NCBI GenBank assembly: GCA_021399345.1
Contig: JAAFKI010000175.1
Coordinates: 35,233 to 99,232 of the forward strand
Source of the DNA: Candidatus Heimdallarchaeota archaeon
GTDB lineage: Archaea > Asgardarchaeota > Heimdallarchaeia > Heimdallarchaeales > Heimdallarchaeaceae
Direction: 5' to 3'
Length of the DNA: 64,000 nt
The notes under the pieces are model-generated. The model was given only the letters and a program-made list of their open reading frames with translations, searched no databases and had not been told where the DNA came from. Numbering within the stretch: the stretch's first letter is position 1; each line of letters starts with the position of its first letter. The position numbers and the translations under genes were made by a program. Shown here in pieces: positions 1-64,000 of the stretch.

Positions 1-1924
1 AATTTCAGGAAGTGAAATTTATGACTATCGAAGCAAGTAATAAACAAAAACAATCAGCATCTGAAGACAAGAATCTGGTAAAACATGGAGAAGTCAAAAG
101 CACAACTCAAGCACCATTAGCTACATTCTATGAGGTTATACCTTTGAGAATCAAGACGGAATTAATGTCTGTTCGAGAGTGTGAAAGGTTGCGAAGAATA
201 ACCGAAAGAGATACTAGAATCATCCAGCACTACCTTAGAATCATCAAACACAATGAGGAGAAAATTCTACGAAAAGATGGTAAAGTCAACACTTCCCTTC
301 TGGATAATTTGACCCTAACCACTTCTTTGAACACGAAGAACAAGTTACGAACTTCCGTTCCTCACGACTTGAAGAAGCGTTATCCCCGTTGTTCACATGA
401 TGAATTCCAAGAATGCAGAGACAAAGCTATTTGGACTTACGAGAGTTGGAAAGCACAGCAAGATGTTTCTAAAAAGGAACTGAGTAGACCTGAATTCAAG
501 AAGAAAACTCCTCGACCCATGTTCAAAGGAAAAGAAGGCAGAGGTACTTTTCAGATACATTTCAAACTTGATAATACTGATGCTAGACTTTGGCTGGAGT
601 TAAGGGATTCGCTTGATACAAAACGATCTGACACTCGAACCCATCAGAGACTATGGCTACCATTAGCTTACTCACCTTACCATGAAAAGAGGTTGAAACT
701 AGAGAACATCAAGATGGTGGAACTAGTATATAAATCCAAAGAACAGCAATGGTGGGCACATTTTACCCAACATATTTCTGTCCCAAGTTATCAATCCACT
801 CTTTCACCTGCAGTGTTAGGAGTAGATCTGGGAATAAAGAAAACAGCTGTTGCTGTGTTACTTAATCCTACAGGTAAAGTAATCATGGATGAAATCCGCT
901 TTATCGTTGATAAGGAGAGGCAGTCAAAAATATGGCAACTTAGTAGACAGATCAAAGAAACTCAGAGGAAGTTGAATAAAAGTCTCAACAACCGTCAGCA
1001 TACTAAACAGCTTAACAATACACTCTTCCGTCTACGTAGAAGACGACGTTCTATTACAGAACAAGAACTAGGATTTGCAGTTAACCAATTGGTTGATTTC
1101 ATCCTTCAGTTGAAGAAGAGGTATAATCTGTTTGTGTCTGTTGGCTATCCTAAGTATATCCAGAGACGTCAACCTCGAGGTAGTGGAAACAAATCCTTAC
1201 GTAAGCAAGTGCATAAGTGGTGTTATCGCTACTTTATCATTAAGCTGAGAAACCAGCTAGCTAAGTATGGATTTGAACCGTATCGAGTGGTAGCTGTTAA
1301 TGAAAGTTGGACCTCTAAAAGATGTTCCAGATGTAATTCTACAAACACTACCCGTACAGGACAAGGACAGTTCAATTGCCATGATTACAACTACGAACTA
1401 GATGCCGACTTGAACGGAGCAAAAAACATAGGGAAGAGGTTGATTAGGTATGCGTTAAAACCAAACTTCAGCAGTATCAAAGATCTACTGACAGAAGAAT
1501 GCTATCCTATACAACACTACAAGTGTTTCCTGCCCTTAGGTCAATGGCTTAAGTGATTCTGCAAAGAATACATCGTTTAGTAAAATTCGGTGTGCGAGGT
1601 CAAGAATCCGTCATCTCACTAATTAGACTGATTCGATAATGAGTGACCTTAATCAGGAGATGATTCCTTTGAACAGCTTGCTGTTCCAGAGACTGGTACT
1701 GTATTTTATGAGAGGTTTTTCTTTTCATTACTTACAGTTTCGTACGACGACAATCCATGCCACGCCAGTTTAGGAGGAGTTTTGAAAGAATCTGCTTGAA
1801 AACTTAGGTTTTTGTGTAGAGACTAACTCATCATAGGCCAGGCTTAACTACAAATTAAGTCTGACTACAACCTCTCCCTCCTTTTTTCTTTTACACTTGT
1901 CGTTTAGTATAACGAGAAACTCAA
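1..1924 (+). mobile_element. right part of a tnpB-carrying IS200/IS605- or IS607-like element; left end lies outside the window
   Basis: tnpB plus structured 3' region ending near GAGAAAC-TCAA (1914-1924). No transposase visible in the window. Confidence 0.5.
12..1556 (+). CDS. tnpB: TnpB/Cas12f/Fanzor-superfamily RNA-guided endonuclease, RuvC-II-rearranged type
   Basis: RuvC-I VLGVDLG (D272), bridge-helix region, canonical RuvC-II position reads VSVGYP (G378), VNESWTSKRCSRC (E431, C438, C441), CHDY (C456, Y459), RuvC-III DADLNGAKNI (D466). Start may be ATG at 21. Confidence 0.9.
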   Translation: MKFMTIEASNKQKQSASEDKNLVKHGEVKSTTQAPLATFYEVIPLRIKTELMSVRECERLRRITERDTRIIQHYLRIIKHNEEKILRKDGKVNTSLLDNLTLTTSLNTKNKLRTSVPHDLKKRYPRCSHDEFQECRDKAIWTYESWKAQQDVSKKELSRPEFKKKTPRPMFKGKEGRGTFQIHFKLDNTDARLWLELRDSLDTKRSDTRTHQRLWLPLAYSPYHEKRLKLENIKMVELVYKSKEQQWWAHFTQHISVPSYQSTLSPAVLGVDLGIKKTAVAVLLNPTGKVIMDEIRFIVDKERQSKIWQLSRQIKETQRKLNKSLNNRQHTKQLNNTLFRLRRRRRSITEQELGFAVNQLVDFILQLKKRYNLFVSVGYPKYIQRRQPRGSGNKSLRKQVHKWCYRYFIIKLRNQLAKYGFEPYRVVAVNESWTSKRCSRCNSTNTTRTGQGQFNCHDYNYELDADLNGAKNIGKRLIRYALKPNFSSIKDLLTEECYPIQHYKCFLPLGQWLK

Positions 1925-1945
1925 TAGAACATCAACTAACATAGA
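1557..1945 (+). ncRNA. putative omegaRNA (scaffold to about 1921-1924, then guide)
   Basis: About 400 nt with no ORF directly after tnpB, containing many nested complementary segments (see findings). Boundaries are inferred. Confidence 0.65.
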
Positions 1946-1965
1946 TAAAAAAGAAATTCAATGTT

Positions 1966-2538
1966 TTAATCTAACCCAAATTCTACTCTCTTTCGTTCTA
2001 CATCTTTCATTAGTTCCTGCGCAAAGGTTCTGAATGCATCCTCTACTTTTTCACCTGTTTTTGCTGATGTAATAAAGAAAGAATCTTTTGGTATATTTAA
2101 CTCTTGAATAATGGTATCAATATTTTCTTGTGAAACAGCAATTTGTTCATTTAAATCTGCTTTGTTTCCTATAAGGAAGTATATTGCATCTTCTTCAACA
2201 CTCTCTAAACCTTTCTTCCATGCTTTCAAAGAACTTAAAGTGTTATTTCTTGTGAGATCATAAACTAAAAAACACCCTCTTGCTCCTCGATAGAATTTTT
2301 CTCTAACTGATGCAAATCGTTCTTGTCCGCCTATATCACTTATTAGAAACAACACTTCATCATTTTCAACAAATAATTGTTTGCTTAGAATGTCTACTCC
2401 TATTGTCATAAGATATGATGCTTGGAATCGGTTGTGTACAAATCTAGTAATAAGAGAGCTTTTACCTACTCCTGGGTCTCCTAGTAGAACTATTTTGAAA
2501 ATATACTTCTTGCCTTGCCCCTCGTCTTCAGTCATCAT
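1966..2538 (-). CDS. Rab-like small GTPase (eukaryotic signature protein)
   Basis: FKIVLLGDPGVGKSS, TIGVD, DIGGQERF, FYRGA, GNKADL, TSAKTG. No C-terminal prenylation Cys. Confidence 0.93.
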   Translation of the reverse strand: MMTEDEGQGKKYIFKIVLLGDPGVGKSSLITRFVHNRFQASYLMTIGVDILSKQLFVENDEVLFLISDIGGQERFASVREKFYRGARGCFLVYDLTRNNTLSSLKAWKKGLESVEEDAIYFLIGNKADLNEQIAVSQENIDTIIQELNIPKDSFFITSAKTGEKVEDAFRTFAQELMKDVERKRVEFGLD

Positions 2539-2604
2539 TTTCCCCTTGTCAATTCTCTTTTCGTATTTTTTTATTAAGTTTGTGCTTGTCTTTGCTTGTT
2601 TTTT

Positions 2605-3018
2605 CTAATTATTAAACATTTTAACTAGTTCTACTGCTGTTTCTTCAGCTAATTCTATCTTAGGTGGAATCAAGTTTAAACCATCTTCAGGAAATCGAGG
2701 TACTAAGTGGAAGTGTATGTGATCAAGTATTTGTCCTGCATCTCTACCATTGTTCTGAATAATATTCAAGCCTGTAGCTCCGGTTATTTGCTTTAATTTA
2801 CTTGTAATTTCAGGTATTTTTTTTGTAAAATTCATTTCAGTTTCTGATAAATCGAATATTTGTTCAAGGTGTTTCTTTGGCACGAACAAACTATGACCTT
2901 TTGACATGGGATATATATCTAGAAATACTTTAATTTCGTCATCCTCATAGAGAGTATAGCTTGGCAATTCACCTTTCACAATCTTACAAATAAGACATTC
3001 TTCATCCATATCAATCAT
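2605..3018 (-). CDS. HIT family nucleotide hydrolase
   Basis: CLICKI, FLDIYP..GHSLFVPKKH, HIHFHLVPR histidine triad. Confidence 0.93.
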   Translation of the reverse strand: MIDMDEECLICKIVKGELPSYTLYEDDEIKVFLDIYPMSKGHSLFVPKKHLEQIFDLSETEMNFTKKIPEITSKLKQITGATGLNIIQNNGRDAGQILDHIHFHLVPRFPEDGLNLIPPKIELAEETAVELVKMFNN

Positions 3019-3095
3019 GCTCTCTTCTTTTCCTAGTGGTTTACTTATCTTACTTTTCAGTTTTTTGTATTGCAGCTGAAATAGTAAACAAAAAT

Positions 3096-4160
3096 CTATG
3101 AAACTTCAACATTTAATCCTTTGTCTTGATATAGGATATAGGCATTACCTCCGGCACGTATTATTGCTTGGGCAACCTCTTTTTGCTTTTCTGGAGAATA
3201 GGCTAGGAATGAACCACCATTTCCGCTCCCTAATAGTTTACAAGCAAGGGCTCCAGCGTTTTTTGCGCTTAAAATTAATTCTTGCATCTGATTTGTGACA
3301 TTTTCAAAATAGTTTTGTTGGAAATGGTGATGGGAATCGATTAATTCAACTAGTTCCTCTGGTTTAAATTCCTGGTTTTTCATTTTACGATATCCATCTC
3401 TTACAACATCCCTAATTCCTAAAACAGCTACTAGTCTTTGTAATTTTTTACTAGTATTTTCTTTATACGCTTGATGTACTTCACTAAAGGATGAAGATTG
3501 TAAATCAAAGGAAGTATCTCTTTTGTTCATTATTTCTATTCCTTGATTTATCTCCTCTTTCCTCTTTCTTATCGTTTGAATAGTTTCTTTTTTTGTTAAA
3601 GTATCACCAATAACTATACCAGTAAGTTTAGTATCAAGTTTTTCGAGCTTGTAAGGTTCCCTACACTCTAAATGGAGCATATCTCCAAACACACTGGCAT
3701 ATTGATCCATCATTCCTCCCGGTTCTCCCAAGTTTACTACTTCTGCTAAATATGCATTCCATGCCAATTCTTTCTCTGTTAAATTTGAATCTGAGGCTTT
3801 ATCAAAAAACCCAACCAAGGCCGAACAAAGTGCAGATGAAGAGGAGAGTCCTTTCCCTATTAGGATGTTGGAATTAACTTCAACGTTCGCCCCAAAGTTC
3901 TTTGGAAGATATTTTTGAAAAATATTGAAAACAGAACGAATATAATCTCTTTTTTCGTTTAGTGGCTGTGTTTCATTACTAAACTTAACTTCTTTACCTA
4001 AATCTGTTAGTGTGAATTTAATAATTCCACTATTGTTTGTTTTGCCTTTAACTTCTATTCTTTGGTTGACTGCAATAGTTATAACTTCAAGGTTCATGTA
4101 ATCTACATCTTCACCAAAAAGACAAACTCTTCCAGGAGAAGACGAAATTATCTCTAGCAT
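3096..4160 (-). CDS. GHMP kinase, galactokinase-like
   Basis: SPGRVCLFGE, IGKGLSSSSA, GMMDQ, KLLGSGNGG. Confidence 0.85.
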   Translation of the reverse strand: MLEIISSSPGRVCLFGEDVDYMNLEVITIAVNQRIEVKGKTNNSGIIKFTLTDLGKEVKFSNETQPLNEKRDYIRSVFNIFQKYLPKNFGANVEVNSNILIGKGLSSSSALCSALVGFFDKASDSNLTEKELAWNAYLAEVVNLGEPGGMMDQYASVFGDMLHLECREPYKLEKLDTKLTGIVIGDTLTKKETIQTIRKRKEEINQGIEIMNKRDTSFDLQSSSFSEVHQAYKENTSKKLQRLVAVLGIRDVVRDGYRKMKNQEFKPEELVELIDSHHHFQQNYFENVTNQMQELILSAKNAGALACKLLGSGNGGSFLAYSPEKQKEVAQAIIRAGGNAYILYQDKGLNVEVS

Positions 4161-4161
4161 T

Positions 4162-5502
4162 CTACTCCGTCCATTTCTCTTGATATTCGGTAGCTGCCCT
4201 CTTTACTTTTTCAATATCAATAGTCAAATAGTTTCCATCTTGAAAAACAATTTCCCCATCAATCATAGTCATACTTACATCTTTACCACTAGCTGAATAA
4301 ACTAAATGGGAAACTGGGTTGTAAAGAGGAAAAGAGTTTACTTCATCAATATTAGCCATTACTAAATCAGCTTTTTTCCCTACTTCAACTGAGCCTATCT
4401 CTGTTCCCCAGTTTATAGCTTGAGCTCCCTCTATTGTTGCCATTCTAAGAACTTTCTCTGCAGGTAAAGCCAGTTCATCTAGATGTTTAATCTTCTGTAA
4501 AAATGCAGCTAAACGCATATCTTGAAACATATCAAAATTATTATTACATGGAGGACCATCTGTCCCAATCCCAACAATAATCCCCAACTTATGATATCGT
4601 AAAACATCACATATTCCTGAAGCCAATTTACTGTTACTGCTAGGATTGTGAGTTATTCGGGTATTTGTTTGTTCAACTAAATTATATTCATCATCATCTA
4701 GCCATATTCCATGAGCTAGTATTGTTTCTGAGCCTAGAGCATCTAGTTTTTTCAGCGATCTAAAATAGCTATCTCCAAATATTCTTACAACTTCTGCACA
4801 TTCAGCTTGAGATTCTGAAGCGTGTGAATGAATCATTAGATCATCATATTCGTCTTTTGTCTCCACAACAAGTTTCATCAATTCAGATGAACAGGATAGA
4901 AGAAATCTTGGATTTAAAGAATATTTAACTCTCCCATTTTGTGTTTGATGATATTCATCAATTTGCTTTCTAGCAGATTCAATTACTGTTTCAGCATCTT
5001 CAATTATTATTTCCGGAAAATCATTACTGTAATCCATCAGCATTTTACCGATTCTTGTCCTGATTCCAATTTCTTGTGCTGCTTTAATTCCAGAATCTGA
5101 ATCATGATTAGTAAGCATATCATTTGCTGTAGAAGTACCTGTTCTTATCATTTCAGCAAAACCTAGAAGTGATGAATTGTATACTTCTTCTGCAGTAAAC
5201 TGAGCTTCTCCTGGTAAAACCACCTTCTTTAACCAATCTAGAAGGGCATAATCATCCGCCTTTCCTCTTAGAAATGTTTGAACACTGTGACTATGTGTGT
5301 TTACTAAACCTGGGAGTAAAATTTTGTTGTTTCCGTCAATTATTTTTGTTGCTGAAAATTCCTTATGAATTTCCTTTTTTGTTCCCACACCATGAATTAA
5401 TCCATTAGACACATAAACAGCAGCATCTTTGATAATACTGTTTTTTTGATTGCAGGTAACTATTATATCCGCTTCTAAGATTGTATCTTTCAACTTGACC
5501 AT
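4162..5502 (-). CDS. metal-dependent amidohydrolase, MTA/SAH-deaminase-like
   Basis: PGLVNTHSH, HSHASE, AHGIW, HNPSSN.KL.SG, GTDG, GSVEVGKKADL. Start moved to ATG 5502 (MVKLKD) to avoid overlap with the UDG gene. Confidence 0.87.
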   Translation of the reverse strand: MVKLKDTILEADIIVTCNQKNSIIKDAAVYVSNGLIHGVGTKKEIHKEFSATKIIDGNNKILLPGLVNTHSHSVQTFLRGKADDYALLDWLKKVVLPGEAQFTAEEVYNSSLLGFAEMIRTGTSTANDMLTNHDSDSGIKAAQEIGIRTRIGKMLMDYSNDFPEIIIEDAETVIESARKQIDEYHQTQNGRVKYSLNPRFLLSCSSELMKLVVETKDEYDDLMIHSHASESQAECAEVVRIFGDSYFRSLKKLDALGSETILAHGIWLDDDEYNLVEQTNTRITHNPSSNSKLASGICDVLRYHKLGIIVGIGTDGPPCNNNFDMFQDMRLAAFLQKIKHLDELALPAEKVLRMATIEGAQAINWGTEIGSVEVGKKADLVMANIDEVNSFPLYNPVSHLVYSASGKDVSMTMIDGEIVFQDGNYLTIDIEKVKRAATEYQEKWTE

Positions 5503-5568
5503 TGGTTTAATTGGGAATAGCTTAATAAATCCTCTTTTTTTTGTATTTTTACAGAGGAGATAGAATCT

Positions 5569-6225
5569 ATGGCAAATGATGAGATAGCAAAGTTGACAGA
5601 AGATATCGTCATATGTGAAGCTTGCCACCTGAAGGATAGTAGGACTCAAGTTGTTCCAGGTCTCTATGGTCCAAAGAATGGTTTGTGTATAATTGGGGAA
5701 GCACCAGGTTATCATGAAGATAAACAAGGTATACCTTTTGTTGGTAGATCAGGTAAGCTACTTGACAATATGCTCTCAGGTATTGGTTTAGAAAGGAAGA
5801 AGGATCTGAGTATCCTTAATGTAGTAAAATGCCGTCCAACTACAGAAGATAAAAACAATAGAACACCAACGAATTCAGAGTTGAAGTTCTGTGGTGAGAG
5901 ATGGTTATTCAAACAATTGAAATTACTATCACCAAAACTTATTGTAACCATTGGTTCAATAGCCTTGAGGTTCTTCATTCCCTCTGCGGCAGTAACTAAG
6001 TATGTTGGAAAATCTTATGACACAGATCTTGGAATAAAATTGTATGTAACATATCATCCTGCATACATTCTACGTAACTATAACTTAATGGATGTTTACA
6101 ATGAACATTTCGAAGGTATTAAGAATTTATACCTAAATCTCTTAAATCAAAATAAAATAGCTTCTGATAACAAGAGATCAATCAAAGGACAAGGAGAACA
6201 GAAATCTTTGACAGATTTTCTGTAA
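5569..6225 (+). CDS. udg: family 4 uracil-DNA glycosylase with C-terminal PIP-box
   Basis: CEAC Fe-S ligands, GEAPG, PFVGRSG, NVVKCRP, TYHPAY; C-terminal QKSLTDFL. Confidence 0.92.
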   Translation: MANDEIAKLTEDIVICEACHLKDSRTQVVPGLYGPKNGLCIIGEAPGYHEDKQGIPFVGRSGKLLDNMLSGIGLERKKDLSILNVVKCRPTTEDKNNRTPTNSELKFCGERWLFKQLKLLSPKLIVTIGSIALRFFIPSAAVTKYVGKSYDTDLGIKLYVTYHPAYILRNYNLMDVYNEHFEGIKNLYLNLLNQNKIASDNKRSIKGQGEQKSLTDFL

Positions 6226-6298
6226 ACTTGTAAAAGCTTCATAATGATGATTTCTTTCTATAAAAGAATAATTTATAATCAGAATTGAGACCGATTAA

Positions 6299-7693
6299 AT
6301 GATGAAGAAAAAGTTTAAGCTGTTTGGTACAGCTGGAATAAGAGGTCGTTTTGGTACTAAGGTTACAGCTGAACTCACAATTCAAGTTAGTCAAGCGGTT
6401 GCTCAACTCTATTCTTCTGAGGGAATTCTTATTGGTCACGATGCAAGAACATCATCAGAAGCCTTAAGTCAATTTGCCTCTGCATCACTCTCATTATCAG
6501 GAGTTAAAGTTTACAAAATTGGTTTGTGCACATTTCCAGTTATCGCCAATCTAACTTTGAATTCTAAACATTCAGTTGCTGTTTATATTACTGCTTCTCA
6601 TAATCCACCTACAGACAATGGAATTAAGGTACTAAGAAATGGGAGAGAATTTACACTCCAAGAGCAAAATCAGATCGAAGACCTAATTATAGAAAGAGAT
6701 GGAAATGCAAAACTCATACATCATGAAGTCTGGGACAATATTGAACCACAATTAGAGGTTTTAGATGCAAATAATCAATATTTCAAAAGGATAACAGAAG
6801 CAGTTCAAATTAATGGAGAGGGAAGGAAGGTTATACTTGATTGTGCCAATGGTCCCATGTCAGAACTTGCACCGTTAATATTAACACATTATGGATTCCT
6901 ACCAACAACAATTAATTCGCATATAGATGGATCTTTTCCAGGAAGACTTGCAGAACCCAGTCCGGAAAATCTTACAACACTCATAGAACTTTGTAAGAAA
7001 GAAAATGTTCTAGGAGCAGCTTTTGATGGTGATGGGGACAGACTAGCCATCATTAACGAACAAGGAGAATTTGTTGAATTATCTAGAATAAATGCACTGT
7101 TGGCTACATATGCCATAAATGAAGGGGGACCTGGAAAGATTATAATTAGTATAGATTCATCAACTACAATTGACAAAACTGTAGAGAAAATAGGCGGAGA
7201 AGTTATAAGAACAAAATTAGGAGAACTTCACACAAAAGGTCAAGAGTTAATTAAATCTAATGAAAAGGTCATTTTCGCAGCTGAACCTTGGAAACCCATC
7301 TTTCCTAAATGGGGTTTCTGGATAGATGGACTATATTCTTTAGTTAAAATTTTGAAAGTGATTGTAAGCGGTCAAACTACTGTTTCTGAGATAATGAAGG
7401 ATATTCCATTACATATTGCTAAGAGAAATGCTTACCTAGTAGACCAAGAAAGGGTTGAAACTATATTCGATGATTGTAAAACCAAACTTAGATTTTCTCT
7501 TGAAAATGAAAGTAGAAAAGAGCTAACTATTGATGGACTACGTTATGATATGGATGATGGTACTTGGATCTTGATAAGAAAATCAGGAACAGAGCCTAAA
7601 ATAAGAATATATTATGAATCCCCTACTCAGAATCGTTTTGAGTGGATTGAAAACATTGTTAAAGATTTAGAAATAATAATCAAAGAAAAGTGA
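6299..7693 (+). CDS. alpha-D-phosphohexomutase (PMM/PGM/GlmM family)
   Basis: FGTAGIRG, ITASHNP, DGDGDR, RKSGTEPKIRIY. Confidence 0.9.
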   Translation: MMKKKFKLFGTAGIRGRFGTKVTAELTIQVSQAVAQLYSSEGILIGHDARTSSEALSQFASASLSLSGVKVYKIGLCTFPVIANLTLNSKHSVAVYITASHNPPTDNGIKVLRNGREFTLQEQNQIEDLIIERDGNAKLIHHEVWDNIEPQLEVLDANNQYFKRITEAVQINGEGRKVILDCANGPMSELAPLILTHYGFLPTTINSHIDGSFPGRLAEPSPENLTTLIELCKKENVLGAAFDGDGDRLAIINEQGEFVELSRINALLATYAINEGGPGKIIISIDSSTTIDKTVEKIGGEVIRTKLGELHTKGQELIKSNEKVIFAAEPWKPIFPKWGFWIDGLYSLVKILKVIVSGQTTVSEIMKDIPLHIAKRNAYLVDQERVETIFDDCKTKLRFSLENESRKELTIDGLRYDMDDGTWILIRKSGTEPKIRIYYESPTQNRFEWIENIVKDLEIIIKEK

Positions 7694-8076
7694 GATATAT
7701 GGTATCAGATGTGATAAAAAAAGAGCTAAGATTAACCAACGAAAGACTAAGAATTACAATAGTGGTTTTATTATTCTGGGTCATACTAACTACCTTAGAT
7801 ATTATAGGAATAATTAATTTGGATACAGCAGGATCTGGATTCCTAATTTATGCAATCATGGCAGCTTCAGCCATCATTTTTCTGATTTTAGCTTTAGGTA
7901 TTCAAGCTGAACCACTACTTAAACAAGTAATAAAAAATAGAAAAGAGATTAACAAGTTTTGGGAATCTGAAGAGAAATTAAAACCAAGTATTGAAAAAAG
8001 AACCAAAATTAGTGAGGTTATTTTGATTTTTGCAATACTATTGATGATGGTTTCTTTACTCTTTGTGGTGGTATAG
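7690..8076 (+). CDS. hypothetical membrane protein (about 3 TM)
   Basis: Three hydrophobic stretches; start overlaps the mutase stop. Confidence 0.65.
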   Translation: MRYMVSDVIKKELRLTNERLRITIVVLLFWVILTTLDIIGIINLDTAGSGFLIYAIMAASAIIFLILALGIQAEPLLKQVIKNRKEINKFWESEEKLKPSIEKRTKISEVILIFAILLMMVSLLFVVV

Positions 8077-8327
8077 AACTTCTAGCTTTAACTCAATGAA
8101 AATAGCTGATTCAAACTAGACAAACCCATATTTTCTTTCTTTAAAGAGTCAATCAATTAATTGATACACCACCTTCTTACAAGTTCTAGTAAATCTTCCA
8201 GTCGAAGAAGAGGGGTTTTGAAAGAACCAAAGGTCACTGAAAGTATTCACTACCTTATTAGAAGGAACAAATTACTAACTAAGCTAATGAAATATCCTTA
8301 TTTACTACTAGATTTTGATTTATATGG

Positions 8328-9089
8328 ATGGCTAGAAATAATTCTTCTGAATTCTCAATATTCTTTGATGATGGAGGGGTAATGAATGACAATAAATTAC
8401 GTGGCATTCAGTGGCAGAAAATGATAGGGGATTTTTTTTCACCAAAGTATGGGGGAGAATCTCATAAATGGAGTGAAGCGAACTTTGAATTCATAAATGA
8501 AATTATGGCAGAATATACTGAAGCTGCAGAAAATGAAGAATTAATTGAGTATAACGATTATTATTCAGATTTTATTTTGAGATGGGTAACTAGTATGTTT
8601 GAGTATGTAGGAGTTAAAGTTCCCCCTGAAGAGATGCACAACAAAATCTACTTTGAAGTAATAGAAGCTATAACGCCTAATATCAAAGCCTCTTTTCCAG
8701 GGGTGGTTGAAGCAATTAAAAACCTTCATAGCCAAGGGTTTAGACTGTTTACTTCTTCAGGAGAACACTCAGTTGAACTAAAAGGATACTTAAGGGGAAT
8801 GAGGTTAAAAGACTGTTTCGAAAACTTCTATGGATCAGATTTAGTAAATACTCATAAGAGCGACGAGGTTTTCTATGATAGGATTTTCAAGGAAATTAAT
8901 TTAGATCCCAAAAGAGCAATAGTAATTGATGACAAACCTATTTTCTTGGAATTTGCTGAAAAGATTGGAGCAAATGTTGTTCAAGCTTGTTTAACAGGAG
9001 AATTCGAACCATCATATAGATACTATGTGGAAAATATGAATGAATTACCAGAAGTAATAATTAAGCTTCTAAAAAAAGTAAAAAAATAG
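8328..9089 (+). CDS. HAD-superfamily hydrolase
   Basis: Motif I FFDDGGV, FPGV, TSS motif II, K, VIDD motif IV. Confidence 0.8.
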   Translation: MARNNSSEFSIFFDDGGVMNDNKLRGIQWQKMIGDFFSPKYGGESHKWSEANFEFINEIMAEYTEAAENEELIEYNDYYSDFILRWVTSMFEYVGVKVPPEEMHNKIYFEVIEAITPNIKASFPGVVEAIKNLHSQGFRLFTSSGEHSVELKGYLRGMRLKDCFENFYGSDLVNTHKSDEVFYDRIFKEINLDPKRAIVIDDKPIFLEFAEKIGANVVQACLTGEFEPSYRYYVENMNELPEVIIKLLKKVKK

Positions 9090-9099
9090 AAAAGAGGAA

Positions 9100-10608
9100 T
9101 TATTCTTTGTCATAAATTCCTTTGTATGGTGCTCTTTCACCTTTCATATACCTCTTATGAGGATCTTTGATAAACCATGCAATAAGAATACCTATTGAGA
9201 AAAGTACAAGTAAACTTGCAAGTGCAATTCTCATTGGAATGGCTTGTTCAACTATTTCTGGAGATTGGAAGTAAGGATCAGTAAGGAAAATCACTAAACC
9301 AAATAAAAGAGGAGATACAATTGCACTTACTCTTCCAGCTATTTTTTGGAAACCACCATATTGTGCAAGTTTTGAAGGTGGTGCAAGAACCATAATGAAT
9401 TGTCTTCCAACTATCCAAATTCCTCCAAAACCTATTCCAATGAATATCGCGCCAAACCATATTACCCAGGAAGGTATTGTGAATGCACCTACATCCAATC
9501 CACTTAGGACGAAAATGACTATCGCAATAAACCAGGACATGGCAACTCCTAGGAATAGTTTTTTTGGTCCTAATCTATTCATAAGTCTTCCAACAAGAAT
9601 ACCAAAGATTATAGAAAATACTATTCCTCCTAGAATAATATAGTTTGTCATTCCCTCAAGTGCGGGTCCACCCATAATTGAAACCACAGGTACCATATAG
9701 AGAATCGTTGTATTTGCAGCATCTGTGATGAAAAACCAAGCTAAGAAGAACAACCATGAATTTCTGTCGGAGATAATTTCTTTAAGCGAAGTTTTGAAAG
9801 CAGTTAATGATGATTTCAAATGCTCTCTTGGTGTCATCTTTTCCTCAGGAGGATTTTGTACCTCTTTATGGAAGAAGTAAGGAATGCTGATCAAAATTAT
9901 GACGACAGCTGATACTACAAATAAATATCTTAATCCGCCATAGTTTATAGTATTTGGATCAATAATTACTCCCCCTACTTCCCAGATTCCGGTATCTACT
10001 TGAGTATGTGGACCAAATAAGCTGGGAAGACCTATGACTATACTTATCATTATTGCAATTACTGAGCCAAAAGCTGCAAGTGCACCACCGATGGCCTGCA
10101 TAAAACCTCTCTTTTCTGTTTCAGCAATGAAAGGAATTTGAGCGTCATAAAACATTCGACCTGCTTGATAACAGAAATTTGCAATAACAAATAGGATACA
10201 TGCCCACCAAAAGTTTGCCCAAACTGTGATTAATGCGGTCGTGGTTACCATTATTCCTGCTGAAATAAGCACCGCTGGCTTTCTTTTCCCAACTTTATCT
10301 GAGATAGCACCCAAAATTGGTCCAAATATAGCAATCAAAAGATTTGAACCAGCCATAAATACAGACATTACAATAAATACTGTGGGGAACCTCCAACCCA
10401 TTTGGACACCCAATAACAAAACAAATGGAGTGAATGCTAAACTTATTACCGATTGTGAGAAGAAAGTATCAGCCATATCATAGCTATACCATAGCCAAGC
10501 ATTTCGTGAACTTGTCTGTTTTGATTCTAAAGCAGTTTCTCTAATATCATTTTTATCTATAACAACTTCTTCATGTGACAATTTTTTCACCTTAAATATG
10601 TCTCTCAA
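9100..10608 (-). CDS. MFS transporter, ATG22/UMF1-like
   Basis: About 12 TM; W..YD.A, GAISDKVGKRK, FYDA motifs. Confidence 0.85.
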   Translation of the reverse strand: MRDIFKVKKLSHEEVVIDKNDIRETALESKQTSSRNAWLWYSYDMADTFFSQSVISLAFTPFVLLLGVQMGWRFPTVFIVMSVFMAGSNLLIAIFGPILGAISDKVGKRKPAVLISAGIMVTTTALITVWANFWWACILFVIANFCYQAGRMFYDAQIPFIAETEKRGFMQAIGGALAAFGSVIAIMISIVIGLPSLFGPHTQVDTGIWEVGGVIIDPNTINYGGLRYLFVVSAVVIILISIPYFFHKEVQNPPEEKMTPREHLKSSLTAFKTSLKEIISDRNSWLFFLAWFFITDAANTTILYMVPVVSIMGGPALEGMTNYIILGGIVFSIIFGILVGRLMNRLGPKKLFLGVAMSWFIAIVIFVLSGLDVGAFTIPSWVIWFGAIFIGIGFGGIWIVGRQFIMVLAPPSKLAQYGGFQKIAGRVSAIVSPLLFGLVIFLTDPYFQSPEIVEQAIPMRIALASLLVLFSIGILIAWFIKDPHKRYMKGERAPYKGIYDKE

Positions 10609-10694
10609 AGGAGAATATTGTTCAATTTGTACTAGTTTATTTTAAAGATTCACCTAAAATGTAAGAAAAATCAATTTTTTCGAGCTTTTCATTC

Positions 10695-11701
10695 TTAACG
10701 ATGAAGTTTTTTCTCGAAATCCCTAAGAGAAGGAGGAAGTTCATCATTCACAGTTACTTTACTGAACTCTAATGTTACTAACCCCATTAATCTCTCTCTT
10801 TTGGATTCATCTGTCTTCATGAAGATGAATCGACTAAACGGCATTTCCGCAGCTATTTTTGGGTAAGTAATTTGATCATGGACTTTGTCTTGAGTGCCAT
10901 TGATAACAAACACTTCTTTTGTTATTCCAGAAATATTGCCAAAGAGTTCAAAATCTCTTACAGATTCTGCAGCTTTCTTCCATTTCCAAGGTTCTGCATT
11001 AGCTATAAAATTTTCAGCTCTCTTTCTTTGGATTTTCTCATTCATACCTCTCATTTGAAGTCTTCTAAGTACAGGTTTCATCATCCTAATAGCAAATACA
11101 GGTAGGAAAGGAGTTACGTATCTCAGAAACCATTTTGGAAACCATAGAGTATGCATAGGGTCATGAGTAATTACAGTAGGGGCATCAATAGTTCCATCTA
11201 TTAAACCATGTAAAACTATTGCTCCACCCCAACAAGTACCAAAGAGAACAAAGTCATCTTTATCTAATTCTAGGAAATTAATCACATCTCGAATATCTTT
11301 AGCTTTTTGACTCATATCCAATTTTGCTTTCTTTCTATCCAATTTACTACTTCTCTTCTCACGAGTTTCGACATAATAGCACTCAACCTTATCATGGATG
11401 ACTTCATAAAAATCCACATACCCCATTTCAGTTCCTCCCCAGCCAGGAACAAAAACTAAAGGACGTTTTGATATTGGATTGGCAGGTCTAAAATGATATA
11501 TTCGAATTTCCCCATCATCAACAGGAGCATAAGGATTTCAGTTGTACTACTCTCCCAAAAATCTGGAACATTTCTTTCAGTAGCTGTGAGCATCTCGTGA
11601 ACTTGTTGTTCTAATTCAGGAGTTATATCAAGCACAGATTGTTCCTTCTGTAGAGTTTCGTCAATTGGTTTCTCCATGTACTTTTTCTCGAAAACACTCA
11701 T
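10695..11701 (-). pseudogene. alpha/beta-hydrolase split by a single frameshift near 11530 (pseudogene or assembly error)
   Basis: ORF 11456-11701 reads to ...STTEI. The frame of ORF 10695-11426 is open upstream as YAPVDDGEIRIYHFRPANPISKRPLVFVPGWGGTE-MGYVDF. Nucleophile elbow GTCWGG. Confidence 0.8.
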
Positions 11702-11853
11702 TATTAAACTTGTTATTCACCTAAATTAATAAATAATATGACCAATCTGAAAAGTGTTCTAGATTACAAGGAAAAATAGTCTCCACCTTATTAGAAGAGT
11801 TAGTATCTTTGAAAATAACCTTGTTGTTTAGGTCACTTTCTGGTCAAGGGACC

Positions 11854-12333
11854 TTACTGCAAGGTTTTCTTCTTTCTAATAAATTTCATGACAAATATAG
11901 AACCGATTGCTATGATAAGAGAAGTAGCTAGAAGTATTAAGAAGAAAATAAAGTCAGCATCACTATTATTAAGAATTATTGAGTATTTATCGAGAATAAA
12001 GTAAACGCCAATTCCAATAGCAACAATTCCCAAAGCTGAAGACATGAAGACTAAGATATTCAAACTTCTTTTCTGACTATGTTGAGCACCATAATAAACA
12101 AATAAAGCACAAATTATTGGAATCGGAACTTCAAAAAACCAAACTCCATTAGGCATTTGCTTAAAGAAATCTTCAACAAAATCAAAAGCTGATTCCATGC
12201 TTGTAAGTAAAAGAAAAACCAATGTTACAGTATAAACAAGTGCTAAAACAGCTGAAATCCATGGAGGTGTTTTAATTTTGGGATTGGATTTTAGATTTTG
12301 TACTTCTTCTATACTCATATAGTTTTGCACCAC
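11854..12333 (-). CDS. hypothetical membrane protein (about 4 TM)
   Basis: Four hydrophobic segments, basic C-terminal tail. Confidence 0.65.
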   Translation of the reverse strand: MVQNYMSIEEVQNLKSNPKIKTPPWISAVLALVYTVTLVFLLLTSMESAFDFVEDFFKQMPNGVWFFEVPIPIICALFVYYGAQHSQKRSLNILVFMSSALGIVAIGIGVYFILDKYSIILNNSDADFIFFLILLATSLIIAIGSIFVMKFIRKKKTLQ

Positions 12334-12436
12334 TATTAGATTGAAGTGAGTTGCATTAAATAAATTCTTGGTGTGAGATGTTGTCTCATCATTATGTATA
12401 TAAAATGCAAGGTAAGGTTAAACTTCGGAGATTTAA

Positions 12437-12910
12437 ATGACTAAAGCAAGAGTTGAAACTAACAAGGGAACTTTTACAATAGAATTCTTTGATGACCAAA
12501 CACCTAATACTGTCAAGAACATTGTTTCATTGGCACAATCAGGTTTCTATAATGGAGTTAAATTCCATAGAGTTATACCAGATTTTGTTGTTCAAGGAGG
12601 AGATCCTACAGGAACAGGTGGAGGTGGACCTGGATACCAAATCGCTGATGAGGTAAATAATCCAGTACAAATACATGTTCTAGGAGCTCTAAGTATGGCC
12701 AATTCTGGACCAAATACAAATGGATCACAGTTTTTTATTGTGTTGAATCCTAATAGTTGTAAGCACTTGAATAACAAACATACTGTTTTTGGTAAAGTTG
12801 TTGATGGAATGAATGTGGTTAATAGGATAAATCAAGGAGATCATATGATCAAAGTAACAGTTGAGGAAGAATCAGATTTAATCAAGAACCATCAACTCAA
12901 GAAACTATAG
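12437..12910 (+). CDS. cyclophilin-type peptidyl-prolyl isomerase
   Basis: FYNG..FHRVIPDFVVQGGDPTGTG.GGPGY, LSMANSGPNTNGSQFFI, HTVFGKV. Confidence 0.96.
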   Translation: MTKARVETNKGTFTIEFFDDQTPNTVKNIVSLAQSGFYNGVKFHRVIPDFVVQGGDPTGTGGGGPGYQIADEVNNPVQIHVLGALSMANSGPNTNGSQFFIVLNPNSCKHLNNKHTVFGKVVDGMNVVNRINQGDHMIKVTVEEESDLIKNHQLKKL

Positions 12911-12991
12911 TAAGGTCAAAAAGCCAATTAATTATTTTTCTTATTCTATTTTTTATTTTTCAAATTAGTAAAATGATGATAAAAGAGAAAA

Positions 12992-13105
12992 TGGTGGCTT
13001 GAGGGGGTCTCGATCCCCCGACTTCGAGATAGCTCATCTTCGACATTCTAGCCCTTATTATACAAGATTATGAGTCTCGCACTCTGCCGACTGAGTTACC
13101 AAGCC
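12992..13105 (-). tRNA. tRNA with CAT anticodon (elongator Met or Ile2), 38-nt intron at 37/38, encoded CCA
   Basis: Acceptor GGCTTGG/TCAAGCC-A-CCA, anticodon stem CGAGA/TCTCG, T-stem GGGGG/CCCCC; intron at 13031-13068. Confidence 0.93.
13031..13068 (-). other. tRNA intron with canonical bulge-helix-bulge
   Basis: CGAGA-CTCA-TA^A-TCTT ... AAGA-TGAG-CT^A-TCTCG: 4-bp central helix CTCA/TGAG with two 3-nt bulges. Confidence 0.92.
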
Positions 13106-13211
13106 TTTTCTAAAATCTGAACATGAAGTCTTATTTTTAATTCTTTTGTTCTTAATCATGCTTGAAATTCAGTGGAATGTTTATCATATTACTTAAGCTA
13201 TAATTAAAACT

Positions 13212-13460
13212 ATGTCGAGACGAAAATCAAAGGTTTATACTGATGAAAAAGGATACAAAAAATATAGTAATAGCAGCAAGCCGGTTCACAGACATCTTGC
13301 CGAGAAAAAATTGGGAAGAAAATTAGAACCCGGAGAGGTAGTGCATCACAAGAATAGAAATAAGCAAGATAATCGAAGAAGTAACTTATGGGTATTTAGA
13401 AGCCAGAAGGAGCATGACAGAGCACACAGAAAAGACAAGAAAAAATATGGTAGATGGTAA
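13212..13460 (+). CDS. small stand-alone HNH endonuclease (HNH_3-like)
   Basis: VHRHLAE..LGR.L..GEVVHHKNRNKQDNRRSNL....EH..H. Confidence 0.88.
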   Translation: MSRRKSKVYTDEKGYKKYSNSSKPVHRHLAEKKLGRKLEPGEVVHHKNRNKQDNRRSNLWVFRSQKEHDRAHRKDKKKYGRW

Positions 13461-13536
13461 AATATAACAATTGTTCCTGCTATAATGCAAAGTCCATTAG
13501 AATATTTCCTATATTACTTTTCAATAATACTTAAAC

Positions 13537-13791
13537 ATGCCAAAGGAAGGATATACTACAGGGAAGGAATCTAAAATCGTTAAAGACCAGGGTGTGAGTG
13601 ACTACTATGTCATTGTCACTCGTGTTGAAAGAAGAGACTATCACTATAGAGTTAATGCAATCAATGAAGAACAAGCTATAGAATTTGCAGTTGATGAATA
13701 TAATCCTATAACTGAAAAAGATATCATCTCACTTGAAGATCAATTTGTTGAAACACTTGATTGGGAAGCTAGAGTGGAAGAAAATCTCTAA
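13537..13791 (+). CDS. hypothetical acidic protein
   Basis: 84-aa ATG ORF filling an intergenic gap; no motif recognised. Confidence 0.6.
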   Translation: MPKEGYTTGKESKIVKDQGVSDYYVIVTRVERRDYHYRVNAINEEQAIEFAVDEYNPITEKDIISLEDQFVETLDWEARVEENL

Positions 13792-13808
13792 AAAACAAAT
13801 TTCATTAA

Positions 13809-13991
13809 TCATAACCATTTATTCAAAACTTCTTCTGCTCCTTGTAACAAATCCCCGAGCACTTTTCTATCTTCATTTTCTTCTAGTTCTACCTTTCTAT
13901 TCTCCAGCCATCTAAAGAGAGTAGCACTTAGCTGTTCCTCGAGTTCAGATATAATTCCAAACTTAATTCCATAGTCTGATTCTTCTGCCAT
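13809..13991 (-). CDS. hypothetical small helical protein (60 aa)
   Basis: Probable start ATG 13991 (MAEESDYG); the upstream ORF extension looks like AT-rich promoter sequence. Confidence 0.55.
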   Translation of the reverse strand: MAEESDYGIKFGIISELEEQLSATLFRWLENRKVELEENEDRKVLGDLLQGAEEVLNKWL

Positions 13992-14153
13992 TATACTCAA
14001 CAAGTATTTTTTCAATATATTCTCTTGTAATTCCCCGGTAGTATTAGGAAATAACGTTATTATTATCAAATAATTAATGGTGAAATTGGTTAACAAAGAC
14101 AAAATTTGCAATTTTTAGACTAAAATAAATAAAATAAAAATAGTAAAGGGCTA

Positions 14154-14828
14154 CTAATTTTGTTCTTTGTCCGCTGCTTGCGCTTCATCTACCTGTTCTT
14201 CGCCCTCTTGCACTTCATCTACTTGTTCTTCGCCCTCTTGCACTTCATCTACTTGTTTTTTGCTCTTTTGCACTACTTTTAAGAATTGTTTACCAGTCTT
14301 CTGCATTTCTTTTACGAGTTCTTCGCCTTTGCCTATCTTGTATTTGCATGGAGTTGGAAATCGATCTGCTCCTCTTTTTAATGCATCGAGAGTTATATAG
14401 TAGTTTTCAACAGAAGTTCTAACAGTAACTAGTTCTTGTCCCTCTTTTACTCTTGCAGCTCTATCTGTTGGTTTTCCAAAAGATTTTCTCATTCCATCTT
14501 GAATTCTATCAGCACCTGCTACTGCCATCATTTTATTTTCTCTTAGAATGTGATGTGGATGTATTCTAATTGTCATGTGATAGTTTTCAACTCCTAAGTG
14601 TCTTTGAAGGTGCCTATTAACTGCGATTCTTGTAGCTTCTAGAGCAGTATGTCTAATCTGACATTTATCCTTTGAAACAAGATGAACATGTAAAGGAAAA
14701 TCCCCTTGTCTATTTCCAGAATCATATGCCCTGATTCTTGAGTCAGGTACTCCTCTAACATACTTTCCGACTCTTGTATTTGCCGGCCCTCTTACTCTTG
14801 TATAGCATCTCGCTGGTCTTTTACCCAT
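14154..14828 (-). CDS. rpl10e: 50S ribosomal protein uL16 (L10e) with acidic repeat tail
   Basis: MGKRPARCY, QIRHTALEATR, HPHHILRENKM..AGADRIQDGMR.SFGKP. Confidence 0.97.
   Translation of the reverse strand: MGKRPARCYTRVRGPANTRVGKYVRGVPDSRIRAYDSGNRQGDFPLHVHLVSKDKCQIRHTALEATRIAVNRHLQRHLGVENYHMTIRIHPHHILRENKMMAVAGADRIQDGMRKSFGKPTDRAARVKEGQELVTVRTSVENYYITLDALKRGADRFPTPCKYKIGKGEELVKEMQKTGKQFLKVVQKSKKQVDEVQEGEEQVDEVQEGEEQVDEAQAADKEQN
14183..14258. repeat. in-frame 30-bp tandem repeat (about 2.5 copies) encoding EQVDEVQEGE
   Basis: cttcatctacYtgttcttcgccctcttgca at 14183 and 14213, partial copy at 14243. Confidence 0.92.
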
Positions 14829-14844
14829 TTTTTTCAACCTTACC

Positions 14845-15414
14845 TTATCTAGCTGATAGAGCAATTCTCTCTATCTCTTGTTTCTTCTTAACTGCTGCGC
14901 TAGCTTGATCGCCAGTTGCTGCAACTATTAATTCCTCAGCAACAACTTCTTCAACACTTTTGATATTGTTGAAACTCTTTTGTTTTATCGCATTAGCCAT
15001 GAATCGTAATGATAAGTCAACCCTTCTCAGTGGTGATACATCAACTGCTATATGTTGTGCTACTCCACCATAAGTTAAACGAGTTGTTTCTTCTCTTGGT
15101 GCTACATTACAAATTGCATCTATAAGAACTTGAACAGGATTCTTCCCAGTTCTTTCGTGTATAATCTCAAATGCAACTCTAACAATGTTTATTGCTCTTT
15201 GCTTCTTTCCAGCATTCTTTCCTTTTTTCATTAATTTGTTAATGAATCTTTCAACGATATTCATTTCTGCTTTTTTGAAACGTTGAACTTGGTATCTTCC
15301 ACCAGAATGAGGGAAATATACTGGTTTAAGAGAGATGTATCTTTTTAACCCTACGTCAGATACCTCTACTTCACTTAAATCCCATTTACCGAAGAGCTTA
15401 ATTTCGTCACTCAT
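14845..15414 (-). CDS. rps7: 30S ribosomal protein uS7
   Basis: KLFGKW, PHSGGRY, NPVQVL..AI.N.APREE, VDVSPLRRVD, ERIALSAR. Confidence 0.97.
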   Translation of the reverse strand: MSDEIKLFGKWDLSEVEVSDVGLKRYISLKPVYFPHSGGRYQVQRFKKAEMNIVERFINKLMKKGKNAGKKQRAINIVRVAFEIIHERTGKNPVQVLIDAICNVAPREETTRLTYGGVAQHIAVDVSPLRRVDLSLRFMANAIKQKSFNNIKSVEEVVAEELIVAATGDQASAAVKKKQEIERIALSAR

Positions 15415-15539
15415 TTTGAATCCTCTTCAACTAATTTAGCAAGCCAAGTTTCGTTTAAAAATCTAATGTTGGAAGACAGAATACACTAAAGCAGTAATAG
15501 TTAAAGAATAAAAAAGAAGAAATCCCTCCTTAAATTCAT

Positions 15540-16589
15540 CTATACTTTTAATTTCATCATTACCCAGGGAGCAAGAAGAATAACTAATGGACCAAGAATT
15601 GCGTATCCTATCAAATCAAGTGTCAATTCTATTCCATTCCATCCAACATTAATAATTATTAAACCAAATAATTCAGATAAGCTGAAATAGAAAGCAGCAA
15701 AGAAGGCAGCACCTATTAAGATTCTTGCAAGATACTTCCACCATTTGTCAATATCTGTATGAAAATTCACTAATTTACCTTCTATTGCATAGGATATAGA
15801 AACTGTTGTGAAGAGGGTTATCAGTTTCAAAGATTCAGATATAAGCTCAGAATCATTTTCAACTCTATTGTATTGGAGGAAAATTACAGGTACTGCGAAA
15901 ACAATGAACATTGCGATACAAAGAAGTATTTTAACAAATGTTGTTCTAGAATCTATAAAATTTTCAACTGGATCTTTGATAAGAAGGTATACTGCTAGGA
16001 TTATTAACGCTATTCCAAGTCCCATAATCACATCTGTAAACCAATGTTCTCTGAGAGCAATTCTAGAAAAACCGATTAGAAATGCAAAAATTAATCCAAC
16101 CACAACCATCCACCATTTTCTGATAAGAATCATCAAAGAACCCCAGAAAGTCGTACTCATCTGAGTATGACCACTTGGTATTCCTGATGAAATTTCATCA
16201 GCAGGTTGAAATAATGTTTCTTCCGGATTATGACCATATTGTAAACTTGTTTCTGGTCTATCTAAATTAAACGCAGCTTTAGTTGAAACGTTTATTACTG
16301 TTGAAGTTACCAACAAAATCATTGCCCTGTAAGTCTTCTTTTTGTCATATAGATAATAAAATAGAAGCAAAATCCCAATATAAACTAAAGCTTCCCCAAG
16401 AAAGGAAATGATGTACATAATCCCCCCAAATACTTTACTTCTATTGTTATAGAAGAAATTAGTTAGAGATTCATCAACAGGATTATTATGAGTTAAAGGG
16501 TTGAAACTGTATACTATGGTAATTGCCGCTACAATAGAAGCAACACCTATAGAAATCAAAGTAATAGCAATTACGTTACGTTTTTTCAT
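15540..16589 (-). CDS. PAP2-family membrane phosphatase
   Basis: K......RP, PSGH, SRIAL.EH...DV; multiple TM segments. Confidence 0.9.
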   Translation of the reverse strand: MKKRNVIAITLISIGVASIVAAITIVYSFNPLTHNNPVDESLTNFFYNNRSKVFGGIMYIISFLGEALVYIGILLLFYYLYDKKKTYRAMILLVTSTVINVSTKAAFNLDRPETSLQYGHNPEETLFQPADEISSGIPSGHTQMSTTFWGSLMILIRKWWMVVVGLIFAFLIGFSRIALREHWFTDVIMGLGIALIILAVYLLIKDPVENFIDSRTTFVKILLCIAMFIVFAVPVIFLQYNRVENDSELISESLKLITLFTTVSISYAIEGKLVNFHTDIDKWWKYLARILIGAAFFAAFYFSLSELFGLIIINVGWNGIELTLDLIGYAILGPLVILLAPWVMMKLKV

Positions 16590-16855
16590 AATTGCACAGT
16601 TTGATTACAGAAATAATTAAACCCTTTGTGATAAGTTTTCTTCTACATAGCGCATTATTTTCGTATTATTTATGTGGTATTGTTTCAGACATGATCTATA
16701 GAATTCCCTTTCTCAAAGATTCTCATCTTTTTTTCACAACCTACTTGGAATGGCAATTTGAATAATATATTTTATCACTCACCCTATCAAATTGAAACTA
16801 TAATTATTGGGAAAAAATAAAATAGGATTAACAGAAGTACAGAGCTGTGATCAAA

Positions 16856-17623
16856 ATGGGTATGTATAAAGATCTTGAAGGGAAAAGAGTTGTTGTTACT
16901 GGGGGGGCCAGTGGTATTGGATTGGCAACTGCCCAACGATTTGTTAATGAAGGTTCAAAGGTTGTTATCATTGATTGGAATAAAGAAGAGTTAACCAAAG
17001 TTTTATCTCTTATTCCTGAACTCAAAGGAGGGGAGTATGCTGATGTCAGTAATCCAGAAGATGTTAAACTTGCGTTTGAAAAAATAGATGAAATTCTGGG
17101 AGGTATTGATATTCTAATTTCAAATGCAGGAATAAGTTATCGCAACTCATTTTTGAAGATTGATTATGAACAATGGTCCAAAGTTCTTCGTGTAAATTTA
17201 GATGGGATGTTCCTTTGTTCCAAAGAAGCAATAACAAGAATGAAAAAACAACAATCAGGAGTTGTTTTGCTAACCGCTTCCACTAATGGAATTGAAGGAC
17301 ATCCTCTATATGCTGATTATAATAGTTCAAAGGCAGGAGTTATCCTCCTAACCAAATCGTTAGCTCTAGAATTTGCTCCATGGTTACGAGTAAATGCCAT
17401 CTGTCCAGGTTATGTTCTTACGCCAATGCAAAAAGCAGAATATACACCTGAAATGTTGGAAGTGGTTAATTCAAAAATACCTTTGAACCGTCATGCAGCC
17501 CCAGAGGAAGTAGCTAATTTATTCGCATTTTTATCCTCATCAGAAGCCGCATATATTACAGGACAATCAATAGCTATTGATGGTGGAGAAACAGCAGGAC
17601 CATATACACCGCTAGACGAGTAA
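16856..17623 (+). CDS. short-chain dehydrogenase/reductase
   Basis: TGGASGIG, NAG, YNSSK, RVNAICPG. Confidence 0.93.
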   Translation: MGMYKDLEGKRVVVTGGASGIGLATAQRFVNEGSKVVIIDWNKEELTKVLSLIPELKGGEYADVSNPEDVKLAFEKIDEILGGIDILISNAGISYRNSFLKIDYEQWSKVLRVNLDGMFLCSKEAITRMKKQQSGVVLLTASTNGIEGHPLYADYNSSKAGVILLTKSLALEFAPWLRVNAICPGYVLTPMQKAEYTPEMLEVVNSKIPLNRHAAPEEVANLFAFLSSSEAAYITGQSIAIDGGETAGPYTPLDE

Positions 17624-17665
17624 TTTAGTAAATTATTGGATAAAAGCAAAAAGGAAGTAAAACTC

Positions 17666-18457
17666 ATGAACAATAAAAACAATCGGATTTCAAACATGGT
17701 TTCTTTGGAGGGTAAAATTGCACTTATTACAGGTGCAGCATCTGGCATCGGGTTAGCAACTGCAAAATTACTTGCAGAAGCAGGTGCTATTGTGGCATTA
17801 CTTGACATTAATGAAATGGATGGTATTAATGCTGCTAATCAGATTAAGGAGTCAGGAGGAAAAGCTAAGTTCTTCTTATGTGATGTAACTTCTGATTCTG
17901 ATTGTAAGAAAACTGTTGAAACAATTCATGAAGAATATGGGAAACTTAATATTCTTTTCAACAACGCAGGTGTGATTCGTCGAAAAACTGTTCTAAATTT
18001 AGAGGAAGAAGATTGGGATTTAACAATTGATGTTAACTTGAAGTCGATTTATTTGCTTTCTCGGCAGGTTATCCCTATTATGATTAAAGGTAACGGGGGG
18101 AGTATTATCAACAATGGATCTGGCTGGGGTATAAAAGGCGGATCTGATGCAGTGGCTTACTGTGCAGCAAAAGGAGGTGTTGTAAATATGACTCGAGCTA
18201 TGGCAATTGATCATGGTAAACATGGGATCAGAGTCAACTGTGTATGCCCTGGGGATATTGATACTCCACTCTTGCGAGGAGAAGCAAAACAATTAGGTGT
18301 TGATGATGAAGAGTTCATGCGAGAAGCTGCTGATCGACCTCTTAATCGTGTAGGTAAACCATTAGACGTAGCTAAAACAGTTCTCTATCTTGCTAGTGAC
18401 CTTTCAAGCTGGGTAACTGGTACTTCCATAATTGTTGATGGTGGGGGTTTAGCTTAA
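17666..18457 (+). CDS. short-chain dehydrogenase/reductase
   Basis: TGAASGIG, NNAG, YCAAK, RVNCVCPG; start is ATG 17666 or 17696. Confidence 0.93.
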   Translation: MNNKNNRISNMVSLEGKIALITGAASGIGLATAKLLAEAGAIVALLDINEMDGINAANQIKESGGKAKFFLCDVTSDSDCKKTVETIHEEYGKLNILFNNAGVIRRKTVLNLEEEDWDLTIDVNLKSIYLLSRQVIPIMIKGNGGSIINNGSGWGIKGGSDAVAYCAAKGGVVNMTRAMAIDHGKHGIRVNCVCPGDIDTPLLRGEAKQLGVDDEEFMREAADRPLNRVGKPLDVAKTVLYLASDLSSWVTGTSIIVDGGGLA

Positions 18458-18506
18458 TTTGAATTTCAAAAAAATCACATACTCGTTTATGTTGGAGGTA
18501 TAATTT

Positions 18507-19919
18507 ATGAATAAAAAGAGAAATTTGGTTCACCCTTACATTCCAAATTCCGTTCCAGAAATAAAGAAACAAATGTTGGAAGAAATTGGTGTTAAGGATA
18601 TTGACACCCTATATGAGGACATCCCAGAGGATTTGAGATTTACAGGTGAGATGAATTTACCAGATCCCCTTCCTTCAGAATATGCTTTAGAAAGGCATGT
18701 TAGTCAACTATTAGCAAAAAATCAAACATGTCAAGAAAATCTTAGTTTCTTAGGAGGAGATTGTTGGCAACATTATGTTCCTGCAATATGTGATGAAATC
18801 AATCAACGCGCGGAATTTTTAACCGCTTATGCAGGTGAGCCCTATGAAGATCATGGAAGATTTCAAACACTTTTCGAATATGCTAGTATGATGGGAGAAC
18901 TTCTAGATATGGATGTTGTAAATGTACCAACATATGATTGGGGGCAAGCTGCTAGTACTTCTATAAGAATGGCTGCAAGAATTACAAAACGCACTGAAGT
19001 ATTAGTTGCAGAATCAATCTCACCAGATAGGTTGTTAATAATCAGAAATTACTGCAAGCCAATTATAAAAATTGAATTGGTCAAATATGATAAAAAAACT
19101 GGAAAACTTGATATTGATGATTTAAAAGCAAAAATATCATCTAATACAGCAGGTATCTATTTTGAGAATCCTTCATATCTTGGTTGTATAGAAGATCAAG
19201 GTAAGATTATCTCAGATATTGCTCATACACATGGTGCATTAAGTCTTATTGGAGTTGATCCAATTTCTTTGGGAATATTGATTCCTCCAAGTAACTATGG
19301 AGCAGATATTGTTTGTGGAGACATCCAAGGACTAGGTATGCATATGCAATATGGTGGAAGTCTTGCAGGTTTTATTGCGACTAGGGATGAAGAAAGATTT
19401 GTGATGGAGTATCCTTCGCGTCTTTTTGGGATAACTACTACAGCTGTTGAGGGTGAGCATGGTTTTGGTGATGTAACTTATGACCGAACATCCTTTCATG
19501 ATAGAATTGAAGGCAAGGAGTTCATTGGTACAGCAACTGCTTTGTGGGGGATTACTGCAGGTGTGTATTTGGCGCTAGTTGGACCACAGGGCATTCAAGA
19601 ATTAGGAAAATTAATCATGCAAAAGTCACAATATGCTATGAAGAAACTTTCAGAGATTGAAGGAGTAAGCATTCCATTCTTTACGTCATCTCACTTCAAA
19701 GAATTTGTTGTAGACTTTAGTACCTCTAGTAAAATGGTTAAAGAAGTGAATAAAGCTTTACTAGAAGAAGGAATTTTTGGTGGAAAAGATATTTCAAAGG
19801 AGTTTCCAGAATTGGGGAACTGTGCTGTTTATTGTATTACTGAGATTCATACCAAGGAAGATATTGATAGACTTGTCCATGCGGTGGATGAATGTTTGAA
19901 AAAGGAGGAACCAAAATGA
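18507..19919 (+). CDS. gcvPA: glycine-cleavage P-protein subunit 1-like (divergent)
   Basis: HPYIP, FLGG, HYVPA, EFLTAY, YFENP, GADIV.G; GGAGGT SD. Confidence 0.85.
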   Translation: MNKKRNLVHPYIPNSVPEIKKQMLEEIGVKDIDTLYEDIPEDLRFTGEMNLPDPLPSEYALERHVSQLLAKNQTCQENLSFLGGDCWQHYVPAICDEINQRAEFLTAYAGEPYEDHGRFQTLFEYASMMGELLDMDVVNVPTYDWGQAASTSIRMAARITKRTEVLVAESISPDRLLIIRNYCKPIIKIELVKYDKKTGKLDIDDLKAKISSNTAGIYFENPSYLGCIEDQGKIISDIAHTHGALSLIGVDPISLGILIPPSNYGADIVCGDIQGLGMHMQYGGSLAGFIATRDEERFVMEYPSRLFGITTTAVEGEHGFGDVTYDRTSFHDRIEGKEFIGTATALWGITAGVYLALVGPQGIQELGKLIMQKSQYAMKKLSEIEGVSIPFFTSSHFKEFVVDFSTSSKMVKEVNKALLEEGIFGGKDISKEFPELGNCAVYCITEIHTKEDIDRLVHAVDECLKKEEPK

Positions 19920-21466
19920 GCAGGAAAAACAAAGTAAGAAATTTCCACCAAGCTAAATGGGATGAACCAGTAATTTTTGAATTAAGTAACAAAGGAGAAC
20001 GGGGTATTCTATTTCCTGAGATTGAGAAAGAGATAGAAATGGATATTGGTGATGGAATCTCTAATTTACCCAAAAATATGGTAAGAGAACAACCTCCTAA
20101 TCTACCAGAGCTTTCTCAAATGCAAGTCCTAAAACACTATCTTCGATTATCACAGCAAACCCTAGGAGCTGATTTGAATGTTGATATCGGCCAAGGAACA
20201 TGTACGATGAAATATAGTCCAAAAATAAATGAAAAATTAGCTACATCTTCAAAGTTTACTGAACTTCATCCATCACAAGATGAAACCACTGTTCAAGGAA
20301 TTCTAGAAATAATCTATAAACTAGACTTATTTTTGAGGGAAATTTCAGGTTTAGACAAATTTACATTTCAACCAAGTGGGGGAAGCCAAGCAATATACAC
20401 TATTGCTTCTATTATTCATGCTCACCATGAAGCATCAGGTGAATCAGAAAAACGTGATGAGATTATTACTACGATGTTTTCCCATCCTTCAGATTCTGCA
20501 GCACCAATTGTTAAAGGTTACAAAATTATAAATATTTATCCAAATGAAGATGGCTTACCTGCTGTTGAAGCTTTAGAGAAAGCTGTTTCTAATCGTACTG
20601 CAGGACTATTAATCACCAACCCAGAAGATACAGGAATTTTTAATCCTAAAATAAGAGAATTTACACGAATTGTCCACGAGGTTGGAGGAGTGTGTGGTTA
20701 TGATCAAGCTAATGCTAATGGAATTTTAGGTATTACTAGAGCAAAAGAAGCAGGATTTGACCTTTGTTTCTTTAACCTACACAAGACCTTTTCTTCTCCT
20801 CATGGGTGTGGTGGCCCAGCAGCTGGAGCTCTTGGTGTAACTGAAGAATTTATAAAATATCTACCAACTCCTTTAGTTGAATTTGATGAAAGTAAATACT
20901 TTTTCAATTACGACGTTCCCAGAAGCATAGGTAAAGTTAGAGCTTTTTATGGCGTAGTTCCAGCGATATTGAAAGCATATTCTTGGATTATGAGTTTAGG
21001 TAGTAAAGGATTAAAAGAAGTATCTGAAGTCGCTGTACTCAATAATAACTATCTATTAAAGAAGGTGTTAGAACTTCGTGGTGCAAATGCTCCTTATGCA
21101 GAGGGAAGACACCGAATTGAACAAGTTCGTTATAGTTGGGATGAGCTTTACAGGGAAACTGGAGTTACAACAGAGGACATAACTTGTCGCATGGTTGACT
21201 TTGGCTTTCATATGTGGTCTAGTCATCATCCTTTCATTGTTCCTCAACCTTTTACTCTAGAACCTACTGAATCTTACTCCAAAGCTGAGATTGACGAATA
21301 TATTGCTGGACTAAAGAAGGTTGTAGAAGAAGCGTATGAAAACCCAGAATTAGTCAAGACTGCTCCTCATAGAAGTGTTGTTCATAAAATTAATACAGAT
21401 TCATTGAATGATCCTGCTAGATGGGCTATTACTTGGAGAGCATACTTAAAGAAAAGTAAAAAGTAA
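19916..21466 (+). CDS. gcvPB: glycine-cleavage P-protein subunit 2-like (divergent), PLP Lys in LHKTF
   Basis: GTCTMKY.P, NLHKTFS.PHG.GGP, EPTES; ATGA overlap with gcvPA. Confidence 0.87.
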   Translation: MSRKNKVRNFHQAKWDEPVIFELSNKGERGILFPEIEKEIEMDIGDGISNLPKNMVREQPPNLPELSQMQVLKHYLRLSQQTLGADLNVDIGQGTCTMKYSPKINEKLATSSKFTELHPSQDETTVQGILEIIYKLDLFLREISGLDKFTFQPSGGSQAIYTIASIIHAHHEASGESEKRDEIITTMFSHPSDSAAPIVKGYKIINIYPNEDGLPAVEALEKAVSNRTAGLLITNPEDTGIFNPKIREFTRIVHEVGGVCGYDQANANGILGITRAKEAGFDLCFFNLHKTFSSPHGCGGPAAGALGVTEEFIKYLPTPLVEFDESKYFFNYDVPRSIGKVRAFYGVVPAILKAYSWIMSLGSKGLKEVSEVAVLNNNYLLKKVLELRGANAPYAEGRHRIEQVRYSWDELYRETGVTTEDITCRMVDFGFHMWSSHHPFIVPQPFTLEPTESYSKAEIDEYIAGLKKVVEEAYENPELVKTAPHRSVVHKINTDSLNDPARWAITWRAYLKKSKK

Positions 21467-21488
21467 GAATTACAAAAGATGATTTGAG

Positions 21489-22604
21489 ATGAAAAAAGTA
21501 GGTTTAATTGTAAACCCCATTGCAGGTATGGGGGGTAAAGTTGGACTTAAAGGAACTGATGGGCAAGCCATCTTGGCAGAAGCCAAACGTATGGGAGCAG
21601 AACAAGTATCTCCTCAGCGTACTGTTAAAGCATTAGAAAGACTTATTCCACTCAAGAATGCAATTGAAATCATTACCTATCCTCAAGAGATGGGAGAAGA
21701 AGTAGCAAATCAATGTGGTTTTAATCCTAAGGTTATAGGTTCCATTACTCAAGGAATGACTTCATCAGATGACACTAAACAGGCATGTAAAGATTTGCTT
21801 AAGATGAAAATCGACCTTTTACTTTTTGCTGGAGGGGATGGAACTGCAAGAGACATTTACAATTCAATTGGAAATGAAATTGTAGTACTAGGTATTCCAA
21901 CTGGTGTTAAAATGCATTCATCTGTTTTTACCTACAATCCAATGAGAGCCGGAGACTTAGCAATGATTTACCTTCAAGGAAAAGTGAAAGAGCTAAAAGA
22001 AGCTGAAGTTATGGATGTTGATGAAGAAGCATTTAGAAATGGGTTTGTATCTGCAAAACTATACGGTTACTTGAGGATTCCATTTGGGAAAAGATATACT
22101 CAAGGATTAAAAGCAGGGAGTCCTCCAACTGAAAAATATTCTCAAGAGGCGATAGCTCAAAAAATTATAGATGATATGGAGAACGATTGTTTCTATATTA
22201 TTGGACCAGGCACTACTACCAGAACTATCATGGAAAAATTAAACCTTGATTTTACTCTGTTAGGTGTAGACCTTCTTTATAGAAAGAAATTGATAGAAGA
22301 AGACCTTAATGAGAAAAAATTGCTGGAACATATAAAAGGAAAGAAAGCAAAATTAGTCATTACTCCTATTGGGGGGCAAGGTTTCTTATTTGGTAGAGGT
22401 AATCAACAATTAAGTCCAAATGTGATTAAGGAAGTTGGAAAAGATAACATTATTGTAATAGCTACAAGCCATAAAATCAATTCATTAAATGGCCATCCGT
22501 TTTTAATAGATTCAGGAAATACCGAGCTAGATCGGTTATTGAGTGGTTATGTTATTGTCATTACTGGATATCAAGAAAGTGTTGTTTATAGAGTAATTTC
22601 GTGA
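21489..22604 (+). CDS. ATP-NAD kinase-like protein (COG3199/AcoX-related)
   Basis: IVNPIAGMGG..GLKGTDG, GGDGTARD, GIPTGVKMHS.VF, GGQGFLFGRGNQQ. Confidence 0.88.
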   Translation: MKKVGLIVNPIAGMGGKVGLKGTDGQAILAEAKRMGAEQVSPQRTVKALERLIPLKNAIEIITYPQEMGEEVANQCGFNPKVIGSITQGMTSSDDTKQACKDLLKMKIDLLLFAGGDGTARDIYNSIGNEIVVLGIPTGVKMHSSVFTYNPMRAGDLAMIYLQGKVKELKEAEVMDVDEEAFRNGFVSAKLYGYLRIPFGKRYTQGLKAGSPPTEKYSQEAIAQKIIDDMENDCFYIIGPGTTTRTIMEKLNLDFTLLGVDLLYRKKLIEEDLNEKKLLEHIKGKKAKLVITPIGGQGFLFGRGNQQLSPNVIKEVGKDNIIVIATSHKINSLNGHPFLIDSGNTELDRLLSGYVIVITGYQESVVYRVIS

Positions 22605-22676
22605 AAAACTGTCTTAACACCCTGTCCTTTATGTTTCTATGAGTTTAAATACTGATTTCAAGTTAATATTAGTAAG

Positions 22677-23627
22677 ATGTCCCGTTATGCAACGTTGCTT
22701 TTACTTCTAAAACACATGGGATTTGTTAATGGGAGAGTACAGTTTCAAAAATTAATCTTCCTTTTGGAAAAAAATTATCATATTAAGACAGAATATGACT
22801 TTATTCCGTTCAAATTTGGTCCTTACTGCCAAGTTGTACAACAGGATATCCAACACCTTATTGATTATGGGTATATAGAACACGAGGAAGTCGAAAAAAC
22901 AGGTTCAGAAGTTCTCCATCGTTATCAAATTACTGAATATGGTGAGCAATACTTGTTAGAAAACGATTTTGGTGAGATATATGACCAAGTTATTCAAGAT
23001 CTTTGTTATGATTTCAAGAATTACAGCTTACGTCAATTGATTGAATATGTTTATGATAATTATCCTGAGTTTACAACTCATTCACAAATCAAAGAAGAGT
23101 ATTTCAATCTTAAACCAAAACAAGAAGATTTTACTTCTGCAGATAAACTTCTAGAAAGGAAACCGATTATAACTCCTTCTTTCGTTAAATGGCTAGATGA
23201 AGAGATTAAAGAAACTACTAAAAAGTTAGAGGTTTCTGATGTCCCCATTGAAGAAAAAGCAGATGAACTTCTAATAGATGATTTAGTCATTGAAATGTTA
23301 GATATTGCTTATGAAGACGTTGCAACAAAAGCACAGGAAATATCTACAAAAATCATGCTAGAGAGTTATGCGGAGTCAGGCGATATCAATAATAAGATTT
23401 ATTTCATTTTAGAAATTCTTGAAACTCTGTTAAGTACTCTTCAAGAAAAGGACATCATTGGTATTTATACAGAGTTTTCAAATACTAAAACCAATATTCA
23501 AATGCTTGATGAACTAATTGCATTGCATAGGACATCACTAAAATCAGATCTTGTAAGACTATTATTCGAATTTATTGAGGATGTGGGATTTTTCTTAGAT
23601 AGTATTGATAGTATAATATCACTCTAA
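22677..23627 (+). CDS. YwgA/SocA(Panacea)-like wHTH domain plus acidic helical C-terminal domain
   Basis: GRVQFQKLIFLL, YDF....FGPY, Y.ITE.G, LIEYVY..YPEF. Confidence 0.7.
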   Translation: MSRYATLLLLLKHMGFVNGRVQFQKLIFLLEKNYHIKTEYDFIPFKFGPYCQVVQQDIQHLIDYGYIEHEEVEKTGSEVLHRYQITEYGEQYLLENDFGEIYDQVIQDLCYDFKNYSLRQLIEYVYDNYPEFTTHSQIKEEYFNLKPKQEDFTSADKLLERKPIITPSFVKWLDEEIKETTKKLEVSDVPIEEKADELLIDDLVIEMLDIAYEDVATKAQEISTKIMLESYAESGDINNKIYFILEILETLLSTLQEKDIIGIYTEFSNTKTNIQMLDELIALHRTSLKSDLVRLLFEFIEDVGFFLDSIDSIISL

Positions 23628-23660
23628 AAGTATATAAAAAAAGAAGAAAAAAGAAGAATG

Positions 23661-26363
23661 TTAGTTCTTCAGTGTAGTGCGAGCTGCAGCAAGACGAGCT
23701 ATTGGCACTCTAAATGGACTGCAAGATACATAGTCTAAACCAATTCTGTAACAGAAATCTATAGATTGTGGATCCCCGCCCTGTTCACCACATATGCCAA
23801 GTTCAAGGTCTGGGTTTGCCTCTTTTCCTTCATCTACAGTCATCTTCATCAGACGACCTACACCTGTTTCTTCAATTGAAACAAATGGATCAGACTCAAG
23901 AATACCCATTTCCATATATTTTGAGATAAATGAACCAGCATCATCTCTACTAAAACCTAATGCCATTTGATGAAGATCATTTGTTCCAAAACTAAAGAAT
24001 TGAGCACCTTTGTCTCCACCTGCAATTTCACTGCTTGTCAAAGCTGCTCTTGGTACTTCAATCATTGTTCCAACAAGATACTTAAATTCAATACCTTCTT
24101 CTTGCATCACTTCCTTGGCAACACGGTCAATAATTGTTCTTTGATGTTCGAATTCTTTTTGGAATCCTACAAGAGGAACCATTACCTCAGGAAATACTTT
24201 TTTACCACTTTTGATAACTTTAGCAGCTGCTTTGAATATTGCACGAGATTGCATTTCTGTAACAATTGGCATAGTAATTCCGAGTCTGCAACCTCTCAGA
24301 CCGAGCATAGGATTTTGTTCTTTCATTTCTCTTACAACTTCTAGCATATCAGCTGTTTCCTTGAAATCTTCATCCTTCTTACCTGCTAGTTTTGCTTCAA
24401 AAATCTCAGTCATTAATTCTTCTTCACTTGGCAAGAATTCATGTAGAGGAGGATCAATCAAACGTATAATAACAGGATAACCTTTTGAAACGTCAAATAT
24501 ACCTCTAAAATCTTCTTCTTGAACAGGCTCTAATTGATCAACATAGTGTTTTCTTTTTTCGTCATTTTTGGCTAAAATCATACCCCTGACTAAATCAAGA
24601 TTATCAAAGAACATGTGTTCTGTTCTACATAAGCCTATACCCTTCGCTCCAAACTCTAAAGCTTTTATGAACTGATCAGGTTTATCAGCATTAGCTTTCA
24701 CACCAATTTTAGCGGCTTCATCACACCAATCCAAAATAGTTTTCATTGATTCTGGTAATTCAGCGGGACGAGTGGGTAATTTGTCAGAATATATAGACCC
24801 ATCATCACCATCTATAGTAATCCAATCTCCTTCTCTAACTACTAAACCATTTGCAGTAAGTGCGCGTTTCTCCACATCAATAGATATTCCACCTTTTTCA
24901 CTACCAACAATACAAGCTTTACCTATTTGTCTAGCAACAATTGCAGCATGACTAGTTAGACCACCTTTCATTGTCAGAATACCTTCACTTGCAGCCATCC
25001 CATGGAAATCTTCAGGAGTGGTTTCAACTCTTACTAAGATCACATTTTGACCTTGTTCAGCAATTTCTTGTGCTCTATCTGCGTCAAAAATCGCTTTACC
25101 AGTTGCAGCAGCAGCACCGGCAGCTAACCCGGTACCAAGAAACTTATCCTTTACGTGTTCCTTAATTTGTTTTACTGGTGCATTTGGATCGATTTTACCC
25201 CAATCTATAGATGGGAACAAGGCGTTTTCTACATCACTTGGCTCTATTCGAAGGATTGCTTCTTCCTTGCTTATTGCACCTTCTTTTACCAAATCATAAG
25301 CAATTTGGCTTGCAGCAATACCTGTTCTTTTTCCACTTCTGGTTTGGAGCATGTAGAGTTTACCTTGTTGGATAGTGAATTCCATGTCTTGCATATCTCG
25401 GTATCTTTTCTCTAACAACTCAGAGATTTCAAATAGCTGGTTGTAAAGATCTGGCATTGTAGCTTTTAGATCTTTAATTGGTACTGGAGTACGAATTCCT
25501 GCTACAACATCTTCTCCCTGTGCATTTACTAAATATTCACCATAAAGTTTTTTCTCACCATCAGATGGATTACGTGTAAATGCAACTCCGGTTGCAGATG
25601 TTTCTCCGAGATTACCATAAATCATTGTCATAACATTAACTGCGGTTCCTAAATCATGTGGAATACCTTGATGATTCCTATAATCAATTGCTCTTCTAGT
25701 GTTCCAGCTTCTGAAAACAGCTCGAATAGCATCATCTAGTTGTTTCCTTGGATCTTGAGGAAATTCCTCTCCCATATGCTCTTTGTAAATCACTTTGTAC
25801 TTCTGTGTTAATTTCTTAAGCTCATCAGCAGGTATTTCTGTATCGTTTTCTACACCTAATTCATGTTTGAGCTTTTCCAGCTCTTTCTCAAAATGTACTT
25901 TGCTAACACCTTTCACAACATCAGCATACATGTACATGAAACGTCTATAAGAATCATAAGCAAATCTTGGATCATTTGAGATTTTAGCTAATCCTTCAAC
26001 AGAAACATCATTCAAACCTAGGTTTAACACAGTATCCATCATACCAGGCATTGAGATTCTTGCCCCAGAGCGAACTGATACAAGTAAAGGATCTTCATTG
26101 TCACCTAATTTCTTACCCATATGTGTCTCCAGAGCTTCCAAAGCTTCATCTACTTCTGCCTTTAACCCGACTGGATACTCCTCATTATTAGCAAGAAAAT
26201 GAAGACAGGCTTGAGTAGAAACAACAAATCCTGGTGGTACAGGTAAGCCTAATGAGGTCATTTCGGCTAGATTAGCACCTTTTCCACCAAGTAAGTTTTT
26301 CATATCTGCGCTTCCTTCGCAGACTTCTTTATCGAAAAATTTGTAAACATATTTTTCTGTCAT
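23661..26363 (-). CDS. ppdK: pyruvate phosphate dikinase
   Basis: LGGKGANLAEM, PLLVSVRSGA..SMPGMMDT, GGLTSHAA (phospho-His), GLCRTEHMFF, FSFGTNDL, GICGE. Confidence 0.97.
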   Translation of the reverse strand: MTEKYVYKFFDKEVCEGSADMKNLLGGKGANLAEMTSLGLPVPPGFVVSTQACLHFLANNEEYPVGLKAEVDEALEALETHMGKKLGDNEDPLLVSVRSGARISMPGMMDTVLNLGLNDVSVEGLAKISNDPRFAYDSYRRFMYMYADVVKGVSKVHFEKELEKLKHELGVENDTEIPADELKKLTQKYKVIYKEHMGEEFPQDPRKQLDDAIRAVFRSWNTRRAIDYRNHQGIPHDLGTAVNVMTMIYGNLGETSATGVAFTRNPSDGEKKLYGEYLVNAQGEDVVAGIRTPVPIKDLKATMPDLYNQLFEISELLEKRYRDMQDMEFTIQQGKLYMLQTRSGKRTGIAASQIAYDLVKEGAISKEEAILRIEPSDVENALFPSIDWGKIDPNAPVKQIKEHVKDKFLGTGLAAGAAAATGKAIFDADRAQEIAEQGQNVILVRVETTPEDFHGMAASEGILTMKGGLTSHAAIVARQIGKACIVGSEKGGISIDVEKRALTANGLVVREGDWITIDGDDGSIYSDKLPTRPAELPESMKTILDWCDEAAKIGVKANADKPDQFIKALEFGAKGIGLCRTEHMFFDNLDLVRGMILAKNDEKRKHYVDQLEPVQEEDFRGIFDVSKGYPVIIRLIDPPLHEFLPSEEELMTEIFEAKLAGKKDEDFKETADMLEVVREMKEQNPMLGLRGCRLGITMPIVTEMQSRAIFKAAAKVIKSGKKVFPEVMVPLVGFQKEFEHQRTIIDRVAKEVMQEEGIEFKYLVGTMIEVPRAALTSSEIAGGDKGAQFFSFGTNDLHQMALGFSRDDAGSFISKYMEMGILESDPFVSIEETGVGRLMKMTVDEGKEANPDLELGICGEQGGDPQSIDFCYRIGLDYVSCSPFRVPIARLAAARTTLKN

Positions 26364-26473
26364 TGAACTGACACCTTCGTCTTAAACTTCTAGTATTCAT
26401 GTTTTTAAGCTTATGATTTATCAAATTTTCTTTTGTAAGACAAAACTTAACAAATATCTCGAAAAACAAACAT

Positions 26474-27286
26474 GTGAAAAACAAACTAATTCTACTTACA
26501 AATGATGATGGAATAAAGTCTTCAGGTCTTAATTCATTAAGAAATGAACTAAGTAAAATTGCAAATGTTGTATGTTTTGCACCAGCTGAAGCTAGTTCCG
26601 CTGTTTCAAAAGCACTAACTTTTCACAAACCTATAAGATTTTTTCCAGTAACTTTTGACGATGGAACAACAGGATACAGTACAACCGGTTCCCCTGCAGA
26701 TAATGTATTAGTAGGGTTTCATGTTTTAAAAAGAAAACCAGATATCGTTGTTAGTGGAATAAATTATGGGGACAACTCATCAATTCACTCTATACTCACC
26801 AGCGGTACTTGTGCTGCGGCTTTTGAGGCATACTTTAACAATGTCCCTGCGATAGCATTCTCAGCTGATCTTTCAGAAGATTCTCAGATGATAGACCAAA
26901 GAGGTGTTGATTTTGGCAAAATAGCTAAAATTTCTGCAGAAATTGTCGATGCAGTTTTAGAATTGGACTGGCCCAAAGATTTAGCCTTTCTAAATGTTAA
27001 TTATCCAAAGGTCATATCTGACGAAACTAAGGTATATATTACATCTCCAACTCTTTACAAATACGACAATTTTATGGTTGAAAAGAAGGATCCACGTAAA
27101 CTTACTTATTTATGGTTATGGGGAGAAAAGAAAAAATCTTTTCCGGAAAATACAGATACTTGGGCAGTTGTTAATCAAAATAGTATTAGTATATCTCCTA
27201 TTGGTTTAAATTTGCATCATACAACTGATTCGGCATCAAAGTTGCTTAATATCTTACAACAGCAGATTAAGGATAATATGCTTTAA
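26474..27286 (+). CDS. surE: 5'/3'-nucleotidase SurE
   Basis: ILLTNDDG, GSPAD, VVSGINYG.N, SGT. Confidence 0.93.
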   Translation: MKNKLILLTNDDGIKSSGLNSLRNELSKIANVVCFAPAEASSAVSKALTFHKPIRFFPVTFDDGTTGYSTTGSPADNVLVGFHVLKRKPDIVVSGINYGDNSSIHSILTSGTCAAAFEAYFNNVPAIAFSADLSEDSQMIDQRGVDFGKIAKISAEIVDAVLELDWPKDLAFLNVNYPKVISDETKVYITSPTLYKYDNFMVEKKDPRKLTYLWLWGEKKKSFPENTDTWAVVNQNSISISPIGLNLHHTTDSASKLLNILQQQIKDNML

Positions 27287-27347
27287 TACATTAGACGATA
27301 GGAACTTCTTTATTCTTCCCTTTAAATACTAATATCTGGATAAGAAA

Positions 27348-28748
27348 GTGATTAGTTTGGCCATAGAATCACGTGAATATCAAAATTTTATTGTTGATAG
27401 GATTTCATCATTGGTTGAATCAAATCACAGTGTTATTCTAGAATTGGATTGTGGTATGGGCAAACGAGTCTTAATGTATCGTCTCCTTACAGAGATTTTC
27501 AAAGAAAAGAAAATAGTTGTTTTTCTACAAACCCATTCATCATTAGAGGAAACAGCCAAGTATATTGAAAATGAATATGGCGGATTAAAGGGTTTAGCTG
27601 TTATCAAAAGTGGTTCTAATTCTCAATACAGAAAATATCTCATTGAAAACAACCGTGTGATTTTATCTTTACCTATTGTATTTTCTAATACAATCCAGAA
27701 ATTTCCAGAGCTAAGTGAAGGAATTGAGATTATTATCATTAATGAAGTTGATCAAATCGTAAAAAGAATGTCTCATCGAAGAATTTTGTGTGTCCCTTGG
27801 GGGAGACTTATACCCAATTTAGATAATGCAAAAATAGTTGGGATGAGTGGTACTCTCAGAGACGATCATTTAGTCTTAGATGGCGATCAACTACAATTAA
27901 GAAATGAATTGAAAACGCTTATTGAGTTCATTCCAGACAGTGAAGTAATTACTATTGAAGACTTCATTGATACTGACATCAAGGAGCACATACAAGATAC
28001 AGAAGTCATTATTCAGCCTGTTGAAGATACAAAAACTGCTAGAATCATTAATTTACTAACTGAAAATATAGAAGAAATTAGGGAAAAAATAATTCAAGAG
28101 GTTAGTGAAACATCGCCAAAAGACAGTAATAAGTTACGCTCAAATTTCTACCATAGTCTTCCACTTCTTTCAGTTGAAACAGAACTTGTTGAAAAATTAA
28201 ATAGGCTCCTTCTCCTCAGAAAATATGTTTATTCAATGCCCGCACATACTTATCGAAATTACTTAATAAGATATGGAATTGAAAAAAGTGAACTAGATGA
28301 TTTACCTGAAATTAGTGGTAAAGAACTAGAAGTAATCAAGATAGCTAAAGAATATCAAAAAACCACAATTCTTTGTTCCTTTCTTTCTACAGTTGAATCT
28401 CTATCACAACGTCTAATAAAAGAGAATTTTGAAGTTTTCAATGTAACGGGTAAAATCAAGAATAAGATGGAGATTCTTGAAAATTTCAAGATGACAAATA
28501 AACAATCTGTTCTTATTATGTCACCTGTTGGAGAGAGAGATATAGACCTCCCTCATACTGAAATGATAATCGTTTTTGACCTAGTGAATTCTCCGAAAAC
28601 GGTTTACCAAAAGATGAAAAGAGGTCGTGGTGGCAAAGTTACTCTCCTATTTTATGATGAAACCTCTGAGAAAACGAAAGTTAAAAATGTTGTAGATAAG
28701 ATAGCTGTACGCTATCCTTGGTCTCTCATATTCTTCATTAAGAGCTAA
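27348..28748 (+). CDS. divergent SF2 (Hef/ERCC4-like) helicase-fold protein with degenerate ATPase motifs
   Basis: REYQ, LDCGMGKR, IINEVD, GMSGT, SPVGERDIDLP, QKMKRGRG. Confidence 0.75.
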   Translation: MISLAIESREYQNFIVDRISSLVESNHSVILELDCGMGKRVLMYRLLTEIFKEKKIVVFLQTHSSLEETAKYIENEYGGLKGLAVIKSGSNSQYRKYLIENNRVILSLPIVFSNTIQKFPELSEGIEIIIINEVDQIVKRMSHRRILCVPWGRLIPNLDNAKIVGMSGTLRDDHLVLDGDQLQLRNELKTLIEFIPDSEVITIEDFIDTDIKEHIQDTEVIIQPVEDTKTARIINLLTENIEEIREKIIQEVSETSPKDSNKLRSNFYHSLPLLSVETELVEKLNRLLLLRKYVYSMPAHTYRNYLIRYGIEKSELDDLPEISGKELEVIKIAKEYQKTTILCSFLSTVESLSQRLIKENFEVFNVTGKIKNKMEILENFKMTNKQSVLIMSPVGERDIDLPHTEMIIVFDLVNSPKTVYQKMKRGRGGKVTLLFYDETSEKTKVKNVVDKIAVRYPWSLIFFIKS

Positions 28749-28850
28749 TCTGAATGAACTAATATAGTCTTGATTCATAAGCTTTTTAATATATCCTAAA
28801 ACCACTTTACTGCGAGGACATTAGTTTTTATTTGGTATATAGGTGTTCAT

Positions 28851-31800
28851 ATGGCCAAGAAAAAAGGTAAAGCAGACCCAAATAGTCGATGGGTTCTAGT
28901 AAATTCTATGTTTGACGAGTTAGGACTAGTTCGCCAACATTTAGATTCTTATAATGATTTCATTGAAAAAGGATTGCAATCTGTGATTAATGAAATTAAA
29001 GTTATTGAACCAGAAGATTCTGAATTTTATGTGAAACTTAAAAAAGTTGAGGTTGAGGAACCAACAATTAGAGAGGCGGACGGTTCCCAGAGTTCGATAT
29101 ATCCTATGGAAGCAAGAATTCGAAACCTTACTTATGCTTCAAGATTAAATCTTCACATGATCCCCATTAAAAAAGGTGGAGAAGATGGTGTGGAAACTCA
29201 ATTAGAAGAGATAAGTGTCTTCATTGGTTATCTTCCTATAATGTTAAAATCCAAAAGCTGCCAATTATACAATAGAGCTCCAGAATCTCTTGTTAAACTC
29301 GGTGAGGATCCTAAAGATCCAGGTGGTTATTTCTTAGTGAATGGAAGTGAAAGAGTGATAGTCACACAAGAAGATTTAGCTCCAAATAGAATTTTGATTG
29401 AAAAATCGTCAAGTAAAGGAAATGTGACTAGTGAAGCTAAAGTTTTCAGTGTAATTCATGGTTTTAGAGCACCCGTTACAGTAGAACATACCAGTGACGT
29501 TCAATTAAGAGTTAGTTTTCCAAGTATGCCAAGAAAGATATCGCTTATCTTGCTGATGAGAGCACTTGGTATTGACAGAGATGATATGATTGCAATGGCA
29601 ATAAGTCCTACACCTGAATTACGTGCTCGCGTAATGTCGATTTTAATGCGTGAATCCTCAGAAATTGATACTACTGAAGAGTCACTAGATTATATTGGAA
29701 AAAGAGTAGCTGTCGGACAAACTAAAGAATATCGTATCAACAGAGCCATGCAAGTTTTGGATAAATATTTATTACCTCATCTCGGAAGTGACACAGAATC
29801 ACGATTAAAGAAAGCATTCTTCCTCGCTAGGATGGCTCAAAGACTTCTTGAATTAGAAGCTGGTATCAGACCCGAAGATGATAAAGATCACTATGCAAAT
29901 AAACGATTAAAACTAGCAGGTGATCTTTTGTTAATGCTGTATCGAGTTGCCTTTCACGCTCTTTGTAGAGATATTAAGTATCAATTAGAACGAGTTACTG
30001 TCAGAGGTAGAAAACCAAATCTTAAAACCGCTGTTCGTGCAGATTTAATTACAGAAAGATTGCGTCATGCATTAGCTACAGGAAATTGGACTGGAGGAAA
30101 ATCAGGAGTAAGCCAACTTCTAGATAGAACAAACTATATGTCAGCCTTAAGTCATCTACGAAGGGTGGTAAGTCCTCTCAGTAGAAGTCAACCTCACTTC
30201 GAAGCAAGAGATCTTCATCCAACTCATTTTGGTAAAATATGTCCAAATGAAACACCAGAAGGACCAAATTGTGGTCTTGTAAAGAATCTCGCACTTCAAG
30301 CATATATTAGTGTAGGTTTGAATAGTAAGGATGTTGAGAAAAAACTTGTTGATGGTTTAGAATTAAATAAAATTAAACCTGCAGATTTAGTTGAATCTAG
30401 CTCTGACCTCGCTAAGAAAGTTGCTGATCCAAATTACTGTAAGGTTTTCTTAAATGGAAGTTTTCTAGGGGTAGTTCAAAACGGTGAAGAGTTCAACAAT
30501 AAAGCAATAGAAAAACGAAGAACAGGTGACTTTCATCATGAAGTTAATGTTTCTTATTATCTGGATACCAATGAGATAATGGTTAACTGTGATGCAGGTA
30601 GAGTTCGTCGACCTCTGATTATTGTCAAAGAGGGAGAACCACAGCTTACCAAAGAAAAGTTCAACTTGATTAAAAGTGGTAAATGGACATGGAGTGATTT
30701 GATAAGAAATCAAATTGTTGAGTATGTTGATGCAGAAGAAGAAGAAAATCTATATATTGCAATAGATGAAGATGCTTTGAATCCTGAAATTACTCATATG
30801 GAAATTACTCCAAGTACCATCCTTGGGATATGTGCTTCGTTAATTCCATTCCCTGAGCATAATCGTTCTGATCGTAACGTCTATGAAGCAGGAATGGCAA
30901 AACAAGCACTTGGAATCTTTTCTGCTAATTTTAGATATCGTATGGATACCAGAGCACATGTTCTGCATTATCCACAAAAACCTTTAGTTAAAACTCATGG
31001 TATGGATTCTATTGGATTTGAAAGCCGTCCAGCAGGACAAAACTTTATTGTTGCTGTGTTATCTTATGAAGGATATAATATGGAAGATGCCCTCCTAATA
31101 AACAAGGCAGCTATTGAAAGAGGATTAGGGAGAAGCACTTTCTATAGAACCTACGATGCAGAAGAAAGAAAGTATCCAAATGGTCAAGAGGACACTTTTG
31201 AAATTCCTGATGATACAGTAAGAGGTTACAAAGATGAATCTCAATATGTTCATCTAGGAGAAGATGGAATCATAGAACCAGAAATTGCTGTTGATGGACA
31301 CAGAGGAGAAGTTTTAATTGGTAGGACCAGTCCTCCAAGATTTTTGGAAGAGTATACTGAATTTGATGTCCCACCTCAAAATAGAAGAGAAACAAGTAAA
31401 GCCATGAGACATGGTGAGAATGGTTTATCTGATACGGTTGTGCTAACTGATACAAATGAAGGAAATAGACTTGTAAAAGTTAAAGTTCGATCAGAGAGAA
31501 TTCCAGAAATAGGCGATAAATTTGCCTCAAGACATGGACAGAAGGGTGTTATTGGTTTAATTATTCCTCAAGAAGATATGCCTTTCACTGAATCAGGTGT
31601 TGTTCCCGATATAATCATTAATCCTCATGCAGTTCCTTCAAGAATGACAATTGGAATGTTAATGGAATTACTAGCCGGAAAAGTAGCCGCTTATGCAGGA
31701 GAAGCAATATATGGTACTGCATTTAATAAAACTAGCTTAACAGATTTGCACAATACTCTAAAGGTTCAAGGCATGCACCCACTTGGTAGGGAAGTGATGT

Positions 31801-32249
31801 ATGATGGTAAAACAGGCAGAAGACTAGAAGGAACTATCTTTGTAGGATCTCAATTCTATCAAAAACTTCACCATCTAGTGCAAGATAAAATCCATGCTCG
31901 AGCTCGCGGTCCAATTCAAATGCTTACAAGGCAACCAACTGAAGGAAGAGCCAGAGAAGGAGGGTTAAGGTTCGGTGAAATGGAAAGAGATTGTCTTATA
32001 GGACATGGAACATCTATTTTGCTTAAGGAAAGATTACTTGATGAGTCTGATAAAACAGATGCGTTAATCTGCTCCAAATGCGGATTCTTAGCTATGTATG
32101 ACAGAAACAAAGACAGATATCATTGTCCAATATGCAGAGAAGAAACTACTGTTTCGAAAGTAGTTATCAGTTATGCGTTTAAACTACTATTGCAAGAATT
32201 AATGAGTCTAGGAATTGCACCTCACATCGAACTTGAAGATATTGCTTAA
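28851..32249 (+). CDS. rpoB: DNA-directed RNA polymerase subunit B (Rpo2), unsplit
   Basis: RQHLDSYN, DPGGYF.VNGSE, DDKDHYANKR, ETPEG.NCGLVKN, GDKFASRHGQKG, GGLRFGEMERD. Confidence 0.99.
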   Translation: MAKKKGKADPNSRWVLVNSMFDELGLVRQHLDSYNDFIEKGLQSVINEIKVIEPEDSEFYVKLKKVEVEEPTIREADGSQSSIYPMEARIRNLTYASRLNLHMIPIKKGGEDGVETQLEEISVFIGYLPIMLKSKSCQLYNRAPESLVKLGEDPKDPGGYFLVNGSERVIVTQEDLAPNRILIEKSSSKGNVTSEAKVFSVIHGFRAPVTVEHTSDVQLRVSFPSMPRKISLILLMRALGIDRDDMIAMAISPTPELRARVMSILMRESSEIDTTEESLDYIGKRVAVGQTKEYRINRAMQVLDKYLLPHLGSDTESRLKKAFFLARMAQRLLELEAGIRPEDDKDHYANKRLKLAGDLLLMLYRVAFHALCRDIKYQLERVTVRGRKPNLKTAVRADLITERLRHALATGNWTGGKSGVSQLLDRTNYMSALSHLRRVVSPLSRSQPHFEARDLHPTHFGKICPNETPEGPNCGLVKNLALQAYISVGLNSKDVEKKLVDGLELNKIKPADLVESSSDLAKKVADPNYCKVFLNGSFLGVVQNGEEFNNKAIEKRRTGDFHHEVNVSYYLDTNEIMVNCDAGRVRRPLIIVKEGEPQLTKEKFNLIKSGKWTWSDLIRNQIVEYVDAEEEENLYIAIDEDALNPEITHMEITPSTILGICASLIPFPEHNRSDRNVYEAGMAKQALGIFSANFRYRMDTRAHVLHYPQKPLVKTHGMDSIGFESRPAGQNFIVAVLSYEGYNMEDALLINKAAIERGLGRSTFYRTYDAEERKYPNGQEDTFEIPDDTVRGYKDESQYVHLGEDGIIEPEIAVDGHRGEVLIGRTSPPRFLEEYTEFDVPPQNRRETSKAMRHGENGLSDTVVLTDTNEGNRLVKVKVRSERIPEIGDKFASRHGQKGVIGLIIPQEDMPFTESGVVPDIIINPHAVPSRMTIGMLMELLAGKVAAYAGEAIYGTAFNKTSLTDLHNTLKVQGMHPLGREVMYDGKTGRRLEGTIFVGSQFYQKLHHLVQDKIHARARGPIQMLTRQPTEGRAREGGLRFGEMERDCLIGHGTSILLKERLLDESDKTDALICSKCGFLAMYDRNKDRYHCPICREETTVSKVVISYAFKLLLQELMSLGIAPHIELEDIA

Positions 32250-32284
32250 CAATTTCTTTCACTCTATTCTTTTTATTTTTGAAG

Positions 32285-32692
32285 TTACTCAGAGATTTTG
32301 TTTTTTATTATCTGATTATAATCCTCATTAGAGATTTTTTTAAGATTATAATGCTGTAACTCTTCTCCAATTACTTTAGCTAATAAGTGATAACATGGCG
32401 TTTTTTCTCCTCTACTCAAAACTCGGATTTGAAAATCCTTGCATTCACAATAGTTGTTATCAATCAAGATATAGTTTCCACCTTTTCCTTCAATTTCCCA
32501 TATGGCAATTCTTTCATTAAGAATTAATTTGTGGAGTCTATTTTCTCGTAGAGCTTTCACTGCTTTTTCACCCCGAGATTCAAAAAGCGAGATAATTTCA
32601 TTTTCTGTAATTTCAGATAATGTTCCCTCTTCTTTTATTAACTTAATCAGTTTAACTAATTTTTCATTATCTGATAATGATGGATTTATCAT
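32285..32692 (-). CDS. SWIM zinc-finger protein
   Basis: CECKDF...PCYHLLA. Confidence 0.8.
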   Translation of the reverse strand: MINPSLSDNEKLVKLIKLIKEEGTLSEITENEIISLFESRGEKAVKALRENRLHKLILNERIAIWEIEGKGGNYILIDNNYCECKDFQIRVLSRGEKTPCYHLLAKVIGEELQHYNLKKISNEDYNQIIKNKISE

Positions 32693-32789
32693 GTAATCAC
32701 AATCTTCAATATCTTGTCTATTGAATATGCTACTTTAATTTTTTCTAAAAATCTTAGAAGAAAATAGATTTTTGAAGAAATTTAACCAT

Positions 32790-33224
32790 TTATTGCTTGA
32801 TCATAACATCAACGATGTCAAATTGTCGGAGAACCAGATTTTTTACTTTGTTTATGTTTTTTCCACTTCTTCCAATTGCTCTTCCTTTATCCTTGTTATC
32901 AACTTCAACTGTAGCAGCTTTTCCATTTCTTCTATCCAAAAATGTTACTTCTCTTATGATGATTGGTAAGAAACAATTTCTAATGAATTTAGCAGGATCT
33001 GATGAATGCTCAATGATTTCTACATCCTTTGCAATCATTTCCTTTAACTTGTTTATGTTCATTCCACGCTTCCCAATTGCTAGTCCAGCTTGTCCCCCAG
33101 AAACAACAAAGACGACTTTGTTATCTTCTTCATCAACAATACAATCTTTTATGGTTACGTTAACGATTCCTTGAAGTATAGTAATATATTGCATTTCTGT
33201 TTGTGATAGTTTAACTGCAGGCAT
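32790..33224 (-). CDS. nusA: archaeal NusA (KH domains)
   Basis: AIGKRG.NI, VEIIEHS, GRAIGRSGKNI. Confidence 0.93.
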   Translation of the reverse strand: MPAVKLSQTEMQYITILQGIVNVTIKDCIVDEEDNKVVFVVSGGQAGLAIGKRGMNINKLKEMIAKDVEIIEHSSDPAKFIRNCFLPIIIREVTFLDRRNGKAATVEVDNKDKGRAIGRSGKNINKVKNLVLRQFDIVDVMIKQ

Positions 33225-33332
33225 TTTATTTCATCCATATCTTAAAGTCATATTTTTGTATTTATTGACATAAATCTATCTTGATAAGAGTTGTTCCTTT
33301 TTCTTCGCGATTCAAGTAATCTTTATAGTTTG

Positions 33333-33358
33333 AATGTTTAAAAGTCTATTTAAACATT
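33333..33358. promoter_or_regulatory. 10-bp inverted repeat with TTTAAA cores between rpl30e and nusA
   Basis: aatgtttaaa-agtcta-tttaaacatt. Confidence 0.4.
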
Positions 33359-33391
33359 AGTTGGATACAGTTTTACAATACTCACTTGTAT

Positions 33392-33694
33392 TTATTTCTT
33401 TTTAATCGCCTTGAGTATATCACTGTCTCCCATTTCATATATAGTTAAAGCTGCAACAAAGTGTGGTCTTCCACAAATTGCACCTAAATCTAATGAAGAA
33501 CCTGTGAATTCTAAAATAGGTATTTCAGAAAGATTTGCATACCTATATACATCCTCTTTAACTTTTTGAGGAGCGTTGTTTGATAATATTACCAATTTAG
33601 CTTGTTTGTTTAATAGTGCGTTATTTGCAGTGTCTGCACCATAAGAAACTTTTCCAGTATCTACTGCGATTCTAATGCTTCTGTTGAGGTCCAT
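33392..33694 (-). CDS. rpl30e: 50S ribosomal protein eL30
   Basis: AVDTGKV..G, AKLVILS.NAP, DLG..CGRPH, GDSDI; AGGTGA SD. Confidence 0.96.
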   Translation of the reverse strand: MDLNRSIRIAVDTGKVSYGADTANNALLNKQAKLVILSNNAPQKVKEDVYRYANLSEIPILEFTGSSLDLGAICGRPHFVAALTIYEMGDSDILKAIKKK

Positions 33695-33788
33695 AAATTC
33701 ATCACCTTTCTTTTGCTTGAAGCTGTCTTTCTACTTAAATTATTAAATATTTGCACTTTTGAGTTTTATTTATTATATGTTTTTTAGA

Positions 33789-34679
33789 TTAGATTTCAAA
33801 TGCTCCTGAAAACAAAACATCCCATGCTTTGCTCCAACGTTCAGGATGGGCAACGTCTATCCAGAATACATTCTTGGGGCAGAGATATGCCTTTACTTTG
33901 TTATCGTCAATCAAATGTGGTAAAGTATCTCCTGAAATCGATTTTCCTTCTGAATCAGACAAATAATCCATTATTTGTGGTTCAAAAACATAAATTCCCG
34001 TATTTATATAACCACTTTGCTGTGATTTCGTGGGCGGTTCCTCAAATCTTGTTACTAGTTTATTAATTATATCATCTATGTAGAACACCCCATAATCGGA
34101 AAAAAGCCCTTTATCTGCAGTTTTTCCCATAGTCTGATAATAATCATTTACCCCAATCCCACAAACAGTAGCTATTACATCCTTTTTGTGGTTCTTGTGA
34201 TAATCAATCAAACTTACTAGATTTATATCAGTTAGAATATCAGAATTCATGACAATAAATGTATCAGAAACGAGATTCCGAGCATTATATATTGCCCCCG
34301 CTGTATCCAAGTTTGTAGACTCACTCACATAACTTATATCCAATCCATTCCATTTTTGACCAAAGTGTTTCATAATTCTATCACCTAATTTTCCTATCAG
34401 TAGGACAATATCAGTAATTCCACTTTTGGCAATTAATTCAAGATTGTATTCAAGTAATGGTCTGTAACCCACAGGAATCATTGCTTTGGGAATGGTTTCT
34501 GTTAATGGTTTTAGACGAGCTCCTTCACCACCAGCCAAAATTAAAACCTTGTTCTTTCTTAACTCAAATTCTTTTTCTATTAATCTGACTAAGAAGTCTT
34601 TTATCGAGCCAGCTCCTTTCTTATCCTGAATAGCTTTCCATATACTTTCAGGAAATTCAACAGTAAATTTATGAACCAT
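33789..34679 (-). CDS. sugar-phosphate nucleotidyltransferase-fold protein with N-terminal RHH-like segment
   Basis: ILAGGEGARLKPLT..IPK, DTAGA, MNSDIL, INTGIY, WIDV; N-terminal HKFTVEFPESIW...SIKDFL..LI. Confidence 0.8.
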   Translation of the reverse strand: MVHKFTVEFPESIWKAIQDKKGAGSIKDFLVRLIEKEFELRKNKVLILAGGEGARLKPLTETIPKAMIPVGYRPLLEYNLELIAKSGITDIVLLIGKLGDRIMKHFGQKWNGLDISYVSESTNLDTAGAIYNARNLVSDTFIVMNSDILTDINLVSLIDYHKNHKKDVIATVCGIGVNDYYQTMGKTADKGLFSDYGVFYIDDIINKLVTRFEEPPTKSQQSGYINTGIYVFEPQIMDYLSDSEGKSISGDTLPHLIDDNKVKAYLCPKNVFWIDVAHPERWSKAWDVLFSGAFEI

Positions 34680-34851
34680 TGCTTGCCACCTTTCTAGTAA
34701 ATTCTTTATGTAGCTCATTTAGTTTATTATTCTTTTTTAGTTTTCCCTATAGATAATAGCATTCAAATCTGATGAAGGATACTTTTATAATCATTGGAAT
34801 TTTCTATTTCTCAAATTTGACTAGATTGTTCAAAAAAGATAGGTGAAATAG

Positions 34852-35955
34852 CTGTCTAACAGGATTTCTATTACTAAACATGCACTTGATCGGATAAAGA
34901 GGCATCAGGAAATTGCTGATAAATATAACCTAAATATAGATCAAATTCTTGATCTTAGTTTAGGTGATAATCTCTTTGTTCCTCCCGCCCTTGTTCAGAA
35001 AATCATTACAAATACCATTCAATCAATAGATCCAAGAGATAGTTATCCAATTAATTATTTCTCCTTCATTGAAGAGATTTCACGTTTTGCTGGTGTTGAA
35101 GTATCAGCAATTTATCCAGGATTAACTCACACCCAACTTCTACAAAGAATGATTTCAATTACAACAAAACCAAAAAATGATATCATTCTATTAGCTCCTG
35201 ATAAGGAAATTTATGATGTAATTGCTCAAAATCAGAAGCTTAATGTTCAAAGAATTAGCTTAATGGACAACTTTGAACTAGATATAAATGCAATAATTGA
35301 ACTAGCAGAAAAGACATCTCCAAAAGCAATTATTTTTTCCTCACCACATTATCCTACTGCAAACCAATTTGACGAAGGCGACGTTTTAACTCTAGCAAGA
35401 GAACTTAAAATTCCCATAATAGTTGATGAATCTTATGTTGAATTTGGAAAATACAGTTTGATAAATCAGGTGCAGTACTTTGATAATTTAACTGTAATTA
35501 GGTCTTTTGCCAAAGCATGGGGATTGGGGGCAACTTCTTCTGCATATCTGATATCTGATCCAAAGTATATTAATTTACTAAAAGAAAATTACTTCATCGA
35601 AGAAATCCCACCAATTCATATTTTAGCCACAACACATATTTTACAAGCACCTTATAAGTTCGTAGAATTGATAAATAACTTCATCGTTGAAAGAAAACGA
35701 GTAATAGAACACTTGAAAATACTCAGTGGGTTAAAGGTTTCTCGAAGCGACACAAATTTTCTATTTATACGCTATAAGAATGAAATAAGCGAGCTGTATG
35801 AACAACTCTGCAGTAAAGGCATAATTGTTCAGACTTTTGATAATAATCAATCTTTCAAAGATAAGGAAAAATCTATTCTTGTTACTCTAGGTGATACAGC
35901 TACAAATGAAAGATTCATTTTAGCTGCAATAGAAGCTTTAGAAACTATGCTTTAA
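34852..35955 (+). CDS. HisC/CobD-like fold-type-I PLP protein (divergent), probable CTG start
   Basis: Frame is open from CTG 34852 (in-frame TAG directly before) with AGGTGA at 34841-34846; VDESY.EF, RSFAKAWG, TNF motifs. Confidence 0.8.
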   Translation: MSNRISITKHALDRIKRHQEIADKYNLNIDQILDLSLGDNLFVPPALVQKIITNTIQSIDPRDSYPINYFSFIEEISRFAGVEVSAIYPGLTHTQLLQRMISITTKPKNDIILLAPDKEIYDVIAQNQKLNVQRISLMDNFELDINAIIELAEKTSPKAIIFSSPHYPTANQFDEGDVLTLARELKIPIIVDESYVEFGKYSLINQVQYFDNLTVIRSFAKAWGLGATSSAYLISDPKYINLLKENYFIEEIPPIHILATTHILQAPYKFVELINNFIVERKRVIEHLKILSGLKVSRSDTNFLFIRYKNEISELYEQLCSKGIIVQTFDNNQSFKDKEKSILVTLGDTATNERFILAAIEALETML

Positions 35956-35978
35956 AAGCAAAAAATTATTTTTGTTCC

Positions 35979-36506
35979 TTATTTTTTCTTGTAATAGCGT
36001 TTTGTAGGACTACCACAATCAGGACAACCATCCACTTTATGCTTAAATTTACTTCCGCAAACAGTACATTTCCAGAAGTATTCACGTTGATGTTTTATCT
36101 TGAATTGGAAAGATTGAAATTTCACATTCAACTTATTACAAACATTTTGAACAGCATTATCATCGCTGAGAACTACACTATTGGAGTAGTCTTGTGATAA
36201 GGCAATTACATTTAAATCAGTTTTTGATAATGAAGAATAATCACCAGATTCTTTAGCAGAATTAGTTACCGAAGAAACAGAGGATTCTGTTGGAGTAGCA
36301 AAAACAATTTGTCTTTCTTCGCTCAACAATGCCAAACTCGATTTAGCTTGAAAAGATACAATCTCTTCTTTGAGTATCTCAGGAATTATCAAAACTTCAT
36401 TATCATCAATTTTTCTTTCAAAAATAAAATGATGAATAATAGCTGTTGAATCAACTATGAAATATTGGGAGTTTTTTTCCTGTCTATGCTCAGTCATCTG
36501 AATCAT
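35979..36506 (-). CDS. nob1: Nob1-like PIN endonuclease with Zn ribbon
   Basis: VDSTA, A..SGD...LS.TD, SDD.AVQNV, CTVC...CPDCGS; TGATG coupling to the NAD kinase gene. Confidence 0.9.
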   Translation of the reverse strand: MIQMTEHRQEKNSQYFIVDSTAIIHHFIFERKIDDNEVLIIPEILKEEIVSFQAKSSLALLSEERQIVFATPTESSVSSVTNSAKESGDYSSLSKTDLNVIALSQDYSNSVVLSDDNAVQNVCNKLNVKFQSFQFKIKHQREYFWKCTVCGSKFKHKVDGCPDCGSPTKRYYKKK

Positions 36507-37345
36507 CAGAGGTTAAATCTTAGTAGTTTTTCCCTCACACGAGGAATATAATTATCAGTAAATCTTATAAAACTTATTTTTTCAGAAGACTTCCTTATCT
36601 CTATAAATTCCTTATATCCTAAACTGAAGTAAGTCCTTCCATCAATCACGACACTGCCAGACCTGTATTTACTTAGATTTGTTACTTTGATTGTAGATTC
36701 CAAAGAAAATACTATGGGTACAATGCTTCTTGAAATCGGACAAATTGGTACTAAAGTAATAGATTCTATTGAAGGAACAATCAGAGAACCACCAGCAGAT
36801 AAACTATAGGCGCTAGAACCTGTACTTGTAGCAATTATAAGCCCATCACTATTCAAGGTGTAAAGGAATTGATCATCTATATGTACCCCCAATGTGATAA
36901 CATGTCCTATTTTGTCAGAGGTAACAATAGCATCATTTGCTGCGGGAACAGTTGGAGAATTTTCTGAAGAAATATCTATAGTATAATAATCTTCAATGAA
37001 ATATTCTTTATTTTCAAGCTTCACTAAAGCTTCATCTAACTCTTCTGGCTGTATTTCTGTAAGAAAGCCCACTTTCCCACAGTTTACTCCAAAGATTGGA
37101 CTATTTTTCCAAGTTGCAAATGTTTTTAGAATTGTTCCATCACCACCAAAAACAAAAATCATGTCTACTTTTGTATTAGGGCACGAATGTTCGGGAGAAC
37201 CTTCCTTCTTAGTGAGAAATGTATCTAGATACACAGTATAACCTTGATTCTTCAGCTTCTCAAATAACTTAAGTGCTGATTTTTGAGCATTATCAAGACT
37301 TGAACTAGTTATTAGTAGGCATGAATCTTTGGAAAATAATCTCAT
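36506..37345 (-). CDS. nadK: NAD kinase
   Basis: GGDGTIL, GVN.G.VGFL, DGLIIAT.TGSSAYSLSAGG. Confidence 0.93.
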   Translation of the reverse strand: MRLFSKDSCLLITSSSLDNAQKSALKLFEKLKNQGYTVYLDTFLTKKEGSPEHSCPNTKVDMIFVFGGDGTILKTFATWKNSPIFGVNCGKVGFLTEIQPEELDEALVKLENKEYFIEDYYTIDISSENSPTVPAANDAIVTSDKIGHVITLGVHIDDQFLYTLNSDGLIIATSTGSSAYSLSAGGSLIVPSIESITLVPICPISRSIVPIVFSLESTIKVTNLSKYRSGSVVIDGRTYFSLGYKEFIEIRKSSEKISFIRFTDNYIPRVREKLLRFNL

Positions 37346-37386
37346 CTTATGGTTGAAATTGAATAGAAATTAAAAAAGGTTCGGTA

Positions 37387-38574
37387 TTACCTTTTTGGTT
37401 TATTAGCCTTAGCAATAAAATATCCCAATGTAGTTTGTTCTCCTGGAATAAACCTTTGAACAGGATATGTTGTATTTTCAACTATTGAACCCGAGTTGGG
37501 TAAAGTATATTGTTGCTCTACAATCTTCAACCTTAATTCCTCGCTAGCATAATCAATAACTTCTTCATTTTCCTCTTTTGTGATAGTACAAGTTGAATAA
37601 ACCAACGCGCCACCTGGTTTTAATAAATCATTGCAGGAATGCAGAATTGCTTTTTGGTACATTGCCGTTGCTTTGATAGTTTTTCTGTCTGTTTCTAGTA
37701 GCAATCTAGGTCTTAATCCTAAGGAGGTACAGGGCGGATCGATTAAGATTTTATCAAATTTCATAGACCAGCTTCTACTGAAACTAATTATATCTCCTAC
37801 TTTTGTCTGAATGTTTTTTAGTTTATATTTCTCTATTTTCTTGTTTAGTTTCTGTATTCTGTTCTTTGATCTATCTATTGCAACAATCATTGCTTCACTT
37901 TTTGAAAGTTCATCGAGATGAATTGTTTTGTTACCAGGTGCTGCGCAACAATCAAGAATTTTTTCATTTGGTTTTGGTTCCAGATTCATACTGGTTAAAT
38001 AAGCCGGTAAGCTTTGAAAATATGCAGGAAAATCATCTAAACCTACCTGTTGAAGGTTTGGAACCTTGAACGGAGAAATCAGATTCCTTGCTGCAACTCC
38101 TTTCCCTTTAACCAACATGTCATGATGATTTAGCAAAGCCTTAGCTTTTGCTACAGGAATTTTTACTTGATTCAGTACCTTAACTATATCATCCACCCTT
38201 ACTTTATTTGCCCTTTTAACTCCAGGAATAAAAATATCAGATCCTTGATAGATCATCTCCGCTGCACGATTATCAACAACAATCTCTTTCGTATTTTCTT
38301 CAAATTCCAAAGGAAATGGTCCTTTTGGTTTCGTTACTATTACATTGGAGAACTTGCTATGTATTTTGGTTTCATATCCAATCTGTTCAAAATTGTCTAC
38401 TATTCTCTCTATCATATCATACTTCTGAAAAACATGAAGTGTGTATTCTTCCATGGGTGTAGATATTTTTTTGAAATATTTATTGGCTAAAACACCACCA
38501 AAGAGTTCTTCAACATATTCCCTGAACTCTTTCCCGATTATCCTTTCATTGGAATGCAAATGAGAATATGTCAA
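37387..38574 (-). CDS. RsmB/NOP2-family m5C RNA methyltransferase with PUA domain (NSUN6-like)
   Basis: PUA segment G.DIFIPGV, LDCCAAPGNKT, DPPCT..G.RP, LVYSTCT...EENE. Confidence 0.9.
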   Translation of the reverse strand: MTYSHLHSNERIIGKEFREYVEELFGGVLANKYFKKISTPMEEYTLHVFQKYDMIERIVDNFEQIGYETKIHSKFSNVIVTKPKGPFPLEFEENTKEIVVDNRAAEMIYQGSDIFIPGVKRANKVRVDDIVKVLNQVKIPVAKAKALLNHHDMLVKGKGVAARNLISPFKVPNLQQVGLDDFPAYFQSLPAYLTSMNLEPKPNEKILDCCAAPGNKTIHLDELSKSEAMIVAIDRSKNRIQKLNKKIEKYKLKNIQTKVGDIISFSRSWSMKFDKILIDPPCTSLGLRPRLLLETDRKTIKATAMYQKAILHSCNDLLKPGGALVYSTCTITKEENEEVIDYASEELRLKIVEQQYTLPNSGSIVENTTYPVQRFIPGEQTTLGYFIAKANKPKR

Positions 38575-38583
38575 TTCTTTCCC

Positions 38584-39078
38584 CTAATCTAGTGAATGAA
38601 ACTCAGCTTTACGTGTTTCTGTATCAAGAATTACCACTGTTGGATGATCATATAAATCAAAAGTTTCCCCAGGATTTATTATTATGGTTTTCCCGACTTT
38701 CTTCAAAAGCTTCTTATGGGTATGTCCTGTTATTACATAGTCATAAGGGTCTTTTGAATAAATTAGTGAGTTAAGTACAAGTTCTTCTGTGCCATGATAG
38801 AGAGCAAATTTTTTTTCATCTAAACTGAATTCACCTATTTCTGGATAAAAAAATCCTACTTCTTTCATCATTCCTGATATGACAGCTGTATCACCTTTAT
38901 TGTTCCCCGAACAGAGATAGAATCTACCTTTGTATTCTTCAAACATTTTTACACAAAATGGGGAAACTAAATCTCCAGCATGAATTACTGTTTCTATTTC
39001 TTTTTTTTCAAAAAGCTCTAGGGCTTTTCTTATATTTGGTCGATGATCATGGCTATCACTCATGATTCCTATTTTCAT
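38584..39078 (-). CDS. YfcE/MJ0936-family metallophosphoesterase
   Basis: SDSH, HAGD, GNN, YHG, GHTH, INPG. Confidence 0.92.
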   Translation of the reverse strand: MKIGIMSDSHDHRPNIRKALELFEKKEIETVIHAGDLVSPFCVKMFEEYKGRFYLCSGNNKGDTAVISGMMKEVGFFYPEIGEFSLDEKKFALYHGTEELVLNSLIYSKDPYDYVITGHTHKKLLKKVGKTIIINPGETFDLYDHPTVVILDTETRKAEFHSLD

Positions 39079-39117
39079 AATTTACACCTGTGTTTTTGAT
39101 AAAATTGATTACCACTT

Positions 39118-39202
39118 TGGTGCGGGAAGGGAGATTCGAACTCCCGGACCACTAAGGACTAGAATCTGAATCTAGCGCCTTTGACCACTCGGCAATCCCC
39201 GC
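39118..39202 (-). tRNA. tRNA-Leu(CAG), encoded CCA
   Basis: Anticodon arm CTAGA-TTCAGAT-TCTAG, long variable arm, GTTCGAAT, A73. Confidence 0.93.
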
Positions 39203-39295
39203 AAGGAAGGCTGATTTTTCTATCGTTCTCTTTCTAACAAGATATTTAAATCATTGTATCTTATGTTTTTTGTATTCAGAGGAAGTTGTGATTTT

Positions 39296-40576
39296 ATGAG
39301 CTTACGACCCTATCTTGAGAAACTAAAGCAATCTGATTTTTTAGTTGAGATTAGTGAAGAAGTTAAGTTGGAATATGAGATAACAAAGTATCTTCAATCA
39401 AACTATAATAAAGCTGTTTTGTTTTCCAATGTTGAAGATTCGCACTTCCCTCTCTTAGGTAATATTCTCTCTTCCCGCGAGCAACTTAAACTCGTTCTAA
39501 ACGAGCATGAGGACTATTATAACTTCTTTCAACAATCGCTTCTTAACCCTCAAAATCCTTTGGAGGTTGAAACTAGTCTTACTTTTTCTAACACCAAACC
39601 CGTTAATCTCTCCCATCTCCCTATCCCCAAATTCTTTCCTATTGATGCTGAGCGGTATCTCACATCAGGTATTGTTTTCGCACAATTTCCCAATACTGAT
39701 GTTCCTAACATGAGCATCCACAGAATTATGGTTCTCAATGATCAACAAGGGGTTATTCGTATTGTTCCCCGAAATTTGCATAAAATCTTCTTAGAAAACA
39801 AGCGTAAGGGTTTGGATACTCCTATCGCCGTCGTTAATGGTTATCATCCCATTCTAGCTTTGGCAGCTTCTTCTCCGTCTCCTTCAGGTAAATCTGAACT
39901 TGCTATTGCTAACTCTCTCATGAGGGGGAATCTTTCCATTCTCAAAACCCCCCGTTATGGTATTTCTGTTCCTTCTGATGTTGAATTTATTTTAGAGGGG
40001 AGAATCCTAGCCGATGAAGAAGTATCCGAAGGGCCCTTTGTCGACATAACAGGTACCCCCGATGATATTCGTACCCAACCCATCGTTCAATTTGAAGACT
40101 TACTTTATCGAGATAATCCCATCTTCCAGACTATTCTTCCTGCTTATGAAGAACATTTCATTCTTATGGGGTTTCCACGCGAAGCAGAAATTCACAACCG
40201 TGTGAGTAAAGTTGTCCCCAAAGTGCATGGAGTTTATTTAACTCCCAGTGGGTGTGGGTGGTTAAGCGCGGTAATTTCAGTGACAACTCAAACAGATATA
40301 GATGGGCAGAAAGTTGGTCTAACAGCTTTTGAGGCACACCCTTCACTTAAATGGTGTACAGTTGTGGATGAAGATATAGATATATGTGATATCAAGGCAG
40401 TTGAATGGGCAAGAATTACCAGAGCCGGGGCCAATGATATAACCGTACTTGAAAATATGAGTGGATCATCGCTTGATCCTTCACGCAATAGAACTGGCAA
40501 CACTTCAATAAAAGTAATAGTAGATGCAACAAAGAAAAGAGGGAAAACGGGATACGAAAGAGCAATACCATTTTAG
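39296..40576 (+). CDS. UbiD-family prFMN decarboxylase, probably anhydromevalonate-phosphate decarboxylase
   Basis: N.SIHR, EFILEG, EGPFVDITG, GCGWL, VVDEDID, SSLDPS. Confidence 0.85.
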   Translation: MSLRPYLEKLKQSDFLVEISEEVKLEYEITKYLQSNYNKAVLFSNVEDSHFPLLGNILSSREQLKLVLNEHEDYYNFFQQSLLNPQNPLEVETSLTFSNTKPVNLSHLPIPKFFPIDAERYLTSGIVFAQFPNTDVPNMSIHRIMVLNDQQGVIRIVPRNLHKIFLENKRKGLDTPIAVVNGYHPILALAASSPSPSGKSELAIANSLMRGNLSILKTPRYGISVPSDVEFILEGRILADEEVSEGPFVDITGTPDDIRTQPIVQFEDLLYRDNPIFQTILPAYEEHFILMGFPREAEIHNRVSKVVPKVHGVYLTPSGCGWLSAVISVTTQTDIDGQKVGLTAFEAHPSLKWCTVVDEDIDICDIKAVEWARITRAGANDITVLENMSGSSLDPSRNRTGNTSIKVIVDATKKRGKTGYERAIPF

Positions 40577-40610
40577 AAGAAGAAAAAAAGCAAATTGCAT
40601 AGGATGTGAA

Positions 40611-40648
40611 AATCTTACCACGTAAATTATTTATTGTGTGGTAAGATT
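40611..40648. terminator. strong hairpin between the ubiD-like gene and glyA (terminator or regulatory site)
   Basis: aatcttaccac (40611-40621) / gtggtaagatt (40638-40648), perfect 11-bp stem. Confidence 0.45.
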
Positions 40649-40731
40649 CTTGAGAATTACGTTTTTGCGCACTAGTGTGATTGAAAAAAATATTTAAAGA
40701 AAACATAATGATGTTCTTCAGAGGATTAATT

Positions 40732-42060
40732 ATGAATTTAATGAATAATTTAGCTAATTCCGATCCAGAAGTTGCTGATATGCTTCTAAGAGAATTAAAG
40801 CGTCAAGAAGAAGGGATAGAGCTTATTCCTTCTGAAAATTACACTTATCGATCTGTTCTTCAGGCTATGGGGAGTGTTTTCACCAACAAATACTCCGAAG
40901 GTTACCCTAAGAAAAGGTACTATGGTGGAAATGAAATTGTAGATGAAGTTGAAATTCTAGCTATAGAACGCGCCAAGGAGCTCTTTGGATGCGAACATGT
41001 TAATGTTCAACCGTATTCTGGCTCTCCAGCTAATCAAGCTGTTTTCTTTGCTTTACTAAATCTAAAAGATAAATTCTTAGGTTTTAGTCTTACATCAGGA
41101 GGTCATCTTACTCATGGAAGTCATGTAAACTTCTCTGGTAAGAATTATTCTTGTACTAGCTATGATGTAGATAAAGAGACAGAAATGCTAGATATGGCAG
41201 TTATCCATGAGCTAGCTAGAAAAGAAAAACCAAAAATGATTATATCTGGTTTAACCGCATATCCCAGAAAAATAGACTTCAAGGCTTTCCAAGAGATTGC
41301 AGAAGAAGTTGATGCTTACCAGTTTGCAGATATTTCTCACATTTCAGGTTTGGTTGTAGGTGGGGCACATGAAAGTCCTATACCTTATGCAGACGTTGTA
41401 ACAACTACAACTCACAAAAGTCTTAGAGGGCCACGTGGTGCAATCATAATGTGTAAAACTGAAGATAGATTACATGAGATACACCATCCAAATAAGAAAA
41501 CAAAGGCAGGAGAACCATTTAGTTTAGCACGATTGATAGATTCAGCTGTGTTTCCTGGTTTGCAAGGAGGACCTCATGATCATGCTACTGCAGCAAGAGC
41601 TGTAGCATTTGCAGAAGCTATGAAACCTGAATTTAAAGATTATGCAAAGCAAATTGTTAAAAATGCAAAAGTATTAGCAGATGAATTAATGGCTCTTGGA
41701 ATAAAACTTGTTACAAATGGAACAGACAATCATCTTATTCTCATTGACTTGCGACCTGAAGATTTAATTGGACAAGGAGGTTTAATTCAAACAGCTTTAG
41801 ATGAAGCTGGTATAACACTAAACAAAAACACAGTACCTTATGAACCTTCAAGTCCTTTCAATCCTTCAGGTTTAAGACTTGGAACCCCAGCTATAACCTC
41901 TAGAGGAATGAAAGAATCAGAAATGAAAGTAATAGCAGAAGGTCTTTCAACTGTTATAAAAGCAAAGGGAAGTCCAGAAGTATGCGCTAAAGTTAAAGAA
42001 GATATTTTGGAACTTACCAATCATTTCCCATTATATCCAGGTTTGTCTATATTAAAATAA
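40732..42060 (+). CDS. glyA: serine hydroxymethyltransferase, bacterial-type
   Basis: ELIPSEN, NKYSEGYPKKRYYGG, NVQPYSGSPAN, GGHLTHG, TTTHKSLRGPRG, FPGLQGGP. Confidence 0.97.
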   Translation: MNLMNNLANSDPEVADMLLRELKRQEEGIELIPSENYTYRSVLQAMGSVFTNKYSEGYPKKRYYGGNEIVDEVEILAIERAKELFGCEHVNVQPYSGSPANQAVFFALLNLKDKFLGFSLTSGGHLTHGSHVNFSGKNYSCTSYDVDKETEMLDMAVIHELARKEKPKMIISGLTAYPRKIDFKAFQEIAEEVDAYQFADISHISGLVVGGAHESPIPYADVVTTTTHKSLRGPRGAIIMCKTEDRLHEIHHPNKKTKAGEPFSLARLIDSAVFPGLQGGPHDHATAARAVAFAEAMKPEFKDYAKQIVKNAKVLADELMALGIKLVTNGTDNHLILIDLRPEDLIGQGGLIQTALDEAGITLNKNTVPYEPSSPFNPSGLRLGTPAITSRGMKESEMKVIAEGLSTVIKAKGSPEVCAKVKEDILELTNHFPLYPGLSILK

Positions 42061-42082
42061 TCTCAAAAGGGTTCTTTTCCCT

Positions 42083-42433
42083 TTACTCTTTTTCATTTTT
42101 CTCTTCAAAAAGAAGTTGTTCCGTTTGCTGCATTATTTTCAGAATTAACTCACTTGAAACTTCTTTCAGACTTATAGACAAGAGAACTAATTTTTGAATT
42201 CGTGATGCAAACCTTTCACCTAACATTCTCACAAAGTGTGCGTCTGACGAACCAGTAACATAAAGTGTTGAAGCTTGCATGATATCTGTATCTGGTACTG
42301 ATATTGCCAAAGTTCCTAGTCTTGGAGTTTCCTCATAAATAAAAATAGAAACTGCATTTTCCAAAAAGACTGCAGTTATTTGATATTCTTGCCCATCTAC
42401 TTCAATTGTGGTACTGAGTGTAGGCTCTTTCAT
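42083..42433 (-). CDS. proteasome assembly chaperone 4 (PAC4/Poc4)-like protein
   Basis: 116 aa; RLGTLAISVP, STL, LGERFASR..KLVLLSISL pattern. Confidence 0.6.
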   Translation of the reverse strand: MKEPTLSTTIEVDGQEYQITAVFLENAVSIFIYEETPRLGTLAISVPDTDIMQASTLYVTGSSDAHFVRMLGERFASRIQKLVLLSISLKEVSSELILKIMQQTEQLLFEEKNEKE

Positions 42434-42474
42434 TGTTAAAGTATAGATTCTACCTTCTAAATAGTTTTCTTGAA

Positions 42475-43401
42475 CTAAACACAGGAATTTTTGTCTCCTT
42501 TTGCTTCATAGTCGGCATAATATTCTCTCAGACACTTCTGAAGTTCAATATTATCCTTTGCATGTTTAAGCTCAAAAGCTAGAAGCAAATTACTTGCTAA
42601 CATGGTTACAGTTGCCGGTCCGCTTCCACCAGGAACAGGAGAAATATATGCAACTTTATCTTTCAAGTCATCAAATTCTGTATCCCCCATCAGCTTACCA
42701 TCTTCGAAATTAACTCCTACATCAACTATAGCAACATCCTTTTTCACCATACCTTTCTTAATGAGATGAGCACGACCAACAGCTGCAATGAGTATATCGG
42801 CTTTCTTAGTATATTTCTTAAGTGGTTTTGACCTTGAATGACATACTGTTACGGTTGCATGTTCTCGTAAAAGAAGATGAGCTACAGGTTTTCCTATTAT
42901 CATGCTTCTTCCAACTACCACAGCATGTTTTCCATGTAAAGGTATTTGATAGTGCTTCAAAAGAGCAAGAACTCCCAAAGCAGTTGCGGGAATTAAGTTG
43001 GGTGTAGATTTTGTCCATGCATAAACATTGCTAGGGGACAAACCTTCAATATCTTTATCTGGAGAAATGCTTTCTACAACTTTATCCTCGTCCATATGTT
43101 TAGGTAAAGGTAATTGGACAAGTATTCCATCAATACTATCATCATTATTTTGCTTATTTATTATATCTAGAAGTTCCTCCTCTGGTGTTTCATCAGGAAG
43201 CTGAAGAACATCAGATTCAACACAAAGATTTGCGAAGAATTTCTCTCTTATTCTACGATAAGACTCTGAAGCAGGATCTTCACCCACAAGTATGGTAGAT
43301 ATTTTTGGTGCTTTATTGTATTTTCCTTTGATAACTTCACAACGAGGTTTGAGTACTTTATCTGTATACTCTTGCGAAAATTTTCTTCCATCAATTATCA
43401 T
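42475..43401 (-). CDS. folD: methylene-THF dehydrogenase/cyclohydrolase
   Basis: IIDGR, VGEDPAS..Y, GILVQLPLP, VGRS.I.GKP, DVG.N, SPVPGG.GP.T. Confidence 0.96.
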   Translation of the reverse strand: MIIDGRKFSQEYTDKVLKPRCEVIKGKYNKAPKISTILVGEDPASESYRRIREKFFANLCVESDVLQLPDETPEEELLDIINKQNNDDSIDGILVQLPLPKHMDEDKVVESISPDKDIEGLSPSNVYAWTKSTPNLIPATALGVLALLKHYQIPLHGKHAVVVGRSMIIGKPVAHLLLREHATVTVCHSRSKPLKKYTKKADILIAAVGRAHLIKKGMVKKDVAIVDVGVNFEDGKLMGDTEFDDLKDKVAYISPVPGGSGPATVTMLASNLLLAFELKHAKDNIELQKCLREYYADYEAKGDKNSCV

Positions 43402-43579
43402 GAATATCACTATAATATATTTTCATATTCTAAATTAATAATCCTTTAAGCACTTAATAAATTATGAGGATTTACAGATTTCCTTTCCAAATGACCAAAC
43501 ACACCTAGAACAGAATCTCAGCTTTGTAAATGGTTTGGAATCAAAAAGTTTTTATCAAATACTAAAAGCCGTGTTGTAA

Positions 43580-43591
43580 AGTCACGTGACT
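43580..43591. promoter_or_regulatory. perfect 12-bp palindrome in the rpoA1 upstream region
   Basis: agtcacgtgact, about 25-30 nt downstream of an AAAAAG-TTTTTAT BRE/TATA-like element. Confidence 0.4.
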
Positions 43592-43630
43592 AGTGTAGAG
43601 ATTCTACAATTTTTTGGGAGAAACAATAGA

Positions 43631-47592
<3,962 letters not shown>

Positions 47593-47737
47593 TCAAACTT
47601 CATTGCACCTTTACTTTTTTCTTTTATTCAAGTTAAACCAAGTTAAAAGTAAGTGAACAGAAGGTTTTTATTAAAATCTCATGAGGGAACTTTAACTAAT
47701 GGTTAATGTTTGAACTATTAAGCAAAAATGTGATATT

Positions 47738-48181
47738 ATGACAGGATCCAAAAGTCCGAAAGGTGAATTCGCTGCTAGAAAACTCAAAAATAAAAGAAAA
47801 CACTTCCGATGGAAGGATATGCAGTACAAGCGAAGAATGTTAAGATTAGATAAAAAAACAGATCCATTAGAGGGTGCTCCAGCAGCAAGAGGCATTGTTG
47901 TTGAAAAATATGGTGTAGAAAGTAAACAACCAAACTCCGCTTTAAGAAAATGTGTAAGAGTTAGACTTGCTAAGAATGGAAAGCAAGTGGGTGCTTTTGT
48001 TCCCCATGACGGTGGGCTCTTATATATAGATGAACATGATGAAGTAATTGTTTGTAGTATTGGAGGAGCTCAGAAGGGAGCAATGGGAGACATTCCTGGT
48101 GTTAAATGGCAAGTTACCCATATTAATGGAGTTGCTATCAAGCAAATTGTTATTGGTAAGAAGCCCAAACCTCAAAGATAG
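47738..48181 (+). CDS. rps12: 30S ribosomal protein uS12
   Basis: [33 protein letters not shown]. Confidence 0.98.
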
Positions 48182-48189
48182 TTCTTTTT

Positions 48190-48217
48190 GATGGATAAAT
48201 CCATCTCTTCTATTCTT
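48190..48217 (+). terminator. hairpin plus pyrimidine tract after rps12
   Basis: gatggat-aa-atccatc followed by tcttctattctt. Confidence 0.4.
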
Positions 48218-48354
48218 AAATTAGTTCACAACTGATTCCTTAGTTTACATTTTTGTATAAGATAGTTTGAAAATAAAGACCAAAATCCTTTAAATATATT
48301 ACATCAATTGAACTTATAAATAGAACAAAAAGAATTTTCAAAGGGGATCAAAAA

Positions 48355-48768
48355 ATGTCTGAATATGATATTACACCAATTAGAGCTAGCCAAATTAAGG
48401 AAGGAAATCATATTATTCAAAATGATGAAGTTTTTCTCGTTCGTTCAATTGAAAAATCAAAAAGTGGCAAACATGGTCACACAAAATGTAGAATGAAAAT
48501 AGAAAACATATTTACAGGAAGTAAAACAGAAATTTCTATTCCAGGTGACTTAAAGCTACAATCTCCAATCATTGATAAAAGAAATGCTCAAGTTATATCT
48601 GTTGGTGATGACAGTGCTCAAATGATGGATCTTGAAACTTATGAAACATTTGAAACTGCGCTACCAAGTAAAGAAGAGATGAAGGCTCAAATTAAGGAAG
48701 GAGCTGAAGTTGAATACTGGAAAGCAATTGGAAAAAGCAAAATCATGCGAATAAAGAGTTCTGGATAG
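48355..48768 (+). CDS. eif5a: translation factor aIF5A
   Basis: SKSGKHGHTK hypusine motif, P.IDKR.AQV, MDLETYETF. Confidence 0.96.
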   Translation: MSEYDITPIRASQIKEGNHIIQNDEVFLVRSIEKSKSGKHGHTKCRMKIENIFTGSKTEISIPGDLKLQSPIIDKRNAQVISVGDDSAQMMDLETYETFETALPSKEEMKAQIKEGAEVEYWKAIGKSKIMRIKSSG

Positions 48769-48874
48769 AGTATTTTTATTCTTCCTAATCAATCCTTTTT
48801 TGAAAAACTTCAATTTCAGAATTCTCTTTCTAAACTAAAATTTATTAATTGTTACAAATGATGATATAACATTC

Positions 48875-48951
48875 GGGCCGATAGATCAGCCTGGTAGATC
48901 GCTTCGTTCGCAATGAAGTAGCCCCGGGTTCAAATCCCGGTCGGTCCACCA
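48875..48951 (+). tRNA. tRNA-Ala(CGC), encoded CCA
   Basis: G3:U70 pair, anticodon arm CTTCG-TTCGCAA-TGAAG, GTTCAAAT; TATA-like tttattaa at 48841. Confidence 0.96.
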
Positions 48952-49114
48952 ACAAGTATAGATTCTATGATTCTAAACAGGTATTTTATGATTTGAGTTA
49001 ACCAGTTATTGTACCTAGAGGCTTCGAATCGAATTTTGTCGTCATTCTATTAATAAGCAAAAAGATTAAAAGGTTGTAATATTAATTAAGAAACAAGTGT
49101 ATTGAGGAATTCCT

Positions 49115-50491
49115 ATGACAAAGGTGCTGAATTTTACACGTACAATTCGAGATCCTATATACGACGAAGTACGTATGACAGAAATCGAGAATAGAATTAT
49201 AGACACGCCCATCTTTCAAAGATTAAGATGGATTAGCCAATTATCAGGTGTTAGACAAGTTTATCCTTCAGCTATCCATTCTAGATTTACCCATAGTGTT
49301 GGTGTCATGCACTTAGCAGGTAAATATGCTGAAGAAGTTTTTAGAGAAGATGACGATGTAGTAGAAAAAACTCAACTAGCTCGGTTAGCTGGACTCTTGC
49401 ATGACATAGGTCATGGGCCTTTTAGCCACACATATGATGATGTTGTCTTTAAAAAAGTATATCCAAACGCACCTCATGGACATGATGTTCATCGAGATAA
49501 AATGGTTAACTCTGAGTTTCTAAAACCTCTTATTGAAGAATTTATTGCCCCAGAAGAACTCATGAAAGTCTGGGATGGAGAAAGTTACATCATGCACCCC
49601 CTGATTCAGGGAGCACTTGGTGCAGACAGATTGGATTTTATGCTAAGGGATTCTTTCTTTGCAGGTACATTGCATTTTGGCATAATAGCAGTTAATCGAA
49701 TTATTAACAATACAACGATTCAAAAACACCTCAGGAAAGATGCAATTCACTATAACTGGAAATGTTTAGATGACATTTATTCATCTCTCATTGGAAGATT
49801 TTTCGAATACAAAAATGTGTATTTCCATAAAACTGCAAGAGCAGCAGATATAACGATTCATGAAATGTTAAGAGAAGCTTGTGAACCATTGAATCTTATA
49901 GAACGAACAAATGATTTAGCGGCATATACCTATTTAAATGAATATACTCTTGTTGGTGAAATATTCTCAAAAGATTCAGATGAGCTTGCAACTGCGAAAT
50001 CACTTGTTAAAGATTTGTTTGATCGTAGGCTCTACAAAGCTGTTTGGGAAAAGATTATTGATGAATCCACAGCTGAGAATTTAGGTGTTAGTGTTGAAGA
50101 TTTATGTAATATAACTTCTCAAGAATCATTTATCAAGAAAATCAAAAACCACACAGAAGAGAAAAATATTTCTTTGGAATTTGATATGAAAATTGATTCT
50201 ACTTACAAACTATCAACAATTAATGAACAAGAATTTCAAGCGTCAAATATCTATATTTATGATCCTTATGAGAAAATTCGTCCTGGCTCAAAATCATTCA
50301 CTCTTAATGAGGCCTTGAACACAACCTCCTATATTACAACTTTCGCAGGTCCAAGAGCCTATAGGTCTCTTTTTACACTTGTAAGAGTTTATGCTCACCC
50401 AAATGATGCTGAAACAATTAAAAAGATCTGGAAGAAAATAAGACCTAAAACATTAGCTAAAGATAAAGATGTTTCATTGACTTCATATTGA
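49115..50491 (+). CDS. HD-domain phosphohydrolase (SAMHD1/YwfO-like dNTPase family)
   Basis: IRDPIY, FQRLR.I.QL, HSRFTHSVG, LLHDIGHGPFSH, ADRLDF..RD, VYFHK. Confidence 0.92.
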   Translation: MTKVLNFTRTIRDPIYDEVRMTEIENRIIDTPIFQRLRWISQLSGVRQVYPSAIHSRFTHSVGVMHLAGKYAEEVFREDDDVVEKTQLARLAGLLHDIGHGPFSHTYDDVVFKKVYPNAPHGHDVHRDKMVNSEFLKPLIEEFIAPEELMKVWDGESYIMHPLIQGALGADRLDFMLRDSFFAGTLHFGIIAVNRIINNTTIQKHLRKDAIHYNWKCLDDIYSSLIGRFFEYKNVYFHKTARAADITIHEMLREACEPLNLIERTNDLAAYTYLNEYTLVGEIFSKDSDELATAKSLVKDLFDRRLYKAVWEKIIDESTAENLGVSVEDLCNITSQESFIKKIKNHTEEKNISLEFDMKIDSTYKLSTINEQEFQASNIYIYDPYEKIRPGSKSFTLNEALNTTSYITTFAGPRAYRSLFTLVRVYAHPNDAETIKKIWKKIRPKTLAKDKDVSLTSY

Positions 50492-50497
50492 TTTATT

Positions 50498-50890
50498 TCA
50501 ATAACCGATTCCAATATTTTTTGCTGAAAACAGCTTTTGTGCATCTTTTACAATTTGCATTCCAGAATCATAATCCGCTAAAGCATTTTCTAGATGTATT
50601 GTTACTTCATTTAAATCGTTATTAGGTATTTTGTCTTGATCTTCTGCTAATGCATACTTCCCATCATTAGTAAATCTAACAGTTTTATTCTTACATAAAT
50701 TTTGTATATGAGACGAAACAGTTTCAGAAATAACTGAATATCCATTGAAGTACCAATCTATTATTTTCAATGTCTCATCCTCATTAGATATCAGAAATAA
50801 GCCGCTGTGGATTGATTCTTCATGTTTCGGAAAAAACCTTTCTACAAAACTTGCGATATAAGAAGAAATCTTTTTGTTGGGGTCCCCCAT
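50498..50890 (-). CDS. hypothetical protein
   Basis: ORF with probable start ATG 50890; no motif recognised. Confidence 0.55.
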   Translation of the reverse strand: MGDPNKKISSYIASFVERFFPKHEESIHSGLFLISNEDETLKIIDWYFNGYSVISETVSSHIQNLCKNKTVRFTNDGKYALAEDQDKIPNNDLNEVTIHLENALADYDSGMQIVKDAQKLFSAKNIGIGY

Positions 50891-51051
50891 AATTATAACC
50901 TTTATCGTACAACTGAAAAGCTTCTGTAATACCAAAGATTTTTATCTAGTTCTTTAAACAAATTATGAAAAAAAATTATGTTTGCTTTCTAACATCATAT
51001 CAAGCCTTTTTGTCTTATGATTCTATGAAGTTTAAATCATGAAACCTTGTA

Positions 51052-52446
51052 TTATGCTAGTATTGTTCCATAAATTTTTGCTTTTATCTTATCTTTAACT
51101 AGAACATCAGTAACTGTTAAGTGAAGGATATTATATTCATTTAGCAGTTTTTTTGAAATATCATCTATGACATCTGCTACGGCAATACAGAGAAATTGGT
51201 TCCTCAAACCTGCAATTGAACTCAAATTTTCAATTATCTTGTAAGTATGATCTTGGGTCATTATATCTTTGAAAAACTTAACAAAAACATAAGAAGAACC
51301 TTTTCGCAATACTAAATCAAAGTTTTCTTCAAATATCAAAGATTCTTTGAACTCAAATTCCTTGAAAATTTTACAGATTCTAACTTTTAAATATTCTGCA
51401 TCAAAAACTGAATTCATTGTTCTTGGAACAGGTACTGAAAGATCATCGATTTTACTTGGAGCATACTTCTCATCCTCCTTCTTGGGTATCGGTTCTGAGC
51501 TAATGATTTTTGATGTTTCAAGATTCTTACTACGAATACTCAGGTATGGTTTCTTAGAATTTGGGAAAGGAAGAGAAACTACTTTATTTGGTTTTTGTTC
51601 TGGATTCTGGATTTGTTTCACACTTTCCTTCCTTTGCTCTATTATTTCATTTTTGGATGCTGTATGAGGTATATCTATTCTAAGTGGGGGAAATAATCTA
51701 ATAATATTCAGCAAATCTTTAATGAAACCAGTATGTTTAATCCATGGGACAAAGAATTGAAAATTTGTTTTGTGTTTTATAATATCACGTTTTGAAACAA
51801 AGAGAAGCTGCCCATTTAATTTAACAGCTGTTGCTTTAAGATATCTTAAAAGAATAGCCTCTTTTCCCTTAATTGAATTCTTATCGTGACTTCTTGCGAT
51901 AAAAAGAATTCCTAGAGATGGAACATTTCTTTGATTTTTTTCTCTCGAAACAAATTGTGAAATATTGACAGAAAATGCTTCTGCTTCAACTAAATCCTTC
52001 GTAAACTGTGTAAATCTCTTAGCTATTGTGTCTGCTTCTACGTCTAAGCTAACCAGTTGACATGCTAGTACATATTGCTTTGATTTATCGCTGTGAGTAA
52101 GAGTCAAAACTTTGTCATCTTGTTCTATTTTTTGAATGTCGGAGATAAAGAAATTATCTGTATTTTCTTCAATTCTAAGAGAATAAGTTGATATTAGATG
52201 TTTCAACATGGTTTCTAGTTTTTCTTTATTTGTTGATACTTGATCAAAATTGAAAATAATCAAATATTGCTTTTTTTTTGCTATCCATATTGAATACATT
52301 AGTCCCCTTGAGTTCAGCTCATTAATTAGATTGGATATCTTTGCCCCTATTTCAAAGCTAGATAACTCAAATAAGACAACATTGTCTTTATAATTTCGAT
52401 TCAAATTCGTTTCATTTCCTTCACTAGCAGAAAAGATAGGGCTCAT
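51052..52446 (-). CDS. hypothetical protein with low-complexity linker and possible degenerate restriction-endonuclease-like C-terminal domain
   Basis: 464-aa ORF; FDLVLRKGSSYVFVK resembles a PD-(D/E)xK fold lacking the catalytic Glu. Confidence 0.6.
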   Translation of the reverse strand: MSPIFSASEGNETNLNRNYKDNVVLFELSSFEIGAKISNLINELNSRGLMYSIWIAKKKQYLIIFNFDQVSTNKEKLETMLKHLISTYSLRIEENTDNFFISDIQKIEQDDKVLTLTHSDKSKQYVLACQLVSLDVEADTIAKRFTQFTKDLVEAEAFSVNISQFVSREKNQRNVPSLGILFIARSHDKNSIKGKEAILLRYLKATAVKLNGQLLFVSKRDIIKHKTNFQFFVPWIKHTGFIKDLLNIIRLFPPLRIDIPHTASKNEIIEQRKESVKQIQNPEQKPNKVVSLPFPNSKKPYLSIRSKNLETSKIISSEPIPKKEDEKYAPSKIDDLSVPVPRTMNSVFDAEYLKVRICKIFKEFEFKESLIFEENFDLVLRKGSSYVFVKFFKDIMTQDHTYKIIENLSSIAGLRNQFLCIAVADVIDDISKKLLNEYNILHLTVTDVLVKDKIKAKIYGTILA

Positions 52447-52556
52447 AAAACATCTACTCTCTCTTGAACAATCTTTGCAATCAATATTCTAGTTGTAAGA
52501 AGTTATTTAAGCACAAGAATTCTTCAACTATTTAGAATTTCTTTGGCTAACCTCTT

Positions 52557-53972
52557 CTAATCATTTGTGTCAAAAAGAACAGCTATGGATGAGATTGTAT
52601 CACCAAGACCAACTAATTTCTGAGGATTTTTCACCAAAATTGTAGGTACCCCAACTAAGGAAAAGGAAGGTGTTTCTAGAATACCTGTTTCATATAAATT
52701 TCCTTTTACTTTAAATTGGGATTTTAAGTAAGAGTGGAGGTTTCTTAACTCATCAAAACCTTTAGAGGATAAATCTAATTCAACATCATATACGTCTTGA
52801 AATGATTCTATTGTACCTTTTTTAGCCTTTGAAGCGGCAAAATATGATGACATGATAAGAGCTTCTTTAGCACCCTCTGCTTCTTTATTGTTCATTATTG
52901 GAGACATCACAAGGAAATACCCTAGATAATGAAGATGTATTCTTAAGTGAGGATACTCAAGAAATAGTTCATGTAAATAGTGAAACAAAGTTGTGGAAGT
53001 ATATATGCCATCAGATTTTATTGCTTTTTGCTCCTCTTTTATAGAGGAAAATAGCAAAAGTTCTTGTTCATTTACACCAATTGAATTTACTAATGGAAAC
53101 AGATTTTCCTTAATATAGCTTCTTTTTTTAGCATTATAAGTAGATGCCAATTCCATATGAATAAACAAATTAGGATTAATTTTCTTCCATTCTTTAATCA
53201 TTTCTATTATAGGATCAAATATTTCTTCAAAGGAACTCAATTGCTCATTCGCTAAACAAAAGCCTGAGATTATTGCTAAAGAATACTCAATGACATAATT
53301 TGGACTAAATTCATGAAAACCTTTGTTAAACTTAACCAAACCATTAACTGTATCATAAGAAAAAATAAATCGATTATCTCTAGGACAGACAAATTTTAAC
53401 GAATTCAATTCATAATTACCAGCTTTAAACTCAAATATATAATGAGAAATGGGTTCATTATCTGTGAATTTCAATTTATTGATTTCACAAATTGTGTGTG
53501 AATTTCCTTCTTCAACAACAGTTAGAAGTGCAGGGTTTAATAATTTAGCAAATTGTGCGTCATATGTAGGTAGACTAAGCAAAACATTTCCAACTTCAAT
53601 ATTCTTGAATAAATTAGCAATTATCCCTGCTTGACCACCAATTTGAACATTCTCAATTTCAAAACTGTTTTCAATCCAATCTGCAATTTCTTCTGAAGTA
53701 ACTCCTACTTCAACAGCCTTTCCATTCATCATAGAATCCATAAGATAAAGGAAGAAATCCTCAATTGAATTAACTCTAGAAGGAAGTCTTAATTTACCAT
53801 TCTTCAATTTTAGATCAATTCCATCAGGTAATTTCCAATCTATCGATTCTGGTGTGATTTCAACAATTTTGTCAATATTGACATTGAAACCAATAATTGT
53901 ATTCCTGTCTTTTATAGATTTCTTGGATGCTTGTTCCAATGTCTTAGAATATGCTTCATACCAGCTTATCAT
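52557..53972 (-). CDS. ADP-dependent glucokinase/phosphofructokinase
   Basis: GFNVNID, GGQAGIIAN, HYIFEF, PRDNRFI, H.E.AS, S.G.NE.EL, VGLGDTISS. Confidence 0.93.
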   Translation of the reverse strand: MISWYEAYSKTLEQASKKSIKDRNTIIGFNVNIDKIVEITPESIDWKLPDGIDLKLKNGKLRLPSRVNSIEDFFLYLMDSMMNGKAVEVGVTSEEIADWIENSFEIENVQIGGQAGIIANLFKNIEVGNVLLSLPTYDAQFAKLLNPALLTVVEEGNSHTICEINKLKFTDNEPISHYIFEFKAGNYELNSLKFVCPRDNRFIFSYDTVNGLVKFNKGFHEFSPNYVIEYSLAIISGFCLANEQLSSFEEIFDPIIEMIKEWKKINPNLFIHMELASTYNAKKRSYIKENLFPLVNSIGVNEQELLLFSSIKEEQKAIKSDGIYTSTTLFHYLHELFLEYPHLRIHLHYLGYFLVMSPIMNNKEAEGAKEALIMSSYFAASKAKKGTIESFQDVYDVELDLSSKGFDELRNLHSYLKSQFKVKGNLYETGILETPSFSLVGVPTILVKNPQKLVGLGDTISSIAVLFDTND

Positions 53973-54151
53973 TGTTGTATCTAATTAGACGATAGTCTTA
54001 TAAAGGATTTTTCCAAAAAAATATTGAGTGTGGTAACTTGGACTGGAAATAGCTTCTACTTGTTTTTACTCACAAAACTATGCAGTAGAGTATGGTCCAC
54101 TTCCATATAATCAAGCTTTTAATTATTGTATTTTATTTAAAAGGTGTAGCA

Positions 54152-55261
54152 ATGAATCAGAATATAGAATCTCATGTGATTGAAAAAAGAGAGGATTATG
54201 AGAAAATTCTTTCTGAATTTGGCATTTCTAAGATTGACAAGATACTTCCAAGAATAGGCACAGATAATCTCTTTTTCAGAAGAGGAGTTGTATTTGCACA
54301 TAGAGATTTTGGTAAAATCCTAGATAGGGTGGAACAAAAGAAATCTTTTGCAATAATCAGTGGAAGGGGGCCCTCTAATGATTTACATTTCGGTCATCTT
54401 ATATTGTACGATTTAATTAGACATTTACAAGATAAATATGAATGTAAATACTTCTTACCCTTTTCAGATGATGAAAAATATGTCTTTCGTAAAGTAAATT
54501 CATTAGAAGAAACATACAAACTGGCTATACAAAATGCAATTGACATCTTTGCTATAGGTTTTAAACCTGAGAATGTGAGCGCATATATTTCAAGCATGAC
54601 ACCAAGAATACATTATCTAGCACTAACGTTTTCTATAAATCAAACATTTAATGCAGTTAGAGCAGCACTTGGGTTAAGTGGAGAGGAAAATACAGGTGTT
54701 ATTAATTATACAAATATTCAAGCTGCACATATTCTTCATCCAACTACAGATTATGATTTACCGGTAGTTGTTCCTATTGGATTGGATCAGGATGTATTTA
54801 TAAGACTGACAAGAGATGTTGCAAGAAAGAGAAAAATCATACTTCCAGCGTCTTTATACATAAAATATCTCAAAGGATTAACTGGAGGACCAATGTCTTC
54901 ATCTGTTGAGGAAACCTGTGTTTTCCTAAGAGATGAACCAAAAACGATCAAGAAGAAAATCATGAATGCTCTTACAGGAGGAAGAACAACTATTAAGGAA
55001 CAAAGAGAACTAGGTGCCAATCCTGAAATATGCACAGTTTTTGATTGGTTCTCAAAATACTTCGTTGAAGATGATGATGAACTGGATAAGATTGAAGCAG
55101 GCTGCAGAGGCGGAGATCTAATCTGCGGACAAGATTGTAAACCAAATCTGATTGAAATGATTCTTAAATATCAAGAAGAGTATAACAGACGAAAAGAAGA
55201 AGTAATAAAAAATCTAGACAGATATTTCGAGCATGAAATTGATTTATCGGTAATTGAGTAA
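54152..55261 (+). CDS. trpS: tryptophanyl-tRNA synthetase (archaeal/eukaryotic type)
   Basis: RRG..FAHRD, GRGPS..LHFGH, DDEKY, G.DQD...RLTRD, MSSS, A.TGGR. Confidence 0.93.
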   Translation: MNQNIESHVIEKREDYEKILSEFGISKIDKILPRIGTDNLFFRRGVVFAHRDFGKILDRVEQKKSFAIISGRGPSNDLHFGHLILYDLIRHLQDKYECKYFLPFSDDEKYVFRKVNSLEETYKLAIQNAIDIFAIGFKPENVSAYISSMTPRIHYLALTFSINQTFNAVRAALGLSGEENTGVINYTNIQAAHILHPTTDYDLPVVVPIGLDQDVFIRLTRDVARKRKIILPASLYIKYLKGLTGGPMSSSVEETCVFLRDEPKTIKKKIMNALTGGRTTIKEQRELGANPEICTVFDWFSKYFVEDDDELDKIEAGCRGGDLICGQDCKPNLIEMILKYQEEYNRRKEEVIKNLDRYFEHEIDLSVIE

Positions 55262-56390
55262 GAGAGTGGTTTGTTTGTCAGAGCAAAGGTATAAAGGTAA
55301 CCCATTCAGAAGAGTCAGCTATATACCACCTATAGATGTGATTCTGTCAGTTGCTTTTAAACAAACCAAAAACCTTAGAATCAAGACATCAAAACGACGA
55401 ATTTCAAGAGAAGAAAAAATAGCAAACTTAGAAAGGGAAAGGATTTCTACTCTTGCAATGGTTATAACAGAAAAATTAGAACGGATTATTAATCAATTTC
55501 CATGGATTGAAAGCCTCCACCCATTTTATGGTGAAATTTGCGATCTGATGGGCAATATCGACAAAATAAGGAGAATTTTGGGTCGTTTGGGTGGTATTGA
55601 AAACCAGATAAAAGAATTAGAAAGAGACCATATTGCAAGATTAAAGGAAACAAAGCATCCTAACGATATGGCAGAAATTAGAAATCAATCAAATGGACGA
55701 ATGGCTTCTCTATTAAAAAAAGCCAAAGGTGATGTCAATTATCTGATTAGGGTCATTAAAAAACTCAAAACGGTTCCTGATTTCAATGTTAACTATCCAA
55801 CTGTTGTTATCGCAGGAGCTCCAAATGTAGGAAAATCTTCTTTGGTTATAGAAATATCTACCGGAAAACCTGAAGTTGGAGAATATCCTTTTACAACAAA
55901 GAAAATTATATTTGGCCATAGAGATATAGGAATGACCAACATACAAGTAGTGGATACACCTGGTCTTTTGGATAGACCATTTCGAGATAGAAATCTGATT
56001 GAACGACAGAGTATAATATCAATTAGACACATCTCTGACATTATTATTTTCATGTTTGACATCTCTAAGGATGCAACTATCTCACTTGAGGAACAATTCA
56101 ATCTTTTTGAAGATATTGAGAAAGAATTTCCTAATGTTTTGATTATACGAGTATTGAACAAAATAGATCTACTATCTGAAGAAGAAATAATTGAAGGTAA
56201 ACAAACCCTAAAAACACAATTTCAGATAACTATTAAGGATGTAAATTCCCTACAAGGATTAATAGAAGAAATAGAAGCCATTGTTAAAAACTCAGTATTG
56301 CAAACAGAGAAATTCAAGGAAATATTGAAACTAACAGTGTCAAAAGAATTTCTACAACCAGTAGAAGAAGAAATTAATTATGAGTTCTGA
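55254..56390 (+). CDS. Nog1-family ribosome biogenesis GTPase
   Basis: LHPFY, GAPNVGKSS, YPFTTK, DTPGLLDRP..RN.IE, NKID. Confidence 0.93.
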   Translation: MSKRVVCLSEQRYKGNPFRRVSYIPPIDVILSVAFKQTKNLRIKTSKRRISREEKIANLERERISTLAMVITEKLERIINQFPWIESLHPFYGEICDLMGNIDKIRRILGRLGGIENQIKELERDHIARLKETKHPNDMAEIRNQSNGRMASLLKKAKGDVNYLIRVIKKLKTVPDFNVNYPTVVIAGAPNVGKSSLVIEISTGKPEVGEYPFTTKKIIFGHRDIGMTNIQVVDTPGLLDRPFRDRNLIERQSIISIRHISDIIIFMFDISKDATISLEEQFNLFEDIEKEFPNVLIIRVLNKIDLLSEEEIIEGKQTLKTQFQITIKDVNSLQGLIEEIEAIVKNSVLQTEKFKEILKLTVSKEFLQPVEEEINYEF

Positions 56391-56469
56391 GACTATTTAT
56401 ATGGAAAAAAGTAAGTGGAAATGAATCAGCAATTAACTATATTACTGAATCACTGGTTTTTCTAGACTG

Positions 56470-57213
56470 TTAGACAAACATTCCTTTATCTGAATCCACA
56501 TCTGTTTCTTTCCTAGTTTTGCTTGCTTGCAATAAAGATTCAATTTCCTTTTCGATTCTTTCAGCTTCTTCTAGAAGCTCTTGAACGTTTATTTCAATAT
56601 TTAATACGCTATTTATTGCACTTACAGCAACACTTGCTGCTATTGGATCAGGCCTTGAACGTTCAGCGTATGGTAGAAGAGCAACTGTTGGAAAATCATT
56701 AAGTTCATAAAACATTAACATATATGCCAAAGGTCCTGTAACATATAATCCTTCATCTAAAATTGGAATCTCTACCTCGGGTCTTTTTTCCTTAAATGCT
56801 TGAGTATATATCGCTTTTATTTCATTTTCATCTTTTAATCTTCTATCTAATCCACCAATAAGAATTGATTGTTTGAATTTTTCATTTATAGACCATTCTA
56901 CTAAGGTCTTTGTAAAAGCTAAATGCTCAGATTTTATTGGTTCGAATATTGGTAAAACTACCACAAGGTCATCTTTTCTATATATCTCAAATGGAAAAGT
57001 AATTTTCTCATTTTTTATTGTTATAAATTGTGGAATATTGTTTGTAATTATGAAACCGATTCTTTCAGCTTTGAGGTTGTCAACAAGATGGCTCATTGAA
57101 ATAAAGCCGCACTCACCTATTCCATGCCAACCATTTAATAATGTGCAACCTTCAAAATTCTGAGGTTTTTTGAAAATAAATTCAATTTGCCCATAATCTT
57201 TCTTATCATCCAT
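56470..57213 (-). CDS. PAC2-family proteasome assembly chaperone
   Basis: G.HGIG..G, IGG, PDP.AA, L.EEAE.IE; C-terminal GMFV (HbYX-like). Confidence 0.87.
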   Translation of the reverse strand: MDDKKDYGQIEFIFKKPQNFEGCTLLNGWHGIGECGFISMSHLVDNLKAERIGFIITNNIPQFITIKNEKITFPFEIYRKDDLVVVLPIFEPIKSEHLAFTKTLVEWSINEKFKQSILIGGLDRRLKDENEIKAIYTQAFKEKRPEVEIPILDEGLYVTGPLAYMLMFYELNDFPTVALLPYAERSRPDPIAASVAVSAINSVLNIEINVQELLEEAERIEKEIESLLQASKTRKETDVDSDKGMFV

Positions 57214-57403
57214 GTTTAGTTATCTCCTGATTATCTAATTGGTATAGACTTTATAATGACTATTTTTGTACAGCAAGTTTGATGTGCTTAAATAGATTTG
57301 TCTTCCTTTGATATTGCTTATCTGATATTTAGAATCATATATTATACTTAAAACAAGTAAAATTAAATATATGATAAAATAAAAAATAAAAGAAAATGAG
57401 AGG

Positions 57404-58138
57404 TTATTTCTTACCTCTTCTTCTACCGCTTCTTTTTGCTGCTATCAAACCTACTTTTCTTCCAGGCTGTGCATGTCTTGAAACGGTTGTTGAACGTGGG
57501 GGACTTTGATGAGCACCACCACCATGTGGATGTGAAACTGCGTTCATTGCTACACCTCTTACTTTAGGATAGTAGTGGCCTTTAGCTTTTTTATGATGAT
57601 GCATGTTTCCAGCTTTAACAAAAGGTTTCTCTGTTCTTCCTCCTCCAGCAACAATTCCAATTGTAGCTCTGCATCTTTGGGGAATTTCCTTCATTTCTCC
57701 ACTTGGAAGCTGTACTGTAACTTTACCTTTATCGTGTCCTAAAATAGTTGCATATCCACCGCTTGCTCTTATTAAACGTCCACCATCTCCTGGTGTTAAT
57801 TCAATATTGAAAACTGGAGACCCATCAGGAATAGCTTGCAAAGGCATTGTGTTACCTAGTTGAACTGCTGCTCCTGTTCCATATTCGATTTTTTGTCCTA
57901 CTCGAATACCTTCAGAAGGCAGTATAATCTTCTTGAGTCCATCATCAAAGAGTACTTTAGCTACAGGAGCCCCTCTTCCAGGATCATGAACAATATTTTT
58001 AACAAATCCAGTAATCTTTCCTGAATATTCGATTTTTGCCACTTTTCTGTATTTTACACTACCTTTTTTCTTATGAGAAGCTGCTCTGAACTGTGATGTT
58101 CCTCTTCCACGTCTCTGAACTAGTATTTTCTTACCCAT
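57404..58138 (-). CDS. rpl2: 50S ribosomal protein uL2
   Basis: QRRGRG, HDPGR.AP, VRGVAMN...HPHGGG, GRKVG.IAA. Confidence 0.98.
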   Translation of the reverse strand: MGKKILVQRRGRGTSQFRAASHKKKGSVKYRKVAKIEYSGKITGFVKNIVHDPGRGAPVAKVLFDDGLKKIILPSEGIRVGQKIEYGTGAAVQLGNTMPLQAIPDGSPVFNIELTPGDGGRLIRASGGYATILGHDKGKVTVQLPSGEMKEIPQRCRATIGIVAGGGRTEKPFVKAGNMHHHKKAKGHYYPKVRGVAMNAVSHPHGGGAHQSPPRSTTVSRHAQPGRKVGLIAAKRSGRRRGKK

Positions 58139-58150
58139 TCAAATCACCTT

Positions 58151-58411
58151 TTAAAATAATCCCATTCGTGATGCAATATCTGTAGCATCATCAAATTCAC
58201 TTAGTCTTACATACGCTTTCTTTGTTCCTTTGGGAGTTATTAATGTATTAACCTTCTCTACCTTAACGTTGTATAGTATTTCAATTGCTTCTTTAATTTG
58301 CTTTTTTGTAGCTCTGAGATCAACCCATAGAACTAATTTATTTTCTTTTTCAATTAGTTCAAAGTCTTTTTCTGAGATAAGTGGTTTCTTTATAATTTTG
58401 TACGGATCCAT
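58151..58411 (-). CDS. rpl23: 50S ribosomal protein uL23
   Basis: P..SEK, ENKL, KVNTLI.P.G.KKAY. Confidence 0.97.
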
Positions 58412-58417
58412 TTTTCA

Positions 58418-59203
58418 TCACCCAAAACGTTCTCCTAGAGATTTTATCGCATCCTCAGTCCAAATAGTAAGTCTTCCAGGATAAGTTCCTGGTGCTAACA
58501 TCTCTGTAGATAATTCCCTTACCGATATAACTGTGGTTCCTAGAATATTTCTGCCTGCTTTAGATAATGGACATTCTCTATCACCAACAACAATTAAAGG
58601 ACCGACAGGAACTTTATATTTTCTTCCTCTTCCTTTACCTTTTCCAGGGCGAACTTTCTTACCTATTTTAATTCTCATGAGTTCTAAAGACAAACCCAGA
58701 TTTCCCAAGAATCTAACAACATCTTGTGTTTTTTCTATAACCTCTGCTTTCGATTCTACAACGATTGGAAATTCCATTTTACCTTCAAATCTGTGTCCTC
58801 TATCACCCACTGCGGTTTTTGATGCTGTATAAGCTATAGCTGATTTAAGAGCAAGTAAGTGTTCTTTTCTATTTACTTTCTCTATAATCTTTTTCTCCGC
58901 TTTTGGAGGATGTGCTTTGTGGCCTCCTCTGGCTTGAGGAATAAATGCTGATCTTTGAGCACTATGTGTTCTAGAACCTTTAATACGTGGTACACGAGCT
59001 GCCCCTCTTCCAGGGCCCCAATTTTCAACAGCGACCATACGCCCAGCTAGAGGACTAACACCTTTAGGTTGTTTCTTCCAACTTTGTTCGGCTAAAACGG
59101 CACGTTTGATAACATCTGGACGAAATGTTGTGGTAAAAACTTCAGGGAGTTCTACTTTTTCACTCATTTTCTGTCCTTTGATTGAATATTTTGATACATT
59201 CAT
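58418..59203 (-). CDS. rpl4: 50S ribosomal protein uL4
   Basis: RPDVI.RAV, WG.GR..ARVPR, GKGK.RGR.Y, LAPG..PGRLT.WT. Confidence 0.97.
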   Translation of the reverse strand: MNVSKYSIKGQKMSEKVELPEVFTTTFRPDVIKRAVLAEQSWKKQPKGVSPLAGRMVAVENWGPGRGAARVPRIKGSRTHSAQRSAFIPQARGGHKAHPPKAEKKIIEKVNRKEHLLALKSAIAYTASKTAVGDRGHRFEGKMEFPIVVESKAEVIEKTQDVVRFLGNLGLSLELMRIKIGKKVRPGKGKGRGRKYKVPVGPLIVVGDRECPLSKAGRNILGTTVISVRELSTEMLAPGTYPGRLTIWTEDAIKSLGERFG

Positions 59204-59219
59204 TTTTATCGCCTCACAC

Positions 59220-60221
59220 CTAACCTTGTTGACTCCTTGTTGAGATATGCAGAATTTGTGGTTCTTTAATTGGCTGTGGAGCTTTTCTCATTGGTCCTCT
59301 AAGCATTACTGTTCGCTTTTTAGTTCCTGGTATTGATCCTTTCACTAAAACATAATTGTTTTTTACCACACCATATTTAACAAATCCACCTTTAGGTACT
59401 ATTTGTAATCCGTCAGATCCTATCTGCATTATTCGTTTGTTGTATTCAGTCCTCACATGGAACCCCATTTGTCCATATCTTGGAATAGTCCACATTGTTC
59501 TTGATGGTGTCCATGGTCCTATTGATCCAACACCACGTTTGGTGCCTTTGGACTTGTGTTGAAGTATTTTAACTCCATGTCTCTTTACTGGACCTTGGAA
59601 ACCCTTACCTTTGGTTACACCAATTGAATCAACAAATTCTCCTGCCTTAAACACATCTCTAATTAACAATTCTTTTCCAAGAAGAGAAAGACCGTATTCA
59701 AAACCTTCCTTTATATCGCCACATCCAATTTTGATTTCAGCTATTTGAGGTGTTTTCATTCCTATTCCAGTCAAGTAAGGTTGTGTATGAACAATCGCTC
59801 TTAACTCAACAATTTTTTCTAGTTTATCTTCCAACTTCTTCTTAGCTTTTTCAAAATCATATTCTTTTGGAGTCTTAAGTCTACGTTTTAGCTCTTCCTT
59901 GGTTTCAGTTGCTAAAAGATCAGCGGCAATCTTAAGACCATACGCTGATTTTTCGTAACCTCGTATTCCAAAAATTACGATAGGAGGTGTCTCGATACAT
60001 GTTATAGCTGCAGTTACTTCTCTATTCGCCAAGTGACTCCTTGGTCGATCTTCTATATATACGCAATGCGTCATCCCTGCTTTGATTCCGAGAAATCCCA
60101 ATAGTTTGGGAGCACCCTCGTATTCTTGCCATGCGCGAGGTGCAGGGATAATTCTTCTTGCTCTTACCCTTCGATATCCTAGTGATGATCGATGGGGAGC
60201 ACTTACCCTTCGATGCCCCAT
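59220..60221 (-). CDS. rpl3: 50S ribosomal protein uL3
   Basis: KAGMTH, ETPP, TKGKGFQGPVKR, GQMGFH.RTEYNK. Confidence 0.98.
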   Translation of the reverse strand: MGHRRVSAPHRSSLGYRRVRARRIIPAPRAWQEYEGAPKLLGFLGIKAGMTHCVYIEDRPRSHLANREVTAAITCIETPPIVIFGIRGYEKSAYGLKIAADLLATETKEELKRRLKTPKEYDFEKAKKKLEDKLEKIVELRAIVHTQPYLTGIGMKTPQIAEIKIGCGDIKEGFEYGLSLLGKELLIRDVFKAGEFVDSIGVTKGKGFQGPVKRHGVKILQHKSKGTKRGVGSIGPWTPSRTMWTIPRYGQMGFHVRTEYNKRIMQIGSDGLQIVPKGGFVKYGVVKNNYVLVKGSIPGTKKRTVMLRGPMRKAPQPIKEPQILHISTRSQQG

Positions 60222-60232
60222 ATTTATCACTT

Positions 60233-60330
60233 TATGATGCTAATTTTAATTTATTAACGTCTTATTTCTTATTCTTGCAGAACCTATGAACTGCGTTTTG
60301 ACGTCGTACTCCGACTTTATTAGCATCATA
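60233..60330 (-). promoter_or_regulatory. structured element upstream of rpl3, bounded by 12-bp perfect inverted repeats
   Basis: tatgatgctaat (60233-60244) / attagcatcata (60319-60330); internal stems acgtc/gacgt and gcag/ctgc. Confidence 0.55.
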
Positions 60331-60381
60331 TAAATATGTCGTTACGAAAGAAATTGAATGAAATAGTCATTTCAGTATAAA

Positions 60382-61419
60382 CTACAAATCTTCAACAGTT
60401 ATATGAAAACAATCTGATTTTCTTTCAATGTTAGTTTTTCTTTTTATAAACTTCTGAGCCAAGTCTATGTTGGTTCTAGTATGGCTTGAGATGGTAGGTA
60501 CAGATATTTCTGATTTTCCTTCAGTTAAAAACAATGGTACAATCAACTGATCTGCAGCATATTCATCAACAGCTGCAGAACCATGAGAATTTCTTTCCCA
60601 AATCTTTGCACACAATCCTGCAACCTGTTCAGCGGTTATTCTTCTTTCACCTGGAATAAAACACCCAATTCTACTACCTGAAGAATAAATTCCAACAACT
60701 GTCAATCCTGAACCAGGATTTAGAGATTTAACATAGTTGATATGTCTATTTACATCAACATTTAGTTCTATTTTTTTTGTGAAAACATCTGCTTGTCTTT
60801 CAGCAACTTGCCTTCCCTTCAATGATTGTGAAGCTATTGAAAAAATTTCAAGTTTTAGTAATTCCCCTTTTTCTGTTAAGTTTAGTGGGGAGAGCATATC
60901 ATGACCTTTAAACTGAAAAACGCATTTTGCTCCGCCCCTAGGATAAAAGCCATAGTGCATTGTATTTGTTTCTATTTTCTTATCCATTAATCCCATTAAT
61001 TCATGAGTAATGTGTTGAATATATTCCACTGAAGGTGCCCATTTACCATGAGTAGCACCACCAGTTATAGTTAATTCCAAATCTCGTTTTTGAGAAAAGG
61101 CATAGAATAAGACTGCTTGTGCAACTAAACCGATGCTTCCAGCTGTTCCAACTTTTACAAATGCTTTATCTGATTTTGCATTCTTCTTAGTTAAAACTAA
61201 TTCTTTGTCTCCAATATTTGAATCGACCGAAATAAATCCAGAAAATTGTTTAATTGCATTAATTGCTTCTATGTGTTGAGCTCTTAAACCAGGATTTGGT
61301 CTATTAGAACGAATGTTGAAAAGATTCAAATCAGTATCTGTAGCAGCTGCTAAAGCTGAAGATATTCTTATTATGGAGCCGCCACCTTCTCCAATGGAAC
61401 AATCTAAATTGAAAGTCAT
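60382..61419 (-). CDS. rtcA: RNA 3'-terminal phosphate cyclase
   Basis: GEGGG..IR, NIR..R..PGL..QH, TAGS, GG.T, GFYPRGG, DQL, SHTRTN catalytic His. Confidence 0.93.
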   Translation of the reverse strand: MTFNLDCSIGEGGGSIIRISSALAAATDTDLNLFNIRSNRPNPGLRAQHIEAINAIKQFSGFISVDSNIGDKELVLTKKNAKSDKAFVKVGTAGSIGLVAQAVLFYAFSQKRDLELTITGGATHGKWAPSVEYIQHITHELMGLMDKKIETNTMHYGFYPRGGAKCVFQFKGHDMLSPLNLTEKGELLKLEIFSIASQSLKGRQVAERQADVFTKKIELNVDVNRHINYVKSLNPGSGLTVVGIYSSGSRIGCFIPGERRITAEQVAGLCAKIWERNSHGSAAVDEYAADQLIVPLFLTEGKSEISVPTISSHTRTNIDLAQKFIKRKTNIERKSDCFHITVEDL

Positions 61420-61452
61420 CTTAAATTGTATAAGAAAGGAAAGAAAAAAAAT

Positions 61453-61857
61453 CTAACGGTAGGATTTTTGGAATCTTGATCGAGAACTTCTTCCACCAAA
61501 ATGTTTGGGCTCAGTTCTTCTTGGATCACCTGATACGATTGTTTTATCATAAACAGTAAATTTCTCTTTCATTGTTAAATCATCGAAATATTCTATCAAT
61601 CCTCTTGCAATAGCAGTTCGAATTGCTTCAGCTTGACCCATAAATCCCCCTCCTCTTACATTGACTTTTATGTCAATTGATTCTCGTACTTCCTCTCCTG
61701 CAATAATAAAAATCTCGCTAATCTTTATTCTTTTCAATTCATTTGGTAAGACTTCTAAAGGTACTCCATTAATTCTAATTCTGCCTTTGCCTTCTTTAAT
61801 GGTAGCTCGAGCAATAGCTGTTTTTCTTTTTCCTGAAGATACAATTACTTTACCCAT
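61453..61857 (-). CDS. rps9: 30S ribosomal protein uS9
   Basis: GKRKTAIARA, GGG..GQAEA.R.AIAR, DPRRTEPK, QKSYR. Confidence 0.98.
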   Translation of the reverse strand: MGKVIVSSGKRKTAIARATIKEGKGRIRINGVPLEVLPNELKRIKISEIFIIAGEEVRESIDIKVNVRGGGFMGQAEAIRTAIARGLIEYFDDLTMKEKFTVYDKTIVSGDPRRTEPKHFGGRSSRSRFQKSYR

Positions 61858-61870
61858 ATTCATCACCTAT

Positions 61871-62341
61871 TTATTCATTCCACCCAAATTCTTTACATAA
61901 TTCACCAATGGTTATTTTCTTGCATGTTAGTTTGCTTGCATCTGCAAACTTAGGTTTAACCATTTCACTATTAGTAAACTCTTCTGGAACTCCAATATAT
62001 GTTAGTAATCTATGATATGCTTGCCTTCCCCTACTTTTCTTCCAAGGCAACATACCTCTAACTGTTCTCCTAACCAAACGATCTGGTCTTTTTGGGTGAA
62101 ATGGACCACGTCTAGGATTAGTATGTGTATGTATCTGTTGCATATCTCTATATTCTCTTAAAATTGAATGCTTTTTACCAGAAATAACAGCTTTTTCACA
62201 ATTTAGTATATTTACAGTATAACCTTCCAGCAAATATTTGGCTACTTCTGTAGATAATCTTCCCAAAATCGCATTATCTGCATCAATATTAATTTTTGTA
62301 ACTGAAATTTGAGTTCCAGTTGTTGTTGTGTTTTTTGCCAT
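61871..62341 (-). CDS. rpl13: 50S ribosomal protein uL13
   Basis: IDA....LGRL, N.EK..ISG, GPFHP..P...RTVRGMLP. Confidence 0.97.
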   Translation of the reverse strand: MAKNTTTTGTQISVTKINIDADNAILGRLSTEVAKYLLEGYTVNILNCEKAVISGKKHSILREYRDMQQIHTHTNPRRGPFHPKRPDRLVRRTVRGMLPWKKSRGRQAYHRLLTYIGVPEEFTNSEMVKPKFADASKLTCKKITIGELCKEFGWNE

Positions 62342-62353
62342 TTTTCACACCAA

Positions 62354-62719
62354 TTATACTATAATCTTAATTTTACTAACCTCTTGTTTTGATTCCAACA
62401 ACTCATCAATGGTTATGTGTTTGCTTTTACTGGCTTTAATTTTCTCTTTTGCTCCCTCTGAGAATTTCAGAGCCGCAATTGTAACTTGATGGTTTAAGTT
62501 TCCGGCACTTAAAACAGAACCGGGAACAACGATTATATCATTTGCTTTAGAATAACGACTGATCTTACTGAGATTGACTGTAGCTCTCTTTCTTCGAGGT
62601 CTTTCTATTTTCTCTGCTACAGTTTTCCATAATGCTGCTTGTGTTTCTGCAGTTTTCTTTTTTAATTTATGAATAAGTTCAAGTACATTTGGATCAGTAG
62701 TTCCTGTTCTTCTAGGCAT
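62354..62719 (-). CDS. rpl18e: 50S ribosomal protein eL18
   Basis: W..VA....RPRR....VNLSKI, VVPG.VL..G, AAL.FS. Confidence 0.97.
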   Translation of the reverse strand: MPRRTGTTDPNVLELIHKLKKKTAETQAALWKTVAEKIERPRRKRATVNLSKISRYSKANDIIVVPGSVLSAGNLNHQVTIAALKFSEGAKEKIKASKSKHITIDELLESKQEVSKIKIIV

Positions 62720-62730
62720 TTTAGTTCACC

Positions 62731-63561
62731 TTATGATTCTTTTTCCTCTGCCAATGTTGATTCAAGAGTCTTTTTGAATTCGTCGATTTTTGCGAGAATT
62801 AACTCACCAGATTTTGTTAATGTTGTTGAAGGATCTAAACCCCCATTAGTTTCAAAGGAAAAAATGACTTTTGTAGAATCTTTGCCGATTGTTATTGCAT
62901 TTGGTTCGCAAACTTCAAGACAGTAATCACACAAAGTGCAATTTAAAGGATTAGCAATTTGAACTTTATCACCAGTCTTTTGGTAAACGCCTCTATAACA
63001 TGCATCTATACATGCTAAACAATTAGTACATTTTTCCTTATCTATAGTTGGGATTGGAAATGCCTGGTAACCCATGGCAGAGACAGGTTGCCATTTTGCA
63101 TGTTCTTTTCCTTTGCCAAGTTGTGCCATACACTCTAGTTCCAGAGCTTGATTTGGTCCCAATTTTACAATTGGAATCACAGAACTTATAGGTTCAACTC
63201 CAGCCTGAGTTGAAATTAAATCCGAACTATAAACAACAGTAGATGTTTGAGCATCTGTTTCTTTTGAGAGTGTTAATGTCACAGTGCATAAATTACAACC
63301 AATCCCTCCACAATCACATTCATCTCTGAAGTTTAACTCCAGAGCATCAATGTCGAATTTTAAAGGAATTAATCCCAATCTGTGGGCTATGAACTCATCA
63401 AAAAGAGGTGATGTGTTTTTCAAAACATATACATCTTCAATAGTCAATGATGGCACTTCAGCTAATGCTGTTCTTCTAATTGCGTTAGCAAACGCTAATG
63501 TCACATCTGACAATATGAATTTTATTGAATTAGGAAATAACTCTATAAGTTCTATATCCAT
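62731..63561 (-). CDS. rpoD: RNA polymerase subunit D (Rpo3) with Zn motif and ferredoxin-like domain
   Basis: FANAIRR, NTSPLFDEFIAHRLGLIP, CDC...CNLC, G.GKEHAKW.P, two CxxCxxCxxxC motifs. Confidence 0.97.
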   Translation of the reverse strand: MDIELIELFPNSIKFILSDVTLAFANAIRRTALAEVPSLTIEDVYVLKNTSPLFDEFIAHRLGLIPLKFDIDALELNFRDECDCGGIGCNLCTVTLTLSKETDAQTSTVVYSSDLISTQAGVEPISSVIPIVKLGPNQALELECMAQLGKGKEHAKWQPVSAMGYQAFPIPTIDKEKCTNCLACIDACYRGVYQKTGDKVQIANPLNCTLCDYCLEVCEPNAITIGKDSTKVIFSFETNGGLDPSTTLTKSGELILAKIDEFKKTLESTLAEEKES

Positions 63562-63722
63562 AGACGCACCCGGCAAAGGATTCTATATCCGACCCAATGA
63601 TGATACTAAAAAAGGTTTTCCATCTTCAAGTTATTTAAACATCAACCGAAAGCATTTGAAAAAGTACTCAAGGATGTTTAAAATCATTTTGTGGAGTTTA
63701 AATATCAGCTTTTATACAAATA

Positions 63723-63908
63723 ATGAGAATTATGTTAATGTTATTACAAGGGATAAAGGAATTGCTTTTCAAGAAGAAAAGAGGAGGACCTATACTAGAA
63801 GAAATTCTATTGATAGGTGTAGCCATATTGATTTTTGCTATAATCTTTGGAATCATAATGAGTTTAATAGACTGGTCTCAAGTTTCTTTTGAAAATCTAT
63901 TTGGTTAA
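63723..63908 (+). CDS. small Flp/type IV pilin-like protein with class III signal peptide
   Basis: KKKRG|GPILE (Glu at +5) followed by about 22 hydrophobic residues. Confidence 0.6.
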   Translation: MRIMLMLLQGIKELLFKKKRGGPILEEILLIGVAILIFAIIFGIIMSLIDWSQVSFENLFG

Positions 63909-63917
63909 AATAAAAGC

Positions 63918-64000
63918 TGGTGCGGAGAGGGAGATTCGAACTCCCGGACCACTAAGGACTAGATCCTCATTCTAGCGCCTTTGACCACTCGGCAATCTCC
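63918..64000 (-). tRNA. tRNA-Leu(GAG), 5' end truncated by the window edge
   Basis: Anticodon arm CTAGA-ATGAGGA-TCTAG, long variable arm, encoded CCA. Confidence 0.92.

Follow-up and report, generated by a model that had tools for sequence, protein, structure and literature searches.

The tnpB gene and its product

The window analyzed here, a stretch of 64,000 nt, begins within a forward-strand reading frame that is free of stops from position 3 to 1556 and also open upstream of the window, where a further in-frame ATG is located at L001:1483 (window –6). The original prediction had placed the gene at 12–1556, encoding 514 aa; the TnpB ORF itself is real, but the ATG at position 21 is favored as start by homologues and by a Shine-Dalgarno-like motif (GGAAGTGA), resulting in an ORF at 21–1556 and a protein of 511 aa. 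Residues are numbered below according to the 514-aa version starting at the GTG at position 12.

Judged from its sequence, this ORF is a gene for a TnpB-type RNA-guided nuclease of a Heimdall-group archaeon. The earlier assignment as an Asgard TnpB is in agreement with the Heimdallarchaeia genome, the family profiles and the fold, and all homologues carrying a name belong to Heimdall or Thor archaeal MAGs. The match to PF07282 (Cas12f1-like TNB; 1.5e-12) passed the cut-off of 26.3 bits with 47.9 bits, while NCBIfam guided_TnpB was matched at 3.4e-25 with 89 bits, under its 100-bit cut-off. The AlphaFold2 model reached a mean pLDDT of 89.6, with disorder restricted to residues 1–26 and a folded tail at residues 483–514, so that both the unusual length and the C-terminal tail noted before are real features of the protein.

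In Foldseek comparisons, this model matched AsCas12f, ISFba1 TnpB and ISDra2 TnpB with a probability of 1.0, and AsCas12f, OsCas12f and TnpB were ranked ahead of Fanzor2 (rank 17). The family profile recovered solved Cas12f and TnpB structures at 1e-42 to 1e-14, with Cas12f at 1e-42 to 1e-31 and the mimivirus Fanzor2 at 2e-21; Fanzor1 was absent from the profile matches at E ≤ 0.01. A single-sequence search of the PDB gave an alignment confined to the zinc-finger region. PADLOC returned generic HerA and Cas12f-like matches only and found no known defense system.

Active site and zinc finger

The RuvC-I aspartate Asp272 (GVDLG; 825–827) and the RuvC-III aspartate Asp466 (DADLNGAKNI; codon GAC at 1407–1409, read from the sequence), both on the forward strand like all residues below and described before as intact, are invariant in an alignment of 68 sequences, as are C438, C441 and C456. 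The column of the canonical RuvC-II glutamate holds Gly378 (VSVGYP; 1143–1145), at the end of β-strand 372–379. A glutamate, Glu431 (GAA; 1302–1304), directly follows β-strand 426–430 in a column that is canonically Pro. Gly378 and Glu431 are at least 90% conserved, and the canonical TnpBs P0115 and P0118 in the same alignment feature E at column 378 and P at column 431, which confirms the original reading of a Gly replacing the canonical Glu and of E431 standing before the zinc finger.

Among relatives of at least 330 aa, the four positions read D-G-E-D in 177 of 198 and D-E-P-D in 10 of 198 sequences, and mixed E/E or G/P combinations were found in none of them, i.e., the coupling of both residues is perfect. 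The shift from Gly378 to Glu431 spans 53 residues and places E431 exactly six residues ahead of the first CxxC. An ExxxxxxCxxC motif defines the rearranged glutamate of Fanzors and pro-Fanzors (Yoon et al., PMC10711439), and in Fanzor2 (ApmFz2, PDB 9B0L) Glu467 is shifted by 50 residues. RuvC-I reads DLG in 171/198 relatives and DPG in 0/198, as previously noted for the present copy. D272, the relocated E431 and D466 form the predicted catalytic triad, and since a large clade retains this triad, the TnpB lineage is probably catalytically active.

The expectation of a potentially active nuclease holds for the lineage, but is less safe for this particular copy. Its zinc finger (1323–1388) consists of C438, C441, C456 and, as fourth ligand, Tyr459, the codon of which (TAC, 1386–1388) is one transition away from TGC. 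Position 459 is occupied by Cys in 27/27 family members and by Tyr in this copy only, and the activity of this copy is uncertain because of C459Y. P265S likewise departs from a family-conserved residue; these are the only two departures at 106 columns of at least 90% conservation. Tyr459 as fourth ligand had been overlooked in the original prediction.

The candidate 3′ RNA scaffold, the guide position and the likely terminator

Downstream of tnpB, at 1557–1831 on the forward strand, a conserved structured RNA of ~275 nt represents a candidate ωRNA scaffold. Co-expression of the protein with the region 1557–1945 had been proposed before, and covariation and a sharp conservation boundary support a structured RNA there. 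Of the cells, 95.6% were paired vs. 30–49% in slid controls, and 18 pairs had changed on both sides vs. 7.1 in shuffles. ATGAGT at 1639–1644 pairs with the terminal ACTCAT at 1826–1831, and the 14 loci compared are conserved up to a sharp limit at 1831 (...AACTCAT), with unrelated sequence beyond. Searches of the regions 5′ and 3′ of tnpB against Rfam found no family.

Adjoining the scaffold, the segment at the guide position (CATAGGCCAGGCTTAACTAC; 1832–1851, forward strand) is a 19/20 copy of positions 6–25 of tRNA-Asp(GTC), in terms of the complementary strand. In total, the tRNA-Asp match comprises 22/23 nt, about one guide length, and begins at most 3 nt from the scaffold end. Its source is the intron-less tRNA-Asp(GTC) gene at the empty site of relatives, in which the target reads ...CCCAT followed by CATAGGCCAGGCTAAACTAC; the tRNA-Asp allele of this genome matches at 17/20 positions only and is interrupted exactly where the guide match has its TAM-proximal end. 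An uninterrupted target occurs in only 4 of 24 other genomes of the genus. This identity of the candidate guide as a copy of the neighboring tRNA-Asp gene is new here.

A TAM of about CAT would fit the boundaries observed: CAT stands at the left boundary of 9/9 aligned copies of a 12-copy Heimdallarchaeum sister subfamily (complete genome), and GTCAT at that of the ATPase-linked loci described below. The scaffold itself, however, ends in TCAT; a bare CAT would therefore imply self-targeting, and the real TAM would have to be longer or different.

Further downstream, at 1857–1892 on the forward strand, a tail common to a paralogous copy (AAGTCTGACTAC) and a pyrimidine/oligo-T tract follow, the latter being a likely archaeal terminator. 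An oligo-T tract is found 22–55 nt past the scaffold end in 10/16 loci, compared to 0.5% of random 80-nt windows.

For most other loci, a relation between guide and nearby target as in the tRNA-Asp case was not found. A near-copy of the guide lies nearby at only three other loci, at inconsistent positions, and neither tRNA genes nor flanking direct repeats were detected at the other TnpB loci. The guide of the paralogue on contig C64 gave one 3-mismatch match in 25 genomes, i.e., chance level, and none in its own genome. A CRISPR array was absent from C115:30400–38400, and Cas1 (PF01867) from the genome.

A strain-specific island at a tRNA-Asp gene

The tnpB gene is located at the right end of an island of ~6 kb (G000:C115:31120–37117) which is missing from five close relatives. 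The right-hand part of this island occupies window positions 1–1885, the left part lies upstream, and homology to the island-free relatives resumes at 1886. In these relatives, the flanks of which are 93–97% identical, C115:31119 is joined to 37118 with 32 other letters between, and the empty-site joint is also seen in contigs X2 and X4 of two metagenomes. The empty site was located via the downstream GTPase gene; the upstream phosphoesterase gene has no orthologue in the genus and was of no use for this purpose. A weak tRNA-like Rfam match (tmRNA clan) at the left end of the island led to the tRNA-Asp gene. In front of tnpB, a conserved hairpin-rich region of ~300 nt (C115:34937–35243, forward strand) lies mostly outside the window, where positions 1–20 are its last bases.

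The sequence flanking the module on its left does not correspond to the remaining half of the tRNA, and a single simple tRNA insertion can therefore not explain the present arrangement; the two ends of the island are also inconsistent with one clean crossover. At a third locus (L075), the intergenic DNA is too diverged for a comparison of boundaries.

Gene copies, mobility and linkage to a HerA-like ATPase

The genus harbors one to six diverged tnpB copies per genome, at most 84% identical to each other, and recent mobility within the genus is consequently unsupported. Y1 transposase (PF01797) is absent from this genome (88.6% complete) and from 24 other genomes of the genus, and the genome itself yielded neither solo ends nor MITEs of the element. 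A 38%-identical sister subfamily in a complete Heimdallarchaeum genome comprises 12 sharp-ended copies without visible target duplication; the ends of the TnpB family do not border the Y1 TnpA of Heimdallarchaeum. Identical proteins on several contigs (P0044, P0003) were considered as multiple copies and rejected, as they represent the same site in different assemblies.

At the loci of the genus, the left boundary of the module coincides with the end of a gene for a HerA-like ATPase. The ATPase gene end is the start of the conserved region upstream of tnpB in L012, L013 and L015, precedes it by ~85 nt in L004 and L056, and in metagenome contigs of near relatives C-terminal ATPase codons stand directly ahead of it. 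C-terminal remnants of the ATPase are found at L007, L008, L009 and in the island of the window, where only 90 aa of the ATPase are left and the phosphoesterase gene is inserted between this remnant and tnpB. From locus to locus, the identity of the ATPase roughly follows that of TnpB. On contig C64, ATPase and tnpB are separated by 9.6 kb, and contig C194 carries an ATPase without TnpB. No clear empty site was recognizable at 3′ ends of ATPase genes without TnpB, and neither an integrase nor other shared genes were found at the TnpB loci. In this genus lacking Y1 transposase, TnpB is recurrently linked to a gene for a HerA/FtsK-like ATPase, which had not been reported so far.

Relation to known systems

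RuvC-II-rearranged TnpBs have already been catalogued, including archaea-only branches and Asgard-linked groups (PMC10691335), and activity of the class in vitro was reported for TvTnpB (E323) and ApmFz (E467A) (PMC10530073). The moved glutamate is hence a known and widespread TnpB variant with no apparent special Fanzor tie, and the rarity assumed in the original prediction does not stand against this large catalogued class. In our tree, which contained no Fanzor sequences, the Heimdall family nests inside a far larger set of prokaryotic proteins, for which the G/E rearrangement is the ancestral state and which includes e.g., Thermoproteota proteins (P0117); the rearrangement predates the family.

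Within this class (“TnpB2”; RIIr, Altae-Tran et al., 2023; Thermoplasma volcanium TvTnpB), the Heimdall protein shares the Gly at the canonical Glu position, the compensating Glu located ~50 residues further on and directly ahead of the zinc finger, the RuvC-III motif NADxN/DADxN, archaeal hosts and an ωRNA (here a candidate) 3′ of the gene. It differs by being ~100 aa longer than typical, by the linked HerA-like ATPase and the lack of a nearby TnpA, and its identity to the closest rearranged proteins found outside the Asgard archaea (P0116, P0117, P0119) is at most ~27%. Cas12f (AsCas12f 8J12/7WJU, OsCas12f 9NZQ) provides the best profile matches (1e-42 to 1e-38) and the best fold matches (TM ~0.65 on the target, nearly full length), but retains the canonical Glu and the P-x-x-TS motif, and the Heimdall locus features a single guide position and no CRISPR array. 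IS200/IS605 TnpBs (ISDra2, 8EXA/8H1J) are similar in that the guide would be the DNA after the right end, a short motif (CAT) marks the left boundary, the sister subfamily has multiple sharp-ended copies, and the unoccupied site would be the target. Unlike these systems, there is no Y1 TnpA in 25 genomes of the genus, the active site is rearranged, copies within the genus are few and diverged, and a conserved oligo-T tract follows the guide. The Cas1H-Asgard-1/2 TnpB groups (Altae-Tran et al., 2023) likewise combine Asgard hosts with a bracketed hypervariable stretch downstream of tnpB; here, however, the genome lacks Cas1, the bracketing motifs differ and the neighbor is a HerA-like ATPase.

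Possible function of the locus

The likely explanation, in our view, is a RuvC-II-rearranged TnpB which, together with its own ωRNA and a guide of ~20 nt, resides in a tRNA-Asp island and cuts the unoccupied site. The ORF would accordingly encode an RNA-guided DNA endonuclease of the TnpB family, and a transcript comprising the scaffold up to 1831, the adjoining ~20 nt as guide and an oligo-T end would be its RNA partner. The module, at the right end of the ~6-kb island beside tRNA-Asp(GTC), would descend from a pairing of HerA-like ATPase and TnpB genes that is common among Heimdallarchaeia, and its candidate guide copies the tRNA-Asp gene as it occurs in island-free, intron-less alleles. Cutting of the unoccupied site, i.e., the usual task of a TnpB, could then lead to the element being kept or copied in by recombination.

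A specific or even ancestral relationship of this Asgard lineage to eukaryotic Fanzors, as considered in the original prediction, appears highly improbable. The position of the glutamate at E-x6-CxxC is common to Fanzors (Fanzor1 and Fanzor2), pro-Fanzors and the Heimdall TnpB, the fold resembles Fanzor2 (Foldseek E 2.6e-11) and the host is an Asgard archaeon. However, the host is prokaryotic, RuvC-I reads DLG and in none of the 198 relatives DPG, a marker of pro-Fanzors and Fanzors (Yoon et al., PMC10711439), profile and fold rank Cas12f and TnpB above Fanzor2 with Fanzor1 undetected, and the rearrangement is common to a much larger prokaryotic set and older than the family. Moreover, published trees root Fanzors in bacterial IS607-type or IS630-linked TnpBs (PMC10711439); no recombinase such as the serine recombinase of IS607 adjoins any of the loci, and IMG/VR viral contigs yielded only distant TnpBs of at most 29% identity. 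It is also rather unlikely that gene and RNA are left over from an old integrated element that is decaying and no longer moves, with an idle nuclease and the tRNA-like 23 nt as a leftover attachment-site repeat without guide function. Such a fate would be in line with C459Y and P265S at family-conserved positions, the truncated ATPase and inserted phosphoesterase gene, the absence of a Y1 transposase and of near-identical copies, and the fact that tRNA genes are common integration sites of Heimdallarchaeum mobile elements, which leave repeats there (PMC8813620). Yet the ORF runs uninterrupted through 511 codons and departs at just two of the 106 conserved columns, the RNA retains 95.6% of its pairs, and the island is young, as it is absent from relatives with 93–97% identical flanks. 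Furthermore, an arbitrary attachment-site relic need not start within 3 nt of the scaffold end or be one guide long.

The ATPase linkage suggests another option, which we regard as improbable: TnpB could be a fixed part of an element built on a membrane-anchored HerA/FtsK-like ATPase (conjugative or integrative) and serve this element, e.g., by cutting its attachment site in element-free DNA, instead of being a transposon passenger. Adjacency of the ATPase gene to the conserved upstream region at several loci and remnants at others, the metagenome contigs of near relatives, the rough co-variation of identities and an island at a tRNA gene with a guide equaling that site are consistent with such a partnership. 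The Heimdallarchaeum sister subfamily, by contrast, behaves like a plain 12-copy insertion sequence without an ATPase beside the one locus for which neighbors are listed, and the 9.6-kb gap on C64, the TnpB-less ATPase on C194 and the lack of an integrase or other shared genes also argue against it. Alternatively, the two genes could be adjacent because of a single ancient insertion at the stop codon of the ATPase gene (GTCAT), after which they were inherited together. Equally doubtful is the more elaborate version in which the TnpB module forms the end of a family of ATPase-bearing integrative elements of Heimdallarchaeia, and the guide slot, instead of merely taking in the sequence next to the transposon, is a bracketed, exchangeable single spacer carrying the attachment site. 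The layout would then be scaffold, ~26 variable nt, and conserved tail with terminator, the attachment site being the 5′ half of tRNA-Asp, and the nuclease would police or drive island integration by cutting element-free tRNA alleles.

A rare Fanzor-like active site in the archaea closest to eukaryotes would have been relevant to how eukaryotic RNA-guided nucleases originated; as this TnpB falls into a large catalogued prokaryotic class, it probably has no bearing on that question. The locus instead defines a compact and well-modelled Asgard TnpB family of ~510 aa with a covariation-supported candidate ωRNA and a defined boundary between scaffold and guide, which is ready material for a TAM screen. 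With the ATPase as a recurrent neighbor, one may ask how Asgard TnpB nucleases work and whom they serve. The island is also a natural example: guide, target, and occupied as well as empty tRNA-Asp sites can all be read in the genomes and metagenomes of one population.

Fold and rearranged active site of the encoded TnpB

The window covers C115:35233-99232. Open from the first window bases onward, the tnpB reading frame runs to 1556 and also extends upstream in the contig; databases and homologues place the start at the ATG at 21 (511 aa), and residues are numbered here from the GTG at 12 (514 aa). The product contains a Cas12f1-like TNB domain (Pfam, 1.5e-12) and matches NCBIfam guided_TnpB at 3.4e-25, below the curated cut-off. 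An AlphaFold2 model computed from 68 homologues reached a mean pLDDT of 89.6 and a pTM of 0.82, with disorder confined to residues 1–26, and its near full-length Foldseek matches were AsCas12f, OsCas12f, ISFba1 TnpB and ISDra2 TnpB; mimivirus Fanzor2 ranked 17th.

Our alignments bear out the original prediction that Gly replaces the canonical RuvC-II Glu, that a Glu has moved to position 431 and that D272 and D466 are intact. Both Asp residues and three zinc-finger Cys are invariant in a 68-sequence alignment, and G378 and E431 are conserved to at least 90%; the canonical TnpBs among these sequences show ...IALENL... and ...IDPRNTSKAC..., with Glu at the Gly378 column and Pro at the Glu431 column, and solved Cas12f proteins also have Pro at the latter place. 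Columns 272, 378, 431 and 466 were compared in 198 relatives at least 330 aa long: D-G-E-D stands in 177 and the canonical D-E-P-D in ten, and mixed E/E or G/P forms are absent. E431 lies six residues ahead of the first CxxC, the position of the rearranged glutamate as defined by Yoon et al. (PMC10711439), and the shift from 378 to 431 spans 53 residues, compared with 50 in Fanzor2 and “about 45” in Jiang et al. (PMC10530073). In the model, G378 ends strand 372–379 and E431 directly follows strand 426–430; Asp272, Glu431 and Asp466 would converge in space as the predicted triad.

The fourth zinc ligand of the window copy, overlooked earlier, is Tyr (C459Y; TAC at 1386–1388). Cys stands there in 27 of 27 close family members, including the paralogue on contig C64 of the same genome, and P265S is the sole other departure at 106 columns conserved to at least 90%. 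C459Y thus makes the activity of the window copy doubtful.

Relation to Fanzor and known TnpB classes

RuvC-I reads DLG in 171 of the 198 relatives and DPG in none, in line with what had been noted for the window protein. The family profile matched Cas12f (1e-42 to 1e-31) ahead of Fanzor2 (2e-21) and ISDra2 TnpB (3e-14), and Fanzor1 was out of its reach at E ≤ 0.01. In a FastTree phylogeny of 192 sequences, with Fanzor sequences left out, the 134 tips of the Asgard family group together (support 1.0) within a larger D-G-E-D set, and all ten canonical-site sequences fall outside that set in an outgroup cluster of 23 tips, a topology by which the rearrangement is older than the Asgard family.

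The window TnpB belongs to a class already described: Altae-Tran et al. (PMC10691335) found the rearrangement (Glu to Gly plus a compensating Glu) in two major clades and eight large branches, several of them archaea-only, and also reported two Asgard-linked TnpB groups. The rearranged archaeal TvTnpB cleaves DNA, and ApmFz requires its alternative Glu (Jiang et al., PMC10530073). The proposed interpretation holds in part. The lineage is rearranged and probably active; a specific relevance to Fanzor is not supported, as indirect but concordant lines (DLG instead of DPG, Cas12f ranking above Fanzor2, the older rearrangement, the published class and no close viral relative in IMG/VR) speak against a special likeness.

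A putative omegaRNA and a conserved upstream region

In 14 loci, nucleotide conservation continues for about 275 nt beyond the tnpB stop and then breaks off sharply at ...AGAGAATAACTCAT (window 1831), past which their sequences are unrelated. RNAalifold folds this 3′ RNA into 55 pairs in eight helices, including pairing of an invariant ATGAGT (1639–1644) with the terminal ACTCAT. Paired cells amount to 95.6%, compared with 30–49% when partners are slid, and 18 pairs changed on both sides, compared with 7.1 ± 1.9 in shuffles (0 of 500 equal), so that the segment looks like an omegaRNA scaffold followed by a guide. A pyrimidine/T6 tract, present in 0.5% of random 80-nt windows of the genome, follows the variable 22–55 nt in 10 of 16 loci and is probably a terminator. 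Just ahead of it, the window copy and the C64 paralogue share AARTCTGACTWC, so that in these two copies conserved sequence flanks the variable stretch of about 26 nt at either end.

Between an ATPase stop and the tnpB start lies another conserved stretch of some 300 nt that is rich in hairpins, most of it ahead of the window (C115:34937-35243; window −295 to 11). Of these hairpins, one of 22 bp (GGTGGTTCCTCTACTGG...CTAGAAGAGGAACCA) hardly varies and another covaries; they may belong to a 5′ UTR or a second RNA, or serve as a binding site for a protein.

A putative tRNA-Asp-matching guide and an empty island site

The putative guide segment (1832–1851) is a 19/20 copy of positions 6–25 of tRNA-Asp (complementary strand) in intron-less alleles; counted from the last three scaffold bases, identity is 22/23, ending after one guide length. 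In the genome's own allele, 31 nt are inserted precisely where the match has its TAM-proximal end, which leaves a 17/20 match and a different 5′ flank, and an uninterrupted target occurs in only 4 of 24 other genus genomes. CCCAT precedes the target, and CAT also marks the left end of Heimdallarchaeum copies and of ATPase-linked loci, in the latter as GTCAT. CAT is therefore a candidate TAM, with the reservation that TCAT also ends the scaffold itself.

The tRNA-Asp(GTC) gene (C115:30990-31119) lies about 4.1 kb ahead of the window and contains a single intron in all relatives. The 31-nt D-arm-region insertion also occurs in genomes G024 and G006 and is absent from G018, G013 and G009; ARAGORN mistakes the longer allele for a tRNA-Cys gene interrupted by a 44-nt intron. 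Near-copies of guide segments occur close to three other loci, far above chance and in no consistent geometry: 47 nt downstream (L015:7836-7901), 274 nt downstream (L010:7325 and 7598), and, over about 90 nt and inverted, 5.2 kb upstream (L009:7863 and 2680, minus strand).

In five close relatives, whose flanks are 81–97% identical (93–97% in the four closest), C115:31119 connects directly to 37118 with 32 other letters between, without the island's 5,998 nt; contigs from two sediment or seep metagenomes show the same empty joint. The island adjoins the 5′ end of the tRNA-Asp gene on the opposite strand. It begins with an AbiV-like HEPN gene (C115:31567-32364; Pfam 1.3e-16), and therefore carries a candidate abortive-infection defence gene, and further contains a small membrane ORF, a 90-aa C-terminal remnant of a HerA-like ATPase, a metallophosphoesterase gene and the TnpB module. 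The sequence to the left of the module does not correspond to the remaining half of the tRNA, and a single clean crossover does not account for both ends of the island.

The data establish the family and fold of the protein and where its motifs lie, as well as the covariation of the RNA, the borders of the island and the match between guide and tRNA. Most likely, the ribonucleoprotein would use Asp272, Glu431 and Asp466 to cut DNA bearing a short TAM followed by the tRNA-Asp segment. The target would be the unoccupied, intron-less site, where a cut would favour retention of the island or its copying-in by recombination. TnpBs of IS605/IS607 elements offer an analogy, as their cutting reportedly (Meers et al. 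in 2023) favours retention or copying-in by recombination. Worth following up are the guide that matches a tRNA, the empty site seen at population level, the linkage to the ATPase and the absence of Y1 transposase from the genus.

Linkage to a HerA/FtsK-like ATPase

The TnpB gene is linked to that of a membrane-anchored HerA/FtsK-like ATPase (DUF87) of about 900 aa. In loci L012, L013 and L015 its stop codon falls within the opening bases of the conserved upstream region, and in L004 and L056 the gene ends about 85 nt ahead of that region; C-terminal remnants occupy the same place in L007, L008 and L009, and the island of the window has one 1.6 kb upstream. In metagenome contigs from near relatives, the ATPase C-terminal codons directly precede the conserved region, and one contig has no phosphoesterase gene between. 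This arrangement fits a single ancient insertion at the stop codon of the ATPase, passed on with the ATPase gene family, and also a functional pairing inside a larger element; ATPase and TnpB identities co-vary roughly between loci.

The ATPase family (L012:2971-5703, L015, L013, L020:5711-8128, L021:3182-6010) is multicopy, with proteins of about 800–950 aa, N-terminal membrane helices and a weak TrwB-like match; genomes carry two to three diverged paralogues, usually followed by a family TnpB. Small Ras/Arf-like GTPase genes lie 0.2–2 kb downstream of family members at three unrelated loci (window 1966–2538, minus strand; L003:3-158; L048:9238-9804), and on contig C194 a GTPase paralogue likewise comes after an ATPase paralogue. 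This neighbourhood may be chance, as Asgard genomes have many such genes.

Distribution and copy number

Homologues were found solely in Heimdall- and Thor-group assemblies. The genome studied (88.6% complete) has three family members, namely the window copy, C64 (82% identity) and C121 (44%), and the close subgroup occurs in 9 of 25 genus genomes with one to six copies each, at most 84% identical to the window copy. The complete genome of Ca. Heimdallarchaeum endolithica carries, at 12 places on its contig C1, dispersed copies (83–100% identical) of a 38%-identical subfamily; three copies have internal stop codons, and a long GA-rich stretch precedes the start codon. Because these copies end sharply (left boundary N|CATG..., right end ...AAGTAAATCAT) in unrelated flanks, the family at large appears to behave as an insertion sequence, and the twelve-copy element is good material for working out the TAM and ends of the family. 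None of the 25 genus genomes encodes a Y1 transposase; Heimdallarchaeum has a single one, without the flanking ends of the TnpB subfamily.

Altogether, the genome studied holds 21 TNB-domain genes. Four ORFs of about 645 aa (C89:7023-9116, C88, C129, C4) form a separate group; a serine-recombinase fragment containing an in-frame TAA lies 1.8 kb upstream of one of them, which points to an IS607-type family. Some 14 other TnpB genes encode 410–450 aa.

Follow-up and report, generated by a model that had tools for sequence, protein, structure and literature searches.

Gene Content of the Locus

The analyzed window is a 64,000-nucleotide stretch of contig JAAFKI010000175.1 (positions 35,233–99,232) of a Candidatus Heimdallarchaeota archaeon, and the features treated here are collected in Table 1. 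Relatives of the 511-aa product of the tnpB-like gene, a family of about 85 proteins, are annotated as transposase or TnpB of Heimdallarchaeaceae or Hodarchaeota. Alignment with members of the same family and with canonical haloarchaeal TnpBs showed that the RuvC-I Asp and the RuvC-III Asp are retained and that Gly occupies the position of the canonical RuvC-II Glu, while a conserved alternative Glu is located immediately ahead of the zinc finger. This set of Asp, alternative Glu, and Asp is kept throughout the Heimdallarchaeaceae TnpB family. As in OMEGA-type nucleases, the protein is a TnpB with a RuvC triad and a zinc-finger/TNB region, here with a rearranged RuvC-II. Its residue pattern is of the RuvC-II-rearranged type, a rearrangement that was reported to be probably active (PMC10691335). 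The copy in the window may be impaired, because the fourth zinc-finger Cys is substituted by Tyr.

The gene probably resides in a tnpA-less IS200/IS605-like element that would begin approximately 195–220 nt before the first base of the window and extend to position 1831. A conserved 9-bp hairpin marks its left end, a subterminal hairpin (1792–1819) is present at its right end, and a TTG followed by TCAT or GCAC is conserved 5' of the left end, bases that may belong in part to the element. Left-end and empty-site searches did not fix the transposon-adjacent motif of clade A. Copies were found in differing genomic contexts, with up to 14 copies per genome, and the element is therefore mobile.

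Table 1. Coordinates of features at the tnpB locus (window numbering).
Feature	Position	Strand	Evidence
tnpB-like gene, 511 aa	21–1556	+	Pfam Cas12f1-like_TNB (1.5e-12); weak OrfB_IS605
Conserved omegaRNA scaffold (predicted)	1556–1831	+	16 copies aligned to 1831, then divergence; covarying fold
5' hairpins (1556–1560/1565–1569, 1570–1575/1588–1593)	1556–1593	+	Pairing in 16 copies
Pseudoknot core (1597–1602/1644–1649, around hairpin 1604–1612/1626–1634 and segment 1639–1644)	1597–1649	+	Covariation
Long-range nested helices (1654–1658/1780–1784, 1665–1668/1772–1775, 1671–1677/1680–1686, 1690–1697/1764–1771)	1654–1784	+	Helices 6–12
3' subterminal hairpin, 12 nt before scaffold end	1792–1819	+	Helices 13–14
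Terminal six bases of scaffold; with partner 1639–1644, guide-adjacent helix	1826–1831	+	16 copies and clades
tRNA-Asp(GTC) relic, gene positions 7–29 (D-arm), 22/23 identical	1829–1851	-	blastn, orthologous-locus alignment, ARAGORN
Predicted guide, first ~20 nt of flank	1832–1851	+	Hypervariable after conserved end
Pyrimidine/T-rich tract	1866–1890	+	≤70 nt from scaffold end in 9/16 clade-A copies vs. 3.8% of windows taken at random from the genome
Host intergenic DNA, downstream of Ras-like GTPase gene	1886–1965		Identity to related genomes
Ras/Roc-family small GTPase, host gene, convergent with tnpB	1966–2538	-	Pfam Ras (6.2e-43)

The Conserved Block and Its 3' End

Forty copies belonging to three clades (A, B, and C) of the Heimdallarchaeaceae TnpB family share a conserved non-coding block on the 3' side of tnpB and on the same strand. 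It ends sharply after a terminal CAT at position 1831 in 16/16 clade-A copies, approximately 276 nt beyond the stop codon, and the blastn matches of the 15 other copies end at 1831–1835. The equivalent blocks of clades B and C likewise terminate after CAT. In all three clades the first bases past this end are hypervariable and different in each copy, so that conservation halts at the transposon right end and is followed by a variable, guide-like region in every copy. An empty-site allele, a check suggested in the initial annotation of this DNA, was found in clade C, where the right flank of the empty allele (G005) restarts at the base that directly follows the terminal CAT in the G006 copy. 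Searches for a clade-A empty site with the G022:C3 locus and with the left flank of contig C64 gave no contiguous flank pair. The clade C empty site also includes an additional 14 bases similar to the right-end terminus.

The predicted scaffold has a sharp 3' limit at 1831. Its 5' limit is uncertain and may lie within the ORF at approximately 1530–1545; the block is alignable as 1540–1831 in the 16 copies, and third-codon-position conservation along tnpB showed no clear increase at the ORF end. Contigs from three metatranscriptome studies map to 1343–1865, one of which spans 1641–1865 across position 1831; they are few and low in depth, and DNA carry-over is possible. No such contig covered 900–1342 or the region beyond 1865 and none came from run X17, a lack of cover that is uninformative.

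Covarying Fold and Pseudoknot

A curated nested structure of 80 pairs within 1556–1831 was 93.1% paired across the 16 copies, while the slid controls reached only 35–47%. It contains 23 compensatory pairs compared with 8.7 ± 2.1 in shuffles, none of which was as good (0/500), and the RNAalifold consensus of the 16-copy alignment contained 20 compensatory pairs. The comparison with shuffled controls proposed in the initial annotation thus gave two answers: the single-sequence fold was no better than chance (z = −1.87 for 1556–1945, equaled by 6/100 shuffles; z = −1.67 for 1540–1831), yet pairing across the 16 copies was well above the slid and shuffled controls. Numerous G–U pairs in the structure are invariant, which is compatible with RNA of the plus strand only. 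An Rfam covariance-model scan of window positions 1–6000 (E ≤ 1) gave no match.

Several local pairings of the initial annotation recur in this structure. The hairpin over the stop codon (1556–1569; helix 2), which begins at the last base of that codon, is invariant in the 16 copies with 98.8% pairing, and the hairpin at 1671–1686 is kept across them as well. The adjacent helix 3 (1570–1575/1588–1593) is 94.8% paired, with 4 pairs altered on both sides. The pairing of 1597–1602 with 1644–1649, originally offered as a possible pseudoknot, proved real: it is 84% paired with 2 compensatory pairs in the 16 clade-A copies, and full covariation is seen in two clades that are more distantly related. 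The proposed helix 1611–1617/1657–1663 is 87% paired but exhibits zero covariation in the 16 copies, and 1628–1633/1651–1656, at 60% pairing, gives way to a rival hairpin, 1604–1612/1626–1634, which is 97.7% paired with 2 covarying pairs.

The terminal six bases of the block (1826–1831) pair with a segment approximately 190 nt upstream (1639–1644) in 100% of the 16 copies, and both strands of this helix co-vary in contig C121 of the genome analyzed here and, within genus g5, in clade C. Because segment 1639–1644 abuts the covarying helix 1597–1602/1644–1649, the two abutting or crossing helices are predicted to form a guide-adjacent pseudoknot. Such a pseudoknot is a feature of OMEGA systems, and here it is indicated at the sequence level by covariation of both helices within or between clades. 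Downstream of this core, the long-range helices surround a variable arm (1698–1738); helix 9 of the curated structure is 100% paired and switches among CG, UA, GC, and AU, and two copies lack the inner arm and retain the outer stem. The subterminal hairpin (helices 13–14) is 89–91% paired, with 5 pairs changed on both sides.

Interpretation of the Conserved Fold

We consider it highly probable that 1556–1831 is the omegaRNA scaffold of a tnpA-less IS200/IS605-like element carrying a Heimdallarchaeaceae TnpB. TnpB would bind this scaffold via its pseudoknot core, and the omegaRNA would carry the next 16–20 or more nucleotides of the flank, from 1832, as a guide. This RNA would direct TnpB to cut DNA in which a transposon-adjacent motif is followed by the guide sequence, as in ISDra2, and the oligo-T at 1883–1888 could be a terminator of the primary transcript.

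The initial annotation drew a longer RNA of approximately 370 nt, in which a nested 3' domain closed by an outermost duplex (1736–1741/1916–1921) placed the scaffold end at approximately 1921–1924 and the guide at 1925–1944. Every pairing that it listed is present in the sequence, and the domain is indeed the minimum-energy fold of 1730–1925; however, its energy is unexceptional (z = −1.37, with 20/200 shuffles as good), and across the 16 copies the domain is 54.9% paired compared with 43–51% in slid controls and 52.8% in shuffles. As a whole, the domain (1736–1921) is not conserved. The 5' strands of the domain are already used by covarying helices, and its 3' strands fall in the flank, which is different in each copy. 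The drop in conservation was expected at approximately 1921–1925 and was observed at 1831, and the end proposed as GAAAC...TCAA lies, together with its guide, in host intergenic DNA that also occurs in genomes whose corresponding site carries no such element. The longer RNA is hence extremely improbable: the outer domain (1832–1921) is flank paired by chance with the scaffold, which illustrates how easily an AT-rich flank is folded onto a genuine scaffold. What holds of the earlier proposal is a long, structured omegaRNA-like element lying essentially downstream of the tnpB ORF, whose extent and 3' end are revised to approximately 276 nt past the stop codon, and the principle that the end is set by a duplex beside the guide, here 1639–1644/1826–1831.

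Conserved folds at a transposon end may also act as single-stranded DNA signals recognized by a transposase. IS200/IS605 ends possess subterminal hairpins, one of which occurs here 12 nt from the right end, the left-end hairpin is conserved, and base-pair conservation by itself cannot tell DNA from RNA. Nevertheless, a fold that spans approximately 275 nt and combines a pseudoknot with long-range helices goes well beyond a subterminal hairpin, and the invariant G–U pairs would be weak G–T pairs in DNA and A–C mismatches on the other strand. In addition, a search for the Y1 transposase (Y1_Tnp) found none in four of five genomes (G000, G005, G008, and G022) and one unlinked match in the fifth (G006). 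It is therefore unlikely that the folds are chiefly DNA signals, though the RNA and DNA-signal roles may coexist for the last hairpin (1792–1819). We assign a still smaller likelihood to a structured 3' UTR or another non-coding RNA with a non-guide role, for example in stabilizing the mRNA, or to a scaffold that serves a regulatory, nuclease-dead TnpB. The non-canonical catalytic site and the exapted TnpBs with long 3' UTRs on record (PMC10691335) would suit such a role, but the element is mobile with its many copies in different contexts, and the family as a whole retains the Asp, alternative Glu, and Asp. Moreover, the block ends exactly at the flank start with an adjacent helix, which is the signature of an omegaRNA.

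Comparison with Known RNA-Guided Systems

The predicted omegaRNA belongs to the known TnpB kind; its core is unusually long and is located entirely 3' of the ORF. Like the omegaRNA of ISDra2 TnpB from Deinococcus radiodurans (PMC10097598), it lies on the same strand and on the 3' side of tnpB, its scaffold stops at the right end of the transposon, and the adjoining flank is the predicted guide. In both, guide-adjacent bases pair with a distant upstream segment to create a pseudoknot stacked on another stem; in ISDra2, the partner of bases −5 to −3 is −103 to −105 (PMC10097598). The structured scaffold of ISDra2 has a length of 116 nt, part of which coincides with the 3' end of the ORF (PMC10097598), whereas here the pseudoknot partner is located approximately 190 nt upstream and the core of approximately 235 nt is entirely downstream of the stop codon. 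Sequence similarity to ISDra2 is absent, with no Rfam match, and the present protein differs in its 511-aa length, its rearranged RuvC-II, and the lack of a nearby tnpA. The RuvC-II-rearranged TnpB clades and the Asgard-linked TnpBs of Altae-Tran et al. 2023 (PMC10691335) share with it the Gly in place of the RuvC-II Glu, the alternative Glu, an archaeal distribution, and conservation downstream of the gene that gives way to a hypervariable stretch after a conserved T. They differ in that the upstream gene here, where present in the copies examined, encodes a HerA/DUF87 ATPase and not a Cas1 homologue, and in that no conserved motif closes the hypervariable stretch, after which only a T-rich tract is frequent.

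The repeat:anti-repeat duplex of the Cas12f tracrRNA:crRNA, to which the initial annotation likened the outermost pairing, is also a protein-recognized duplex just 5' of the guide. No direct-repeat (CRISPR) array was found in window positions 1–4000, however, and the duplex here is intramolecular. Fanzors have a rearranged RuvC catalytic glutamate and long omegaRNAs running beyond the ORF. The Fanzor systems of eukaryotes and giant viruses (PMC11832414) also pair a TnpB-superfamily nuclease with its own omegaRNA scaffold, while the present element is prokaryotic, from an Asgard archaeon. The locus provides a base-precise scaffold/guide boundary and a covariation-backed fold with a pseudoknot for an Asgard-specific TnpB clade (about 480–540 aa, rearranged RuvC-II). 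Reconstitution of the nuclease requires both, as does a comparison with the guide RNAs of bacterial TnpB, Fanzor, and Cas12.

Flanking DNA and the tRNA-Asp Relic

The T-rich tract beyond the predicted guide is possibly an archaeal oligo-T terminator of the guide RNA or of a co-oriented upstream gene. Its inclusion in the element, with the guide lying internally, is not favored because its distance varies (14–45 nt) and clades B and C lack it. The host DNA at 1886–1965 and the genes that follow are 93–97% identical in five related genomes (G016, G018, G024, G008, and G023), in which a tRNA-Asp gene, not the TnpB element, adjoins the equivalent position.

The tRNA-Asp relic was found by a blastn search of the genome with the orthologous tRNA-Asp; ARAGORN misses intron-bearing tRNAs at default settings and detected them when introns were allowed. 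The predicted guide matches the intron-less tRNA-Asp alleles of sister genomes at 19/20 positions, right after a CAT; in the single empty site detected, which belongs to a different clade, the target likewise follows a CAT. The tRNA-Asp gene of this genome itself is 5.9 kb away, at the opposite edge of an island, and possesses an extra 31-nt intron at position 24/25. This intron lies 2–5 nt from the junction, and the match thereby loses its motif side along with the initial guide positions. The tRNA fragment was also considered as an integrase att site and rejected, as the island contains no integrase gene.

It is conceivable, though doubtful, that TnpB with its omegaRNA serves the tRNA-linked island as a homing nuclease that cuts "empty" intron-less tRNA-Asp alleles, with the non-canonical tRNA intron being an immunity feature or footprint. 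If true, this would tie RNA-guided transposon nucleases to the way in which tRNA introns and tRNA fragments arose in archaea. More generally, a tRNA-Asp relic as predicted guide beside an intron-bearing tRNA-Asp offers a lead on mobile elements that make archaeal tRNA fragments and non-canonical introns. A similar arrangement was described for the tRNA-Thr disruption of Caldiarchaeum subterraneum (Sugahara et al. 2012, PMC3293823), in which an intact tRNA with an extra intron at 24/25 and a 5' tRNA fragment are kilobases apart with mobile DNA between them. The present case differs in involving tRNA-Asp, in having the 5.9-kb island as the intervening DNA, and in that the right end of the TnpB element directly abuts the fragment, so that the fragment would be the guide.

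Right End of the Element and Its Flank

The region at 1556–1831 (+) is a real omegaRNA scaffold, of which the 3′ end lies at 1831 and not at approximately 1921 as placed by the initial annotation. The window spans C115:35233-99232 of a genome that is 88.6% complete; relatives of its proteins carry the name Candidatus Heimdallarchaeaceae. The genome contains a further copy on contig C64, whose protein is 82% identical, and a distant copy on C121 (44%), and a DNA search over the 31 genomes of the family detected the element in 14 more genomes of the genus. The element is mobile and multi-copy. All full DNA matches ended at query positions 292–296, equivalent to 1831–1835 of the window, in agreement with a repeat search. 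An alignment of 16 close copies (clade A) was conserved through the terminal ...TAACTCAT and unrelated from the very next base. The same sharp end was observed for two more distant clades of the protein family, B (C121-like) and C, which terminate in ...AACTCAT and ...AAATCAT, respectively; the two complete genomes of genus g5 gave 10 and 14 clade C matches. An empty site for one clade C copy of G006 is present in G005, and the right flank restarts directly after CAT. This empty site (L103, G005:C1:2122600-2122860) contains, relative to L102, 14 extra bases resembling the right-end terminus just ahead of the CAT preceding the target; they may be a footprint left by excision, or else an older relic.

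From 1886 onward, the flank has counterparts with 93–97% identity in five sister genomes (G016, G018, G024, G008, and G023), and the shared stretch takes in the GTPase and HIT genes in each case in which the fetched sequence is long enough. The intergenic DNA of these genomes adjoins an intron-containing tRNA-Asp(GTC) gene, not a TnpB element. Since this flank is shared with genomes lacking the element there, the “GAAAC/TCAA” end and the guide proposed initially are host DNA. A pyrimidine/T-rich tract lies 14–45 nt past the scaffold end in 9 of the 16 clade A copies, compared with 3.8% of random genome windows, 1/10 in clade B, and 0/14 in clade C. A purine tract in the left end, read as its reverse complement, is similar to it; the tract past the scaffold end could be the oligo-T terminator of a co-oriented upstream gene or of the guide RNA. 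In one copy (L027:1782-1875, G008:C80), the would-be guide, taken as the first 19 bases of the flank, is repeated ~50 nt downstream with one change.

The left end lies ~195–220 nt upstream of the window start, and no Y1 transposase was found in four of the five genomes searched. In at least six clade A copies, the left end coincides with or closely follows the 3′ end of a gene for a HerA/DUF87 (TrwB-like) ATPase of 550–907 aa, full-length in four of them and reduced to the last ~50 codons in two; its last codons and stop codon extend into the element in most of these copies. Several such pairs occur within one genome, G008, suggestive of a larger mobile unit or of target preference.

Features of the element and its surroundings (window coordinates unless a contig, C, or a locus, L, is prefixed)
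Feature	Position	Strand	Remark
tnpB ORF	21-1556	+	511 aa; Cas12f1-like TNB domain, E = 1.5e-12; weak OrfB_IS605 match
Ras-family GTPase gene	1966-2538	-	convergent with tnpB
Best-supported helix	1570-1575/1588-1593		
Best-supported helix	1604-1612/1626-1634		
Best-supported helix	1654-1658/1780-1784		
Best-supported helix	1671-1677/1680-1686		
Best-supported helix	1690-1697/1764-1771		100% paired; two covarying pairs alternate CG/UA and GC/AU
Best-supported subterminal hairpin	1792-1819		
Pyrimidine/T-rich tract	1866-1890		also equivalent flanks of L021, L008, L009, L010, L022, L027, L025, L030
Intact tRNA-Asp	C115:30980-31119 = L034:2981-3120	-	4.1–4.3 kb before window start
HEPN/AbiV-like gene (abortive-infection family)	L034:3568-4368	+	before window start
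Calcineurin-like phosphoesterase	L034:5716-6639	+	before window start
HerA/DUF87 ATPase genes at left ends	L049:329-3049; L050:352-2538; L056:384-3059; L052:1399-3051	-; -; +; +	
TNB-domain matches in the window's genome	C30, C58, C98, C151, C99, C19, C59, C146, C89, C88, C129, C4		

Fold of the Scaffold

Single-sequence folding gave z-scores of −1.87 (1556–1945), −1.37 (1730–1925), and −1.67 (1540–1831), none of which convincingly beats shuffles, so that comparison with other copies was needed to decide. RNAalifold applied to 16 copies of 1540–1831 gave a nested consensus including 20 pairs with compensatory changes. A curated 80-pair fold was 93.1% paired over these copies versus 35–47% with the 3′ partners slid, and 23 of its pairs were changed on both sides versus 8.7 ± 2.1 in shuffles, none of 500 reaching 23. 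The arm at 1698–1738 is variable and mostly lost in two copies, which retain the outer stem. The many G-U pairs that never vary favor a + strand RNA.

The last six scaffold bases (1826–1831) pair with 1639–1644 in 16/16 copies. This helix is invariant inside clade A and changed on both strands in the other clades, the third pair being A-U instead of G-C in C121 and the fifth U-A instead of G-C in clade C. Immediately 3′ of 1639–1644, the segment 1644–1649 pairs with 1597–1602, a pseudoknot already suspected in the initial annotation; it holds two compensatory pairs within clade A, and in clades B and C, other sequences, again complementary, have taken its place entirely. The two helices cross each other and are directly adjacent, the same arrangement as in the guide-adjacent pseudoknot of the ISDra2 omegaRNA, where the pairing of bases −5 to −3 with −103 to −105 is stacked on stem 1 (PMC10097598). 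Unlike ISDra2, the partner segment is located ~190 nt away, making the core approximately twice as long, and the core lies wholly after the stop codon. The omegaRNA is longer than the ISDra2 example and more cleanly apart from the ORF.

All helices listed initially are present at the coordinates given for them. Kept across copies are the hairpin spanning the stop codon and that at 1671–1686; 1611–1617/1657–1663 (87% paired, no covariation) and 1628–1633/1651–1656 (60% paired, conflicting with the better hairpin 1604–1612/1626–1634) lack support. The nested 3′ domain postulated at 1736–1921 is indeed the minimum-energy fold of 1730–1925; with the copies aligned relative to the end of the element, its pairing was 54.9% versus 43–51% when slid and 52.8% when shuffled. 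The whole domain was rejected; its 5′ strands are already taken by covarying helices.

TnpB Protein and Expression

The RuvC-I and RuvC-III Asp residues of the window family align with those of canonical haloarchaeal TnpBs, which have the RuvC-II Glu at the position of a Gly that is invariant here. Throughout the Heimdall/Hod clade, a Glu is conserved shortly before the zinc finger, two residues ahead of the WTS motif. Judged from this alignment, the window TnpB is of the rearranged RuvC type of Altae-Tran et al., who considered that type probably active (PMC10691335), and its active site appears plausible. At 1381–1395 (residues ~454–458), the second zinc-finger pair reads C-H-D-Y versus C-x-x-C in relatives, the fourth Cys being Tyr in this copy. 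A HIT-family gene comes after tnpB and the GTPase gene. The genome has 23 TNB-domain matches, three of them copies of the window family; another family has open frames mostly of ~350–450 aa (at least 14 matches), and a third is of ~645 aa (four matches).

The comparison shows a conserved, structured, strand-specific element next to TnpB that ends exactly at the transposon end and contains a covarying guide-adjacent pseudoknot. RNA-library contigs from three studies cover 1343–1593, 1443–1576, 1624–1774, 1510–1673, and 1641–1865, the last spanning the scaffold end into the flank with 95% identity; being few, low-depth, and without strand or ends, they are a weak hint of expression. The scaffold would be transcribed together with tnpB and bound by TnpB, the sequence from 1832 onward would serve as the guide, and TAM-dependent cleavage may favor retention or homing of the element.

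tRNA-Asp Context

Directly abutting the right end, 1829–1851 (−) is a 22/23 copy of positions 7–29 (D-arm) of the tRNA-Asp gene. The intact tRNA-Asp of this genome is interrupted at gene position 24/25 by an additional intron of 31 nt, 2–5 nt from the equivalent junction. The 5.9-kb island between it and the relic carries a HEPN/AbiV gene and a metallophosphoesterase besides small membrane proteins and the TnpB element; the first two fit a small island of defense or cargo genes at a tRNA hot spot. In sister genomes, tRNA-Asp, intron-less or intron-bearing, is located right beside the GTPase gene. The orthologous site of G030 (L017:1214-1500) is laid out in the same way, tRNA-Asp and a degenerate tRNA relic being only ~290 nt apart. 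At the end of this stretch is a right-end remnant (~110 nt) of a second TnpB family, whose right end lies downstream of ~430-aa TnpBs on C19, C59, and C146 of the window's genome, and the same CAT|CAT junction joins the remnant to the relic. The layout fits the model of tRNA disruption by Sugahara et al. for Caldiarchaeum tRNA-Thr (PMC3293823). The predicted guide is identical at 19/20 positions to intron-less tRNA-Asp alleles, and matches the genome's own intron-bearing tRNA-Asp at only 17/20, with the upstream side replaced.
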